63,282 nucleotides of DNA, filler included, from Globobulimina sp. (GCA_003354225.1; 36 parts of 36 records of this genome joined end to end with filler, not necessarily neighbours in it), one strand, 5' to 3'. Shown: positions 1-63,282, counted from the whole stretch's first letter. Made by a program: numbers and translations. Notes: a model not told the origin generated them from the letters alone.

Positions 1-108
1 TTTCAATTCTTGTCTTAAATTATCTGCCTCATTTCCGTACAGTCAACGTTTGTGTGATAATTAATGCATCGAAACATTAAGTAAGTTTTTCCAATTCGAT
101 TTGTCAGA

Positions 109-1245
109 ATGATTCGGAAATTACTGCTTCAGAGAGTATCCATCGGATCAAGTTTTAGGGGAAATAATAATACCAATGCTGTTCTATGCTCGTTGTATAC
201 CAGATCACGTTGTTACTTTTCAATAAAATTAAACGATAGCTTTCCTACAAACAATGAACAAGAAATTACGAATAAAATTGATACAACATACAACGAATCT
301 GGATACGATGGGTTGTTAACTTTAGCAGACAATACATTCAATGAACAAGATTTCAACGTCACCGCCTTATCATATGAGAGATTGCTAAATTCTGATTATG
401 GTAAACAAAAAGAGGAAAATGAAATTTATAATTTATACTATAAATTCATTGCAACATTACATTTATTGCGTGATTTCGATTCAGCAAAGCATTACATTGA
501 AGATGTGATAATCCCTCGATTTGGAGAGAATTATGATGGAAAACTATACGGATTATACGGCTTAATTTTAAAAGACGGATTTGATGATATTGGATCAGCA
601 GAGGAATGTTTTCAAAAATCAATTGAGTTAAAACCAGGAATTGATAATTTATTTTCTTATTTAAATTATAGTTCAATTTTACATAACAAAGACGATGTTG
701 ATTGGCAATATTTATATAATTTCTCATTGGACATATTATCATTTGCATCATTTGACGCATATATCGTGTCACAACATGCAATAACATGTACTGCATTGGC
801 TAAATATAACGAAGCTGAAACATATTTAAATAATGCATTGGATATCTATTCCAATGCTGATTCAAATCAATTTCTTTCATATTTTCCTGATTTATCACAT
901 ATTTCATTAAAATGTGTGTTACAAATTGTATGCCAATACTGGTTTGATAATAAATTGGATGATAAAATATTATCTCTGTACAATCGGATTGAAAACGATT
1001 ACAATAAAAACGTTTTTATCTCGAAATATTTATTACAAATTATATCACCGATAATGTCTGAAATGCATTGGATTCATAAACAAGATAAAAAGAAAGGCGT
1101 TGAATTTATTTTTGAGAATAAGTTGTTATTGGAACAAGAAGAATATTTTCAAAGTTTAAAATTTATTCATTGTTTCAAATATTGGACGCAATTAAATAAT
1201 TTAAATTGTATCGATGTTATGCAACATGCTGATTTAGTTTTGTAA
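109..1245 (+). CDS. TPR-like helical repeat protein with possible mitochondrial transit peptide
   Basis: 378-aa ORF; Arg/Ser-rich, acid-free N-terminus; TPR-like segments (LYGLYGLILK...SAEECFQKSIELKP; KYNEAETYLNNALDI). Confidence 0.65.
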   Translation: MIRKLLLQRVSIGSSFRGNNNTNAVLCSLYTRSRCYFSIKLNDSFPTNNEQEITNKIDTTYNESGYDGLLTLADNTFNEQDFNVTALSYERLLNSDYGKQKEENEIYNLYYKFIATLHLLRDFDSAKHYIEDVIIPRFGENYDGKLYGLYGLILKDGFDDIGSAEECFQKSIELKPGIDNLFSYLNYSSILHNKDDVDWQYLYNFSLDILSFASFDAYIVSQHAITCTALAKYNEAETYLNNALDIYSNADSNQFLSYFPDLSHISLKCVLQIVCQYWFDNKLDDKILSLYNRIENDYNKNVFISKYLLQIISPIMSEMHWIHKQDKKKGVEFIFENKLLLEQEEYFQSLKFIHCFKYWTQLNNLNCIDVMQHADLVL

Positions 1246-1421
1246 TGGATTATTTGATAATATTGCAGAGAAAATATTGCAATTTGATGCAAATAATGTG
1301 ATGGGATATGGAATGTAAATACAAACTCGAACGCAGACAAGTAATGGACGCGAATGTTGTCATTGAATTTGGATGGTTTGCTGGATGGCAACACTGATGA
1401 TTCTGACTCGGATTCGCACTG

Positions 1422-1662
1422 ATGCAAATGAAGCTCGGCTGTAATAAGGATGTGTTGCCGCAGAAATCCAATGATCCCTCGTCGGATTATCATAAATATC
1501 TAACTTTGTGCGAGAGCATTAATGTGCCGCTGTTTATAGTGATCACAAAATCTGATATTGACTGTGATTTTGGGTATAAATTATTGCCCAAAATGCTGGA
1601 CAAAATATCTGTAGTAATCAGTCATAAATCACACAATAAACTAAAAATGCAACAAATTGAGA
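1422..1662 (+). CDS. Fragment resembling the G4 region of a GTPBP1/2-type translational GTPase
   Basis: YLTLCESINVPLFIVITKSDID resembles the hydrophobic strand plus TKxD motif; no upstream G1-G3 motifs in frame; cut by contig end. Confidence 0.35.
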
Positions 1663-1762
1663 NNNNNNNNNNNNNNNNNNNNNNNNNNNNNNNNNNNNNN
1701 NNNNNNTTAATTAATTAANNNNNNNNNNNNNNNNNNNNNNNNNNNNNNNNNNNNNNNNNNNN
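1663..1762. other. Artificial contig linker (first of 35; last at 61524-61623)
   Basis: N44-TTAATTAATTAA-N44 with stops in all six frames recurs every ~1760 nt; intervening contig lengths fall monotonically from 1662 to 1659 nt. Confidence 0.99.
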
Positions 1763-2955
1763 AGTTTTTTGTTATAACTTTGTGGAAAAAACGTTTCTGT
1801 ATAATTACAAATTATCACCTATGTAAAAAATAATGTTTCTGTATAAAAAATAATGTATACAAATTATGACCTATGTACGATGGGGTTGTTATCCAGTCAT
1901 TTCTTGATGTTTTGTTGAAATTATCATCACTTGCAATTGGACTGTAAATAATTGACCATTGAAATTTAACAAATCCGGCACTATGAGGAGTAATGGGTTT
2001 CTATTAAGTTAAATTACTTTCTTATATTGTCAGTTTATATACCGATAATACACAAATAATGGTGTAAAATATGAGACATAGTATCAGACCAATACTAATT
2101 CCATATGGACAGATTAATATTACTGTTAGCTTAAAATATTAATCATAAGAGTCGAATCCATGCAATATGTTGACATTTGTGATGTACGCATACTATTTTA
2201 TATATATCCCATTACAATGTACATAATATGTGATTTGGAACATATCAAAACATTCAAATAAGGTATACGTCAAAACATTCAAAAATGATTATTTATCCCA
2301 TCAAAAAGGTGACAAGTAAATGTTATATGATTACAAAATATTTACCTGATTACATAATGACATATATGAGGTATATGATTACGAAATATATGATGAGATA
2401 TTAAACTGTTTTCAAAAAACATTGTCGGGTTTCCACGGTATTTTACGCAGTGAAGTTTAAAGGATTTGCAAACAGTTTAATATCCTGAAAGCATTAAATC
2501 CATAAATGCGTAGGACAATGATTGCAGAATTGTAGCATTCACTGTCATTGAGATATGGACCGTTGTTTTAATATTTCTTATCCATATCCATGGCCATGAA
2601 CCAAAAGTTGCAATTACATCCAAAGTTTATTTTATGAACGTTAAGGATTCAGGGATTTCATACTCTGCAGATCGACATATGTAATACCTCCAAATCCTTA
2701 AAGTTTAATTCCACGACAATAATTGTTCAAAAAATTAGTTTATTATAATTGGTATATATGTGGCATGTTATTTGATGTTGTATGTAATATACGTTTTAAT
2801 TTTACATGTCAAGGTATAAAAAAATGTTAGAAATGTCAAAATATTGCAGATTATATTGGATTGGCTCTTATATGCATGAATGTCATACTATATTATACAG
2901 TTCACATTGTTTGTTTTTATCTGTATATATATTATATAATAATTATGCATATTAA

Positions 2956-3424
2956 TTGTACAACAAATTAGTTTTCGGCATAGTTTCATGCTCTTTTGTA
3001 TCTATCGTAAACGGAATCATTTGTGGAGATGTAACCGCCGGTGGCTGTGACGCATGTAACGAAGCAGAATGCGCTACGTTTGAATGTACGAGCAATATTA
3101 CGTGTTTCGGGGGTGATTTAGACAGAGGATGTCAATGGGCGAATATTGGTAACCCAGATCCAGAAAAGGGTCCGATATGTGTTCCAGTTTGTGAGTGCAC
3201 CGAATGTGATGAACTTTGTACTAATAATGGTCAAACAGACTGTGAATGTGGTGTACATTCTGCGGATATAAATTGTTGTGGGATGGATATTGGGAATGAG
3301 ATTTTTGGTTCAAAGACATGTACATTCACATCAAATGAATGTGTATCTAAAGAGTATGTATCTTTAATTCAATTGTTTTATAATTCCAAAAATAAACAGC
3401 GGGACACCATTCCCTTCGATATCT
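2956..3424 (+). CDS. Cysteine-rich secreted/surface protein, partial
   Basis: Hydrophobic N-terminus ending VNG, then about 20 Cys in ~115 aa; start codon uncertain (TTG). Confidence 0.55.
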
Positions 3425-3714
3425 NNNNNNNNNNNNNNNNNNNNNNNNNNNNNNNNNNNNNNNNNNNNTTAATTAATTAANNNNNNNNNNNNNNNNNNNN
3501 NNNNNNNNNNNNNNNNNNNNNNNNGCGGTCCATTGGATAAGAGATGCAGAGCGTGTCTCAATTATGTTGTGTTGGGGAATACCAATGATTTGACACAATT
3601 GACAGAAATCAACAGTGCCAGCAATGCAGAAAACAAATCCTGAAATGTACAAAAAAATCCGTTTTTCTATGTCAAGACATACATTATTTCTAAATATTAA
3701 ACCATATTCAAATA

Positions 3715-4338
3715 TTGTATACAAAATATGTTGTAATTATTGCTCCAATTTATCCACTAAAAACAGTTTTTTCACCTTTTCATCAACAAAAAAAACTTAC
3801 TCGCCCTCTTTTTACCACGTACATCCTAATGCACTCCGTGCTCCGACGCAAACGTTTTGACCCATCGATGCATTCATCAGTTATGGAGGAGGAGGAAGAA
3901 AAAAAAATCTCTTTAAACGCAGCTGACGAATATCGTCATTTTCCACGCAGTCAACGAGATGATTCTGACAATGACTCAACGTCAGATGCATCTTATCATT
4001 CTTATGAGCATGAAAAAGGTGACAACCAATATTCTACAATAATAAAAGAATTATATAAAATAAAAAAACAATCAAAACATCAATACAATGGATTAAAAGG
4101 GCAAATCAATGAAGTGACCTATGCACAACGTTTTGCTTGCGATTGCAATCAAATTCTAGAATCAAGAAATAAGAGAACACGACGGTGTCTCTCAATTGTA
4201 GTGGCGACGCTGTATCTATTTGCATTTATAATCGCATTCCATGATAAATTAATTAATTGGCGATGCGTATACATTATCCATCGATATCAAATCATTGCTC
4301 AAAAAATACATAAATATATGAGCCAAGACATGATTTGA
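3715..4338 (+). CDS. Hypothetical acidic/coiled-coil protein with C-terminal TM helix
   Basis: ORF with poly-E, D/S-rich stretch, heptad region and hydrophobic CLSIVVATLYLFAFIIAF; true start probably a downstream ATG. Confidence 0.4.
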   Translation: MYTKYVVIIAPIYPLKTVFSPFHQQKKLTRPLFTTYILMHSVLRRKRFDPSMHSSVMEEEEEKKISLNAADEYRHFPRSQRDDSDNDSTSDASYHSYEHEKGDNQYSTIIKELYKIKKQSKHQYNGLKGQINEVTYAQRFACDCNQILESRNKRTRRCLSIVVATLYLFAFIIAFHDKLINWRCVYIIHRYQIIAQKIHKYMSQDMI

Positions 4339-5183
4339 GAAATTTTGAGAAATTTTAATTGCTTTCAATCTATACAAATTTCTCAAATTTCTCATAAATT
4401 TCTCAAACCTATTACTTTGATATTAATTTATCAAATTTCTCAAAATTCATCAGATTTCTCTCAATTTATCAAATTTCTCAAAATCTACAGTAAATTTAGC
4501 CATTGTAAGACTGATATATCATGGCTTTACAGTCCAAAAACATTGCATATATCATTCGATCAATATAATGGTTTGCATAAATACTGCATCCATAGAACAT
4601 CTATCATTGTTTTGTTCGATAAATCTGTATTATATATCACATTGCCATCCATTATGCTCATGATCACAAAATATATAAATATCTGTTGGATTATTGACAA
4701 ACATAAACTCGTATATCACAAATATTTATTGTAGTGGATGTATGTGGATGGTAGCTTTGATTTAATTTGTTGCGGTGGTGTTGTTGTTTTATGTTATGAA
4801 ATGTGTGGTTAATCAAAGCTATGCAATTAACAAAATAATACCACACCAATATAACAAATAAAAATGCATTGGATCATGCAATATGGTATTGATACTAATG
4901 CATTGGTACTAATGCATTAATACACAATTGAATACATCCTATCATCCATGGAATGCGTGTGTTATTGCATATCATATTCATATTCTATTATTATCTTCCA
5001 AATTTCTGCTGGAATCTCATTAACAATATGGTGCAAACAATTTTGTAATATGGAAATATTTAAATATGTATAAATTTGAGAAATTTGAATAGATTTGATA
5101 GATTTGAGAAATTTATGAATCACATAATTCAGACAAACTAGTTGATTTGAGAAATTCATGAGAGATTTGACAAATTTGAATCT
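4332..5183. repeat. Inverted arrays of degenerate CAAATTTCT/AGAAATTTG motifs
   Basis: Many caaatttctc-type units at ~4375-4482 and their reverse complement gagaaatttg at ~5071-5183. Confidence 0.7.
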
Positions 5184-5666
5184 GGTNNNNNNNNNNNNNN
5201 NNNNNNNNNNNNNNNNNNNNNNNNNNNNNNTTAATTAATTAANNNNNNNNNNNNNNNNNNNNNNNNNNNNNNNNNNNNNNNNNNNNGATAGAAAGGAACA
5301 TGATAGAGTGGCTAAGCAGAGTTGTGAAGAAGCAATGCAGTCAAGAAATGAGCTTAATGATGAATGTCTTATATCGTAACCAATATAATTTGTTTTTTAA
5401 CCTTATTTTTTCAAAATTGGTGCTAACTGGTTTTTGTTAATTATCTTGTACATATATTATATCCCATGAATGAATTTGAAAATTACAGGTATCATAAATG
5501 AGACGTTTCCTGCTTTGAAATTCAAATGTTTATTTTTTTTTTGGTTTGCAGTTTGGATAGTTTCTGCAGCGATAGATGTCTCCCATAAAACAAGTACATG
5601 ACAACGTCCATAAACCTGAGCGATCAACTCAATCGGAGTTAATCCACGTGCAATCGATCACCACAT

Positions 5667-5724
5667 TCACTGCAGTCACAATACTCACCACAATAAATTA
5701 GCTCAATAGTTGTGACTGCAGTGA
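5667..5724. repeat. Perfect 15-bp inverted repeat
   Basis: TCACTGCAGTCACAA (5667-5681) and TTGTGACTGCAGTGA (5710-5724), 28-nt spacer. Confidence 0.85.
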
Positions 5725-5847
5725 CTTATAATTATGCCATAAAAGTGCAAGGTGTGTGCGTAGCTCATAGCATCGGATTTTAACCTTGCAGTTGATAGTT
5801 GTGCCTGTAGCGCATCGATCACATAACGCATGGACGCAGTCATAATA

Positions 5848-6906
5848 TTAGTTTGCAAATTGACTCTCTTTTTCTTGCCAAACAGTTTTTAATTCATATT
5901 TGACATCATCACCAAGTACATTATATTTCTCTGCGTAAATCCTCGCATTCTCCAAATTCTTCAATACCATATTCAACAATCTTTTATTTACATCCCCAAT
6001 CATCTCATTTCTTAACCCCTTTCTATCCACTTTATCACCAATATGTTTCGCGCAATCTATCAAATATTGTGTATAGTTCCTATGGCATAGTCTCATAACA
6101 CTAAATAAATCGTCCTCTTCCAACTTATACTTCTTCCCATCCGGTGAGCATATAATAATTGGTCCAACCTCATACTCACAAACATATTCCCATAATTCCG
6201 ACAATATTCCGCTACATTCTTCCACATTGCCTTTCTTTCCATGTCGCACTGCTCGAAAATATATCTTTTCACATCTTTTAATAACACATAAATGTCTGAT
6301 AAAATCCAACTGATTTTCAAATTTAATCACACTGTTTTTTTCTCTATTTTTCAACAACGCATCTTTTAATTCCTTCTCATTCATCGACAATATCATTGTC
6401 GCCGTATCTGCCGCTAAATATATTTTCAGTTTCAAACCATTTGTTTTTTTTTGCACCTTTGAAGTTTCTGACAGTTTGAAACTGAAAATTTTTAATTTCA
6501 GTTTGAAACTATATGCAATTTTTGCTTTCAGTTTTAAAGCATATCGGAAATTTTCAGAAATTTCAAAGCAAACAAAACATTCAGTTTGAGACTGTAACAT
6601 AATAGGCTCAGATTCATCTGATTCCATATTTTCAATCTGTTCATTTTGTACAATAAATCCGCAATTTTTCCCATCAAAATAGGTATTTATTGGAAACTCC
6701 ATAGGTTTTGTATATTTTACAAATTTTTTAAACTGTGGATACTGGATAACAATTTCAGCGATAGTATCTAAATGGGGATCGAGCAAGGAAATATTGCCAT
6801 TTTCTCCATATTTAAATGCAGTCTGTATTGCCTGCTGCAATCTCGGTAATATTGTTGCATTATATTCATTATTAAAATAGGTGTTTGCCAGTGGCGAGGC
6901 TGGCAT
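5848..6906 (-). CDS. Hypothetical protein; ORF reads through a repetitive segment that is probably an intron or insertion (~6414-6600)
   Basis: Protein-like N- and C-terminal parts flank a stretch of repeated TTCAGTTTSAAAC units ending in a minus-strand acceptor-like ATATTTAG at 6414. Confidence 0.45.
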   Translation of the reverse strand: MPASPLANTYFNNEYNATILPRLQQAIQTAFKYGENGNISLLDPHLDTIAEIVIQYPQFKKFVKYTKPMEFPINTYFDGKNCGFIVQNEQIENMESDESEPIMLQSQTECFVCFEISENFRYALKLKAKIAYSFKLKLKIFSFKLSETSKVQKKTNGLKLKIYLAADTATMILSMNEKELKDALLKNREKNSVIKFENQLDFIRHLCVIKRCEKIYFRAVRHGKKGNVEECSGILSELWEYVCEYEVGPIIICSPDGKKYKLEEDDLFSVMRLCHRNYTQYLIDCAKHIGDKVDRKGLRNEMIGDVNKRLLNMVLKNLENARIYAEKYNVLGDDVKYELKTVWQEKESQFAN

Positions 6907-7049
6907 TATTTCATTGTTTTTTATTTTACGATTGATGACAACACCTCCNNNNNNNNNNNNNNNNNNNNNNNNNNNNNNNNNNNNNNNNNNNNTTAATTAA
7001 TTAANNNNNNNNNNNNNNNNNNNNNNNNNNNNNNNNNNNNNNNNNNNNG

Positions 7050-7178
7050 TCCTTCCTATATTTCAACAAATATACTGCCGGCGTCGGCTGCGTCTCGTGC
7101 GCCTATGTCATGTTCGTCATGTCGTGGTTGTACGCCCTGTTGGCACTGCTTCCCACCATAGTCATATTTGTATGGGTG
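7050..7178 (+). CDS. SLC12 cation-chloride cotransporter fragment (last two TM helices)
   Basis: My translation SFLYFNKYTAGVGCVSCAYVMFVMSWLYALLALLPTIVIFVWV matches the SLC12 pattern F-x-Y-F-N-x-W...C...MF..SW.YAL; not in the ORF track; similarity stops abruptly. Confidence 0.55.
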
Positions 7179-7277
7179 GCAGAGGGTTGTAGGGGGTGCA
7201 AAATAACACATTTAATCATAGCATATTGGCGAGCGTGGCGAGCGTAGCGATCCATTTATCGCAATCCATAGAAGATA

Positions 7278-7341
7278 GTGATAATAGCTCAATGAGAGCA
7301 TCTTATTCAATAAGATTTGGGTTCAAATCCCAATTATCACA
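7278..7341 (+). tRNA. Compact non-canonical tRNA-like element (64 nt, UCA at the anticodon position)
   Basis: GTGATAA/TTATCAC acceptor, GCTC/GAGC D stem, ATCTT-ATTCAAT-AAGAT anticodon arm, TTGGG-TTCAAAT-CCCAA T arm, followed by T7; no variable loop and no D-loop GG. Confidence 0.6.
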
Positions 7342-7658
7342 GTTTTTTTCAAGTAACTTAAGGTTTTAGCCAATTGTGTGTGTGTTTTTTCGTTTCTATT
7401 TTATTTGGTATTTTTGCAATATTAAACGTGACTTTTATAGTAGTCAAATAAAAGTTTTTTATAGGCGTTTTTTGGAATAAAATAATTGATGTATTTTTTT
7501 GATCTTGTTTTTTTTAGTCAAACTTTTCACAAACAAAAACTTCAAACACTTTTTCCAAATCATTGAAATGCTGCATGGCTTTGATGGTAATTAATTATTT
7601 TATTTTATACGAATATTAAGGATACGTGTTTTGGTTCAAATATCAACCGTCGTTGGCC

Positions 7659-7786
7659 AAAATACACGTTGTCGGCATACTGACAGTAACTAGAGTCGAA
7701 ATTGGGGGTCATGCCTATTCCTCTCTTTATAACCCAGTGCCTGACCGGTTCCTAATTCGGCTGGGGCTGTCTCGGCAATGTATTTT
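7659..7786 (+). ncRNA. Long imperfect hairpin, candidate structured RNA or foldback element
   Basis: Nested helices AAAATAC/GTATTTT, GTTGTCG/CGGCAAT, GACAG/CTGTC, AGTCGA/TCGGCT, ATTGGG/CCTAAT, GGTCA/TGACC; GC-richer than flanks. Confidence 0.4.
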
Positions 7787-8537
7787 ATGGATTGATTTGG
7801 TTGGATATTATTTATATGAATTTTTATCTATCTATTTTTCTCTTCCTCTCTTTCTCAAATCTTATATATTTAAATAAAAAACAAAAATAGCGCGAGCTGC
7901 TGGCCTGCCTTTTTGCTGCTGCTGCTAGCTACAATTAATTGCAATTTCATAATCATCAAATTATAATTCCTTTTGTTTGTACATGCCCTATAAATAAGCC
8001 ACAAAATCTTAAATCAGATACGTTTTGATTGTGTTTTTTTGTTTTTTTTTGTGTTTTGTGAATGTAAAATATAATATTATCAGAACGATGGCGTGCGATA
8101 TGGTGGATCGAATTGGTCGATAATAAATAATAAATCATATCCAGTGCGGACACGACGAAATTGTGTCATTATTATTTTGCACAATTTTACCACGCAGCAA
8201 TCATTTAACATCACCGATATTCACTGAATTGGCCGCATGCAGTATTATATGGACCGAAGTAAGTTACATTTGGCGCGCTGCTTGTTATTAGGCGACACAA
8301 ATATGTTCCTGTCCACCTGGCATGCAGTACAAATATAGTAATTGCATTTGGCTCCAAATCAGATCTTCCATATTGTTTTGAGCCGTATTGTCTGAATCTC
8401 AATGAAATTAATGGCATTCGACAGAATAGAAAACAAAACAATTTGTATCGCGTGTGACACGACTCTTCTTGCTTTCAAATAAATTAATTATGTTTTTAGG
8501 TAGGACCAAGTGAACTATCTTTTTTCACTGACAGACC

Positions 8538-8710
8538 ATGGCAAGCTCTGAATATCAAGACATGGATGATACCGCATTCACCAGCTCTCACGAAAACAGT
8601 CTGTATGATTTATCCGCTTCGACCAGCACTCTCACAATCGAAGAAGTGGAAATCGAGCATACAACCGATCGCGAATCCTACCAATTGCAGCCGAGACAAC
8701 CGCTCTCCAT
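8538..8710 (+). CDS. 5' end of hypothetical protein
   Basis: ACC-ATG-G start after AT-rich leader; frame open to contig end. Confidence 0.45.
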
Positions 8711-8810
8711 NNNNNNNNNNNNNNNNNNNNNNNNNNNNNNNNNNNNNNNNNNNNTTAATTAATTAANNNNNNNNNNNNNNNNNNNNNNNNNNNNNNNNNN
8801 NNNNNNNNNN

Positions 8811-8897
8811 TTTTCGATTTTTTGGATTTCCGTGAAAAAAATAATTCCCATGATTCACGGAAATATTGTTTTTCACGGAAATCCAAAAAATCGAAAA
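8811..8897. repeat. Perfect 29-bp inverted repeat (MITE/foldback-like)
   Basis: 8811-8839 is the exact reverse complement of 8869-8897; extra TTCACGGAAAT copy in the spacer; left arm cut by contig start. Confidence 0.85.
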
Positions 8898-9068
8898 AAG
8901 TACTGTTTTTATGAAATTAAAAGTTTTGAGGAATCAAAAAAAACCACACTTACAAAGTTGCATCGTTTCAAAAGTAGTAATACCCATATTACGTAATTTA
9001 ACATTCCCTAAAAACAATTTAAGATTTAATGTACATGTGATATTAAACAATAATATATTGAAATTTAT

Positions 9069-10289
9069 TTACGTTTTCCAAGTCTTGGTAGCTTGATGAC
9101 CATTTTTGACAGTTTTATACCCACCAAACGGTCCAATAGGGACAGATTGAGCACCACGTAATTTTGGACGATTTTGTGATTCCATTAAATTCACAGAAAA
9201 TCTTTTGTTCGTATCATTATCTTTACCGATTGCAACTATCCGTTTTAATGACTCAACAATGGCTAATTTCGGTTTTGATGATGGCGGTGTATCATCGTTT
9301 TCATTTTTTAATTTGGGAGCGGGAGCCGGAGAAACTAATATTGGCTCCATTGCATACGGTGAATATGTCTGTTTTTCTGCATCATTTGAGTTCATTCGTT
9401 GTATTAATTGCTTATTAGATGAAGCTGTCACAGTTGATTTAATGGAAGAAATTTGTACTTTGGTTGTGTGAGTATACGTTGGTTGACTTGGTTCGACGAT
9501 ACCATTTACTTTGGATGTTGATGTTGGTCGCGTACTGTCTGATACTTCCATACGAGCTAATTTTCTTTTTTCGCAACAACGATGCAATGAATGACAGCAT
9601 TTGTCATAAATATGATTATTCCACGAAAATAAAAGAAAAATACCAACAGCACTCACTGTGCAATCAAGCACTATCCAGAATATTGCCGCTGGTATCCACT
9701 CCGTCGAAAACGTCATAAATTGCACCAAAAACACCATAAGAAAACACGCAAACGAGGTACATATCGCAATTGGCACTAAAATTGATTGCTTGATGATTAC
9801 ATAAAGAACATCTTTATCAACATTGTTGGTTAAGGTATCATCAGTGCTTAATGTGATGGACAGTGTTGCTATTATATTATTTGTAAACTACTTAGTAACA
9901 TTAGTAACGTACAGATTATTCCACTTATCTGTAAAACATATAATATAATCAACACTTTATATAAAATACCTTGTCGCTGCGCTTAGACCTAACAATAAAT
10001 TTGCTTTCCGAACAAATAAAACACATAAAATGCTGGATAAAAAGATAAAAAAAGCCATCCAGATAAAAATCAAAACCAAAAAAACATTCATCATTTCAAA
10101 TGCCAACGCAACGACCATAAAAACATTGAATATGAGAAACAGAATGAATGTGAGGTACAATGATCTAATAAGAATTGGTGGATACTGCACAGCAGAATTA
10201 TGGAAAGCGTCATCAATTCGTGTAATAAACACGTAAACCATCAACGTTTGTGATAATGTATACAAACCTATCGATGCCTTGGAGCACAT
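9069..10289 (-). CDS. 7TM GPCR-like membrane protein (two exons seen; intron 9929-9969)
   Basis: Successive hydrophobic helices, GT..AG 41-nt intron joining ORFs 9957-10289 and 9069-9776, last helix followed by N..YDKCC..LH.CC and a long polar tail; 5' end unresolved. Confidence 0.6.
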
Positions 10290-10572
10290 ATCGCTAACAA
10301 TGGTATGATGATAGAAATCGTTTGTTATTATTGTAAGTATGGTAGTAATTAAGCGGCAGTGAGGCTTTTCTTCAATTATGAAATTATGACGCTAATTATC
10401 TTATCAGACTCAGCTACATTCAGACTCAGCTACATTTACTGGACTTAGATGGTTTTTGAGTTGTACATGTAANNNNNNNNNNNNNNNNNNNNNNNNNNNN
10501 NNNNNNNNNNNNNNNNTTAATTAATTAANNNNNNNNNNNNNNNNNNNNNNNNNNNNNNNNNNNNNNNNNNNN

Positions 10573-11086
10573 TTTCCCCAAATATTATCGATATGGTACC
10601 TTCTGTAATTGCCGTTTATCCTCGATATTATCAATATGGTACCTACTGCTACAGTCGTTTCCACCTAATACTATCAATATGTTACCTATACAACTGCCTT
10701 TTCCCAATATTATTATCAATGTGGTACCTACTGCAACTGCCATTTTCCTCAATATTATCAATATGGTATGTACTGCAACTGCCGTTTTTCCCCAATATTA
10801 TTAATATGATACCTACTATAACTGCCGTTTCCCTATATTATCAATATTATACCTATAGTAACTGCCGTTTTCCCCCATATTATTAATATGGTACCTATAG
10901 GGTAATTGCCATTTTCGAATCGCCAAAAATGAAAAAATGATTCTGAACTCTGGTATGTATGCCCCTCAAGTTTCAGCTCAATCGGTCTAGTAGAAAAATT
11001 TTATGCTCTCGGAGACAGGACAAAAACAAAAGGAAAAAAAACACTGGACAGTCGTGACGACTAGGTGGCCCTTTGGGGTCACAAAA
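10573..11086 (+). mobile_element. Non-autonomous Helentron/HINE-like element with internal ~42-bp tandem array
   Basis: About 8 diverged copies of TTTTCCCCAATATTATCAATATGGTACCTACTGCAACTGCCG (10573-10911), AAGTTTCAGCTCAATCGG (10968-10985), palindrome AGTCGTGACGACT (11050-11062), hairpin GTGGCCC-TTTG-GGGTCAC (11065-11082), then AAAA. Confidence 0.55.
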
Positions 11087-11339
11087 GCAATGTGTCATCA
11101 ACACTTAATAGCTATTTTGTACATGTTTGTATGCATTCCCTACATTTAAACATTTATCCTAATTAGAAACGCATAACAAACATACAATGAATAATTATCA
11201 ATTTCATTTTTATATACTTACCAAAATCTTCAAATAAAACGATTTCGAAATACAAAACGCAGTTAATACAACCTCTAAATAATGAAAAAACAGCTATGAC
11301 TGATCGTTTATATAGTAAAAAGATGGAAGAAACTCGTCT

Positions 11340-11930
11340 GAAGAGGAAGAATTCTTCACCATGATTCAGGCAATTTCGGGCATGTTCAGGCACGCCAAGG
11401 ATCGTTTTTCCAATAATATGGAAACGACGCTCCGATTGTTAACGGGGCGCTGCATTATATTTTCATATTAATGTTTTTCAATCAAAAAAATTGTACGTCG
11501 CCGACATTTTTATTCCTAAAATCGGTCCATCGGACAGATCGCTTTGTTTATTGTCACGTTTTAAAAGGGTTAGATGATTATGTATTGTAACTAAAGCATA
11601 ATTAGCCGAGTTTCCGCCTATAGCGTCTTTTTCGTATTCGATCGTCATTTCCATATTAACAAAAAGTCTCAGTCACAGTCACCATGGCAACGGGGGCGGC
11701 GCAAGACGATAAATTTGTATTAGCTTTAACTTTTTGACCACCGCTCGATAATATTGAAAAATATTATAAGAAGACTGAATTTATTTCGGATTCCTCTCAC
11801 TAATAGTTTGAAATATGGGCGAAGGCAGGGTGTACGCTTTTTATTTCGCTATTTTTCTTTATAAAGTGTGATTGGCGCCGCCCTTGCATCAAGATCGATC
11901 ATCCCGTTGACAACGCTTTTTCGAGATTAT
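11340..11930 (+). pseudogene. Possible highly decayed LTR-retrotransposon integrase relic
   Basis: Broken-frame peptides ILHHDSGNFGH, LFRIPLT and DHPVDNAFSRL occur in the order of integrase H..H zinc motif, FG.P..I.SD and YHPQ.NG..ER; many stops. Confidence 0.2.
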
Positions 11931-12814
11931 TGATCTCGTTTCTATTGAGGCGACATCTGGCGGAATCCGAACAAATGCGTGGTCTAGCGTTTCATCTTTT
12001 TGTATAGAAATAGCTGCATTATTATCGTTAAATAATAATCTATAGTAACTATAAAATTACGCTCTACATTATTCATTTTTAACCCGGTCTCGAACGATCT
12101 AGTATTCGTCTCTACTTAGTCTCCAACCATGTATACTTTCGTAAATATTTATGTCTGGTGTGGTTGGACTCTTGCCAATTATTAGTGACGTCTTGTCTGG
12201 AGCGGATCGATCGAACATGGGGCGGCGTAGGACTNNNNNNNNNNNNNNNNNNNNNNNNNNNNNNNNNNNNNNNNNNNNTTAATTAATTAANNNNNNNNNN
12301 NNNNNNNNNNNNNNNNNNNNNNNNNNNNNNNNNNAGGTGGTGACTGATGGAGAGGAGACTGGTGGTGGTGCTGCACGTCAATATAATATGACGTATTGTG
12401 TTGTTGTTGCTATGATATTTGCAGTTATTAATTAAAAAGCATTTTTGTTGTTGTTTTTCATACACATTGTAATGTTGAAAGTATAATACATTTAGAAATG
12501 TATATATTTTATGAATTAGATTTTTCTTTGTGTTTTGTAGGTATGTATTAAGTTGTTATCCTTGCACATTATATTAGTTCCACACACTTTTTATTGTCAT
12601 ATAAACGAAACGTTAAACGTACTGTGTTAGTAAACAAGCAGACAGGATACAAATTGTGCACTGAGTGCGAGGATATAAAAAATAGAACATATATGGACAA
12701 ATGACCTCATGCGCTTTATACAAATTGCTCCTGTCTCATCACTCACGCATCACTCTTGCTTGCTTGATACACACACGGAATAATCTTTACTTCCAAAACC
12801 TGGAGCAATAATTA

Positions 12815-13789
12815 ATGGATTATACTTTACTGACAAACAACAAGGATCATAAGGCATGCACACCACTTACAACTACGTCAAATCGGTCAATTCCCCAATT
12901 CATAAAACCGGCATCATTGTCATTGACATATTCAAACGAAACGTATATAAGAAGTATAGGTGAAGTTTATGGTTATTTTGAACATTTCGCACCATCATTA
13001 TCAGCATCAGATGCATTGTCCACATTCATTTTAAATCCCATATCCATTATATTCAATATTTGCTTTATTATTTATAATTTTAGCACAATGCATTCAGATT
13101 CAAATGACAATTATACCACAGAATCATTAGACGACATTCATAACATTACCACATGGATGGAAATGGTTGGGTTATTTGCATTATTTATCTGTTTACTTAT
13201 TTCATATTGCATTGGATCTAAAACCACATTGATTCGCTGCATCAAGTTATGTGGTTCATGGTCAGTGTTTACATTATTTTATATATTCAGACCACTCGAA
13301 TTAGTCAATCTTTATATGATGATGTTCAAACATCATCCATCCCGAATCACGGCATCAAACAATCGAAAACAAAGACAATTTGATCGAATACAAACTCGTT
13401 TGCAGCATCACGCAGACGATCGACGTACAGATATATTCAGCAAAGATGAATTAATTGAGGTCCTGTCTCAATTTGAAAGCCAACGCCAAGACACAAAGAC
13501 CTTATCGCCTGCAGAACAGTCGTCGTTTACAGATAAAATAGTGCGTTATGCAGTTTTTATATTGATGATTATTATAACTATGATTTGCTTATTTATTGGC
13601 ATATTATCTTTTGTTTTCAAATTAGGTCAATTTTCATTTGTGCATAGCACTGAGATATTATCCTGGAAGCTATCTGACTATATTTTGATAATGGGATTTG
13701 CCAATCAGTTATGGAATATGTGCAATGTGGATGCAATCAGAATGGATGCGATTTACAGATTTATTTTCAGCTCAAATGATGCAAAAAAG
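12815..13789 (+). CDS. Multi-pass membrane protein of unknown family
   Basis: Long ORF with ~5 hydrophobic helices and a charged loop; the annotated C-terminus beyond ~13790 is translated minisatellite. Confidence 0.6.
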
Positions 13790-13913
13790 GGGTGTGCTCT
13801 GTCTGCTCTTGTCTGGGGTGTGTTCTGTCTGCTCTTGTTTGTGTTGGGTGGGCTCTGTCTGCTCTTTTGTGTTGGGTGTTTTCTGTCTGCTCTTTTGTGT
13901 GGTGTGTGTTCTG
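13790..13913 (+). repeat. GT-rich minisatellite (~27-30 bp, 4-5 copies)
   Basis: Repeated GTG(T/G)(G/T)(C/T)TCTGTCTGCTCTT(G/T)...GTGTTGG units. Confidence 0.85.
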
Positions 13914-14398
13914 AGCGTCATAAAGTGATTACACATATGTTCGAGTCAACCAATCAGAAAAAAATTATTTTTAGAGTTTAGGTTAGACGACACACNNNNN
14001 NNNNNNNNNNNNNNNNNNNNNNNNNNNNNNNNNNNNNNNTTAATTAATTAANNNNNNNNNNNNNNNNNNNNNNNNNNNNNNNNNNNNNNNNNNNNGTATT
14101 ATTTTTTTTTTGTTTCATATTTAAAATATTTTTTTTTATTTGTACTTTGTTTATATATCACAGCTGCAACCATGCTATACCTCATTTTTTAACACGGTTC
14201 CCACGGAGCGTAATTGATAAGAATCCAAATTTGGACTTAATATGGGTTGAACGCCATATTCAATTTAACTGGAAACCTATTTTCAATGGGATGAGCACTA
14301 GAATTTTGCACGAACGTTGCAACTGTGCGGTTCATACTGTTTTCAAATGTCCTGAAAACATTTCAGTGAAAACATCATAACGCAGCAGCTAATTTAGC

Positions 14399-15756
14399 AT
14401 GGCGACAAACACAAAATTGATCTCAAACAAGGATCTAGCAACGAAACTTTCACCTATTCAATGTATTTGTGGTGAATATCTAACAAAAATAGATCTATCT
14501 GATTTTTGCAACGTGCATCACATTCAAGGATTATTATGTGATAATTGTAATTCATGGGGTAAAGAAAATGATATTTTCTGGCATTGTGATGATGAATATA
14601 ATATAGTTCATGTTGATGGTTATGATATTTGTGATAAGTGTGTAAAAAATAATCAGTATAAACAGCAACAATCAAAGCCAAATGATGTAGAGATAGATAT
14701 TGATGATCATCCAAAACAATACGCTCATAAATGCAAAGCTAACGAAACTTGTGAAATATTACATAGATTCTTGGCCGTAGTAAAGAAATATAATGCACAT
14801 AATAGTGAAACTGTACACAATATGGATAATGCAAATGCATTACAAACGTTGGATGATTTTTTCCATACAATGTATGAACATACCACAGACGCACAATTTG
14901 AAAGTATTGTGGAAGGACTCGGATATTGCGACATGAACAGCTGTGATATATTTATGCGGAATAATCGAAATAAAAGCGATGATGGCACAATGCTTCATTA
15001 TATGCATTATGTTATGGATAAAATCCATTGTTATTTCCAGCATTGCTATGATATTGGAAACAGATTATCAGTTAAAGAGAAAATGCAATTAAACACCAAA
15101 TATGCGACGGATGAAAGTGACGAAAAAGATGTATTTAAGCAAGTTTCACTCAACAAACAAATTACAGAAACAAATAAAATGTTACATTCAAAACGGAAAC
15201 GATATAAGAAAATGTGTACAAAATTGGATGCGAATGCGAATGTTATGAGTAAATACAATCAGCTTTATGCATATGACGATAATAAACAAAACGAAGAAGA
15301 TGACATTAAAAAAGCAACCTATAGTTTTGGTTACATGTTTGAATATGGATTTGGTGGAGAAACAGTAACAAATAACAGTATTACCATAAAAGCAAAATAT
15401 GCATCACTTAAACAGGAATTGACACAGAATGATATAGCAACTGTATCAGTACCACAATATAACAATGAATATAATAAAGCTCAACTTCATTTTAACTCAC
15501 GTTATTTTAAACAAAATGAAGAGTTTGCATCGTATAAAGACGATAGCGACGGACTGCGTATAGAATGGGTATTGTATTTAGAATATTTGTTATCAATAAT
15601 GATATATTGCAATTATACTACCCTCCAATATGAATTTAGCAAAACGTACAGAGAAAACAATGGCTTTAAGCATAATAATTTTCTCGGCAAATATTTAAAA
15701 ATATCTGTCCACCATTTTGGTACGAAAATAAATTCGGAACCGGAAGAAATTAATAC
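14399..15756 (+). CDS. Cys/His-finger protein of the same family as 15857-17505; truncated just before the ART-like core
   Basis: N-terminal CxC..CxxC..WHC..H..YDICxxC (ZZ-like finger); shared blocks YSFGYMFEY, KYASLKQE, LLSIMIYCNYT..FSKTYR, KYLKISVHHFG. Confidence 0.65.
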
Positions 15757-15856
15757 NNNNNNNNNNNNNNNNNNNNNNNNNNNNNNNNNNNNNNNNNNNN
15801 TTAATTAATTAANNNNNNNNNNNNNNNNNNNNNNNNNNNNNNNNNNNNNNNNNNNN

Positions 15857-17505
15857 TCTAACCAACCACCATAACCATAATTCTGTTTAATTATTATTCG
15901 ATCAAATGTTTTTGGTAATATTGCTGAATCAATAATTGCTAATAAATTATAAATATTAAATGTACGATATTCATTTGTAATAATTATTATTTCATTCATA
16001 TTTGGAAATAATTCAAATAATACTGGTTTAAATAAATTAATATCATTATCATCAATATCTGAAAAAGATTGTTCTTTCGTTGAATGCATTACCAATGATT
16101 TAAATTTATCATTTTTAATCCCTTGACCGATTTCATATAAATTTAAAACAATTTGTGCTTTCTTGATTGCATATAAATAAAATGTATCATTGATATATTT
16201 ATCAAAATCATTCTTACTTTTTTCTAAAAAATTTCTAATCGATAAATCAATAATATCTGCATCGTCAGTACTTACATCACCAATATAATCAAGACATTGT
16301 CCAGTAATCATGGCATCAAATGAATAATAAGCATGCATATATTTTTTATAATTATTTTTTGTTAGCATAACAATTATGGTTTGAATCTCTAATCGAAAAC
16401 TTCCACCAAATATTAAACGTTCTGCCTCCTCCGGGAAAGTACTCAGCCAGCTACAATCAAAAAAAACTTCTTTTTTACCACTCTCTGATTTATTATTTAA
16501 TTTGATAATCATTCCTTTTTTCTCATCGGTAAATCTGATCGCTATTTCTTTATATTTGCTGGTTGAATTTGGTCCGTTTAATCTTATTGCAAATGATGGG
16601 ATATTCATTAATAGTGACATACCGGTATAAAATGGACCATTTTCACTGCCTTCACCCACTTCTCTCATTCCATTATTTCCATAATATTGTACTAATTCCC
16701 TTAAATATTTAGCAATAAAATGATATTTTGAATTTCTGTGTTTTATACTATTTAATTTTTCATTATTATAAATTGGTCTGAATGTGGATGAGAAATCAGT
16801 ACAAAAAGCTGTGAAATCACAGTATAAAATCACAGAATGCAAATGATGCACAGATAATGGCGTATAATTTTTAATATTATAATGTAAATAATCCCATGTA
16901 CCATAGACAGATTTCATATTTTTACATTTATTTGTCTGAATATAATAATTTGCTTTTCTTATAATTATTTGATTAAATTGTTGCATTTGAATAAATTTTG
17001 AATTGACAGCTTCTTGTTTTAATGATTTATAATATGGAGACACATATAATTGATTCACTGAATAACCTCCAAAATTGTTAATATTATATCCCAACTCATT
17101 TTTTTTATATTGAAGTGGATTAATATTTTTATAATAGTCGTGATACCAAAATAATATTCCAGTGGAAAAGGCAGCCGCTGAAATTTTAGATATTTTAATA
17201 AATTGTCGAATATATTGAATATAAAAATGATTTTCATTTAAAAGATAAAATAAATTACAATTTTTACATTGATAATTTTCAATATCTTGTTTTAATGCAT
17301 CAGTGTCATATTCTTGTAATTGTATAAATTGTTTTAATTTATTTACTAATTTCTTATTATTATTATTTTTATCGCCAACATATTGAATCATATCTTGTAT
17401 AAATGTGCTTCTTTCCTCTTTTCTCTCTCTTTCATTTACATTGATAATAATATTAAATTTTTGATTATTTTCATTATTTAATCTATTTATATTTAAATCT
17501 TTCAT
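15857..17505 (-). CDS. ADP-ribosyltransferase (cholera-toxin/ARTC-fold)-like protein, partial
   Basis: Ordered motifs FYTGMS (16621-16632), GPNSTSK..IAIRF (16558-16566) and SWLSTFPEEAERL (16420-16431) match the YRG / STS / ExE layout. Confidence 0.65.
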
Positions 17506-17739
17506 TTCTTTTTTTTTNNNNNNNNNNNNNNNNNNNNNNNNNNNNNNNNNNNNNNNNNNNNTTAATTAATTAANNNNNNNNNNNNNNNNNNNNNNNNNNN
17601 NNNNNNNNNNNNNNNNNAAAAAAAAAAAAAAAAAGAAAAAAAAAAAAAAGAAAAAAAAAAAAAAAAAAAAAAAATAAACAAACAAATAAATGTGTTATAC
17701 TTTATTATAGGTATAAAGAAAAAAAAATAAACAAATGTG

Positions 17740-18969
17740 TTATACTTTATTATTATTATTATTATTAATATGAATGTTTTTATTCAACACAATCACCGCA
17801 CAAACACACACGAAAAACACTGCAATCATTAACCCGAATTGCACCCACATATTATCTGCAGCTGCGATACGGACAGATATTACTTCCTTATTTGTAGAAG
17901 TTTGAGGGTTACCACCAAACACCTTTGCTTCCTCCACCTCCGCAGCATTAACTGCTTTAAATATAACCATTTCGTCACTAGATTCGTCACTCGATTTATA
18001 TTTTCTTTTTTTCTTATTATAAACTCGAGAATCAGACGTCGACGCAGATTCATATGAATCAGAGGCAAAATCAGACGCAGATTCTACAGCAACACAAACC
18101 ACTTTAATGGTGTCAATACATTTAATATCCGCAATATCTATGCATGATACTTCAATAATCACTGCACCAATATCATAGTACGAGACGTTTCCAAAATTGG
18201 TCGCAACCTCATAATCAAATGTTACGTTAAACGAATCTTCGTCTTCGGCAATATCCTCACATCGCTCTTGCGCCTCCGGTCCCGGCACATATGTAATTGT
18301 TCCATTTCCATAATTTATCACAAAACCTGTTTCTGGCGAAGTAAGCGAGAAAAATTCAAACGAATCTGCGTAGAAATCATTTGCAAATACGTCTATAGTT
18401 TGTGATGTAAATTGATCAGTTGACGTTGCATCATTTGTTGCAAATTGAAAATCACAGCTAATGGTGATCCATAATCGAACACTAATACTTTCAACAGATT
18501 CTGGACACCAAGCATCTACAGCCTTCGATTTGATTATAGAAAATTCCAATGGCCCATCAATTGCAGGTAATTGATAATCTGAGATGCATGGCGCAAATTC
18601 ATAACACAATTCAGAATCCCTGTCTTGGCCACCACACTTTTGTGTTAAACCCGCGCCTTTTATCACTAAATATTCAGAAGAAGCATCATAATCTACCATT
18701 AAATAATCTAAAGACATGCTTGGATTTACACATTCATCGCCAATAAATAACATGGTTAAATTTAATGTTGAATTAAAGTCATTGGTATCAACTCCCGAGG
18801 TGATATTAAATGAATAAATGAAGGGTACCGGTTCTCCTCCAATTGAAGTGATAACATCGATGGTTTCCTCGAAACTTGTTGCATTGAAGGTTGCATTGGA
18901 TATAGATATTGTAAATGGAAATAATATTATAAATGCAACGACGCTTAAACTTGTAATAATAAATGTCAT
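17740..18969 (-). CDS. Type I membrane protein with bacterial-type Ig/cadherin-like (Big_9-like) domain
   Basis: Signal peptide; A.ND...T......IDV.AND...G.V....NGTITY.P...F.YEV pattern at ~18148-18441; S/D/E-rich stalk; C-terminal TM helix. Confidence 0.7.
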   Translation of the reverse strand: MTFIITSLSVVAFIILFPFTISISNATFNATSFEETIDVITSIGGEPVPFIYSFNITSGVDTNDFNSTLNLTMLFIGDECVNPSMSLDYLMVDYDASSEYLVIKGAGLTQKCGGQDRDSELCYEFAPCISDYQLPAIDGPLEFSIIKSKAVDAWCPESVESISVRLWITISCDFQFATNDATSTDQFTSQTIDVFANDFYADSFEFFSLTSPETGFVINYGNGTITYVPGPEAQERCEDIAEDEDSFNVTFDYEVATNFGNVSYYDIGAVIIEVSCIDIADIKCIDTIKVVCVAVESASDFASDSYESASTSDSRVYNKKKRKYKSSDESSDEMVIFKAVNAAEVEEAKVFGGNPQTSTNKEVISVRIAAADNMWVQFGLMIAVFFVCVCAVIVLNKNIHINNNNNNKV

Positions 18970-19587
18970 TGTGTTTCAGTTTGTATTTTACAATATTTGT
19001 ATTGTAATTTGCAACTCAAAAGTAGCGGTATTAACTGTTAGACTTAGAGCTTTTAGTAACAAAGTTTATTTTAAATACTGTGACACAAAAAGTGTGCTGA
19101 AAACGAAACTTGCGTTATTTTTATCATCAATGAACGCTTTGATAATTAAAGAAAAAAACTTTTGTAATTTATCAAAAACTTTTCATTTCGTCTCCCTTTA
19201 AACCTGAAAAGTAATGGCGTCAACACGCTATGCAACCAATTCAAGCAGTCAACCGACATTGCAGCGATCAAACACATTNNNNNNNNNNNNNNNNNNNNNN
19301 NNNNNNNNNNNNNNNNNNNNNNTTAATTAATTAANNNNNNNNNNNNNNNNNNNNNNNNNNNNNNNNNNNNNNNNNNNNCGGGGAATAGTCAGTTAATATG
19401 TTATCCAATAACCTGCTGGCTGCCGTGTCCGCACTCATCACATCAAAGGGAGACGGCATATGGCTGTTTATTTGTGGTTATTGCTGATGTTGTTGGTTAG
19501 CTGACATGATAAATCACAGTGGTTGTTTTTTTATGACCATGGCCATGGCACAATAAAAGAAAAACCTAAAAAACTCTTACGGGATAC

Positions 19588-20895
19588 ATGCGGTGCCAAA
19601 AGAATCTTTTATTTGCAGTTTACATATTAAATGCAGCGTTGATACCATTTATGTGGGTACTACTCAATGACAAATATTTGTCTGTATTTGATGATTCCGA
19701 TAGAAAATATTCATTTCCAATATTATTGGCCGGGGATACCAATGATACTTTAACTAAATCTAAATCCAAATCTAAATCAATATGTTCATTTGAAAATCCA
19801 TTATGCGATAACATAGAAAATGCTTTATGCCGATATCTGTTCCCATATCAAATATTATACACTGTTCACCATAAAACAGGCCATTCCCTCGGCGTCAGAA
19901 TATTCAAAAAATTATCCAATTGGTGCGGTGTCAATGCTGCAGCTGTTAAATATTCCAAATATTATCTCAAAACAATTAATTCTTTTAATATCGTTGATTT
20001 TATTGCTGCTGCAGATGCAGATGAAATGAATGAAAGCAATAAAAATATCGTAATATTTCATTTTATTCGATCACCACTAAATACCGTTTTTTCCGGATAC
20101 GAATTTCACAAAAAAGGATTAGAAAATTGGTTACTGCACAAACTGAAGACAGTTGGGTTCGCGACGTTGTCCCAAACCAATAAAAGCATACAAACCAATG
20201 ATCCAAACAATGTTAAATTTTTGGCTGAAACTTTCAACACAAACGACGATGATTTAATAAATTTAAAAAACTATTTAGAAACTCATCCATATCAAAGAAC
20301 AAAAATGTGTTTTAATGCAAGGAACGTTATAGATATAAATATGACATTTAATTACAGCTTGCAATATGCATTAAAAAATAAATTAAATATTAAAAGATGG
20401 TACAATTTGATTGATAAAAGTGGATACGGCGTATTTTGGGAATTTGTTAGATATTACAACTGTGAGTGGCATATTATATATGTTATGCAAAAAATATATA
20501 AAAAATATTCAAAGCGTTTCTTAAATTATGTTCCTTTTGTTTTAGAGTCATTCATGGAAAACAAAAAAGGTTTTAATAATAATATAAATGTATTGTTGAA
20601 TGCTTTGAATTTAATCGATAATGAGGAAAATAATAATATATTACAAGCGAATGGAATATATAATGTAAATATTAGTAAATCGAGACAAGATTTAATTTAT
20701 GCGTTAACAAAACAAGATCTTACTCATCTGTACAAATCAAATATTACTATTCCTCGTGAGCGCCATATTACCACTGGGACATATAATAAAACGCAATTAA
20801 AACTCAAATTATTTTCTATAGATCCGCAAGTATGCCAAACACTGAAAAATTTAACTTTGTTAATGCATCTACCATGGCAATATAACGACTGTTAA
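19588..20895 (+). CDS. Golgi-type (type II membrane) sulfotransferase-like protein
   Basis: N-terminal TM anchor; HHKTGH (5'-PSB-like loop) and FIRSPLNTVFSGY (3'-PB motif). Confidence 0.75.
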   Translation: MRCQKNLLFAVYILNAALIPFMWVLLNDKYLSVFDDSDRKYSFPILLAGDTNDTLTKSKSKSKSICSFENPLCDNIENALCRYLFPYQILYTVHHKTGHSLGVRIFKKLSNWCGVNAAAVKYSKYYLKTINSFNIVDFIAAADADEMNESNKNIVIFHFIRSPLNTVFSGYEFHKKGLENWLLHKLKTVGFATLSQTNKSIQTNDPNNVKFLAETFNTNDDDLINLKNYLETHPYQRTKMCFNARNVIDINMTFNYSLQYALKNKLNIKRWYNLIDKSGYGVFWEFVRYYNCEWHIIYVMQKIYKKYSKRFLNYVPFVLESFMENKKGFNNNINVLLNALNLIDNEENNNILQANGIYNVNISKSRQDLIYALTKQDLTHLYKSNITIPRERHITTGTYNKTQLKLKLFSIDPQVCQTLKNLTLLMHLPWQYNDC

Positions 20896-21174
20896 ATATA
20901 TTTAATATTGTTTATTTTTATATTTCTTTCTTTTTCATTTAATTAAATTGATTTTATAGTGGTTGGGCTCTTTGAAAAATAGAAATCCGATCAACAACGA
21001 TCATATGCCAGGGTCAGGCAGGAAAAAGATACTCAAAGTNNNNNNNNNNNNNNNNNNNNNNNNNNNNNNNNNNNNNNNNNNNNTTAATTAATTAANNNNN
21101 NNNNNNNNNNNNNNNNNNNNNNNNNNNNNNNNNNNNNNNAATAGCATTTTCAATATAGATTTTTGCATTATCAG

Positions 21175-21236
21175 AGCATTAACATAGCATTAACATAAGA
21201 AAATAGCATTAACATAGCATTAATATAGCATTAACA
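21175..21236. repeat. 11-bp tandem repeat AGCATTAACAT (~5 copies)
   Basis: Directly visible, with one short interruption. Confidence 0.8.
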
Positions 21237-21875
21237 CGAATGAATCTATATATACCTCCTTCGTTTTTCTTTTTGCTTCGAAAAAAAATCAAAACACAGC
21301 AACGAAATAATTTTGTATAATATCTGTTATTGTAACCAAACATTAATCCAATCACCATACAATTTAAAAGTAAATCAATATGTATCGTAAACACAGAAAA
21401 ACCAACAAACCAAAACAGTACCAAATATTGTTAGGATTGTATTTTTTACGATTAATGCGTGAAAACGAAATGCAATGCGTACGTTATCCTTGTTTGTAGA
21501 CAGTAATTTATTTAATTTGCTCTTGAATATCACACAAAATATTATATTTAAAATAATAATCAATACTATTTCGACGAAATAAATAACGATTGGGATGGTG
21601 TCAGACGCTGAAATTGGAAAATCACAAAATGATAATTGTCCAACTAATCCATCCGAGGGATCCCACATTAATTCACAAGCTGAGATATGTCTGCTTACGA
21701 TGATAAAAACCGGCATCAAAATAAAAAGTTGACTGAAAATAAATGAGGGTAATACATATGTTGCTGCTCTGCTGATGGTCAAAAGAATATATCCAATTTT
21801 GGAGCGGACCGATTCAAAACAATGTACTGCGTCCATATGCCGTCCAATAACGCATGAAGCTGTGAACAAAAACAA
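21209..21875 (-). pseudogene. Frameshifted 7TM GPCR-like gene
   Basis: ORF 21375-21875 encodes TM helices; the last helix and N..Y..LF.CC tail continue in another frame (21209-21424) with no room for an intron; no clear 5' exon. Confidence 0.5.
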
Positions 21876-21957
21876 ACATTATTCTGCTATTATAGATTAT
21901 TATTATTATACAAACAAATATATAACACACCTGGATTGAGAACGCCATCCGGTGACA

Positions 21958-22027
21958 GTACCACGCCAGAATTTGAACCTGGATCCTCTGCATGAAGGCA
22001 GTGCTCTATCATTTGAGCTACGTGGGA
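21958..22027 (-). tRNA. tRNA-like element / tRNA-derived SINE head (70 nt, shortened anticodon arm)
   Basis: TCCCACG/CGTGGTA acceptor (1 mismatch), GCTC-AAATGATA-GAGC, CTGC-CTTCAT-GCAG, AGGAT, CCAGG-TTCAAAT-TCTGG; followed by a short hairpin and a (TAA)n tract. Confidence 0.6.
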
Positions 22028-22140
22028 TTTATGCACCACTAATAATTTATATTATATGGATGCTACATAGATGCAAAAGCAAAAGAGCAACTGTTTGATA
22101 ACTTTTGACGAAAACATGCAAAAGAACTGAAAACGTTTTT

Positions 22141-22180
22141 GAACAGCAGAAATTTTCAGTGCTTATCGGAAAGCCCTATT
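22141..22180 (+). repeat. Dispersed repeat terminus shared with 26442-26481
   Basis: 33/40 identical to 26442-26481 on an unlinked contig; similarity ends at CCCTATT in both. Confidence 0.75.
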
Positions 22181-22205
22181 GTAACTAAAGGTTTTCCTTA
22201 AAAAT

Positions 22206-22800
22206 ATGACAACTACAGAATCAGATAATGTACCTACAGAAAGCAAAACATATATAGCACCACAATCACATCCTCGAATTAGTAAACGACCAATCACATA
22301 CAGGCAACTAATAGAATTAACACGCGACGACATAACGCTTTTATGGAATGATGCAAAATTATGCATAAAATATTTATCATGGATGCGTAAAGCAATTTTG
22401 ACCACAAAAGAACCATTTAATATATACTTAATACATATGGAATATTATGTTGACGAATGTTTGAAAGAATTGAATGCTGTCAAACCAAATCCTTGTGATC
22501 TACAGGCAAATTCTGATAAATTTGGTGAGCATCCACCACTGTCAAAGCCTGCAAATCATCTCATTTTTGCAGTATTGCCTGCTTTAATTGACGCCATGAT
22601 ATACACCAAACCTCTGAAAACATCAGTTTTTGCGTTTAATCGTTTTTTTAGATTAATATTAGTTTTATGCAAAAGATTTATTGAGTTAGATTTCGAATGT
22701 TTTAAATTGTTAGAGATTATTTTTGGTTTTGTTCGAAATCATCCGAACAAGCAACGATTTTATGATCATTGTGGCTTACCAGTAATTGTTGAGGGTGAAT
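22206..22800 (+). CDS. 5' part of a helical protein of unknown function
   Basis: ATG-initiated frame open to contig end; amphipathic helical composition. Confidence 0.55.
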
Positions 22801-22975
22801 NNNNNNNNNNNNNNNNNNNNNNNNNNNNNNNNNNNNNNNNNNNNTTAATTAATTAANNNNNNNNNNNNNNNNNNNNNNNNNNNNNNNNNNNNNNNNNNNN
22901 ACTACTTGCATATTACATATGTTATTTTAATATAGAAATACTATTTAATAATAGGAAGACGATATAAACACGGAA

Positions 22976-24561
22976 ATGGAGATGGAAAATGCAGAAGATT
23001 GCGTATTGGTTGATTTCGATGAATCATTCCCCTTTGATCCATCCGTTATTATTGGCAACGCAGATGAAAGAGCTCAAAAATTATTTGAAATACTTAAATA
23101 TTGCTACAATAATGGCAAACCACCATCGAATAAAGACTCGCGATCCAAACCATTAACACACAAAAATCCAAATGATATTAATGTAGAAGATGTAAGTGAC
23201 CAAAAAATAAACGAAGCTAAAGCTGTATACAAACATCAATTATATTATTCTTTAGGCGATAAAGGCATAAAAGAAAATGATTTAATGGTATGTTGTTATT
23301 ATGTAATTTATAATTTGTACAGATTACAGTCATACGCATATGTTTCAGTATTTTTTAGCTGTGGGTTATGCTAATAACGGTATGTACAATGTATACAAAT
23401 CGAAAATCCTGACTCACAGAAACGATCATAATATCGCAGGTTATCCGTTTTTAACAAACGTTGTCGACTCATTTACGCGCGATCGTCTTGTCCAGAAATA
23501 TGAAAAAAAGGATGAAAACGGGTTTGCATTTACAACCGCAAAATGGGTAAAGGTATGACATTGCATTATAACTCGCAGAAATGATAGAAAACGCATATCC
23601 AAAACAGAACAATCCATACACACAAAATTTAGCGAAAAGAAGCAAACGTTTGGTGAATAAATTAGAAAGCGGCGTGAAAGCATATTGTAATCGAATCTCA
23701 CCGAAAATTCAATTTACGCACTTGTATAAAATAGATGATAGTTTGAAGGCAATCAGTGAATATATTCTAGCCACCATCCAATTTATACGCAAGTTATTAC
23801 ACATTAACACCAATACGCAACAAGATATTCCCGTGGCGCCCTTCCAACTGGATTTGCTCATTGCTGTTAAAAATGTAGTGGATGACACACATACTACAAA
23901 ACCAGACATGAAAGATGATGACACAGATGATGATGACGATGACGATGACGAAATTGACGATGACGAAATTGACGATGATGAGGAGAAGGTTTGTAAAATA
24001 TACATAGAGTCACATGGAGCAATCTAACATTGTAAACTTTATATTTTCTGAGCGTTTTTTGAATTTCAGAGTGAATTGTAAACGTTTTCCGAATTTCAGA
24101 GTGAATTTAAAGCTGAGGAAAAACATTTACTTTGATAGAATGGCTCCGTGCACACTAAAATGTGCAGCTAAGTTCATAATATAATTTCATAATATATTTT
24201 TTGCAAATCTAGGAGAACAATGAGATTCGAGATATAGAGGTAGATTGGATAGGTAATGTAAAATCAAAATTAGATCACGAGAAGTGCATAAATACAGACC
24301 CAGTCGCATATAAAGTGGATCATAAAGGCACGAATGACGCAAATGATGGGCTATCTGGACCACGCATGAGATTCATTGACGGGGTGTATAATAAATTTAG
24401 AAAGAAATTGAGTGAAAGGAAGTTATACACAGATAATGATGAAAAGAAATATATTGATCATGACAAGGATATTGATGATGAGGATTTTAAACCAAAACAA
24501 AGACAGCATTTTGATGCAAAAACGTATCCCCAAAACAAACGTTTTTGCGTGTTCGTGGATC
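22976..24561 (+). CDS. Multi-exon hypothetical protein with acidic tracts, partial
   Basis: Four consecutive plus-strand ORFs separated by GT..AG introns (donors near 23288, 23553, 23989); poly-Asp region. Confidence 0.6.
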
Positions 24562-24998
24562 NNNNNNNNNNNNNNNNNNNNNNNNNNNNNNNNNNNNNNN
24601 NNNNNTTAATTAATTAANNNNNNNNNNNNNNNNNNNNNNNNNNNNNNNNNNNNNNNNNNNNTTAGAATAGGTTCGAATCAGTTATGATATGATAGGATTG
24701 TTTTTGTTACATTTTTTTATATATTCATTTATTACCGAAGCGATAGATTGATATTTATTTCACTATATTTTATTTACAATATCATTATTTTGTATATTTT
24801 TTGTTACATTATTCAATATTTTCACAATCTTTTTTGTCACCGGATGATTTAGACATTCACCCATATCATCTCTTCCACAAAAACTAAAAATCAAATCCTC
24901 CAACCTTCGCTACAGGTACTGCTAGTATATATATATATATATATTTCTCTGTTATGTGCATAGATTCACATTAGTCACATAACTATGTTATTTTACAG

Positions 24999-25438
24999 GA
25001 CAAGAAAGATACAGAAGTATTACACGTGGTTCTTACAACCGTGCTGATGCATTTATTCTTTGTTATGGAGTGGATGATCGACTTTCGTTTGATCGGGTTG
25101 TTGGATGGATGGGTGAGATTGGTGAAAATGTAGAAATTGGTGATGTTGAAATTATGTTGGTTGGATGTAAAGGTGAATTGAGAGAAAAGGAAAGAGGAAT
25201 GTCCCGAAAGGTATCCATAAACGATTTACGTGATATGGGGAGAAGATTCAAGATACAATATGGTGAATGTAGTGCAAAAACAGGAGAGAACGTGGAAAGT
25301 ACATTTATGACAATTGCTGAATTGACAATGCGCAGAAGAGCACGACAACGTGTTCGTCGAGAGCAAAACGTTGCGCTTGAAATCCGAATCCGAATCGAGG
25401 AACAGGAAAACAAATCCGAATCCGGTGGTTGTTGTTGA
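24999..25438 (+). CDS. Rab-family small GTPase, 3' exon
   Basis: After acceptor TTTTACAG: (G)QERYRSITRGSY, LVGCKGE, ECSAKTGENV and C-terminal GGCC prenylation motif. Confidence 0.9.
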
Positions 25439-25623
25439 TCATGATATTAATTAACCTCTGTAAAGTTGTAAATAACGTATTAGAGTTTTCCGATTTGACC
25501 TTGATTTTGCTCATGTCCCCCTTTCATGTCCCGTTTCTTCTGACAGGCATTTCAAAAACACAATAATCGATTACAGTATAATTATAATGTAAATATTGAG
25601 TTAATAGTTGTTTTACTAAAACC

Positions 25624-26322
25624 ATGTCAACAGACCGTACGTCCGTCATAACACCTCACGTACATAAATTGGTCAAAAAGAAAAGGAAAAAAGCCTCATC
25701 AACAACCCAAACGAACACAGAAAATACTACACCCAAACGTAAAAAAAAGAATAGAAAAAGTTCACGGCGCGACAAAGCAAACACTTTGGAAGAAATCAAA
25801 CACAAATTCCAACAACAAACACAATGCTTACAGCACATGTTTATGGGCGATAATAATTATTGGCGACAGTATTTCGATGAAGTATTATCGCCGGCAAATA
25901 GATTCCCATTACCCCCACAATCTCCTGCCATAGGTACCGTACATATACACATTATCCAAAAATGCGTTATTGCGCATAATCACACATTCCACCCTTCCCT
26001 TTCCCTCCAGGTCCATCAGATATACATCAATCAGAATCACAAAATGACTTAATAATAGGTACTCGCTCCCAAACCAACAGCGAAAGCAATTCCATCTCTC
26101 CCTCCTCCGACAGCAGTGTCGGCAGTGATGCCTCTGGCTCAGTGTACTGCGCTCAATACGATCGCGAAATGGCTCCACCGCCGGACCGCTTACCCGAGTT
26201 AGATCACAACTTTTTCATTTACGAATTTGCATTGCTACACGACATGGATTGGAACCTTAAACAACCAAACGGCGAAATTAAACGCGAAAACATCACCTCA
26301 CAGTACTATGCAAACCATTTTG
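25624..26322 (+). CDS. Multi-exon hypothetical protein with basic NLS-like N-terminus, partial
   Basis: ATG at 25624, K/R clusters, intron donor near 25934, later exon open to contig end. Confidence 0.5.
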
Positions 26323-26779
26323 NNNNNNNNNNNNNNNNNNNNNNNNNNNNNNNNNNNNNNNNNNNNTTAATTAATTAANNNNNNNNNNNNNNNNNNNNNN
26401 NNNNNNNNNNNNNNNNNNNNNNCAAAAAAAAAAACCTTTTCGAACAGCAAAAAAAATCAGTACTTATCGGAGACCCCTATTCATATTGAAAACAGCTATA
26501 ACTGAATCATATGGCTACTTCCACAGAAATTAAAAGTCCGCAGTATCTGTATTTGTTTTGGATTGATGTGATTTATCAATGATCTTAGAGTTATAAATTA
26601 TTGCAATGCATATCCAACTGACACATAAATTTCTGTACACATCCAACTAACACTTTAATTTATTACAAAAAACTGTCCACACTCTAAAGTCACTCTGTCT
26701 GGGAATAATGCTCTGGGCAATCTTACTGTGCCAACTGGTGATACCAATGTATGTTTTATCATTGAATCATACCATTACA

Positions 26780-27995
26780 CTCAACCTGTGCTTGCTGATA
26801 GATTTGCGGCTCACAAAGATAAATTTAAATCCTGTTCATCGTCTGGTTTCTGTCAAAGACAAAAGGAATTAGATTCAATCACTTATTATTTGGATCATAA
26901 TTCAGTTTCATTCAATAACAATGAATTTAATTCCATATTGCTCTACGCATCAAATCCAACCGATAATAGTTTAGTAACCCACACGTCATATACAGTACAA
27001 CCACAATACACTTCCATTCCGCACTAAAAACCCCAAACAAAAGGCAAAAAACTTCATTTATCCGTATCGAGAGTAATCAACAACGTATTACGTATATTTG
27101 TCACCGAATTAAATCCCATCAGGGAACGCTATCAAATCGATGATGTGATGACTGAAAATGCCCGAAAATTCCTTCCCTTTCAAAACGTGCAACAAAGCTC
27201 AAATGATTGTACATTAACTTGGAACGACAACTATTCCCTGAAAATCAGCTACAATCCATTCACAATGCTCATAACCAACAATGGCGTGCATGAAATAGTG
27301 ATTAACGAGTTTAATAAATTCTATTTTGAGCCGTACATTGAACGCAAAGTATATGACAGCACCGACTGCGATGACAGCGATGAAGATGAAAGCAAGCATT
27401 GTCAACACGAGAGCGCCGAAGAAAAAGCGCTTTGGGAGGAACGCTTCTCATCACACACTTATTATTACGACAATGGCCCTGCTTCGATTGGCTTAGATTT
27501 TACATTTATTGACACAAAATATATATATGGCATTCCTGAGCATGCTTCTAAATTCGCATTGAAAAATACACTCGGCGGAGATGAGAATAGCTATTCGGAG
27601 CCGTATCGGTTATGGAATTTAGATGTGTTTGAGTATGAACTGGATGTTCCAGACGCGTTATATGGCGCTATACCATATATTATCGGACATAATAAGCAAA
27701 ACACAAACAGTGTGCTATGGATGAATGCAGCTGAAACATACATTGATGTCGGAAACAGTGCAGAATACAATGGCAAAAATGTACGCTGGATGAGTGAATC
27801 CGGTGTGTTGGAGGCCTTTGTCATATTATCGGCAGCTGGCGATGCTGGCACTTATTTACATTCATATTACGCGCTGACCGGCTTCCCGCAGTTGCCACCA
27901 ATATTTGCCTTAGGTCTGCTGTATTAAAACATTGATACACTTGTTTTTGATGCAACATTTTCGATAACAAAGGGCACCATCAATGCAGATGGAAC
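26780..27995 (+). CDS. GANAB: Glucosidase II alpha subunit (GH31), N-terminal part, with introns
   Basis: KFKSCSSSGFCQRQ, YGIPEHA, EPYRLWNLDVFEYE, LYGAIP, WMNAAET, WMSESG, LTG...LPPIFALG-intron-HHQCRWN; start codon not resolved. Confidence 0.9.
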
Positions 27996-28058
27996 AATTT
28001 CATGTTGCTTGGATTTAAAAAAATCGAAAAATGTTGTGCGGACTTTATCGGAATTCAT
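27975..28058 (-). CDS. alaS: Bacterial-type alanyl-tRNA synthetase N-terminus (chimeric fragment)
   Basis: My translation MNSDKVRTTFFDFFKSKQHEIVPSALMV matches the AlaRS N-terminal motif R..F..FF....H..VPS; not in the ORF track. Confidence 0.8.
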
Positions 28059-28183
28059 TTATATAATTATTCTGTAATGATTANNNNNNNNNNNNNNNNN
28101 NNNNNNNNNNNNNNNNNNNNNNNNNNNTTAATTAATTAANNNNNNNNNNNNNNNNNNNNNNNNNNNNNNNNNNNNNNNNNNNN

Positions 28184-28837
28184 AATCAAAAAAACAACTG
28201 TTGTTGCACCAGTTTATCAGATGGAAGTGTTTCTATTTTACAATTTAATGAAAAAAATGATAATGAAATAATACATCGCATTCAAGGACATTCGGATCAA
28301 GTTTGGACAGCTTGTTTTGACGCAGATAATGACAAAATAGTGTATTCGGGAGCTGATGACTGTTTGTTTGGTGTTTGGGATTATCAGAATAAAATATTAA
28401 TCAATGGAGATAAAGATAATCATAAAATGGGTATTTGTTCAATACATAATTATAATAATTATTTACTAACTGGATCGTACGATGAATATTTAAGGATTTG
28501 GGATAAAAGGAATTGGAAAAAACCAATTGATTCTTTAAAATTTAACGATGGTGTTTGGAGAATTAAAGCAAATAAAAATAAAATATTAATTGCTACCATG
28601 AGAGATCACTTCAATGTTGTTATATTTGATGAAACTACACAGCGACTAAAAAATATCTATTCATACACCGGACATTATGACAAATATAACAGTGATATTA
28701 GCAATAAAGATGAAAATAAAAAAGAAGACATTGATATTTTGTGCTATGGATGTGATTGGAGTCACAATGATGACGATTTTATTGCTTCTTGCTCTTTTTA
28801 TGATAAACAAGTTCACTTTTGGCAGCACAAAATCTGA
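28184..28837 (+). CDS. DPH7: Diphthine methyl ester esterase (WD40), C-terminal part
   Basis: VWTACFD, YSGADD, LLTGSYDE.LRIWD.R, GVWRIK, CYGCDW, ASCSFYD motifs. Confidence 0.9.
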   Translation, partial: NQKNNCCCTSLSDGSVSILQFNEKNDNEIIHRIQGHSDQVWTACFDADNDKIVYSGADDCLFGVWDYQNKILINGDKDNHKMGICSIHNYNNYLLTGSYDEYLRIWDKRNWKKPIDSLKFNDGVWRIKANKNKILIATMRDHFNVVIFDETTQRLKNIYSYTGHYDKYNSDISNKDENKKEDIDILCYGCDWSHNDDDFIASCSFYDKQVHFWQHKI

Positions 28838-28852
28838 AAAGTTTTTTAATTA

Positions 28853-29831
28853 ATGTCAAACATTATAAAAGAAGGATGGCTTATGAAAAGAAGTGTGTTT
28901 TTATGTTGTGTTCGTATTGTGTTACTAATGAACAGTGCGTGTTTGAGCAGGCAGACATTTTGGAAAGAAAAGAAAGCGATGGGCGGTATTAACGAGGTAT
29001 AGTTTATGCACATTTAAAAAGAAGAGAGTATATAGAAATGCAACGGAGAAAATATCAGTATCATCAATATCACATATTATTGCAGGAAAAAACAGTTTCA
29101 GTGTTAAATTACGAAACGGTTTGTTGTTTGAATTAAGTAACTTTGATAATAATGACAACAATGTATATTTTGAATTATTAACATGGATAAAAACGATTGA
29201 ATCAATTATAAATGACAGAGAGCATAATATAAAGTATAAACAATATGCATTCCATTCGATGATTAGTATTGTTGGACAACAAATAATTGATAAAGGATAT
29301 GCTAAATTGGATATGTTTACTATTACAGAAAAATATAATTATTTAATATGTGGATATTGTAACTGTAGAAATAATAACAATACAATTAATATTATTAATA
29401 TAATTCAAGAATATTGTTTATTTATAAATATATTTTGCTGGAATAGTAATTATATTTTGTTAAAAAGTGGAATGGATAAAGATAATGAATTTAATATTTT
29501 TATTTTATCAAAACAACATTGCATATTATCAACATATTTACATACAATTATTAAAAACGAATTGAATGAATTACAACTGATTGAATGTGATAATATATGC
29601 TCAAATATATTGGAATATGTTATGATATATTTGGCTCATCACAAAGGAAAGGAAACATTGGATGATCAATGGAAAAACCTATGGATTGATTCATTTCATA
29701 AGAATGTGATTTCTCAAATAATATCTGCGGCAAAACAAATGCAAATAGTGTCATTGTTATGTTTAGCTTCTCAAAAATACAAATCCCAATTGAAAAATAC
29801 GACTCATGACTATAGAATAGGACGCCTTTAG
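28853..29831 (+). CDS. PH domain - Skp1-like fusion protein (intron 28893-28950)
   Basis: Spliced N-terminus IIKEGWLMKRSRHFGKKRKRWAVLT...TWIKTIE (PH); C-terminal ILEYVMIYLAHH..W....I....IISAA..MQI.SLL.LAS (Skp1). Confidence 0.7.
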
Positions 29832-29944
29832 AATATGACTTTAANNNNNNNNNNNNNNNNNNNNNNNNNNNNNNNNNNNNNNNNNNNNTTAATTAATTAA
29901 NNNNNNNNNNNNNNNNNNNNNNNNNNNNNNNNNNNNNNNNNNNN

Positions 29945-31240
29945 GGCCTTTTGTTTATCTCAATTTAGTGGGCGATTTAATTGATTTAAATCAATGTATT
30001 TACTTCGAAAACAGGTTTGATTATCGCGTATTTGATGACTATAAACAGTATTTAAATGAGAAATATTCCCTTTGGTCGCACTGTTCTGCCATTGTCAAAA
30101 CCACGCCAACTTTGGATGACATTTATATTGGCCATTCGTCGTGGTATACCTACAAAAACACCAATAGAATTTATAAACATTATATTTTCGATTTGAATAT
30201 GGAAACAGCAACAAGTCAGATGTCGTTTAGTTCGTATCCTGGCTATTTAGAGTCATTGGATGATTTTTATTTAATGGATTCTGGGTTGGCTATGTTGCAA
30301 ACTACAAATTCAGTTCCAAACAATACAGTGTATGATTTAGTCACTCCACATTCCTTGTATTCGTGGCAGAGGGTCAGAATCGCAAATGCTTTATCAAAAA
30401 CAGGTGAGGAATGGTACAAAAATGTTGCGAACCAAAACTCCGGTACTTATAATAATCAGTTATGTACAATTTATGTAAGAAATATTCATTTATTCAACTG
30501 TGACGTCCGTCGGTTTGACATTGTTGCAGCTTGCAAGTAGCTCATTTTGAGCTTGAGTTTTTTGAGAAATAGTTTTTTTTTATGTCAACAATGGCTGCTA
30601 CTTTCAACCTTGGTCAATCACACTTTTATTGCGATGCTTTATGACACACAGGTATATGATTATAAATTATGCGTTGTTTAAACCAAATGAGCCGTTGCCT
30701 GATAATTTCCTTTGGGTAATTGAGCAAATGCCAGGTTTGGTGGCTGGACAAGATATGACTGATATTGTAGAACGAGGTTACTTTGGTAGCTATAACGTGC
30801 CGGCGATTGAGGAGATATATATTAAATCAGGTTATCCGGCATTAGTTGCAAAATTTGGACCGCAGGAATCGTATGATTTAGCTCCAAGAGCACGTATATT
30901 CCGAAGGGATGCAAATAGTATCAATGATTTAGAAGACACTCAGATGTTTTTGAGATATAATAATTATACAACGGATCCGTTGGAGAATAATAACCCGATG
31001 TGGGCCATTTGCAGTCGTGGGGATTTACAAACACGTGGATCGCCGTCGGGCTGTTATGATACAAAGGCAAGTAATTTATCAATGATATTAAATATGCAGG
31101 CAATTGTAATAAATGGTCCAACGTATGTGGATAATCCACCCTTTAATTGGCAAGATTGGCCTACATATAATGATAAACATGAGGGAATACCGGATTTGAT
31201 GAAATTTGATTGGGTTTGGATGCAATCACTACTCGCTTAA
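29945..31240 (+). CDS. Phospholipase B-like Ntn-hydrolase (PLBD family), partial; intron 30459-30651
   Basis: HCSAIVK, FSSYPG.L.S.DDFY, NSGTYNNQY, EQMPG, SYNVP, PRA.IF.RD, RYNNY, SRGDL, DTK. Confidence 0.93.
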
Positions 31241-31705
31241 AAATAAAAAAAATGACCTTGTACTTATTATAACTTCTATCTTATAATTAAATTTAAATAG
31301 CAATACAAGGGGTTCCTACTACAATTCGCTCATACAATGATTACAATCGGTGATCTTCCTGCTGGTAAAATCATGCAGATAAATCACGATATTTTTTTTT
31401 TCAAAAGCAAGGTCGGTAATATTTGTAAAAATTTATTACAATGGATTCACACAAAAAGAAGGAAATTTACCATATCGAGGATGATTATTTTGTTCAATCT
31501 CTAATTTATAATTATATTTAGCATATTTGATTGAATGTTTATTTATTAATTCATTTAATGATTTCATACTATTTTTTGGATGCTGAATATCAATCCATTT
31601 CCATGNNNNNNNNNNNNNNNNNNNNNNNNNNNNNNNNNNNNNNNNNNNNTTAATTAATTAANNNNNNNNNNNNNNNNNNNNNNNNNNNNNNNNNNNNNNN
31701 NNNNN

Positions 31706-33345
31706 ATATGCAAAATATTGTTGTTTTGTTGGTCATACGTGGCTATATCATCCAATTTAATATCTAATTTGTCCAGATATTCATCCACAAAATGCATAGC
31801 ATTGCCTTGCTTGGCAGCAACAATCCACCGCCATGCATATTGCACCACGGATTTAATATATTCATGTTTATTGATGCTGTCTTTATATTTGATGGTTAAC
31901 TCATTAATAACGTTTAATAATTTAGTTTTGGTGTCTTTTTCGTTGGTTTGTGCCTTTCGAAAACATAATTGAAGCATGGTTTGACCTCTTTTATTTCTGC
32001 TGTTCACGTCGAAATTTGTTAATATGTCCAAATTGTCAGATATTAACGCCCAGACTTGATCCGATCCATTGTTAGCAACAAATTGCTGAATTGCATCCAT
32101 GGCTGCGGTATTTTGAGATATGTGACTGATTATATTTAAATCTAATGTTTTCAATAATTTCTTATCATCGAATATCATTCGTAACGCTCTGATATACAAT
32201 CCGCCGCCGGAATTGTTACTGTTTCTGATGAGATAATGTGGCACTGTCTCATTGAATGGATCTGTCGCATTAATATTAATACCATTTTCTAATAATTTCT
32301 TGAATATAATTAAATGTTTATCATCCACTTCCAATGCATCATTCACAATGCTTTCATGATACTTATATACTAATTTTAATAATGGTTCGCCGCTCGAGGC
32401 GATCGCGTTGGTTATGATACGAATGTCTTTCTGGTTATTTTCAATCGAATTTTGACAGCATTTATCCCAATTAATGTCACAAAGATCTACAATTTGTATT
32501 TTATTCTGCGAGGAATATAAAAATTGTATCATTTGTTGAATGTTGACATAATCGCAGGAAGAGCCAAATTGCAATCGAATGTTATATGTGTTATGCTCTT
32601 CGATATCAACTAAAGAATCGATTAGTTTTCGGATTGTAACTTCAGAGAAATAGTAGGAAATCGTGGTAGTAAGTTTGCATTTTGTATTTTTAATTTTGTT
32701 ATAATGTATGATGTCTGACTCAGTATTGGAGCTTGGATATTTTATCTGATTTATAAATGGAATCCAGCCAATTCTGCCAATCATACAACTCAACGCATAC
32801 TGAATATAAGTTTCTTTGACCGCAAGTGACTCCAAATGCATTCGCGAATATTGAAAGACGAAGTTTGTTATGGTGGAAGTTAAGGAGATGGCGAGGTCGA
32901 TTGTCGTCACATTGGTGCCAGATAAGGATATGACATTAAATACAAATAATAATTGGATGGCGAGTTGCGACATATTTTCCAGTGACAACTGGGCGATGGT
33001 CCTCATCCTTTTGTGTCCGTCTAAGTTCATTAAGGACATACCGATGTATTTAGCCACTTTGCTCTTAATCGGAGCGAGATTCTGTTCAAAGTTACAATTG
33101 CTTTTACAGACTGAATAGAAATAATACGGCCATACGATTAAAATGTCGGTTAAAACCAAATAAAAATCTAAAAAAATATAATACAGCACACCGAATGGTA
33201 ATAAATATAATAACACTAAGAATTGTGTACATTTGCCTTGTTCAGAAAATCTATCAAATGTTCCTTGATTTAAATATAAGCGAATTCCGGAGGAGTAACA
33301 TAATAAAAATGGCGATATGACGGATAATAACATAATCACTGTCAC
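31706..33345 (-). CDS. Membrane protein with XK-like ExxxQxxxQ helix followed by ankyrin repeats, partial
   Basis: TM helices with LENMSQLAIQ; LLENGININATD...ETVPHY, DVNSRNKRGQTMLQL, NNNILH ankyrin-like motifs. Confidence 0.65.
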
Positions 33346-33466
33346 ATATAATAAATTAGGATAGCTNNNNNNNNNNNNNNNNNNNNNNNNNNNNNNNNNN
33401 NNNNNNNNNNTTAATTAATTAANNNNNNNNNNNNNNNNNNNNNNNNNNNNNNNNNNNNNNNNNNNN

Positions 33467-33725
33467 CGAATAGATTTGTGGCTGGTGCTGATTTATCCCG
33501 TTCTAATTGTATTTGCAATAACTGGTTTTCAGGTGTTTTGAAGATATTATATTCGTCGATCGATGATTTGTTGGTTAGGATGTTAAATATATTTATTCCA
33601 TCGATTTCAATGAATACAATGACGTAGAGTGTAAATATTAGAATTCCACCAACGATGCATAGTGTTGCCAATGGGTTATTTGCTTTTTTTCTCTTACAGC
33701 TGCAGTTGTTACGATGAGGTGGCAT
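33467..33725 (-). CDS. 5' end of type II membrane protein
   Basis: Short basic tail then one TM helix; open to contig end. Confidence 0.55.
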
Positions 33726-33912
33726 CTATATTAAAGACAGAAATAAAATGTAACTGAAAACATTACAGTCCAAAACTCCAAACATATGACTGTTATCAAC
33801 ATGCAGCTGCAGTCAACACTGTCATTGATTACGCAATTTCGCTTTCAAATTCTCCGCAAAAAAAAAGGTGCATTTACTAATTTGTATTCAAATTCAACAC
33901 ATCAGTCCACCA

Positions 33913-35127
33913 ATGATTGTTTATCTGATTGTGATTTGTTCATTCATATTTGAAGCAGTGCATGGTTCGCATTCCTACATTCCATCAGAAACACATTTGA
34001 TTGATCGAATTATAACATCGCAAAACAAAAACAAAATCAACACGATAGTATCTGCGGGTGCTTCTAGACATAGCATCAATATTTTCATTGCAGCAGCCAA
34101 CAGATATTATGACTTAAACCTAGTCGGCCAAGGAAGCAGTTTGTTGAATATATTGTTGTCAGTACCCAAACAATCACCGATATGGACACAAACTACCGAG
34201 CATCAATTTGTTCAATTTTTCCGACCAATCGCATTTCTTACAAACGCACCACAGCCATTTTATTCTTATATCCGTCTCATTTATAAAAAATGTAAGCAAT
34301 CAGCAAATATTGAAGATTGTGAGGTACCGCAGCTTACAGCAATGTATGTTTTGCCTATTTTATTCCGAAAAGCAATTCAAAAACAGGATGTTTGTACTGC
34401 TGAAATATTGTTCACGCAAATGTCAAAATATTTGGATGATCAGTCAATGCATAAAATGCGTTTTATGTTGGACTTTATTCCCATTTATGTTACAACCAAA
34501 AACGATCAAAAGTTGTCATTATTGTTGATTAATTTGAATAAGTTTCAACGTTTATTCCTTCAAAACAATGAAATGGATTTATTGTCAAATCTCATCTTTG
34601 ATTGTTACAGAAATTCAGAGAAATCGTTCAAATATACACTAGAGACGTTAATGCAGAATGTGTTAATATTACCATTTGGTGAGAAAATACTAAAAATACG
34701 ATCATTAGTAAGGCAGTTATTGCTTAAAGACAATCAGAATTTGGATGTGCTTTTTGCTGTGTTACACAGAATGAAACATCGGAATATTTTGCAGAATGGA
34801 AACGTATTTATGATTATATTTAATTCTGTGAAAATATTGAGTGCCAATACTAGTGACCATGGATTAGCACATAAATTAAAGTATGCATTGGAGTGTGCTT
34901 CATATATGCTGCAAAAGATAGATCCGAATGATGTGCAGCCTCAATTTTTATGGAAATATTTGGTCAGATTGAATATAATGGCAACTGCTCATATGCACCA
35001 TGCAGAAGGAATACATATTGGAAGAATAATGCCCGAATCATTGGATAATTTGCTTGGGTTTGACGATGTAACAAAACAGTATTTGCAAACAATTAAAGAT
35101 ACACAACATCCGAAAGCAAACGAAAAC
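33913..35127 (+). CDS. Signal-peptide-bearing helical repeat protein, partial
   Basis: MIVYLIVICSFIFEAVHG signal; long alpha-helical ORF. Confidence 0.55.
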
Positions 35128-35227
35128 NNNNNNNNNNNNNNNNNNNNNNNNNNNNNNNNNNNNNNNNNNNNTTAATTAATTAANNNNNNNNNNNNNNNNN
35201 NNNNNNNNNNNNNNNNNNNNNNNNNNN

Positions 35228-36690
35228 CATGGCAGGGTCAAGGTGCATAGATATAAGAAGACCGGGAGTCGACGCGGAGGAGGAGCCACCACTCACAAAC
35301 ACAAATATAACGAATATGACGACTATGGGCCCTCTGCCGGCTCTGCTGCCAAACAACAAGAAGAGAATGAGGTGTTTTACAACGAGAAGCAAATAATGGC
35401 CGGCGATATGGACCATGTGTTGAGAGAGAATGCCTTTGCGCGGAATGTAGCTCATAATATTTTAAAGCGACGCAAACAAAAAATGAACAGCGTTGCTGCC
35501 AAGTTAGTGCGGATGCGGAGGATCAGAGGCAAATTAATGCGCCAATTCCCGCATAAAAAACGTTACATTGCTTCTAAAGTATTTGCGTCGCGAATAATGG
35601 AAGCAAATCTGGCCATGAATCCGTTTGGCATCTCGCTGACAGATTTGTTGTTGGGCCGAATCAAAGTCGAAGGCGACGTGAAATTGGTTAACATCGACTT
35701 TCGCAACGATTGGACGATGAAGAAAGTGGGAGAAGAGGTGGAAATGAGCGGGGACCCATTGCCGAGTAATCCGAAGTGCCAAATGGAATTATCCGCGTCG
35801 GGCGATGGCGATTTGGTGTTGCGATTTGGATACATTTTCCGCTTCATTGTGGGTGTGAAGTTTAAGTTTTTTTGGCAAATCTATACGCCGCTCATCGACA
35901 TTACCTTTGTGACGTACATTGAGTGGGATGTCGGCGCCTTTTTTTATGTGAAATGTAAAGGACATCCGTTTTAGCATCGGGCCCGTACCGGTTTTATTGA
36001 CGCCGTATGTGACTATATTTGCGGTGATAGCGTCTGTACCGCGACCTGTATATACTGGCATTTCTTGCCGATATAATGAGAGTATTTAAATAGTTTTCGA
36101 TGCATTTGAATATTTATATGGGTGTCTTTGTCGATTTTGGCAACATCATTGGAATGGTTTTGGGCATATTTGGTGTGCCAATGCCGGCGGCGGCCGCTCC
36201 AGAGTTCCTATTCAAGATTTTGGGGCCAATCCCGATTATACCCAAAATATCTTTGGGCTGTCTGGATTTGAAAGGACATTTATTAGAAATTGACACTGCT
36301 CTAAGACATGCGTGTTGCGTTGGGAAACTTGAACATTATCCACCGCCAAAATCGCCGCATCCATATTACGATGACAATTATTTGGACAATTACCACCATC
36401 AATATTCGTATGGCGATCAGAACCCATATTATGATGAGCCGTTTTACGAAGATCAACAATTTAATAAAAAGAACCATTTTAATGTGCATGATCCGTACCA
36501 TTATAATGATGACAATGAGTTTAGTCCATATTATTATTCTCCGGCATACCATATTCCCGTTGGACTGCGCCCAATGATGGATAAATGGAAAAAATATCAC
36601 CAAAACAACGATAATTCGAAACGCAAATATAAAATAAACGAAAAACAATTTAAACGCAAATATCCGCTTCCATTTGACGTTCCAGATTGA
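35228..36690 (+). pseudogene. Beta-rich extracellular-type protein with Y/D/H/P-rich region, frame-disrupted
   Basis: ORF 35243-35974 continues in another frame as FSIGPVPVLLTPYVTI (~35969-36087), then as ORF 36100-36690; no clean intron at the first break. Confidence 0.4.
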
Positions 36691-37094
36691 TTATTCATAA
36701 ATTAATTGTTTCATTTATTTATTTATTCTTCTTCTCATCATAGCGGAGCGAGGAAATTGAAACTTGGCTACGACCCATCGGATAAAACTATCATTGGAGA
36801 CCACGACAACCAGCAAGTTTATATAATATTTGATCACCACAACAAAGTGTTACATGGTGATATTTGTGCGTTATTTCACCATTTGGANNNNNNNNNNNNN
36901 NNNNNNNNNNNNNNNNNNNNNNNNNNNNNNNTTAATTAATTAANNNNNNNNNNNNNNNNNNNNNNNNNNNNNNNNNNNNNNNNNNNNTTCTCTTTTTTTA
37001 ACTTTTGCATTATATATAATTAAGTGTTTTCCGTTAATTAAGTGTTAAGTCTTAAAACTTTAGCTAAGTTTGCTTATCTCTAATAATATATTGG

Positions 37095-38144
37095 ATGGGA
37101 AACGCTGTTTCAGCCACAGATGCTGTCACAGGTTTCAGCAAGAAATACAAATTAGGCGATCGCATAGCCATAGGCACCTTTGCCACCGTAAGACGTTGTC
37201 GCAGGATATCAGATGAAAAAGAATTTGCCGTCAAAATTGTCAAAAAAAGCTTTTGTACACGAAACGAATTATTACTCCTTCGGGATGAAGTTCAAATTTA
37301 CCATTCACTCAATCATCCAAATATTATTGCCCTCCACGATATATTTCAGAACTCTGACACTGTCAAAATAGTGCTTGAGCTGTGCGACGAGCAAAATCTA
37401 TCCGATATCATGTATCTATCTCCAAATTGCAGGTTAACCGAAATGCAATGTACATACATCGCCTTCGTCATTGGTAACACCTTAAAATATCTCCATTCTC
37501 AGCAGATCGTCCATCGAGACATTAAGCCCGAAAATATACTCTTTACTAAAAAAGGAGTGATAAAGCTCACTGATTTCGGCTCGGCATTTACTAAAATGAA
37601 CCGATCTGACTATGATGTATTTGCGTTGAGCACTGTGATTGGAACACCTTCGTATTGCGCTCCTGAGATATTACAAGGACGCGTGTATTCGTATGGTGTG
37701 GATTTATGGTCGCTGGGTGTTGTATTATTTGAATGCATCGCTGGATATCACCCGTTTATAACCCGCAAAACAAGGAAGTCTGTGGCTCATTTGTATGGCG
37801 CTATCATTGCTGGCAAATATAGATTAGAATCGGTGTGGGATGATATTGGCAACGATGCATGTTGTTTGGTGCAGAAATTAGTTGAGGTGGACCCCACGCA
37901 ACGTCTTACCATCGATGGACTGTTAAAACATCCATTTTTGCATAGCGTTGCCCAGAATAATCCATTTAAAAGGAAGGGAACGATTATTAAAAGCAGTTTG
38001 AGTGAGAATCAAAGCCGAAGTCAAACTGCCAAGCTAACCTTAAAAAATCCAACTTTTAGCCTGAAATCCAAAAAAGTGTCATTACCCCAAAAAAGGGTAG
38101 TTTCAAAAGACATTCATTGGATGATTTCACAGCAATATTATTAA
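37095..38144 (+). CDS. CAMK-group Ser/Thr protein kinase, predicted N-myristoylated
   Basis: MGNAVS, AVK, HRDIKPEN, DFG, GTPSYCAPE, DLWSLG; intronless. Confidence 0.95.
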   Translation: MGNAVSATDAVTGFSKKYKLGDRIAIGTFATVRRCRRISDEKEFAVKIVKKSFCTRNELLLLRDEVQIYHSLNHPNIIALHDIFQNSDTVKIVLELCDEQNLSDIMYLSPNCRLTEMQCTYIAFVIGNTLKYLHSQQIVHRDIKPENILFTKKGVIKLTDFGSAFTKMNRSDYDVFALSTVIGTPSYCAPEILQGRVYSYGVDLWSLGVVLFECIAGYHPFITRKTRKSVAHLYGAIIAGKYRLESVWDDIGNDACCLVQKLVEVDPTQRLTIDGLLKHPFLHSVAQNNPFKRKGTIIKSSLSENQSRSQTAKLTLKNPTFSLKSKKVSLPQKRVVSKDIHWMISQQYY

Positions 38145-39001
38145 ATTAAATATAAAATTGTTATTTGTAGAATAAATAATGTTTATTTTATATTTTTTAT
38201 GTATTCTGTACGTTACACATTGTATGTTTATACCCTTCCTACTTATTACTATCCCCATAGTTTTAATAAATAATGCCTGTCATTCATTGTTGTATTTGTT
38301 GTGTATATGTTCTTAGATTGTTTATATATATATTGTTATTGTAAGTATTTGATTGAGTTTAGCATCATTTATTATAATAATTTATTGTTTATCTCCTTTT
38401 TCGAATTTTTGAAGTGTTTTTTTCAGAATGATGTTAGTCAGATGATGCCATGTCAGATGCATGCAACCTATTCACCGGTTTCATTTTTGTAACAAACAAA
38501 CCGGACAAAAACAAAAACTGTTCGACTAAACAATATTGTAACCGTTATTTTAATTAGAAACACAAACCCACCGTCACCAAATCATTTCTGTCCTATATTA
38601 TAAGATCCTTTTTTTCAAAAAAAAACAATTCAAAAAAAAAACAATGGNNNNNNNNNNNNNNNNNNNNNNNNNNNNNNNNNNNNNNNNNNNNTTAATTAAT
38701 TAANNNNNNNNNNNNNNNNNNNNNNNNNNNNNNNNNNNNNNNNNNNNCTGAAGAGGCAATAACTGCAATTTACACTTAATCCGAGACATTTCTTAAAAAC
38801 GTCTTTTAATTAGTATGCCAATCAAATTTTTTGGGCAATGTTAACTGCACATTTTTTTTTGGCAACGTTACTGGACGATAGTGTGCAAGGATACGAAATC
38901 ATTTATATTAATAAAAGTATACTTGATATTTAAACTATTTATTAAAAAGAAAAATATGTACTATCAAGGCAAGTTTATTTATATAATTACATTGCAAGTC
39001 T

Positions 39002-40104
39002 TTAATTTTTTGGACGGAACAATTTCTCGATAGGAACGCCGTTAATTTCTGTATATAACGCATTGCTGGGACAAGCCAACGACGACGCCACGTTCATCTC
39101 ATGTCGACAATCACCATCATACGTCGCATTAATCAAGGTATTATTCGCCACATTCGGATCACACCACCATCGAATCAACTCTTCGCCCTGCATGCCATTC
39201 ATACATCGCTGAGAAAGGAAATAATGGAAATCCCAATGCACATTCTTCGGATCAGCATGATTATGGAAGATGGGCTCAACGCGTCCTTCCTGCCACTCTG
39301 ATAAATACATCTCGCAAGTATGCGTCACCGTGTTTTCTAATATGGACTGCACCATAATGTCGCCCGTCTGTTGGTAACAATGTAAACCATTCTGGCACGG
39401 ACTGTACATCTGTTCATAGCCGTGGGTGGTCACAGGACCACGAATATATTTACCTTTTTGCGAACTCAAATCCAAGTAATAAGAGATATTCTGGTTATAA
39501 TCATGATATCGCCATTGACAATTGGCATGATGCGCATTTTCGTCGACACAGGCATAGGGCGTCCGGATTTGCATCGAATAACGACAGGATTGATACTCAT
39601 ACACATCTGCGATATAGGCGCCAGTCTGGAAATTCTCATCGCATTGATAAAATACATTCAAATCACGTGGCATCTGCGTCATATCACATTTCTCGCCATC
39701 TTGGTACATAAAGGCCCATGCCGCTGCACCATAAAACTGTATAAATATATTTTATTGGCATGTGATTACTCAGCAGATGTATATTATAGAGAATTCTTAA
39801 CATAATCTGGTTGATCATGATGATCGATCGCTAAGTAATGTAAACATTGATTGGTACCGGATATATATTCTACACAATTTCCGTAAAAATTGGCATTTCC
39901 CTGTTGACATTGTTCACCGTTTCTGCATGGAGTGTAATAATAATTATGATTAAATTGTGGATCTTTAAATTCTAAACGATAGCCGGAGATTTCGGTTAAA
40001 TTTAACGTATATCGCCCGTTTGGTCCTCCTGTATATTCACAGGTTCTTGGTGGCGGCTGACCAAATATTACGCATACTAATGCTAATAATATAATTGCGA
40101 TCAT
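39002..40104 (-). CDS. Secreted protein with three MRH (mannose-6-phosphate receptor homology)-like domains; intron 39737-39801
   Basis: Signal peptide; Y.L.L, Y.PC.NG..C.Q, Y..G..C, R....Y.C, E...C.Y......AC patterns; no TM anchor. At least two domains are clear, the count of three is approximate. Confidence 0.7.
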
Positions 40105-40202
40105 TGTAGACTCAACAAAGGGATTGAAGTGGGTAATGGTGTAGATGTAAAGGAGTGGTTTGTTTATTTTTATTGACCGAGCTACCTGTTTTTTTTTTTA
40201 AA

Positions 40203-40407
40203 ATGGAAGCGTTGTCCACAACTAGTAAACAAGCGGAAGCAAAAGCAGAAGACGAATCGAGCTTATTATACTTGTATAGACACTCAAAGCACAATTCCAC
40301 ACAGTTCAAACGCTGGACAACATTCCAATGTTTAATATTCTGTGTAATTGTAGTGATAATAACAAATCTGGTCAGTAATATGGACCGTATTGTTGGATCA
40401 TTGAAAA
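40203..40407 (+). CDS. 5' end of membrane-anchored protein
   Basis: AAA-ATG-G start, one hydrophobic helix, open to contig end. Confidence 0.45.
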
Positions 40408-40507
40408 NNNNNNNNNNNNNNNNNNNNNNNNNNNNNNNNNNNNNNNNNNNNTTAATTAATTAANNNNNNNNNNNNNNNNNNNNNNNNNNNNNNNNNNNNN
40501 NNNNNNN

Positions 40508-41474
40508 CATATTTCCCATATGGAAACATATAAATCATCTGAACGATAAACTGCTCAACCAACAAAGCCACAGTTGGATAAAACTCATAATATTTCATTC
40601 CCTGCCCATAGAATACTTTCGTAGAATCCAATGCATTGATTATCTCAAACACAGTAACAATTTGTGTAATGAATATTGCATGCACTCCCAAAGCAAATAA
40701 ACTGATAACATTGGGCACAAATTGCTTATTTACACAACACCAACATGATATTTGATAGAAATATACGCGTCCAATATAGAATTCGTTATAGAAACGTTTT
40801 ACACAGAAACTAAAAAACAGTCCTGACCGCACAGATAAACATTCGATAGCTATCAATCCAAATATTTCCACACCAGATTTAATCAAAATGCATACCATTA
40901 TCGGAACAGCAAGTTGCTGCAGACAGAAAAAGTAAAATAATGTGAAATATCTGCTCACTAATCCAGAAATCTCCTCTTTTAATCTATATTCTGTAGCATA
41001 TATAGGCCAAACATCGTGTTCGTACTCATTCCATTGTCCGTTATATGTATCGCAAAACGAAAAGAAATTTAAAGGTTTGATAGGATCAGATATTGGCACA
41101 GCGTCGTGTGGGGAGGCATCCTCTCCGTAGGTTGGATTAAAACTTTCACAGTAATCTGTATAATAAAACTGAAATGTTATGGCAATATAACACCAATAGC
41201 TGAGCATTAGCCATACTATAATATCTGTTGCATGGCTGTAGAGGAATAGGTATATTGATGGATTTTCTCTTCTCCATTCATAGTGTTTTTCATAGAGATA
41301 CTTGAATAATATCACAAATGGTGCAAAGGATACAACACAGGCAGCTGTGGCGATTATTTTTCCAAGAAGGAATGGAGGTTCTTTGAAAGTAGGTTCCATG
41401 CTAAAAACACTTTTAACACTCAAAAACTGTATGTCATGTGTACTTTTCCAACGAGTATGATGAGGATAGAACAA
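40508..41474 (-). CDS. Multi-pass membrane protein, partial
   Basis: Long ORF with ~6 hydrophobic helices. Confidence 0.6.
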
Positions 41475-41497
41475 TTCCTCTTTAGTAAATGTTAAGT

Positions 41498-42167
41498 TTA
41501 GAGAAGAAAATTCAAAATAGCAATTTCAATGAGAAACTTTGTGATATGGTTTACATTGGACACACCAATTTGCATTAAATCATTTTTATTCAATAATTTG
41601 ATCATTATTAATGTGTCAATTCCAGCCTCGATAAACATTGGATAATATTGTGGCATTTTTGCTTTATGAAAAAACCAATTCTTTACTTGATCATATTCAC
41701 ACTCATTATCATTCTGATTATGATTATTATCCATATCGATATCATCAAACTCATTGTTTAACGTATTCAAACTAGCAATGATATACTCCAATTCGTCAAT
41801 TTCTAACTTATTAATATAATGCATATAATTAACAGTTGGATGATATTTTAATTTATTTTTAAATTCCTTGGATAAAAATCTATTTGTTATACGATAATGT
41901 TTCTTATTTGTGAGCGTGACAAAAACATCAATTAATTGAATATCTAACTTTATAGTAAAACTGTTTAAATTTCGAAATCTTTTCGTTGATATTCTTTCCG
42001 TATCCCACGACGACTCCATTCGTGTGCTCCTCAAAGTGGCTTCACCCGCAAATTTAGTATTTGTTGCTTGAATAAATATAATATATCGAACAGATATCAG
42101 TACTGACTCAATATATAATTTGTGTATCGGCAATGAAAGTAAATGAATAAACAAAACAGTGTGATTT
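41498..42167 (-). CDS. MATH-like (end) plus SAM domain protein, 3' part
   Basis: W.......F..LNSFTIKLDIQLIDV (last MATH strands); VKNWF...MPQYYPMFIEAGID....L...DL.QIGV....H..K (SAM). Confidence 0.7.
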
Positions 42168-42312
42168 NNNNNNNNNNNNNNNNNNNNNNNNNNNNNNNNN
42201 NNNNNNNNNNNTTAATTAATTAANNNNNNNNNNNNNNNNNNNNNNNNNNNNNNNNNNNNNNNNNNNNTATTACGCGTTTCTTGCCATATTATTTATTGCC
42301 TAACAAAATAAG

Positions 42313-43582
42313 GTACTTTTATGTGGACAAACAACCGTCAGATGTTATTATTATATGCAATCCCGTGTATGGGAGCAATATTAAATCCAATTAATTTTCG
42401 TTTACATTCAAAAGATTGATCCTTTATTACCAAACATACAAAACATAAAATAATGTTCATTGATGAAGATTTACTGCCATTTTTTAATAAAATACCTGGC
42501 GAAGCATTACAATCCATAAAATATTTTGTGATCTGTGGTCAAAACGGATTGCCAGCAAACCAAAATTATGCATCCTTATTAACAAATATTAATTTTAATT
42601 ATCAACAAGTTATCGATTTTTATCAGTTTGAACATCAACATTCAAATATTAATAACTTTGCATGGCCCGATTTAGATGAACGAAACGGTGCAACTTTACT
42701 TTATACCTCAGGTACACACTTTTTCTACCAACAAAAAACACACTTTATTCGATTCATTTTTATTTAATTTGCAATCTAGGCACAACTGGCAATCCCAAAG
42801 GCAGTTTATACGGACATCGCAGTTTATACATTCATTTATTAAATACAGCAGCAACGGATATGTTTGCTGCATCAGGAACAGATTGCATATTACCGTTCCC
42901 TCAGTTATTCCACGCGTTGGGCATCTTACTGCCTTTATTAGGCTACATGTTAGGTCATAAAACCTTATTATTTGGAAATTGTAATGACTTTAGCAAAATT
43001 TTGGATTACTGTTTACAGGAAAGATGTACATTGGTTGCTGGTGTACCGACTGTGATTGCAGCTTTTCGCAACGCAATGAAATTAAATCCCAATAAATATG
43101 CTGCTATGAAGGGTGTATTAACCCGAGTCATTATTGGTGGCTCAGCGCCGCCACCAGATCTTACTAAGTGGTTTTGGGATAACTATGGCATCGAATTAAT
43201 TCAAGTGTGGGGTATGAGTGAAACGCAAGGCGTCGCCTATATTTCTAGAAGATGTGCGCGGCGAAGCGATTTGTTATTATCTGACGATGAAAAGGGACAA
43301 AATTCGTTGGTTGCGGGCATTCCGTTGCCTTCTGTACATGGCAAAGTTATTAAACATGAAAAGGAAAATATGGGTGATTTTTTTGTGAATGGACCGATTG
43401 TAACGACGAGATATTATGGCATGGCAACACCAGATAAGTTTGATGAAGATGGTTGGTTGGATACTGGTGATATTGTATCGTATACAGATAAGCAACAAAT
43501 TGTTATTCATGATCGAAGTAAAGATATGATAAAATCTGGCGGAGAGTGGATATCTTCGGCTGATATGGAGACGTATATTGCT
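42313..43582 (+). pseudogene. AlkK/DmdB-type acyl-CoA ligase with intron 42712-42779, in-frame TGA at 42417-42419 and chimeric 3' end
   Basis: YTSG|TTGNPKG split by a GT-AG intron; QVWGMSET, DGWLDTGD, DRSKDMIKSGGEWISS; upstream GTFMW..AIPCMGAILNPINFRLHSKD*SFI. Confidence 0.8.
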
Positions 43583-43626
43583 AGTCGCCAAAAACGAGGA
43601 GCTTATCGCGACGATATCCAATTGGA

Positions 43627-43656
43627 TTGACAAATACCTACGTGGATAGGTATAAT
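43627..43656 (+). promoter_or_regulatory. Consensus sigma70 promoter with overlapping palindromic operator
   Basis: TTGACA (43627-43632), 18 nt, TATAAT (43651-43656); ATACCTA-N6-TAGGTAT at 43634-43653. Confidence 0.75.
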
Positions 43657-43675
43657 GAATCAAACTAAATAGTCC

Positions 43676-43753
43676 AAAACGCAACGTGCGCGAAGTGTTA
43701 CTAGCACCTCACGCACGTCTACCCAAGAACCTGCCGAAACAGGCCAAGGGCTG
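43676..43753 (-). ncRNA. Candidate SymR-like antisense sRNA (~78 nt)
   Basis: Extended -10 TGTGGTATTAT at 43770-43760; predicted RNA ends in the ACGTGCG..GTGCTAGTAACAC..CGCACGT hairpin followed by TTTT. Confidence 0.45.
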
Positions 43754-43811
43754 GCGTTGATAATACCACAAGCCCGACTCTTCAGGGTAGTGTGGTATTG
43801 CCACTGACAGC

Positions 43812-43844
43812 AAAAGGCCATCCTATGACGGGGTGGCCTTTTTT
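43812..43844 (+). terminator. Rho-independent terminator (bidirectional type)
   Basis: AAAA-GGCCATCC-loop-GGGTGGCC-TTTTTT. Confidence 0.85.
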
Positions 43845-44027
43845 AATTATGAAGGATGAAGGATGAGGGATGAATCGGGCGCAAGCTCGTTCACCCCCCA
43901 TCTTTTATAAAACCATAATTTCCAGAANNNNNNNNNNNNNNNNNNNNNNNNNNNNNNNNNNNNNNNNNNNNTTAATTAATTAANNNNNNNNNNNNNNNNN
44001 NNNNNNNNNNNNNNNNNNNNNNNNNNN

Positions 44028-45687
44028 ATTGGTTGGCAGCGGTGTTCTATACAGGCCAGGTGGTGGTGGTTGCGGTGCATAGGGAGCTGGCGGATAATAT
44101 CCATTTGGAGGCGGTGGGCCATGGTAATATGGTGGAGGTGCACCCATTGCACCTCTGGGCGGTCCATAATACCCATTTGGTGGCGGTGGTGCATAATAAT
44201 TTGGCGGTGGTGGATAATAACTGTGCTGTCCATTAGTTGGCGGTGGTGGATATCCGGGAGGTGGACCGCGTGGATCCCGCGGATCATAATAATTGTTTCT
44301 ATTTCTTTGTGGTGGTAATTGTTTTGCTTTTGGTTTTGGATTATTTGCAATTACTGCAATCTTCTTAATATCAGCTTTCTTTTTATTTTTGTTTGGATTT
44401 TCGTCAAATAGCGCAGATAAATCAGTTGGTGGCGCCGCTAATCGTGGTCCCAATTCCTGATAATGCCTACCTTTGGATGGGCCCATATTTGTTGGTCCTT
44501 TGATCTGTGGTCTTTTCACTGCTTCTCGGCTCTAAATATATTAATTAAGTTAATTATAAGTTATTTGTCAGGCAAATCATGCAAAAATGGATACGTATAT
44601 TCAAGCAAAGTTACAAACAATTTTTTTAAGAGGTATATTGGATTTGGAATTAATTGGTCGCTTATTTTTATTTACTGTCGCTGTTGCAGACGGTGTAATG
44701 GATCTGGATTTTGATTTAGATCTAGCTTTCAATGATGTGGATGGGATAGGATTGGATGTATTTGATTTGGTTTTTACTTTAGATTTTAATGCTTGTTTGC
44801 GGATAACACGCGTTTTGGCAGATTTATTATTCAATACTCGATGATTGGTTGTCAAATCTATTACGTTTGGCGATGCATCTTTACTTTTGGGGATTAAATT
44901 TTTATTTCTTTTTTTCACGAGTTTGCCCGCATTGGATATGATTTTTCTCGTCGGTGCGGCGGTTTTTTTACGATTCAGGTCTTTCTTGGGAGGTAAATTT
45001 TTAACCCGCGAAAAACTCCTCGGTGCCGGTCTCCGTTGTTTGGCTTCGTTCATTGGGAAACCAGCCACGATATGACTGCCGGGTTTGGCAGCTACGTTAT
45101 TCATAGACCTGTTAATGCGCGATTTGATCATTTTGTGTTTATCCGCCACAGTGGTCTCAGGCGTGCGTGCTCTGATACGATTAAAAAAGCCGCGTTTCTT
45201 TGCCGAGACTCTGGTTTTTGGTTTCTTTGCATCCAAATCCGCATTCATATGCATAGAGAGTGGGGATACTGATTTAGTGCCATCCTCAGTGAGCTTATAC
45301 AAAATAAGAAATAATTAATTCCAAATGCAATGAGAGAAAGATTAAGTAATAGAAGCGAGTAAATACAATGCAAGAAAAAAGGTATCCGATATATAAAAAT
45401 AAGAGTACGTAAACATACCGTGTCATGGTTGGGTTTCCTTCGTCGAACAGCTCTTCTTTTCGGTTGTAATGGTTGCGGGTTATTACTATGGACAGCTGAG
45501 GGGACAGACATGTCTGTGTTTGTATTATTCCGTTGTACGCGTACTCGTCGATCCACATCTTGACCGGGCGCAGGTGGATTATAATAGGATGGAGCTGGGA
45601 TGAAGTGCGATGGTGCGGTATCACGCAAAAATAAATTGCCGCCATCCACAGCCATGGCTGTATTGCTCGCATTCGTCGATGTATTGA
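44028..45687 (-). CDS. Multi-exon disordered K/R-rich protein with Pro/Tyr/Gly-rich region, partial
   Basis: Three consecutive minus-strand ORFs separated by short AT-rich introns; YYPPPP repeats. Confidence 0.65.
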
Positions 45688-46031
45688 NNNNNNNNNNNNN
45701 NNNNNNNNNNNNNNNNNNNNNNNNNNNNNNNTTAATTAATTAANNNNNNNNNNNNNNNNNNNNNNNNNNNNNNNNNNNNNNNNNNNNTTAAGCTAAGTGG
45801 GGCAAACGGGTCAAAAGGAGTGGAGTAATTCCACTTTTACTGCGTTTTTTTTGGGTAAACTAATTGTTTTTAGACAGACACTGCTGGTCGCATCGCATCG
45901 CTTCGCTTCGCTCGAATAGATTGAGAAACGACAAAATTTAAGACACACAAAAAAAAACAACAAAAAATTCAGTATCAGACATATATAAATTCAATTTCAA
46001 GCAACCAAAAAGAAAGAAAAACATATATTAT

Positions 46032-47447
46032 TCAGGCAGGCCACGTAGAATTGCGCCCATTATAAGTTCTATAAACATCTCTAGCAAAAGTCTTTTTATT
46101 TTGTGTATAAATTCTTAATTGGATCATATATGAAATTTGATTATTTTGATTGAAGCCAAAGCGTAAAATATAAAGAGGAATTTCTTGATTTTTTCTGGTC
46201 ATAAATTGATTTAAATCGGTTAACAGGCAATGATTAAATATTCGATCTTCCATTTGTTTGCATTCTATTTCTGTATTTAATTGTAATTGAAATGGAAAAT
46301 TTGATTCGAGGTTGGCTTGATAGGAAAACTCCAGTTGTTGTCGACACGATTTATCATAAATTTGAGTGTTACCATTATCATTATCATACCAATTCCATTG
46401 CATTTTGGGCTCAGATGCCGGCGATTTACAATGTAAATAATGTTCATTATCGACAATAATCGCATTACATTTGTAGGTTCTCGCCATATTCCACCAAGAG
46501 ATGGAATATTCTTTTTGCGCTAAACGTATTTTGATTGCATTCCGATTAATTGTAAAACCATCAAATTGTGTTCGTAATTCTTTGTGATGTAAAACGGCCA
46601 AAATTGCATTTAAATCTTTTTCATTTTCATCCTCTTCTAATAATTGCCAATAACCTTTTGATTGCGGATAAGTTTGAATTTTCTTCTCCATTTTTCTCCA
46701 TTTTGCCCATTTAAATCCGAATGATTCGATATTGTCAGCCTCGGAAATTAAAAAATTGACTTGTTTTTCATTTCCATTTTTTGTTTTATATAACATGCCA
46801 TTATAATCCATATTATTCTCGTTGGCAATTTGTTGCATTTCCATTTGCGACACGGCGGATAAATCAAACTCAAATCCATTTTGCGTGGCAGTTAAAACCG
46901 CGATCCATTTCACTTTCAATAAAGCGCATTCTTTATAGGTTTGGCTGTTTGTTATGGTCGGAATGCAATTTGTTTGCTGCAATATAATATCTTCCAATTC
47001 CTTCAAAATGGATCGAATTCGCGCCGGGTCCGCAGCTGATAATTGATACGAAAACACAGTCCGCGAACTATGCTGTTTTCGGAACATTGCTTGGAATAAA
47101 TCCAACCAATCCCAGTAATCCGATGCATCCAAATCAATATTTGCCACATTTAGCAACGACGACAATATTTCGTCTTTTTGGGCGATTTTCTTCTTCAACA
47201 CATCGGTTTTATTGAATAGCAGCACAAATTTGCACCGATTGAATCTTTGATCATTGCAATATGTTTTGAATAATTCCAAAGATTGCACAAAATTATTCCA
47301 ATTTGAATTATGTGGATTGATTTCCATAAACGAAGTCAAAGAGATCATAAATATTATCGTATCGATCTCGTTATTCTCGCAATTGTTGGACATGGATAAT
47401 ATCTTATTTTTGCGAGGCAGTATCCAACGAATATGTAAATCCGCGGC
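46032..47447 (-). CDS. G-alpha-like C-terminal half fused to an extension ending in a WWE-like domain, partial
   Basis: IIFMISL, SLELF...CN...F....VLLFNKTD.L..KI, YQLSAAD...I..I...LEDII (G-alpha); QWNWYD.....IYD.....LE.SY...MIQ.......RDVYR (WWE). Confidence 0.7.
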   Translation of the reverse strand, partial: AADLHIRWILPRKNKILSMSNNCENNEIDTIIFMISLTSFMEINPHNSNWNNFVQSLELFKTYCNDQRFNRCKFVLLFNKTDVLKKKIAQKDEILSSLLNVANIDLDASDYWDWLDLFQAMFRKQHSSRTVFSYQLSAADPARIRSILKELEDIILQQTNCIPTITNSQTYKECALLKVKWIAVLTATQNGFEFDLSAVSQMEMQQIANENNMDYNGMLYKTKNGNEKQVNFLISEADNIESFGFKWAKWRKMEKKIQTYPQSKGYWQLLEEDENEKDLNAILAVLHHKELRTQFDGFTINRNAIKIRLAQKEYSISWWNMARTYKCNAIIVDNEHYLHCKSPASEPKMQWNWYDNDNGNTQIYDKSCRQQLEFSYQANLESNFPFQLQLNTEIECKQMEDRIFNHCLLTDLNQFMTRKNQEIPLYILRFGFNQNNQISYMIQLRIYTQNKKTFARDVYRTYNGRNSTWPA

Positions 47448-48916
47448 NNNNNNNNNNNNNNNNNNNNNNNNNNNNNNNNNNNNNNNNNNNNTTAATTAAT
47501 TAANNNNNNNNNNNNNNNNNNNNNNNNNNNNNNNNNNNNNNNNNNNNGGGTTGGACTTATCGACATTGCGGCAAAATATCAGCGACAATGGAACAGATAT
47601 TAAATAGTAATTGACTTATATTGCATTGTTTTATTTATTGCACTAAAATTACGTTTCTGTGAGATATGATGTGTGCGTAGAAACAATAATTGGAATAGCA
47701 TCCGGTTTTCAAGGTAAAGCTATAATTTTTACCTATATACTGAAGACTTGCAGTGAATCTGCACAACGGCACTGCCCATTCCATCCCGCCAAATGAAGAT
47801 AGGATCGAATGAATCAAAATATTACTCGTTAATTTGATTAAATACTGCATCATCAAATCCATCGCATACACAAACTGCACCGACTTTATGCTTGGAATGA
47901 AGTGACGTTTTTTTTTGAGTTCTTGCTTTAAGAATGTCAGTGCAACGGTTAGAACATATTTGTAATACATTGCGGTGTGTTATATACATATGGATGATGG
48001 ATAAAAATATTTTATTAAAATGCAACAACATTACAGAAGTCAGTTTCCTTTGAAAGTACGAATGCAAATAACATCATCATACATTAATAATTATTGTAAT
48101 ACTTTTGATTTTATTAATTGGTTTCAATTTTTATTAGCATATAAAACAATAATTCATCCAAATACAAATAATAAGTTAATAACAATCCCATTATTCCTGA
48201 CATTAAACGTATCGCTGCGAATATTAATTATTGATTTATTTCAGAAGGATTTTATTAAAAATAAAATACCGACAAATATTTGGATGAAATGGAATGAAAT
48301 TACACGAAATCATTTATTACATTTTCAGTTTTTATAACAACAAGTTTTTTTTTTTTGTATATGACAAAAAAAATAACTTTTCTCAAACAAAAAAGTCATC
48401 AACGCCTTCATTTCATCCATAAAAATCATCAACGCCTTCATTTTTGCATTCATCACTGCCTTTTATGGATGACAAAAAAAATAACTTTTTTCAAACAAGA
48501 AAAAGAATCAACAGAAATTAATTCAAATATATTAAATGGAGAATTATTTGATAAATTTTTATTATTTTCTATTATTCCAAATTATTCCAAAATGTCGTAA
48601 ATTGCGAGATATTTTATATTTTTTTATTACAAATGAGAATTATTTATTATTGGACCAATTCTTTGAATATATTCTTTATTTAATATCCATTAATAAACAT
48701 CAACAATTTCATACATTTTTGAATTTATTTTTATTATCATTTATTAATTCATTTTTATTTTTGATTGATTAAAATTGTCGACAACATTGCTTCTTCAAAT
48801 ACACAACGACGAATTAATTCTTTGCAAAAATATCTTTCCATCGAAAACGACAAACGTTTTTAATCCGCTGAGTTGAAATGTTTTTGTTTGTTAGCTCGTT
48901 GCTTCAGACACACAAA

Positions 48917-49207
48917 ATGAATGCTCACATTCCGCTGACCTCAAATGAAATTGACAATATATTGGATGAATTGGAAGAAAAGGAACAGAAACAATTGAAT
49001 GAGAATAATACTCCTCCCATCTTTATTGATGTCCATTTATTCGACGAGGTATTTGCTGCATATTATCCACACTCAATAATTAAGCAAACTGCGTACTAAT
49101 TAAAGGTTTTATTGATGGATAAATCAAAAGGAACTGTTCAATTTATTGGCGAAATTAAAGGCAAAAACGGAATATTTTTTGGCATTGACATTAAAAAAGG
49201 AAAAGGT
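48917..49207 (+). CDS. CAP-Gly domain protein, 5' end (intron 49049-49105)
   Basis: Spliced product ..DEVLLMDKSKGTVQFIGEIKGKNGIFFGIDIKKGKG matches the CAP-Gly G.V.FIG......G...G..L...GK pattern. Confidence 0.75.
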
Positions 49208-49307
49208 NNNNNNNNNNNNNNNNNNNNNNNNNNNNNNNNNNNNNNNNNNNNTTAATTAATTAANNNNNNNNNNNNNNNNNNNNNNNNNNNNNNNNNNNNN
49301 NNNNNNN

Positions 49308-49936
49308 TGAAAATATTGCACTTTGTCATATAATTTTACATTTTCAATATCAGTTTGAATATTTTTTCCTTCTTTGCCAGAGGTCATGTCCTTGAGATTG
49401 AATGTGTTGGGTGGTGGAGCTGCTAAATACGTGACTGGGACGGTGAGGAATGAGAAGATTGAATCTGTTGCAATGGATGAAGTGTAATAATAATTTGAAT
49501 CAGATTTTGGTGGGATGTAAGAAATAATATGTGCGTAAATCTGTGATTTGTTTTTATGTAATTTATATAATTTATCACGTCCATTAATATAGGTTTTGCG
49601 AGCGATTGCTTTGGAATCAAAGGATAATTTAACCGGTGGCGATGGCAATGCGTCTGAATATCCGTCATTTGAGGGTATCGGTTGTAATGCGGAGGAAAAT
49701 ACTTTTTTAAATTGATTATTGGATTGGAAATTTTGTTGCAGCTTTTTCTTTTTTGATAAATACACTTCAAAATGAATTGATGTATCTCTTGTGTATGAAG
49801 TGCAAAAGCATTCAGTTGAAGATGGGTCGCATGATGGTGGGCTCCATAAACTGTAAACATATGTTCCTGTTTGATAGAAACTGTAGGCGAGATATGCTGT
49901 GGCTGCCCATGATGCGATTTGAATTACAATGGACAT
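49308..49936 (-). CDS. CLPTM1-like protein, N-terminal part
   Basis: TM helix then PPSC....C..SY......EVYLS, N..IYAHI, VP.TY...P..TFNL as in CLPTM1L. Confidence 0.65.
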
Positions 49937-50334
49937 GATTCAACGCGGTCGACAAAACTTTGCGAAAATGTTCTCTCCTAACTTTAACAAAGTAAACCGC
50001 CACCAAAATCACAATAAATTCGTCTCGAAAATTCGCCACCACCACACCAATTACATACATTCAAAACACAGGAGAAAAAAACAAAAATGCAAAAGACGAC
50101 ATCAAATGTTGACACCATTCGTAACAACTGTAATATCGTATTTTTTAAGTTTGATGGTACAGATTAAAATCATCGAAAAGCTGAGCAAATCATACTTGTT
50201 GCAATTTATTGCCCCAAATACCATAAATGATACATTCTATTCAATAAAACTCCTCAAAGGACAAGTTATTACAATGTCAGACAGTGTTTCTACATCACAG
50301 AGTCCGACATACATCACAAAGTCAAACGTAACTG

Positions 50335-50877
50335 ATGACGGATCCATTCATGTCCGATGTCTCAACAGCATTCAGAGACAAAATACCAACACCAATATCA
50401 TATACTATCGCAAATACAACGCATCATTTTACCAAATTACAACAAGCTGAATTACAAGATTTATTATTCATTATTGATACACATTGTGCTCAATCATTGA
50501 ATTCGAAAAATATCCGAGCAGTAACAACCTCCGCGTTGTCGGTATTTAAAGACTTAGATTGTCCGTTAACAGAAAAAGAAGCCGGGCTTGTTCGAAGCGA
50601 ATGTATTACAAATAGATTAAAAGAAATTACGCAATTTAATGATACACTGCAATTGCAATTAGTGGATTATTTTATTGGTGATTGCAACGTGACTCTGGAT
50701 CCTAAAATTGTGCAAACAATACGGATTTATACCGAGTGTTATTCATTATTGGAATATGAATTTATGCAAGAAATTGAATGTTACTGTGCACGGTTAAAAG
50801 CACATAAACCAAAACAATTATTTACTGGATGGGAAAGTTATATGATAGCTTATTGTGATAAAATGCAAATTTTATAA
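50335..50877 (+). CDS. Hypothetical protein
   Basis: 180-aa ORF with globular composition; no family recognised. Confidence 0.4.
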   Translation: MTDPFMSDVSTAFRDKIPTPISYTIANTTHHFTKLQQAELQDLLFIIDTHCAQSLNSKNIRAVTTSALSVFKDLDCPLTEKEAGLVRSECITNRLKEITQFNDTLQLQLVDYFIGDCNVTLDPKIVQTIRIYTECYSLLEYEFMQEIECYCARLKAHKPKQLFTGWESYMIAYCDKMQIL

Positions 50878-51067
50878 TGATTTCTTTTTTTCTTTTTTTT
50901 TATTGTTTGTCTCCGTGTATAAAAATAGTTTTTTTTGATAAGCAAAACTGCCTTTAATTTGTGTTCANNNNNNNNNNNNNNNNNNNNNNNNNNNNNNNNN
51001 NNNNNNNNNNNTTAATTAATTAANNNNNNNNNNNNNNNNNNNNNNNNNNNNNNNNNNNNNNNNNNNN

Positions 51068-52411
51068 TAAAAGTTTGTCCCAACTTAGACAGCACCTCAG
51101 TTTCAGTGATAATCGAAAGTGAAGTAGGCAGTTTGAAAGTTTTTGGGAACACAGGGAAACGTCATCGAGTGTAGAGGACTCAGTCAATAAAAAATAAAAA
51201 GATAAACTGCACTTGAGAGTATTTTGGAACCTGTTGGATACTCCAGTGCCAGTAGTGGAGAGTGGAGTTGCACCATTGGAGCCAAGTTGTGCGATTAACC
51301 AGTTGATACAATACACCAAACTTTGACCAAGTTGCTTGACGAATTGATCTGAAAATTGTTTACCCGAAAGTAATTTTGAATCAAAAGTCAAATTGTGTGT
51401 CTGTTTGAATGCAGTGAGTACAGTTGACAAGTCAGCACAGTTGTTTGTGGTCAATGTGACAGGCACTACAGTAAGTTGGTAATCAAAGTGCAAAACATGA
51501 GGCACACTAGATACAGTAGTGAGCAAGCGATTGACAACTTTAGCGCGCGAAAGTTTATGGGCAGTTAAGGTTTGTCCCAAATTAGATAGCACCCCAGTTT
51601 CGGTAGTAATCGAAAGCAAAGTTGGCAGTTTGAAAGTTTTAGCGGGTGCGCTAAAAGGAACAGTTGACTTATACCCAACAAAAGAACCATTAATTGAGAG
51701 ACAGTTCAACCCAGTTTTGGAAACAAGTACCTCACAAAGAGGAGTTTTTGAAAAGTTTGCCTCACTTTGAGGGCTTTGAACACAAGTTTGAAAGTTTGCC
51801 TCCTTGTGAGGACTTTGAACAAAAGTTTGAACCGGTACTGTCTCTGAATCATGTTCGATTGTACAAGTGTAGTCTGATGGAAAAGTTTTGCGCGAAGTTT
51901 CAATGCTAGTTTTGTCTAAATAAGCGCTGTCAGTAATAGTCAGAAAGTTTTGGTCAATCAAGTTAACTGCATAGCGCAAAAGTAAGTTGTCGTTTTGAAT
52001 TAGCTTGACTGCGCCATAGTTTTCACCAGTCCAAATAGAATCAATGGAGGAATAAATTTGATCGCATAAATTAGAAGTACTTTCTTGAAAGTAGTCAATT
52101 TCGGCAGTTAACATTGAGACAAAAGTATCTCTACTCCTGACTTTTAAATAAGCAACTTCTACCTCCTCACTAAGATAACCTAGTTTGAGAATTGACGCTT
52201 CAAGTCTATTTGTTGCCTCATATAAAAAGTTAAACAAAAGTTTGAGGTCTGACAAACTACATTGACTGACTGATATTGATTGCTCAAAAAGGAACTGCAA
52301 GTCTAGGATAGATGGTACCTGTAAACATAAGCTGCGTAATGATTGTTTAGCTTGCACATAACGATTTTTGAGTTCACGTACATTGGCCATTATAAAAAGT
52401 TTTTGATTCAA
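51068..52411 (-). other. Long ORF with internal duplications, possibly a degenerate retroelement gag-like gene
   Basis: Coiled-coil N-terminus; 39-bp tandem pair 51752-51829; ~75-bp block at 51068-51143 repeated at 51566-51640 out of frame; base composition differs from other contigs. Confidence 0.3.
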
Positions 52412-52827
52412 AAGTAAAGTTTTTGCTCAAAAGCGAATAGTTTGGCGAAAGTATTTAGGCAAAAACGGAAACAAAAAGTTTTGAATTTGGCGGAGTAAGT
52501 TGTGCCAGTATAAGTTGATGGATAACGAAAGTACAGTGCCAGTATACGGCTGTGCGTAAGCAAAAGTATTGGGAAAATGTGCGTGCCTAGTAGCGATGAA
52601 AGAAGAAGGCAGTTTAGTGTTTTACGTTTGTTTGCGACCAGACGCTTCAATAAGTATAGAAAATAGATGCCAGTGTAATATCGCAAACTAGTTCTAATAG
52701 CAAAGAGAGAAGTGAGCGAGCAAATAANNNNNNNNNNNNNNNNNNNNNNNNNNNNNNNNNNNNNNNNNNNNTTAATTAATTAANNNNNNNNNNNNNNNNN
52801 NNNNNNNNNNNNNNNNNNNNNNNNNNN

Positions 52828-53280
52828 TTTTTGTCGATCTGAATAAATTCCCGTCACCCGTTTTTCCTCAGCCGGTGTCAATTTGCGATCTGTAACGACC
52901 CGAACTTCGACTTCTTCAAAGCTGGTTTGAACCAATTGATATTGGCGAATAGGAAGCTCAAACAAAGCATCATCTGGTGGTAGGCCCGCGGTGAATTTGT
53001 CACCATTTTTCATCACAAACATATTATGCTTGCGCCCAACGATGCGCTTAATCACCGGCAAGCCGCGTCCACAACTGCAAGGCGCGCCAACTTCGGCATA
53101 ATCACCAAGTTCATAACGAATAAGCGGCATAGCATAATTGATCAAAGTCGTAATAACGCAGCGCCCGGTTTCGCCCGGTTTGCAAGGGCTGCCATCTTCG
53201 TGCAGAATTTCAACTAATACACTTTCAGACATCACATGCATGTTTTCTGAATTTTCCGGACATTGAATGGCGATAATATT
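52828..53280 (-). CDS. Bacterial phenylacetate-CoA ligase family (PaaK/CapK-like), C-terminal fragment
   Basis: IAIQCP, VLVEIL...G.PC.PGETG..VIT.L.N.AMPLIRYE.GD.A, CSCGRGLP....I.GR; higher GC; no introns. Confidence 0.9.
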
Positions 53281-54487
53281 GATGAACCATCCAACTGTGA
53301 TAATAGATTGTCGTCGTCTTTTATGGATAGAGCATGGGATGAATATTGGACGTATAGTCAGTATCCGTCGGGAAAGAATCAAATAGCACATGATAATTTT
53401 TTAGCTTATCCAATTCCGTCAGGTATACAGTAATGTGTATAATGCATGAAAACGTTTTGCTTATTTGAAATTTTGCTTATTTGAAATGTAAATAACTACA
53501 TCCACAGAACATTGGACTATATCATCAGATACAAATAACTCATGTTCTAAAATCAAATATTCTGCAGAGTTTAAATGGGACGAATTACTAAACTGTAAAT
53601 CTTTTGACGAAGCAACAGATTTGGTGGAGATTAACAGCGATGATAATTACATTAACATATCAGGAATATTTTACGTAAATATAATATCGCCCATTGCAAA
53701 AGATTTCGATATTGGACAATATTATGTTTATGAATTATTATCTTATCCATTTGTAATATCTGTTGGAAAAACAATTTATGTTTTAGATTCTGTCGGAATT
53801 TTCTTATTTACTGCATCGGTTATTAGTGTGCGTAAAAATAATGATGAAAATGTATTTAATATGATAATATTGACTGAATCTGCTGGATATATTTCATTAT
53901 CGATGCCAAGTTTATTATCTTCGCCAAATAATAATAACTTATTTTCTGTATTAAATTCGCACTCAAATTGCACTTCAGTTCAGTCGTTTATTTGTGTGCA
54001 ATTTTGGGAGTTAGAAGCTGTGGATATTTCATGTCCATTTATGTTTACTGGCGAGTATTCGTTGCAATTTGATGCTGTCTGTCATAGCCAACAGCAAACA
54101 GATAAATGTAATCAATATATCCAAGAACATGGATCGACTGTGTCATTATCAACAAATTTAATATTTTACGATCATATTTGTGACGACATAATTTGGTCCA
54201 TTGTGTACGATGCAAATATGCGATTTTATGATGAAAATACATTTACGACACCAATTGTGGGTAATCATCTTTATGTTGTCGGGGAAGATCGAGTTTATTC
54301 AGAAATATCAATCGATAATATCAACATTGATAGTAACGGATATGCTTTATTAGATGCTACATTATTGAATGTATGGTTATGTACAATCGATGAAGAAACA
54401 TATGGTTCTTTGACATTGGACGAGAATGACATAGCGCAGAGTGGATGTTTTGGAACTGATATTGATAACGATGGACCTTATCACATT
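53281..54487 (+). CDS. Extracellular Cys/Trp beta-rich domain resembling the FRAS1/FREM2/ECM3 C-terminal region, partial (intron ~53423-53508)
   Basis: CSKIKYSAEFKWDELLNC, CVQFWEL..FTGEYSLQF..VC, G.DRVYSEISID, NVWLCT...SGCF. Confidence 0.55.
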
Positions 54488-54812
54488 NNNNNNNNNNNNN
54501 NNNNNNNNNNNNNNNNNNNNNNNNNNNNNNNTTAATTAATTAANNNNNNNNNNNNNNNNNNNNNNNNNNNNNNNNNNNNNNNNNNNNAAAATGGTGATTA
54601 TTCATTTGATTATGAAACAAAAGGAGTTTATTATTATGTTAAAGATGGAACTGTGTTAGAAATGTGATACTTGTGTATAATAAAACGATCTCAGCGGAAA
54701 CACTTGCTGTCAATCTCCGACTACTAAACAGCTGTTTTTGTCTATTTTGATCGAAAAGATTGCTTTTTACACAAAATTAAAAAGTTTTTGTCTTGTTCAA
54801 AACGCGTGGATC

Positions 54813-56088
54813 ATGTCAAAGAAAAAAAATGCAAAAAGTGCAAAAAAAACAAATGTTGCTGAAATTTGTGCCACAAAAACAAGAATGCAAGTAATATTAC
54901 AAGAATATGTAAACACAGAATCGTTGACTCTATCACAACAAAAGTTGTTTATTTTCATTTATTTGGCGACATAATGTTAACAATTTTGTACCTATATATT
55001 CATTACAGATTAATAGTATCTTCATTGAGTCTCAGCAACCATTCATTATATGATTCAATGGTTGTAGACATCATCACAGATTTTCTAACATTTGCAAAAA
55101 AAATAAAATTAACTCCACTTCAAACAGAATCTATTTATCGTATCTTTCAAAGTGCATTATACAAAATAATGAGTTAAATAATTTTATACCAATATTTCTT
55201 TCGGAATTACAAATTCATTGACAAACGCAATATGTGTACAGATGACAAAGATTTACATTTGACGCAATTGACAAGTTATTTGAAGAAACAATTCTCGCTA
55301 CGAATTAAAGCAGAAACCGTAATGAATAATGATGAAAGTCATGAAACTGCGCAAGATATTTCCTCCCAATTATCTGAAAAACTCATTCAATTCATTGAAG
55401 AACGGATATTGTCACACTTTGAGTTATACAGAATTGCATTATTTGAAAGTAATCCATCAAATATAGAATATATTGAATTTAAGAAGGTATAAAACCACAC
55501 TCCGAGTAACTTAAATTAATAACACATGTTAATATATACAGCAATTTGAGATTGATGATATTGTGACGTTTCAAGATAAAAATTGTTTATTTCAAATACA
55601 AGAATTCCGATCAAATTATATCGTATTAAATTGTTTACATTCTGATTTTAAATCGCTTGATATACAAAATGAGAATGATACAAATAACACTGTAAAATAT
55701 AATATATCAAGAGATCAATTGCGATTTCTATCATTTGTATCCAAACCAGTTTAATATATATATTTCTATTCAGTGTCTATGTGTTTTTGATGAATACAAT
55801 CAGCAGAAAGCTGTTTTAGTAGATGTTGATGGGAAAGAAAGCAATGTAATCAATGAAAATGAAGATACAACAAAGCGAGATGAAGAAGTAGAAAAAGCAA
55901 ACGTTGACGGGGAAGAAAGCAAAAACAGTGATAAGAATGAAGGCGAATTTGGCGAAGATGCTCCAAAGACATTAATAGATATTATTGTGGACCGAAAAAT
56001 AAATGATAAATTGAAACGAATGCAACAAAAATTTGATCAAGAACTGGAGCAATATAAACAACAAATAAAGCAATTGAAGAATCGGTGA
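54813..56088 (+). CDS. Multi-exon CFAP119/C1a-32 (CLAMP)-like flagellar protein
   Basis: VVDIITDFLTFAKKIKLTPLQTESIY and IQFIEERILSHFELYRIALF resemble the two conserved CLAMP blocks; acidic coiled-coil tail. Confidence 0.45.
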
Positions 56089-56346
56089 ATACATTGACGT
56101 TGTAAATTTGTTTGAGTGTAATTAATTTTTCCTATTTAAAGCGATTTAAACTGTTTTTTTTTCATTGAGATACATGATTAATAATTAAAAAAACAAAATA
56201 CTAACTTTCTTCACGCCATGTCCACTGAAGCTAATAATGAAGGAGGNNNNNNNNNNNNNNNNNNNNNNNNNNNNNNNNNNNNNNNNNNNNTTAATTAATT
56301 AANNNNNNNNNNNNNNNNNNNNNNNNNNNNNNNNNNNNNNNNNNNN

Positions 56347-56794
56347 CATGCGAATGTTGTTTTTTGTGTATAAATGTTTGTAGTATAATCAACATACAAT
56401 ATTGTTCTGTCCATGGCGCAGTGGCATCCGCAGTGATGGCCAATGCTTCCTGCAATGTGGCATTATCTAAACCAGGGAATACTTTGCTAAATGGCATTTC
56501 ATCAATGATATATTGCCAAACTTCATTCATAAATTCAGTCACTTCTTCTTTTAATAACTGTCCATGAGCATAACCCATTTCGTAGGCACTCCCATAAACA
56601 TGCACTAAATAAAATCGTTGCTCACTAGGACCAGCTAAATATAATTTGCCATTGCTTACTTGTCTAATAAATTGAGGGTTTGCGTCGGAATATCCATACT
56701 CATTTGGCTGTGCATTTGGATCTGGTTTACCATGGCAATACGCACCCAATGATACCTTAAAAAGAATTGTGATGATCACGAGTGACGAGAGCAT
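56347..56794 (-). CDS. Secreted Ntn-hydrolase precursor (Dcd1/acid-ceramidase/C45-like), first exon
   Basis: Signal peptide, C.G.P, NGKLY, LVHVYGSAYEMGYAHGQLL. Confidence 0.7.
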
Positions 56795-56837
56795 GGTTTG
56801 CAGTAAGTAGATTGCTTTAATTATAGTTGTTATCAAA

Positions 56838-57812
56838 ATGAAACATGGAAACATTCCCATTTCAGCAAATGATGACCTTTATTTGGCGGCAATTAGTTCG
56901 ATTGCATTATGCTGCGTGATATCCATTTGTCTCTGCTTTGCAGCACTGTATAAATTATCACACAACCTTAATAATGACCACATTAAATTAGCACTGTACA
57001 ATGACCACATTAATAACTTGTATCGCCATTTAACGTTGATTTGCATCACATTATTCACTTTCTGTTGTATTGGCGATTGTATTCATGTCATAGTCAGATT
57101 CATAAAATTTCCTAACTATCAACTCCCAAAGCGAGAGGAATTAATAATAATTGTAATAGTTGATGCAATATATTATTTTGGAAACATTTTGTTTTATGTA
57201 ATATTGTTGTTTCGTGTTTATAATGTTTTTAAATTGAACAAACGTTCGACAATAATTCTGTCGATAATAATAATTATGGCTGGATTATCATCCGCAGCAT
57301 ATTGTATTGTTACGTTTTATTATGGATTTAACGGTGATTATAATGGATATCTGACAGCTGTTAAATACTTATCATATCCATTGGTGATTACAGATATTAT
57401 GTTAAACGTGAATTTATTTATTATATTTTGCTATAAAATGAAGAATACATTGATTGATATTGATAGAAATTTAAGTATTTATGATAATATTTCAAATGCT
57501 TTGGCCAAACATATCGTATTATTTGCCTCTGCATTGCTAACAAATGAATTGTTTTTTCTGTGGTTATTTTATTATTCACATTTTCCAGAAACCATTTCTG
57601 CCACAAATTATATACCATTGGTTACTATCACTTATATGTTGAGATCATTCGAAGTCACAGTAAATATATTAGTATTATGGTTGGTCACTGCTAAATATGA
57701 CGCATATATTTGTCTTTGCAAATACTGTCAATTATGCGTGACAAAATGTTGTATCACTAATAACAAAACAGCATACAATCCGTACTATGAAATGCAAACT
57801 TCATCTTTTTAA
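56838..57812 (+). CDS. 7TM GPCR-like protein
   Basis: Seven hydrophobic segments, LFRVY..F at the end of TM3, Cys-rich helix-8 region. Confidence 0.75.
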   Translation: MKHGNIPISANDDLYLAAISSIALCCVISICLCFAALYKLSHNLNNDHIKLALYNDHINNLYRHLTLICITLFTFCCIGDCIHVIVRFIKFPNYQLPKREELIIIVIVDAIYYFGNILFYVILLFRVYNVFKLNKRSTIILSIIIIMAGLSSAAYCIVTFYYGFNGDYNGYLTAVKYLSYPLVITDIMLNVNLFIIFCYKMKNTLIDIDRNLSIYDNISNALAKHIVLFASALLTNELFFLWLFYYSHFPETISATNYIPLVTITYMLRSFEVTVNILVLWLVTAKYDAYICLCKYCQLCVTKCCITNNKTAYNPYYEMQTSSF

Positions 57813-58974
57813 CGACTTTAAATAACGGACTTTTTCTGTTTCACCGCTCTATTATAATAGATCTAAATAACTGACTAACGTGTTTTTTTTTTTTAAAATG
57901 GCACAAACAGTTTTTCGTTCGTCTATTGGATAGGGGGAGGACCAACCACATTGCTCACAGATGCCTTGCAATCATTTGAATGTTTATCACAGCAGAAACT
58001 GATTGNNNNNNNNNNNNNNNNNNNNNNNNNNNNNNNNNNNNNNNNNNNNTTAATTAATTAANNNNNNNNNNNNNNNNNNNNNNNNNNNNNNNNNNNNNNN
58101 NNNNNAGAATGTAAATATTAATTGTTTATTTTTTGTGGTATCAGCAGTTGGAATGATTTTTCATGTTTTAAGGTGTAACAAAATTAATTCAACAGCAGTT
58201 CAAATGGTCATCTTTTAAAAAATAAGAGTTGTATTTTCTATGTAAAAACGTACCGCATTGCTCTTTGCTTTTGATGCTAGCAATAAAATTCCAGAATTTT
58301 CCGATGATATAAAATTGCTCAGCTAAATATAACAAATCAAATGAATGCAAAATTTAAAATAGATTTGGACAAATTACATGTCATAATATCTGATAAAGCA
58401 AATGAAGAAATATCAGTGGATGAGTAGTAAAGGTATCATATCTTTGTAAAAAACCATAATAAAATAGCATACATTTTTAGATGGGGTGGATCGAAATATT
58501 GCAATCCAATTTAGAATGTTGACCATTTGGGTTGGCTGTGTATAAAACGAATAAATAATAAAATGAATTTGACAAATACAAAAATGGGTTGGTCATCTGC
58601 AGTGTGTTGGACAGCCGAAGTTTGGATTGCAGCCGAAGTTTGGATTGTGAGATGTTTGGGGAAAAAAGAAAGGATGTTAAAGTTTTTGTTGTTTAATTAA
58701 ATGAGTTTACCATCCGTGATCATGGTTTCTTTTCTTTTTTGGGTTTGCTTTGTCACGTTAACCAAAAGTGTCCATATAATTTCAATAAATGCACATATGG
58801 TGGATATTATGGTCCTGATGAATCAAGTACAATCGAGTGGCCTTACAATGTTGATGTTTATTTTTTTGTACCTAAAGGAAAGATATTGCCAAACAGTATG
58901 TGTTCTGTATGAAAAACCGCATGAATTCCAATTTATACGTGTCAATTTATTAATTATTTAAAAAAATAACCCTT

Positions 58975-59764
58975 TTGTTTAAAGAGGAAGCTTTGCAGAT
59001 GAGTCGATTATTTGAACGAGAAAATTTCGCAATTATTGGTGCGATTTCGACTCTGAGTGGTGTCGAAAAAATTGGTAAAGGTAAACGAATGCCAAATTAT
59101 GCTTTTGAATTTGGTGTAGAATTTGCTATATCGTCTGGTATTTATATAGCGGAAGAAGGTGGTCCTCGTATGTTGTACAGATTACCATCAACAACAGAAA
59201 AACATCCGATTAAATTGGTAGACTTTATTGAAGAATATCCTGCATTAAGGAGTACTGCGGCAGAGACAGAGGCGACAGAGGCGACAGAGCCAGAACTAAT
59301 AATTTTATGGAATTCATGCAGAGAATATTTGGGAAATCCAGCAGAGGCAGCGGGGGCAGCTGCTGCAGAGCCAGAGCCATTTTTTAGTGAACCAACATCA
59401 ATGATATTTTATGAAACAAAAGAAGAGGCATTAGTTTATCAGAAAATCGCATTGGAGCAATGTAGCCGGGATTTAAAAAGGGTAATGATGATGATTACTA
59501 TAAGAGTCCCTGAATATTGCGACGAAATAGAAGCACTCAGATCACAAATTACAGCGGACTTAACACCACCAAAACAAGCTAAACTCCGCCGTCATATCAA
59601 ACGGGCTTTGCGTGAATTGAAGTCTTTCTTGGATCTTCATGAAGCTGCGGAGAGCGCTCGATCCGATGTATGGGAGTGTAGGGGATATTTATATATTGGA
59701 CGGCTAAGATTGGATGAAATGCGGTCATACACAGAAGCAAGCACCAGAGAATTCGGGAAAAAAA
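58975..59764 (+). CDS. Hypothetical protein with A/E/T repeats, partial
   Basis: Open frame to contig end; short gcagag/gcgacagag repeats. Confidence 0.45.
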
Positions 59765-59870
59765 NNNNNNNNNNNNNNNNNNNNNNNNNNNNNNNNNNNN
59801 NNNNNNNNTTAATTAATTAANNNNNNNNNNNNNNNNNNNNNNNNNNNNNNNNNNNNNNNNNNNNTTCAAA

Positions 59871-60976
59871 ATGATTAATTTAATATTAGCCATTGTAGCA
59901 TTATTATCAGTCAAAGTAAACGGAGAAACAAGAACGTGCAATGCAAACGGTGGAACATGTTCTTGTGGAGGCTCAGTTTATGCCGGCACGACCTGCACAT
60001 TAAATTGTCTCACAGTGGATATTTGTAAAGATTCAACATTAACATGCCGAGCGGGCGATCCTTGTGAAATAGGTTTAGTACTCTCTTATGATTGCCCAAC
60101 CCACAAACATGCGGAATCACATATACCCGCTTCAAAGTCTGTGGTGCCACGACGGCGTGTGCTGGAAATACAGTAATTGACGCATCCGGCGCTACCGACG
60201 TAACTATAACGTGTAGCGGTGTAGATTCGTGTAAAGGTAGCAATGTAGACATAACTTGTGGCACTGGAACGTGTGCTCTTGAATGTTTAACAGATACGAG
60301 TTGTGAAGATGCAGTCGTCGATGCAGGAGATGCGGAGCTATTAACCTGTATAGAGCCAGATTTTTGTGATCGGGCTGTTATTCCATCCTACGTTCCTCCG
60401 CTAACTACCACAACTCCAACCACGACAACCGCAGAAACTTCAATCACAGCAGCTTCAAACACAGCGACTTCAACAGCTGCAATCACAGCAACTGCAATCA
60501 CAGCAACTTCAATCACAGCAACTTCGAATGCCACAACCTTGATTTTTTCCCAGGAGGAGTGTGATGCATTAATTGCCGAGCATTTGAGTGTCAGTATGAG
60601 TGAGAGTGTCAGTGACAGTCCAAGTGACAGTGCCAGTGTTGATAACAGCATTAGTCTTAGTTTCGATTCTGCCGAATTTACCGATGACTCAACGTTAGCG
60701 ATGATACAGCAGTTTTTGGACTTTTGTGGATTGGAAGTTTGGTGTTTATAAATAACTTCATTCGTTTTGCTTTTGTGTACTTGTGTTTTTGTGCAGTGCG
60801 AGATGGAATATGTTGGCTTAGTTTCTGGAGTCGACATTGGATCGTTAGAAGTTGTTACCTGTGATTGTGATTTAGTTGAATGTAAATCAGCGGTTCAATT
60901 TGGAGCTGCGCAGCGATTTGCGTCCGGAAGAATTATTGGATTTGTGCTTATATTGATGTTATTTGTATTAAATTAA
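59871..60976 (+). CDS. Cys-rich surface protein with T/A mucin-like stalk and probable GPI signal (introns 60073-60137, 60737-60796)
   Basis: Signal peptide, C-x5-C beta repeats, T/A-rich linker, S/D tract, terminal hydrophobic segment; both introns keep frame. Confidence 0.8.
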
Positions 60977-61142
60977 GCTAACTTTTAAAACAACCACGCA
61001 TATTAAAAATAAATATTTAAAGTAGTGTGTACGTGTTTTATTTTTTTGTTTTTGAAAAATACATGTTTGTGTCCTTTGTGCTTTGTTTTTAACTCGGAAT
61101 ATTTTAAGATATTCAATTAATTTTTTGTCCTCCATTTTCCTT

Positions 61143-61185
<43 letters not shown>

Positions 61186-61623
61186 CTCTTTCGACCAAAA
61201 AAATGAATATTTATCAAAAAAAAAAATGGTTATGTTTTATGTTCTGAATATCTTATCTGAATTAGTATTCTTTTTTTTATGTTTAAATTAATGGCACATT
61301 GTAACATATTTATTTTTTTCATGTTTTGTGGTTTAAATTTGTTTCACATTCTTCGAGCATGAGGTTTTACTTTTTTTTGTGTATTTTGTGCTTTTTAGAA
61401 TGTGTACGTTATGTTGTTGTTTTTTTATATATTAACGTTTTTTTAGAAAAATGTTTGTTATTAAATTTATTATAATTGTCTTTTCAAATATAGTTTGGAA
61501 CACGTTCGGTGTGTAAAGCCCTTNNNNNNNNNNNNNNNNNNNNNNNNNNNNNNNNNNNNNNNNNNNNTTAATTAATTAANNNNNNNNNNNNNNNNNNNNN
61601 NNNNNNNNNNNNNNNNNNNNNNN

Positions 61624-62516
61624 ATTATATATTATATGAAAATAATGTAAGCATTGCCTATAAAGTAGAGCGAGTATTTAGTGATGGAGTATGCGAGAAA
61701 GGTATAAAATATATTGTATTAGGTTTATGTGACAGTTTTATAAGTGGCAAATGCAGCGAACATGATTTAAATGGCTTGATAAATGGTTTTGAATTAATTG
61801 GCGCAAATCGAAGGGTTTTAGGCTCAGAATCAGAATCAGATTCAGATTCAGCTTCGTTTGATGGAGATGGTTATCGAATGGTTTGGGGTTCAAATTCTGA
61901 TAATAAAATGACAGGAATACGGATTAATATTGGCGTGGATAAAGAATTAGAATTCAGATTAAATCTTGCAAACGTTTTTGAAGATTCTAATCAAGAGTTA
62001 ATATTTTCAAATATGGCGCGATTTTTACGAGGTAAAGACGGATTTAATTGCAATGGAATACATGTACAAGGACTGCCATGTTTGGATGAAAACAAGTTTG
62101 TAGTTGGTGGCTACGGCGAGCGTGGATATAATAAGAAAACGAAGAAATTCGATATTGATATAAATGGAGGGCAAGATGCAGACTATGAAAGTGCAGTAGT
62201 TATTGGTCAATCGTCAGATGCAAATAGCGATTGGGGTATATTAAGTCAGTTAGATCCGTATATTCGATATTCATTAATCAGTATATTTGTTGTTGCCATG
62301 TTGTTAATGTGTATTTGCGCTCTGTATTTATGTAACAATCGTAAAAAATATGCTAACCATAAAAGGAAACATGAAATAATAAATAATAATAATAACAGAT
62401 TAGGAATAGATGAAATAATTATGGATGGAGCAAATGTGAATGTCATGGCATTATCGCCCAATATTAATGTGGATGAGATGGAGATTCATTCACTTGTTAG
62501 ATTTACAAGAAATTGA
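61624..62516 (+). CDS. Type I membrane protein, C-terminal part
   Basis: Extracellular region with SESESDSDS, one TM helix and a basic cytosolic tail. Confidence 0.65.
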
Positions 62517-62811
62517 GAATTGATTTGTTGTTTTTCATTATTTTATTTGTATTTTTCTTTTTTTCCCGTTTTTTTCATTCCTTATTTTTTTCTTAGTTTA
62601 GTTTAGTTTTCATTTTTTTTATGTTAAATAATGATATTTTGCAGCATATTCATTAGGAATTTATTAGAAATAAATATGGTGATTATGAAGGCAAAAATGG
62701 AAGCTATTATGCAAATATCTAAAAATATCGATTAATTCTAAATTTAGCATTTTTGCGCATTGTAAAAACACATTTTTTTGAAGAAAAACACATTGAAAAG
62801 AACAGAATCCG

Positions 62812-63282
62812 ATGTCATTGTCAGACAGCGACAGTGCCGAACATCATTTGAAAAAACCTTTGCTTGAACACAATGTCGAACATCAAATTATTCCAGATGT
62901 TGAAGGAGAAAAATCAGAAAAAATACATGCAGAAAGTACAGATGAAAAGAAAGAAGGACAAATAATCCAAGCATCAGTCTTGAAAAACGAAGTAAAAGAA
63001 TTTTTAAGCTTAGTTTTTCCAATCACCGTTGCAACCATATCACGGACGGCAATGAATAACATCGATGGGGCATTTTTAGGACATTTAGGCTCGGAACAAT
63101 TGGCGGGTTCTTCTCTCGCTTCATTATGTTCTGGTTTTGTGACCACATTTTTATACGCTCCCGCTTATGGCTTAAATTCACTGTGTTCGCAAGCAATCGG
63201 TGCTGGCAACAGCAAATTAGCTGGCAACTGGCTGCAACTTTCACTCTGTGTCTCCGCGGTTATGTTGATACCGTCAGTGGCA
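62812..63282 (+). CDS. MATE-family transporter, N-terminal part (absent from ORF track)
   Basis: My translation EVKEFLSLVFPI..IDGAFLGHLGSEQLAGSSLA..GLNSLCSQAIGAGN matches the eukaryotic MATE motifs; N-terminal KPLL dileucine-like signal. Confidence 0.9.
   Translation, partial: MSLSDSDSAEHHLKKPLLEHNVEHQIIPDVEGEKSEKIHAESTDEKKEGQIIQASVLKNEVKEFLSLVFPITVATISRTAMNNIDGAFLGHLGSEQLAGSSLASLCSGFVTTFLYAPAYGLNSLCSQAIGAGNSKLAGNWLQLSLCVSAVMLIPSVA

Follow-up and report, generated by a model that had tools for sequence, protein, structure and literature searches.

Two truncated members of one protein family in the window

The window (63,282 nucleotides, Globobulimina sp., GCA_003354225.1) consists of 36 contigs, unlinked and each about 1,660 bp long, that are joined by spacers; two of these carry the open reading frames P0002 and P0001 (Table 1). 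As the original prediction stated, the two frames share four blocks, all present and in the same order: FSTGILFWY in P0001 and YSFGYMFEY in P0002; YKSLKQE and YASLKQE; LHSVILYCDFTAFCTDFSSTFR and LLSIMIYCNYTTLQYEFSKTYR; and KYLRELVQYYG and KYLKISVHHFG. In the N-lobe of P0002 the blocks take the form YSFG, YASLKQE, YCNY..FSKTYR and KYLK..V..FG. The two proteins are 24% identical over 140 columns (pairwise BLASTP, E 4e-6), and the family profile scores P0001 at E 8e-89 and P0002 at E 7e-26. The predicted continuation of the longer frame into FYTG, STS and EAE is likewise present, in P0001 only. Among 656 six-frame segments of the window, none besides these two matched the profile of the ADP-ribosyltransferase (ART) core at E<=0.05. 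By its nearest paralogues, which are H-type, P0002 is judged a member of the His subfamily.

Table 1. Features of the two reading frames, with positions counted from the first nucleotide of the window
Feature	Position	Strand	Remarks
ORF P0002	14399..15756	+	452 aa; ATG start; truncated by contig edge ahead of catalytic strands
ZZ-like Cys/His finger, P0002 residues 22-83	14462..14647	+	CxC..CxxC..WHC..H..GYDICxxC
Conserved Cys/His domain, P0002 residues 112-224	14732..15070	+	profile E 1e-28; helical in paralogue model
Helical N-lobe of P0002 ART domain	15320..15724	+	profile positions 1-126, E 7e-26
ORF P0001	15859..17517	-	553 aa; open at both ends; C/T/S clade member
Five-helix bundle (EYDxDA motif), P0001 residues 36-113	17179..17412	-	SAM-like, weakly supported
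ART2.2-like ADP-ribosyltransferase domain, P0001 residues 115-400	16318..17175	-	pLDDT ~90; ART2.2 Z 13.1
Arg247, conserved helix arginine of P0001	16777..16779	-	Arg in 88% of 446 domains
FYTG, strand 1, P0001 residues 296-299	16621..16632	-	Thr298 = canonical Arg position
STS motif, strand 2, P0001 residues 318-320 (Ser318)	16558..16566	-	
E-A-E of ARTT loop, P0001 residues 364-366 (Glu364, Glu366)	16420..16428	-	enters strand 5
C-terminal alpha/beta domain (LFPN motif), P0001 residues 415-552	15862..16275	-	conserved in 291/331 domains

The shared domain is predicted to adopt an R-S-E-class ART fold

An AlphaFold model of P0001 was built from 72 sequences (pLDDT 90.6) and compared with 48,161 chains; because P0002 lacks the catalytic half of the domain, a complete close paralogue of H-type, G000:C2024, was modelled in its place (104 sequences, pLDDT 87.5). 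Rat ecto-ART2.2 (PDB 1GXY; PF01129), an Arg-specific R-S-E enzyme, is the best match of both models, with Z 13.1 and an rmsd of 3.2 over 191 aligned residues for P0001, and Z 13.4 and an rmsd of 3.6 over 196 for the paralogue, so that the comparison with ART structures proposed in the original prediction came out in its favour. ART2.2 is a small ecto-enzyme and the family members are apparently intracellular multi-domain proteins with hundreds of paralogues, yet the two share the helical N-lobe and the beta core, with STS and E-x-E in register, at 11-14% identity. The next matches of the P0001 model are XopAI (Z 11.0), 6DRH (10.6), HopU1 (10.1) and ExoS (9.2); XopAI also ranks second for the paralogue (Z 11.8), and diphtheria toxin reaches only Z 6.3 over 97 residues. 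Tre1 (6DRH), HopU1 (3U0J) and the ExoS ART domain (6GN0), which match the family at Z 9.2-10.7 over 158-185 residues, are delivered bacterial effectors with the canonical Arg, whereas the family mostly lacks that residue. Both predicted structures contain a six-strand ART core whose strands 1, 2 and 5 carry the triad, the placement that holds for ARTs as a class (PMC7827354).

Aligned by profile to five Arg-bearing ARTs from its own genome, the family matched at a probability of 94% (E 2e-7) with YxG, STS and ExE in register, and an ESM Atlas feature search returned ART families at 0.96. Foldseek found nothing at E<=0.001 for the P0001 model, its best match being ART2.2 at 2e-3, and one match at that threshold for the paralogue; a viral structure library yielded weak ART-type matches only. 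Pfam, PF01129 included, did not match P0001 or P0002, and PF01129 reached E<=0.1 in 3 of 72 family members; one Arg-bearing member, L097, exceeds the curated cut-off (23.6 versus 22.3 bits). Sequence and profile searches of the PDB, in which the best relevant match was the Vis toxin at E 0.72, and a search of PHROGs left the domain unnamed. The Pfam family Alkyl_sulf_C, which appeared with core alignments at E 0.003-0.006, was rejected, as it lies below the cut-off and is contradicted by the fold. Collectively, the models and the profile comparison support the earlier assignment of the domain to the cholera-toxin-type (R-S-E) ART fold.

The first catalytic residue varies while the remaining triad is retained

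The division into R-S-E and H-Y-E enzymes is the basic classification of ARTs. In R-S-E ARTs the strand-1 Arg positions NAD+, according to the portion of PMC8120803 drawn on here, and it was the replacement of this residue by Thr, with STS and ExE intact, that the original prediction put forward. For P0001 itself this is what we find. For the family it is not typical: a tally of the position, which the prediction had also called for, was taken from 311 own-genome loci giving 339 domain hits, 202 of them with all three positions resolved. In this deduplicated set, cleared of partial domains and including P0001 and four sister-family members, which is a non-random sample made of the top matches of a few seeds, the Arg position is occupied by His in 122 domains, Cys in 45, Thr in 15, Arg in 7, Ser and Val in 4 each, Tyr in 3, and Ile and Gln in one each. 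The 274 distinct domains from other sources carry Cys (115), His (96), Thr (33), Ser (13), Arg (6) or other residues (11). Thus Arg is mostly replaced, as predicted, and by these alignments Thr is a minority state, the commonest triads being H-S-E and C-S-E.

The rest of the active site is far more uniform. Of the 202 own-genome domains, 198 keep Ser, 195 the first Glu and 197 the second; the third position of the S-[TS]-[STQ] motif is S or T in 200; and all of S, E and E are kept in 267/274 domains from other sources. Ser318, Glu364 and Glu366 of P0001 belong to the top eight of 240 columns by conservation. Clearly degenerate copies, which have lost S or E, are found as upstream repeats of tandem proteins and differ in this from the bulk of the family. 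As judged from this retention, the Ser and both Glu of the ART2-like domain are under purifying selection. An aromatic residue of the ARTT loop (F/Y) is found in 175/193 H, 210/219 C/T/S and 13/13 R domains, and Phe361 represents it in P0001. The helix arginine at the Arg247 position occurs in 213/219 C/T/S domains. It stands in a fitting register with Arg-bearing ARTs, but is preceded by an aromatic rather than an aliphatic residue, and the Asn of what we take to be the helix N-x-x-L-R motif of ARTs aligns to Ser in the family. Arg247 is a candidate for a second contact to the NAD phosphates.

Trees of 346 and 195 sequences place P0001 in a C/T/S clade (support 0.95 and 0.995), with H-types scattered beyond that clade and R-types at several points; at the Arg position, 67 changes are counted on one tree versus at least 154 in 200 shuffles, and neither tree discriminates between Arg and His as the root state.

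His is the catalytic-site residue at the strand-1 position of the H-Y-E class (PMC7827354), and it is also that of the largest subfamily here (122/202; not P0001). However, diphtheria toxin and the PARPs, which make up that class, have a strand-2 Tyr and lack an ARTT loop, whereas the family has Ser and an ARTT E-x-E throughout. The strand-1 aromatic-Arg motif is absent from P0001 (Thr298), and Arg is replaced in 195/202 own-genome domains, for which reason we do not file the family as a canonical R-S-E ART despite its fold. By its motifs the family appears to fit neither class, and H-S-E, the commonest own-genome triad, mixes the two textbook classes. A search of the full-text literature (main texts, with few subscription papers) found no description of an H-S-E triad or of a foraminiferan ART family. 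Variant triads and pseudo-ARTs have already been described, as excerpts of two reports state (bioRxiv 10.1101/2024.07.30.605764; PMC3482391), and the change of Arg to Thr is known from XopAI in the section of its report used here (PMC6829252).

A conserved Cys/His domain and variable tips

The members are laid out as a variable tip, a Cys/His domain, a SAM-like bundle in the C/T/S clade, the ART2-like domain and a C-terminal alpha/beta domain. The Cys/His domain spans about 115 residues with the pattern C..H..H..C..C..D..H..H, each position being kept in 81-98% of 330 aligned sequences, and it stands ahead of the ART domain in 245 of the 261 proteins long enough to hold one; where at least 300 residues followed, no Cys/His domain was seen without an ART domain. 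P0002 includes it, and P0001 is truncated before reaching one. The N-termini, proposed to be variable, are therefore so only at their tips. The domain matched no library searched, neither Pfam nor the Atlas, and in the fold search, which barely covered it, its best match was an ASK1 region at Z 5.8, a result that is no evidence for a new fold; it probably binds metal. For the C-terminal domain of the paralogue model, LRR-like and Rossmann-like/methyltransferase matches are weak and tied (Z 6.2-6.4).

The bundle is present in 122/134 C/T/S, 7/144 H and 1/13 R domains. In P0001 it matches the tankyrase SAM domain at Z 6.6 (rmsd 2.5, 62/63 residues) and many further SAM domains at Z 5.2-6.6, but the helical domain of aIF2-alpha at Z 6.8 and other non-SAM bundles, HhH included, at Z 5.3-6.8, and Pfam SAM does not match it. 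Tankyrase likewise has a SAM domain directly ahead of its ART domain, although its ART class differs and the SAM assignment of the bundle is weak.

The finger at the tip of P0002, described as ZZ-like, shows a conserved pattern (YDICxxC) that recurs in 24 further sequences at E<0.01, a few of them duplicates, yet Pfam ZZ does not match it, and the one member that matches Pfam ZZ (L243, E 3e-4) is not among the 24. Other tips, in 31 long proteins, include PH, Ras/Roc with IBR, CAP-Gly, FN3, PITH and PUB modules. Of 97 H-type matches, 24 carry a Pfam-labelled tip, and ten of these are ubiquitin, p97 or proteasome modules, namely UBA, PUB, PITH and, by accession, UCH or OTU. Of the 367 non-redundant own-genome ORFs, we scanned the 161 with at least 200 residues beyond the core and Cys/His domain; these hold UBA (4), PUB (2) and PH (2), as well as ankyrin, PDZ, MYND and ZZ modules, and most have no recognisable tip module. 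A crude hydropathy test applied to 217 proteins detects a hydrophobic N-terminus in 8 of them and a membrane-like segment in 19; that the proteins are cytosolic forms part of a best overall reading to which we give about an even chance. In sixteen database proteins the ART domain occurs two or three times, often with differing types, and some upstream copies are degenerate.

A large foraminiferan family

In its own genome (70.2 Mb, 48,370 contigs) the family lies on at least 335 distinct contigs, among the matches listed by four protein searches, each of which scored the best 135-150 of 285-560 candidates, nearly all of those scored being matches; the Chao2 estimate is about 430 contigs, itself a lower bound because only the best candidates were scored. 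The original prediction of a large family is borne out by this count, and the alternative that it named, of only a few copies, did not materialise. Its use of two in 36 contigs as a frequency was overstated: known members lie on at least 54 of 7,000 contigs of the window's size class (0.77%, a lower bound), which gives about 0.3 members expected in 36 contigs, so that finding two was a lucky draw. In public data, a profile of 43 cores searched against 1.84 billion proteins recovered 5,065 clusters (50% identity) at E<=0.001, the best 150 of which were listed, and 2,215 clusters at E<=1e-30. This is a very large and essentially Pfam-blank expansion in ecologically important protists that are molecularly little known.

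Among 28 database proteins consulted, the 21 that name an organism are all foraminiferan (15 from Bolivina argentea, 6 from Nonionella stella), in keeping with the protist, rhizarian setting originally proposed. The EukProt sets of these two species are, we assume, derived from transcriptomes. Host-enriched transcriptomes exist for both, as an extract of PMC8153729 indicates. Thirty-three pattern matches on viral contigs could not be confirmed as relatives, and phage records held no family relative. We regard it as evenly poised, as one element of the whole best reading, that this is a lineage-specific foraminiferan family, hundreds strong, with its named relatives in two species.

Identity to the nearest paralogue has a median of 44% across 303 ORFs, 7 of which exceed 90%. 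Of 45 close pairs, three were dropped for undefined dS, and the remaining 42 have a median dN/dS of 0.38, with two above 1 and no sign of family-wide positive selection. Stops interrupt 9/136 own-genome matches. Fragments recovered from three sequencing runs are short, mostly 85-99% alike and never extend across the gene, and they have no bearing on expression. By eye, three loci show GT..AG-bounded gaps at a common position ahead of the FSxG block, as expected for nuclear genes. By these measures the family copies appear old and intact.

Enzymes or readers

We consider it about as probable as its negation that the family comprises cytosolic, modular, NAD-dependent mono-ADP-ribosyltransferases. 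In most members, above all those with H-S-E and the rare R-S-E triads, NAD+ would be held in the cleft of strands 1, 2 and 5 and cleaved by the second Glu, while the first Glu and the ARTT aromatic would choose an arginine acceptor, and His, or the helix Arg247, may substitute for the missing strand-1 Arg. Retention of the Ser and both Glu, although nearest paralogues are at a median only 44% identical, counts for selection on the site. Several observations speak against this reading. The strand-1 Arg is kept in just 7/202 domains, and its position accepts H, C, T, S, R, V, Y, Q and further residues, as if constraint there were relaxed; the Asn of the helix motif aligns to Ser; most members have no recognisable tip module; and dN/dS gives no hint of family-wide positive selection. 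Variable tips, in many cases UBA, PUB, PITH or similar modules, may steer the paralogues to different cytosolic complexes or serve as baits, pointing to a possible function in defence or in regulated proteostasis. Plant integrated-domain receptors are expanded and have shuffled domains; by analogy, the expansion and shuffled tips here may point to defence, and if the tips are baits, they would offer a first handle on cell-autonomous defence in foraminifera. For the T-type P0001, we somewhat doubt that it is an active transferase, and it is the likelier case of weak or lost catalysis.

A published precedent for the Thr of P0001 is XopAI, a Xanthomonas type III effector (6K94/6KLY) that combines FTG/YTG with an intact ExE, exactly the aromatic-Thr-Gly arrangement of P0001 (PMC6829252, in part). 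The same text reports an acidic cleft that grips an Arg peptide and is unsuited to NAD+, with enzymatic activity left as possible by its authors; a conserved ExE is therefore no proof of catalysis. It is possible, though on balance unlikely, that the family consists of similar pseudo-enzymes, which would have lost the use of NAD+, would hold an arginine of a partner peptide in the Ser/Glu/Glu cleft and would serve as a repertoire of adaptors or decoys, the SAM-like bundle polymerising the C/T/S members. This idea, most plausible for the T-type protein of the window, draws on the second place of XopAI in both fold searches (Z 11.0-11.8), on the presence of Arg in just 7/202 domains, and on the tracking of the uncharged residue with the bundle (122/134 C/T/S), essentially within one clade. 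However, His is fixed over a large and diverse part of the family, most members having His or Cys where XopAI has Thr (Thr occurring in 15/202 own-genome domains), and the family keeps STS together with the helix Arg (213/219 C/T/S). XopAI lost both, its STS being degraded to AAS/ATS and its second Arg replaced by Glu; AAS/ATS is also given for the Xanthomonas and Acidovorax homologues, and SSS for one distant homologue, in the excerpted report (PMC6829252). Sequence and profile searches of the PDB showed no likeness to XopAI, so that any resemblance would be convergent. The thousands of diverged sequences that keep the R-S-E scaffold, STS and ExE with His, Cys, Thr, Ser or rarely Arg first form a natural series in which the need for the strand-1 Arg, and the boundary between enzyme and XopAI-like reader, can be tested.

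A bolder form of the enzyme reading, rather improbable in our estimate as a whole, holds that H-S-E defines a catalytically active hybrid ART class, hundreds of which would form an innate-immune sensor-effector repertoire of foraminifera. Each enzyme would carry a tip resembling a host protein (ubiquitin, p97, chromatin or trafficking modules), much as plant NLRs carry integrated domains, with the Cys/His domain regulatory and the SAM-like bundle a polymeriser in one clade, and the C/T/S proteins would be non-catalytic or low-activity partners.

It is quite unlikely that the proteins destroy NAD+ or modify RNA or DNA, with the tip or the SAM-like bundle sensing an invader and releasing a cell-autonomous kill switch. 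The retained catalytic Glu, the huge expansion with shuffled tips and the bundle immediately ahead of the ART domain would suit such effectors; yet E-x-E with an ARTT aromatic is the Arg-specific pattern, DNA-targeting ARTs carrying Q-x-E in the consulted section of PMC8120803, and non-SAM bundles score on a par with the SAM match (Z 6.6), which makes that assignment weak.

Secretion as toxins against prey or competitors is very improbable, for although toxins and effectors predominate among the closest solved structures, a hydrophobic N-terminus is rare (8/217), no translocation domain was seen and the tip modules are cytosolic ones. Decaying repeats, mobile-element passengers, contamination or assembly redundancy, to which the fragmented assembly and the stops in 9/136 matches might point, are largely refuted and barely credible given the absence of relatives in phage records and viral contigs, the long open frames, paralogue divergence (7/303 above 90%), dN/dS values and GT..AG-bounded gaps described above, and the recurrence of the same family in two named foraminifera.

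ART proteins beyond the two window ORFs

Tandem ART proteins of the main foraminiferan family, which carry two or three ART domains, combine domains differing in the first residue of the R-S-E triad, or an intact with a degenerate copy, a pairing reminiscent of sensor/executor pairs. Within the window, a short coding stretch at a contig end matches the C-terminal-domain profile of the main family (E 4e-6) and may represent the end of a further member beside P0001 and P0002.

A sister ART-like family spans about 35 contigs of the window's own genome and likewise lacks Arg at the first triad position, which is occupied by Ser (11/17), Thr (5/17) or Ala (1/17) in the domains read. Its motifs are S/T-S-W and E-x-E-V-L, preceded by a Cys/His repeat ending in YRHPP, and PH and a SAM-like end were seen by eye among its tips. 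Inspection by eye also suggests a third Arg-less ART family in this genome, formed by ankyrin-repeat proteins with a C-terminal ART-like domain, in which the Arg position holds an aliphatic residue and the ExE pair is altered. Beside these Arg-less families, the genome encodes canonical Arg-bearing ARTs; ubiquitin-like domains are encoded on the contig of L085, and L090 has, by eye, a response-regulator-like tail.

ART proteins and other ORFs, with locations (L, locus; P, protein; G000, own genome)
Feature	Location or members	Remark
Tandem ART proteins	P0052-P0059, P0075, P0174, P0178 and others
Main-family match	31433-31605 (-)
Sister family	L089, L094-L096, L312-L337	e.g. G000:C3231, C11291, C7123
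Ankyrin-ART proteins	L092 (G000:C15142), L093 (G000:C1785)	by eye
Canonical Arg-bearing ARTs	L085 (G000:C4355), L087, L088, L090, L091	own genome
Two contigs, long ORFs	51068-52727 (-), 58106-59764 (+)	composition differs from remainder; possibly viral, mobile or foreign (by eye)
ORF	45788-47447 (-)	starts with G-protein alpha-like tail, then WWE-like segments (by eye)
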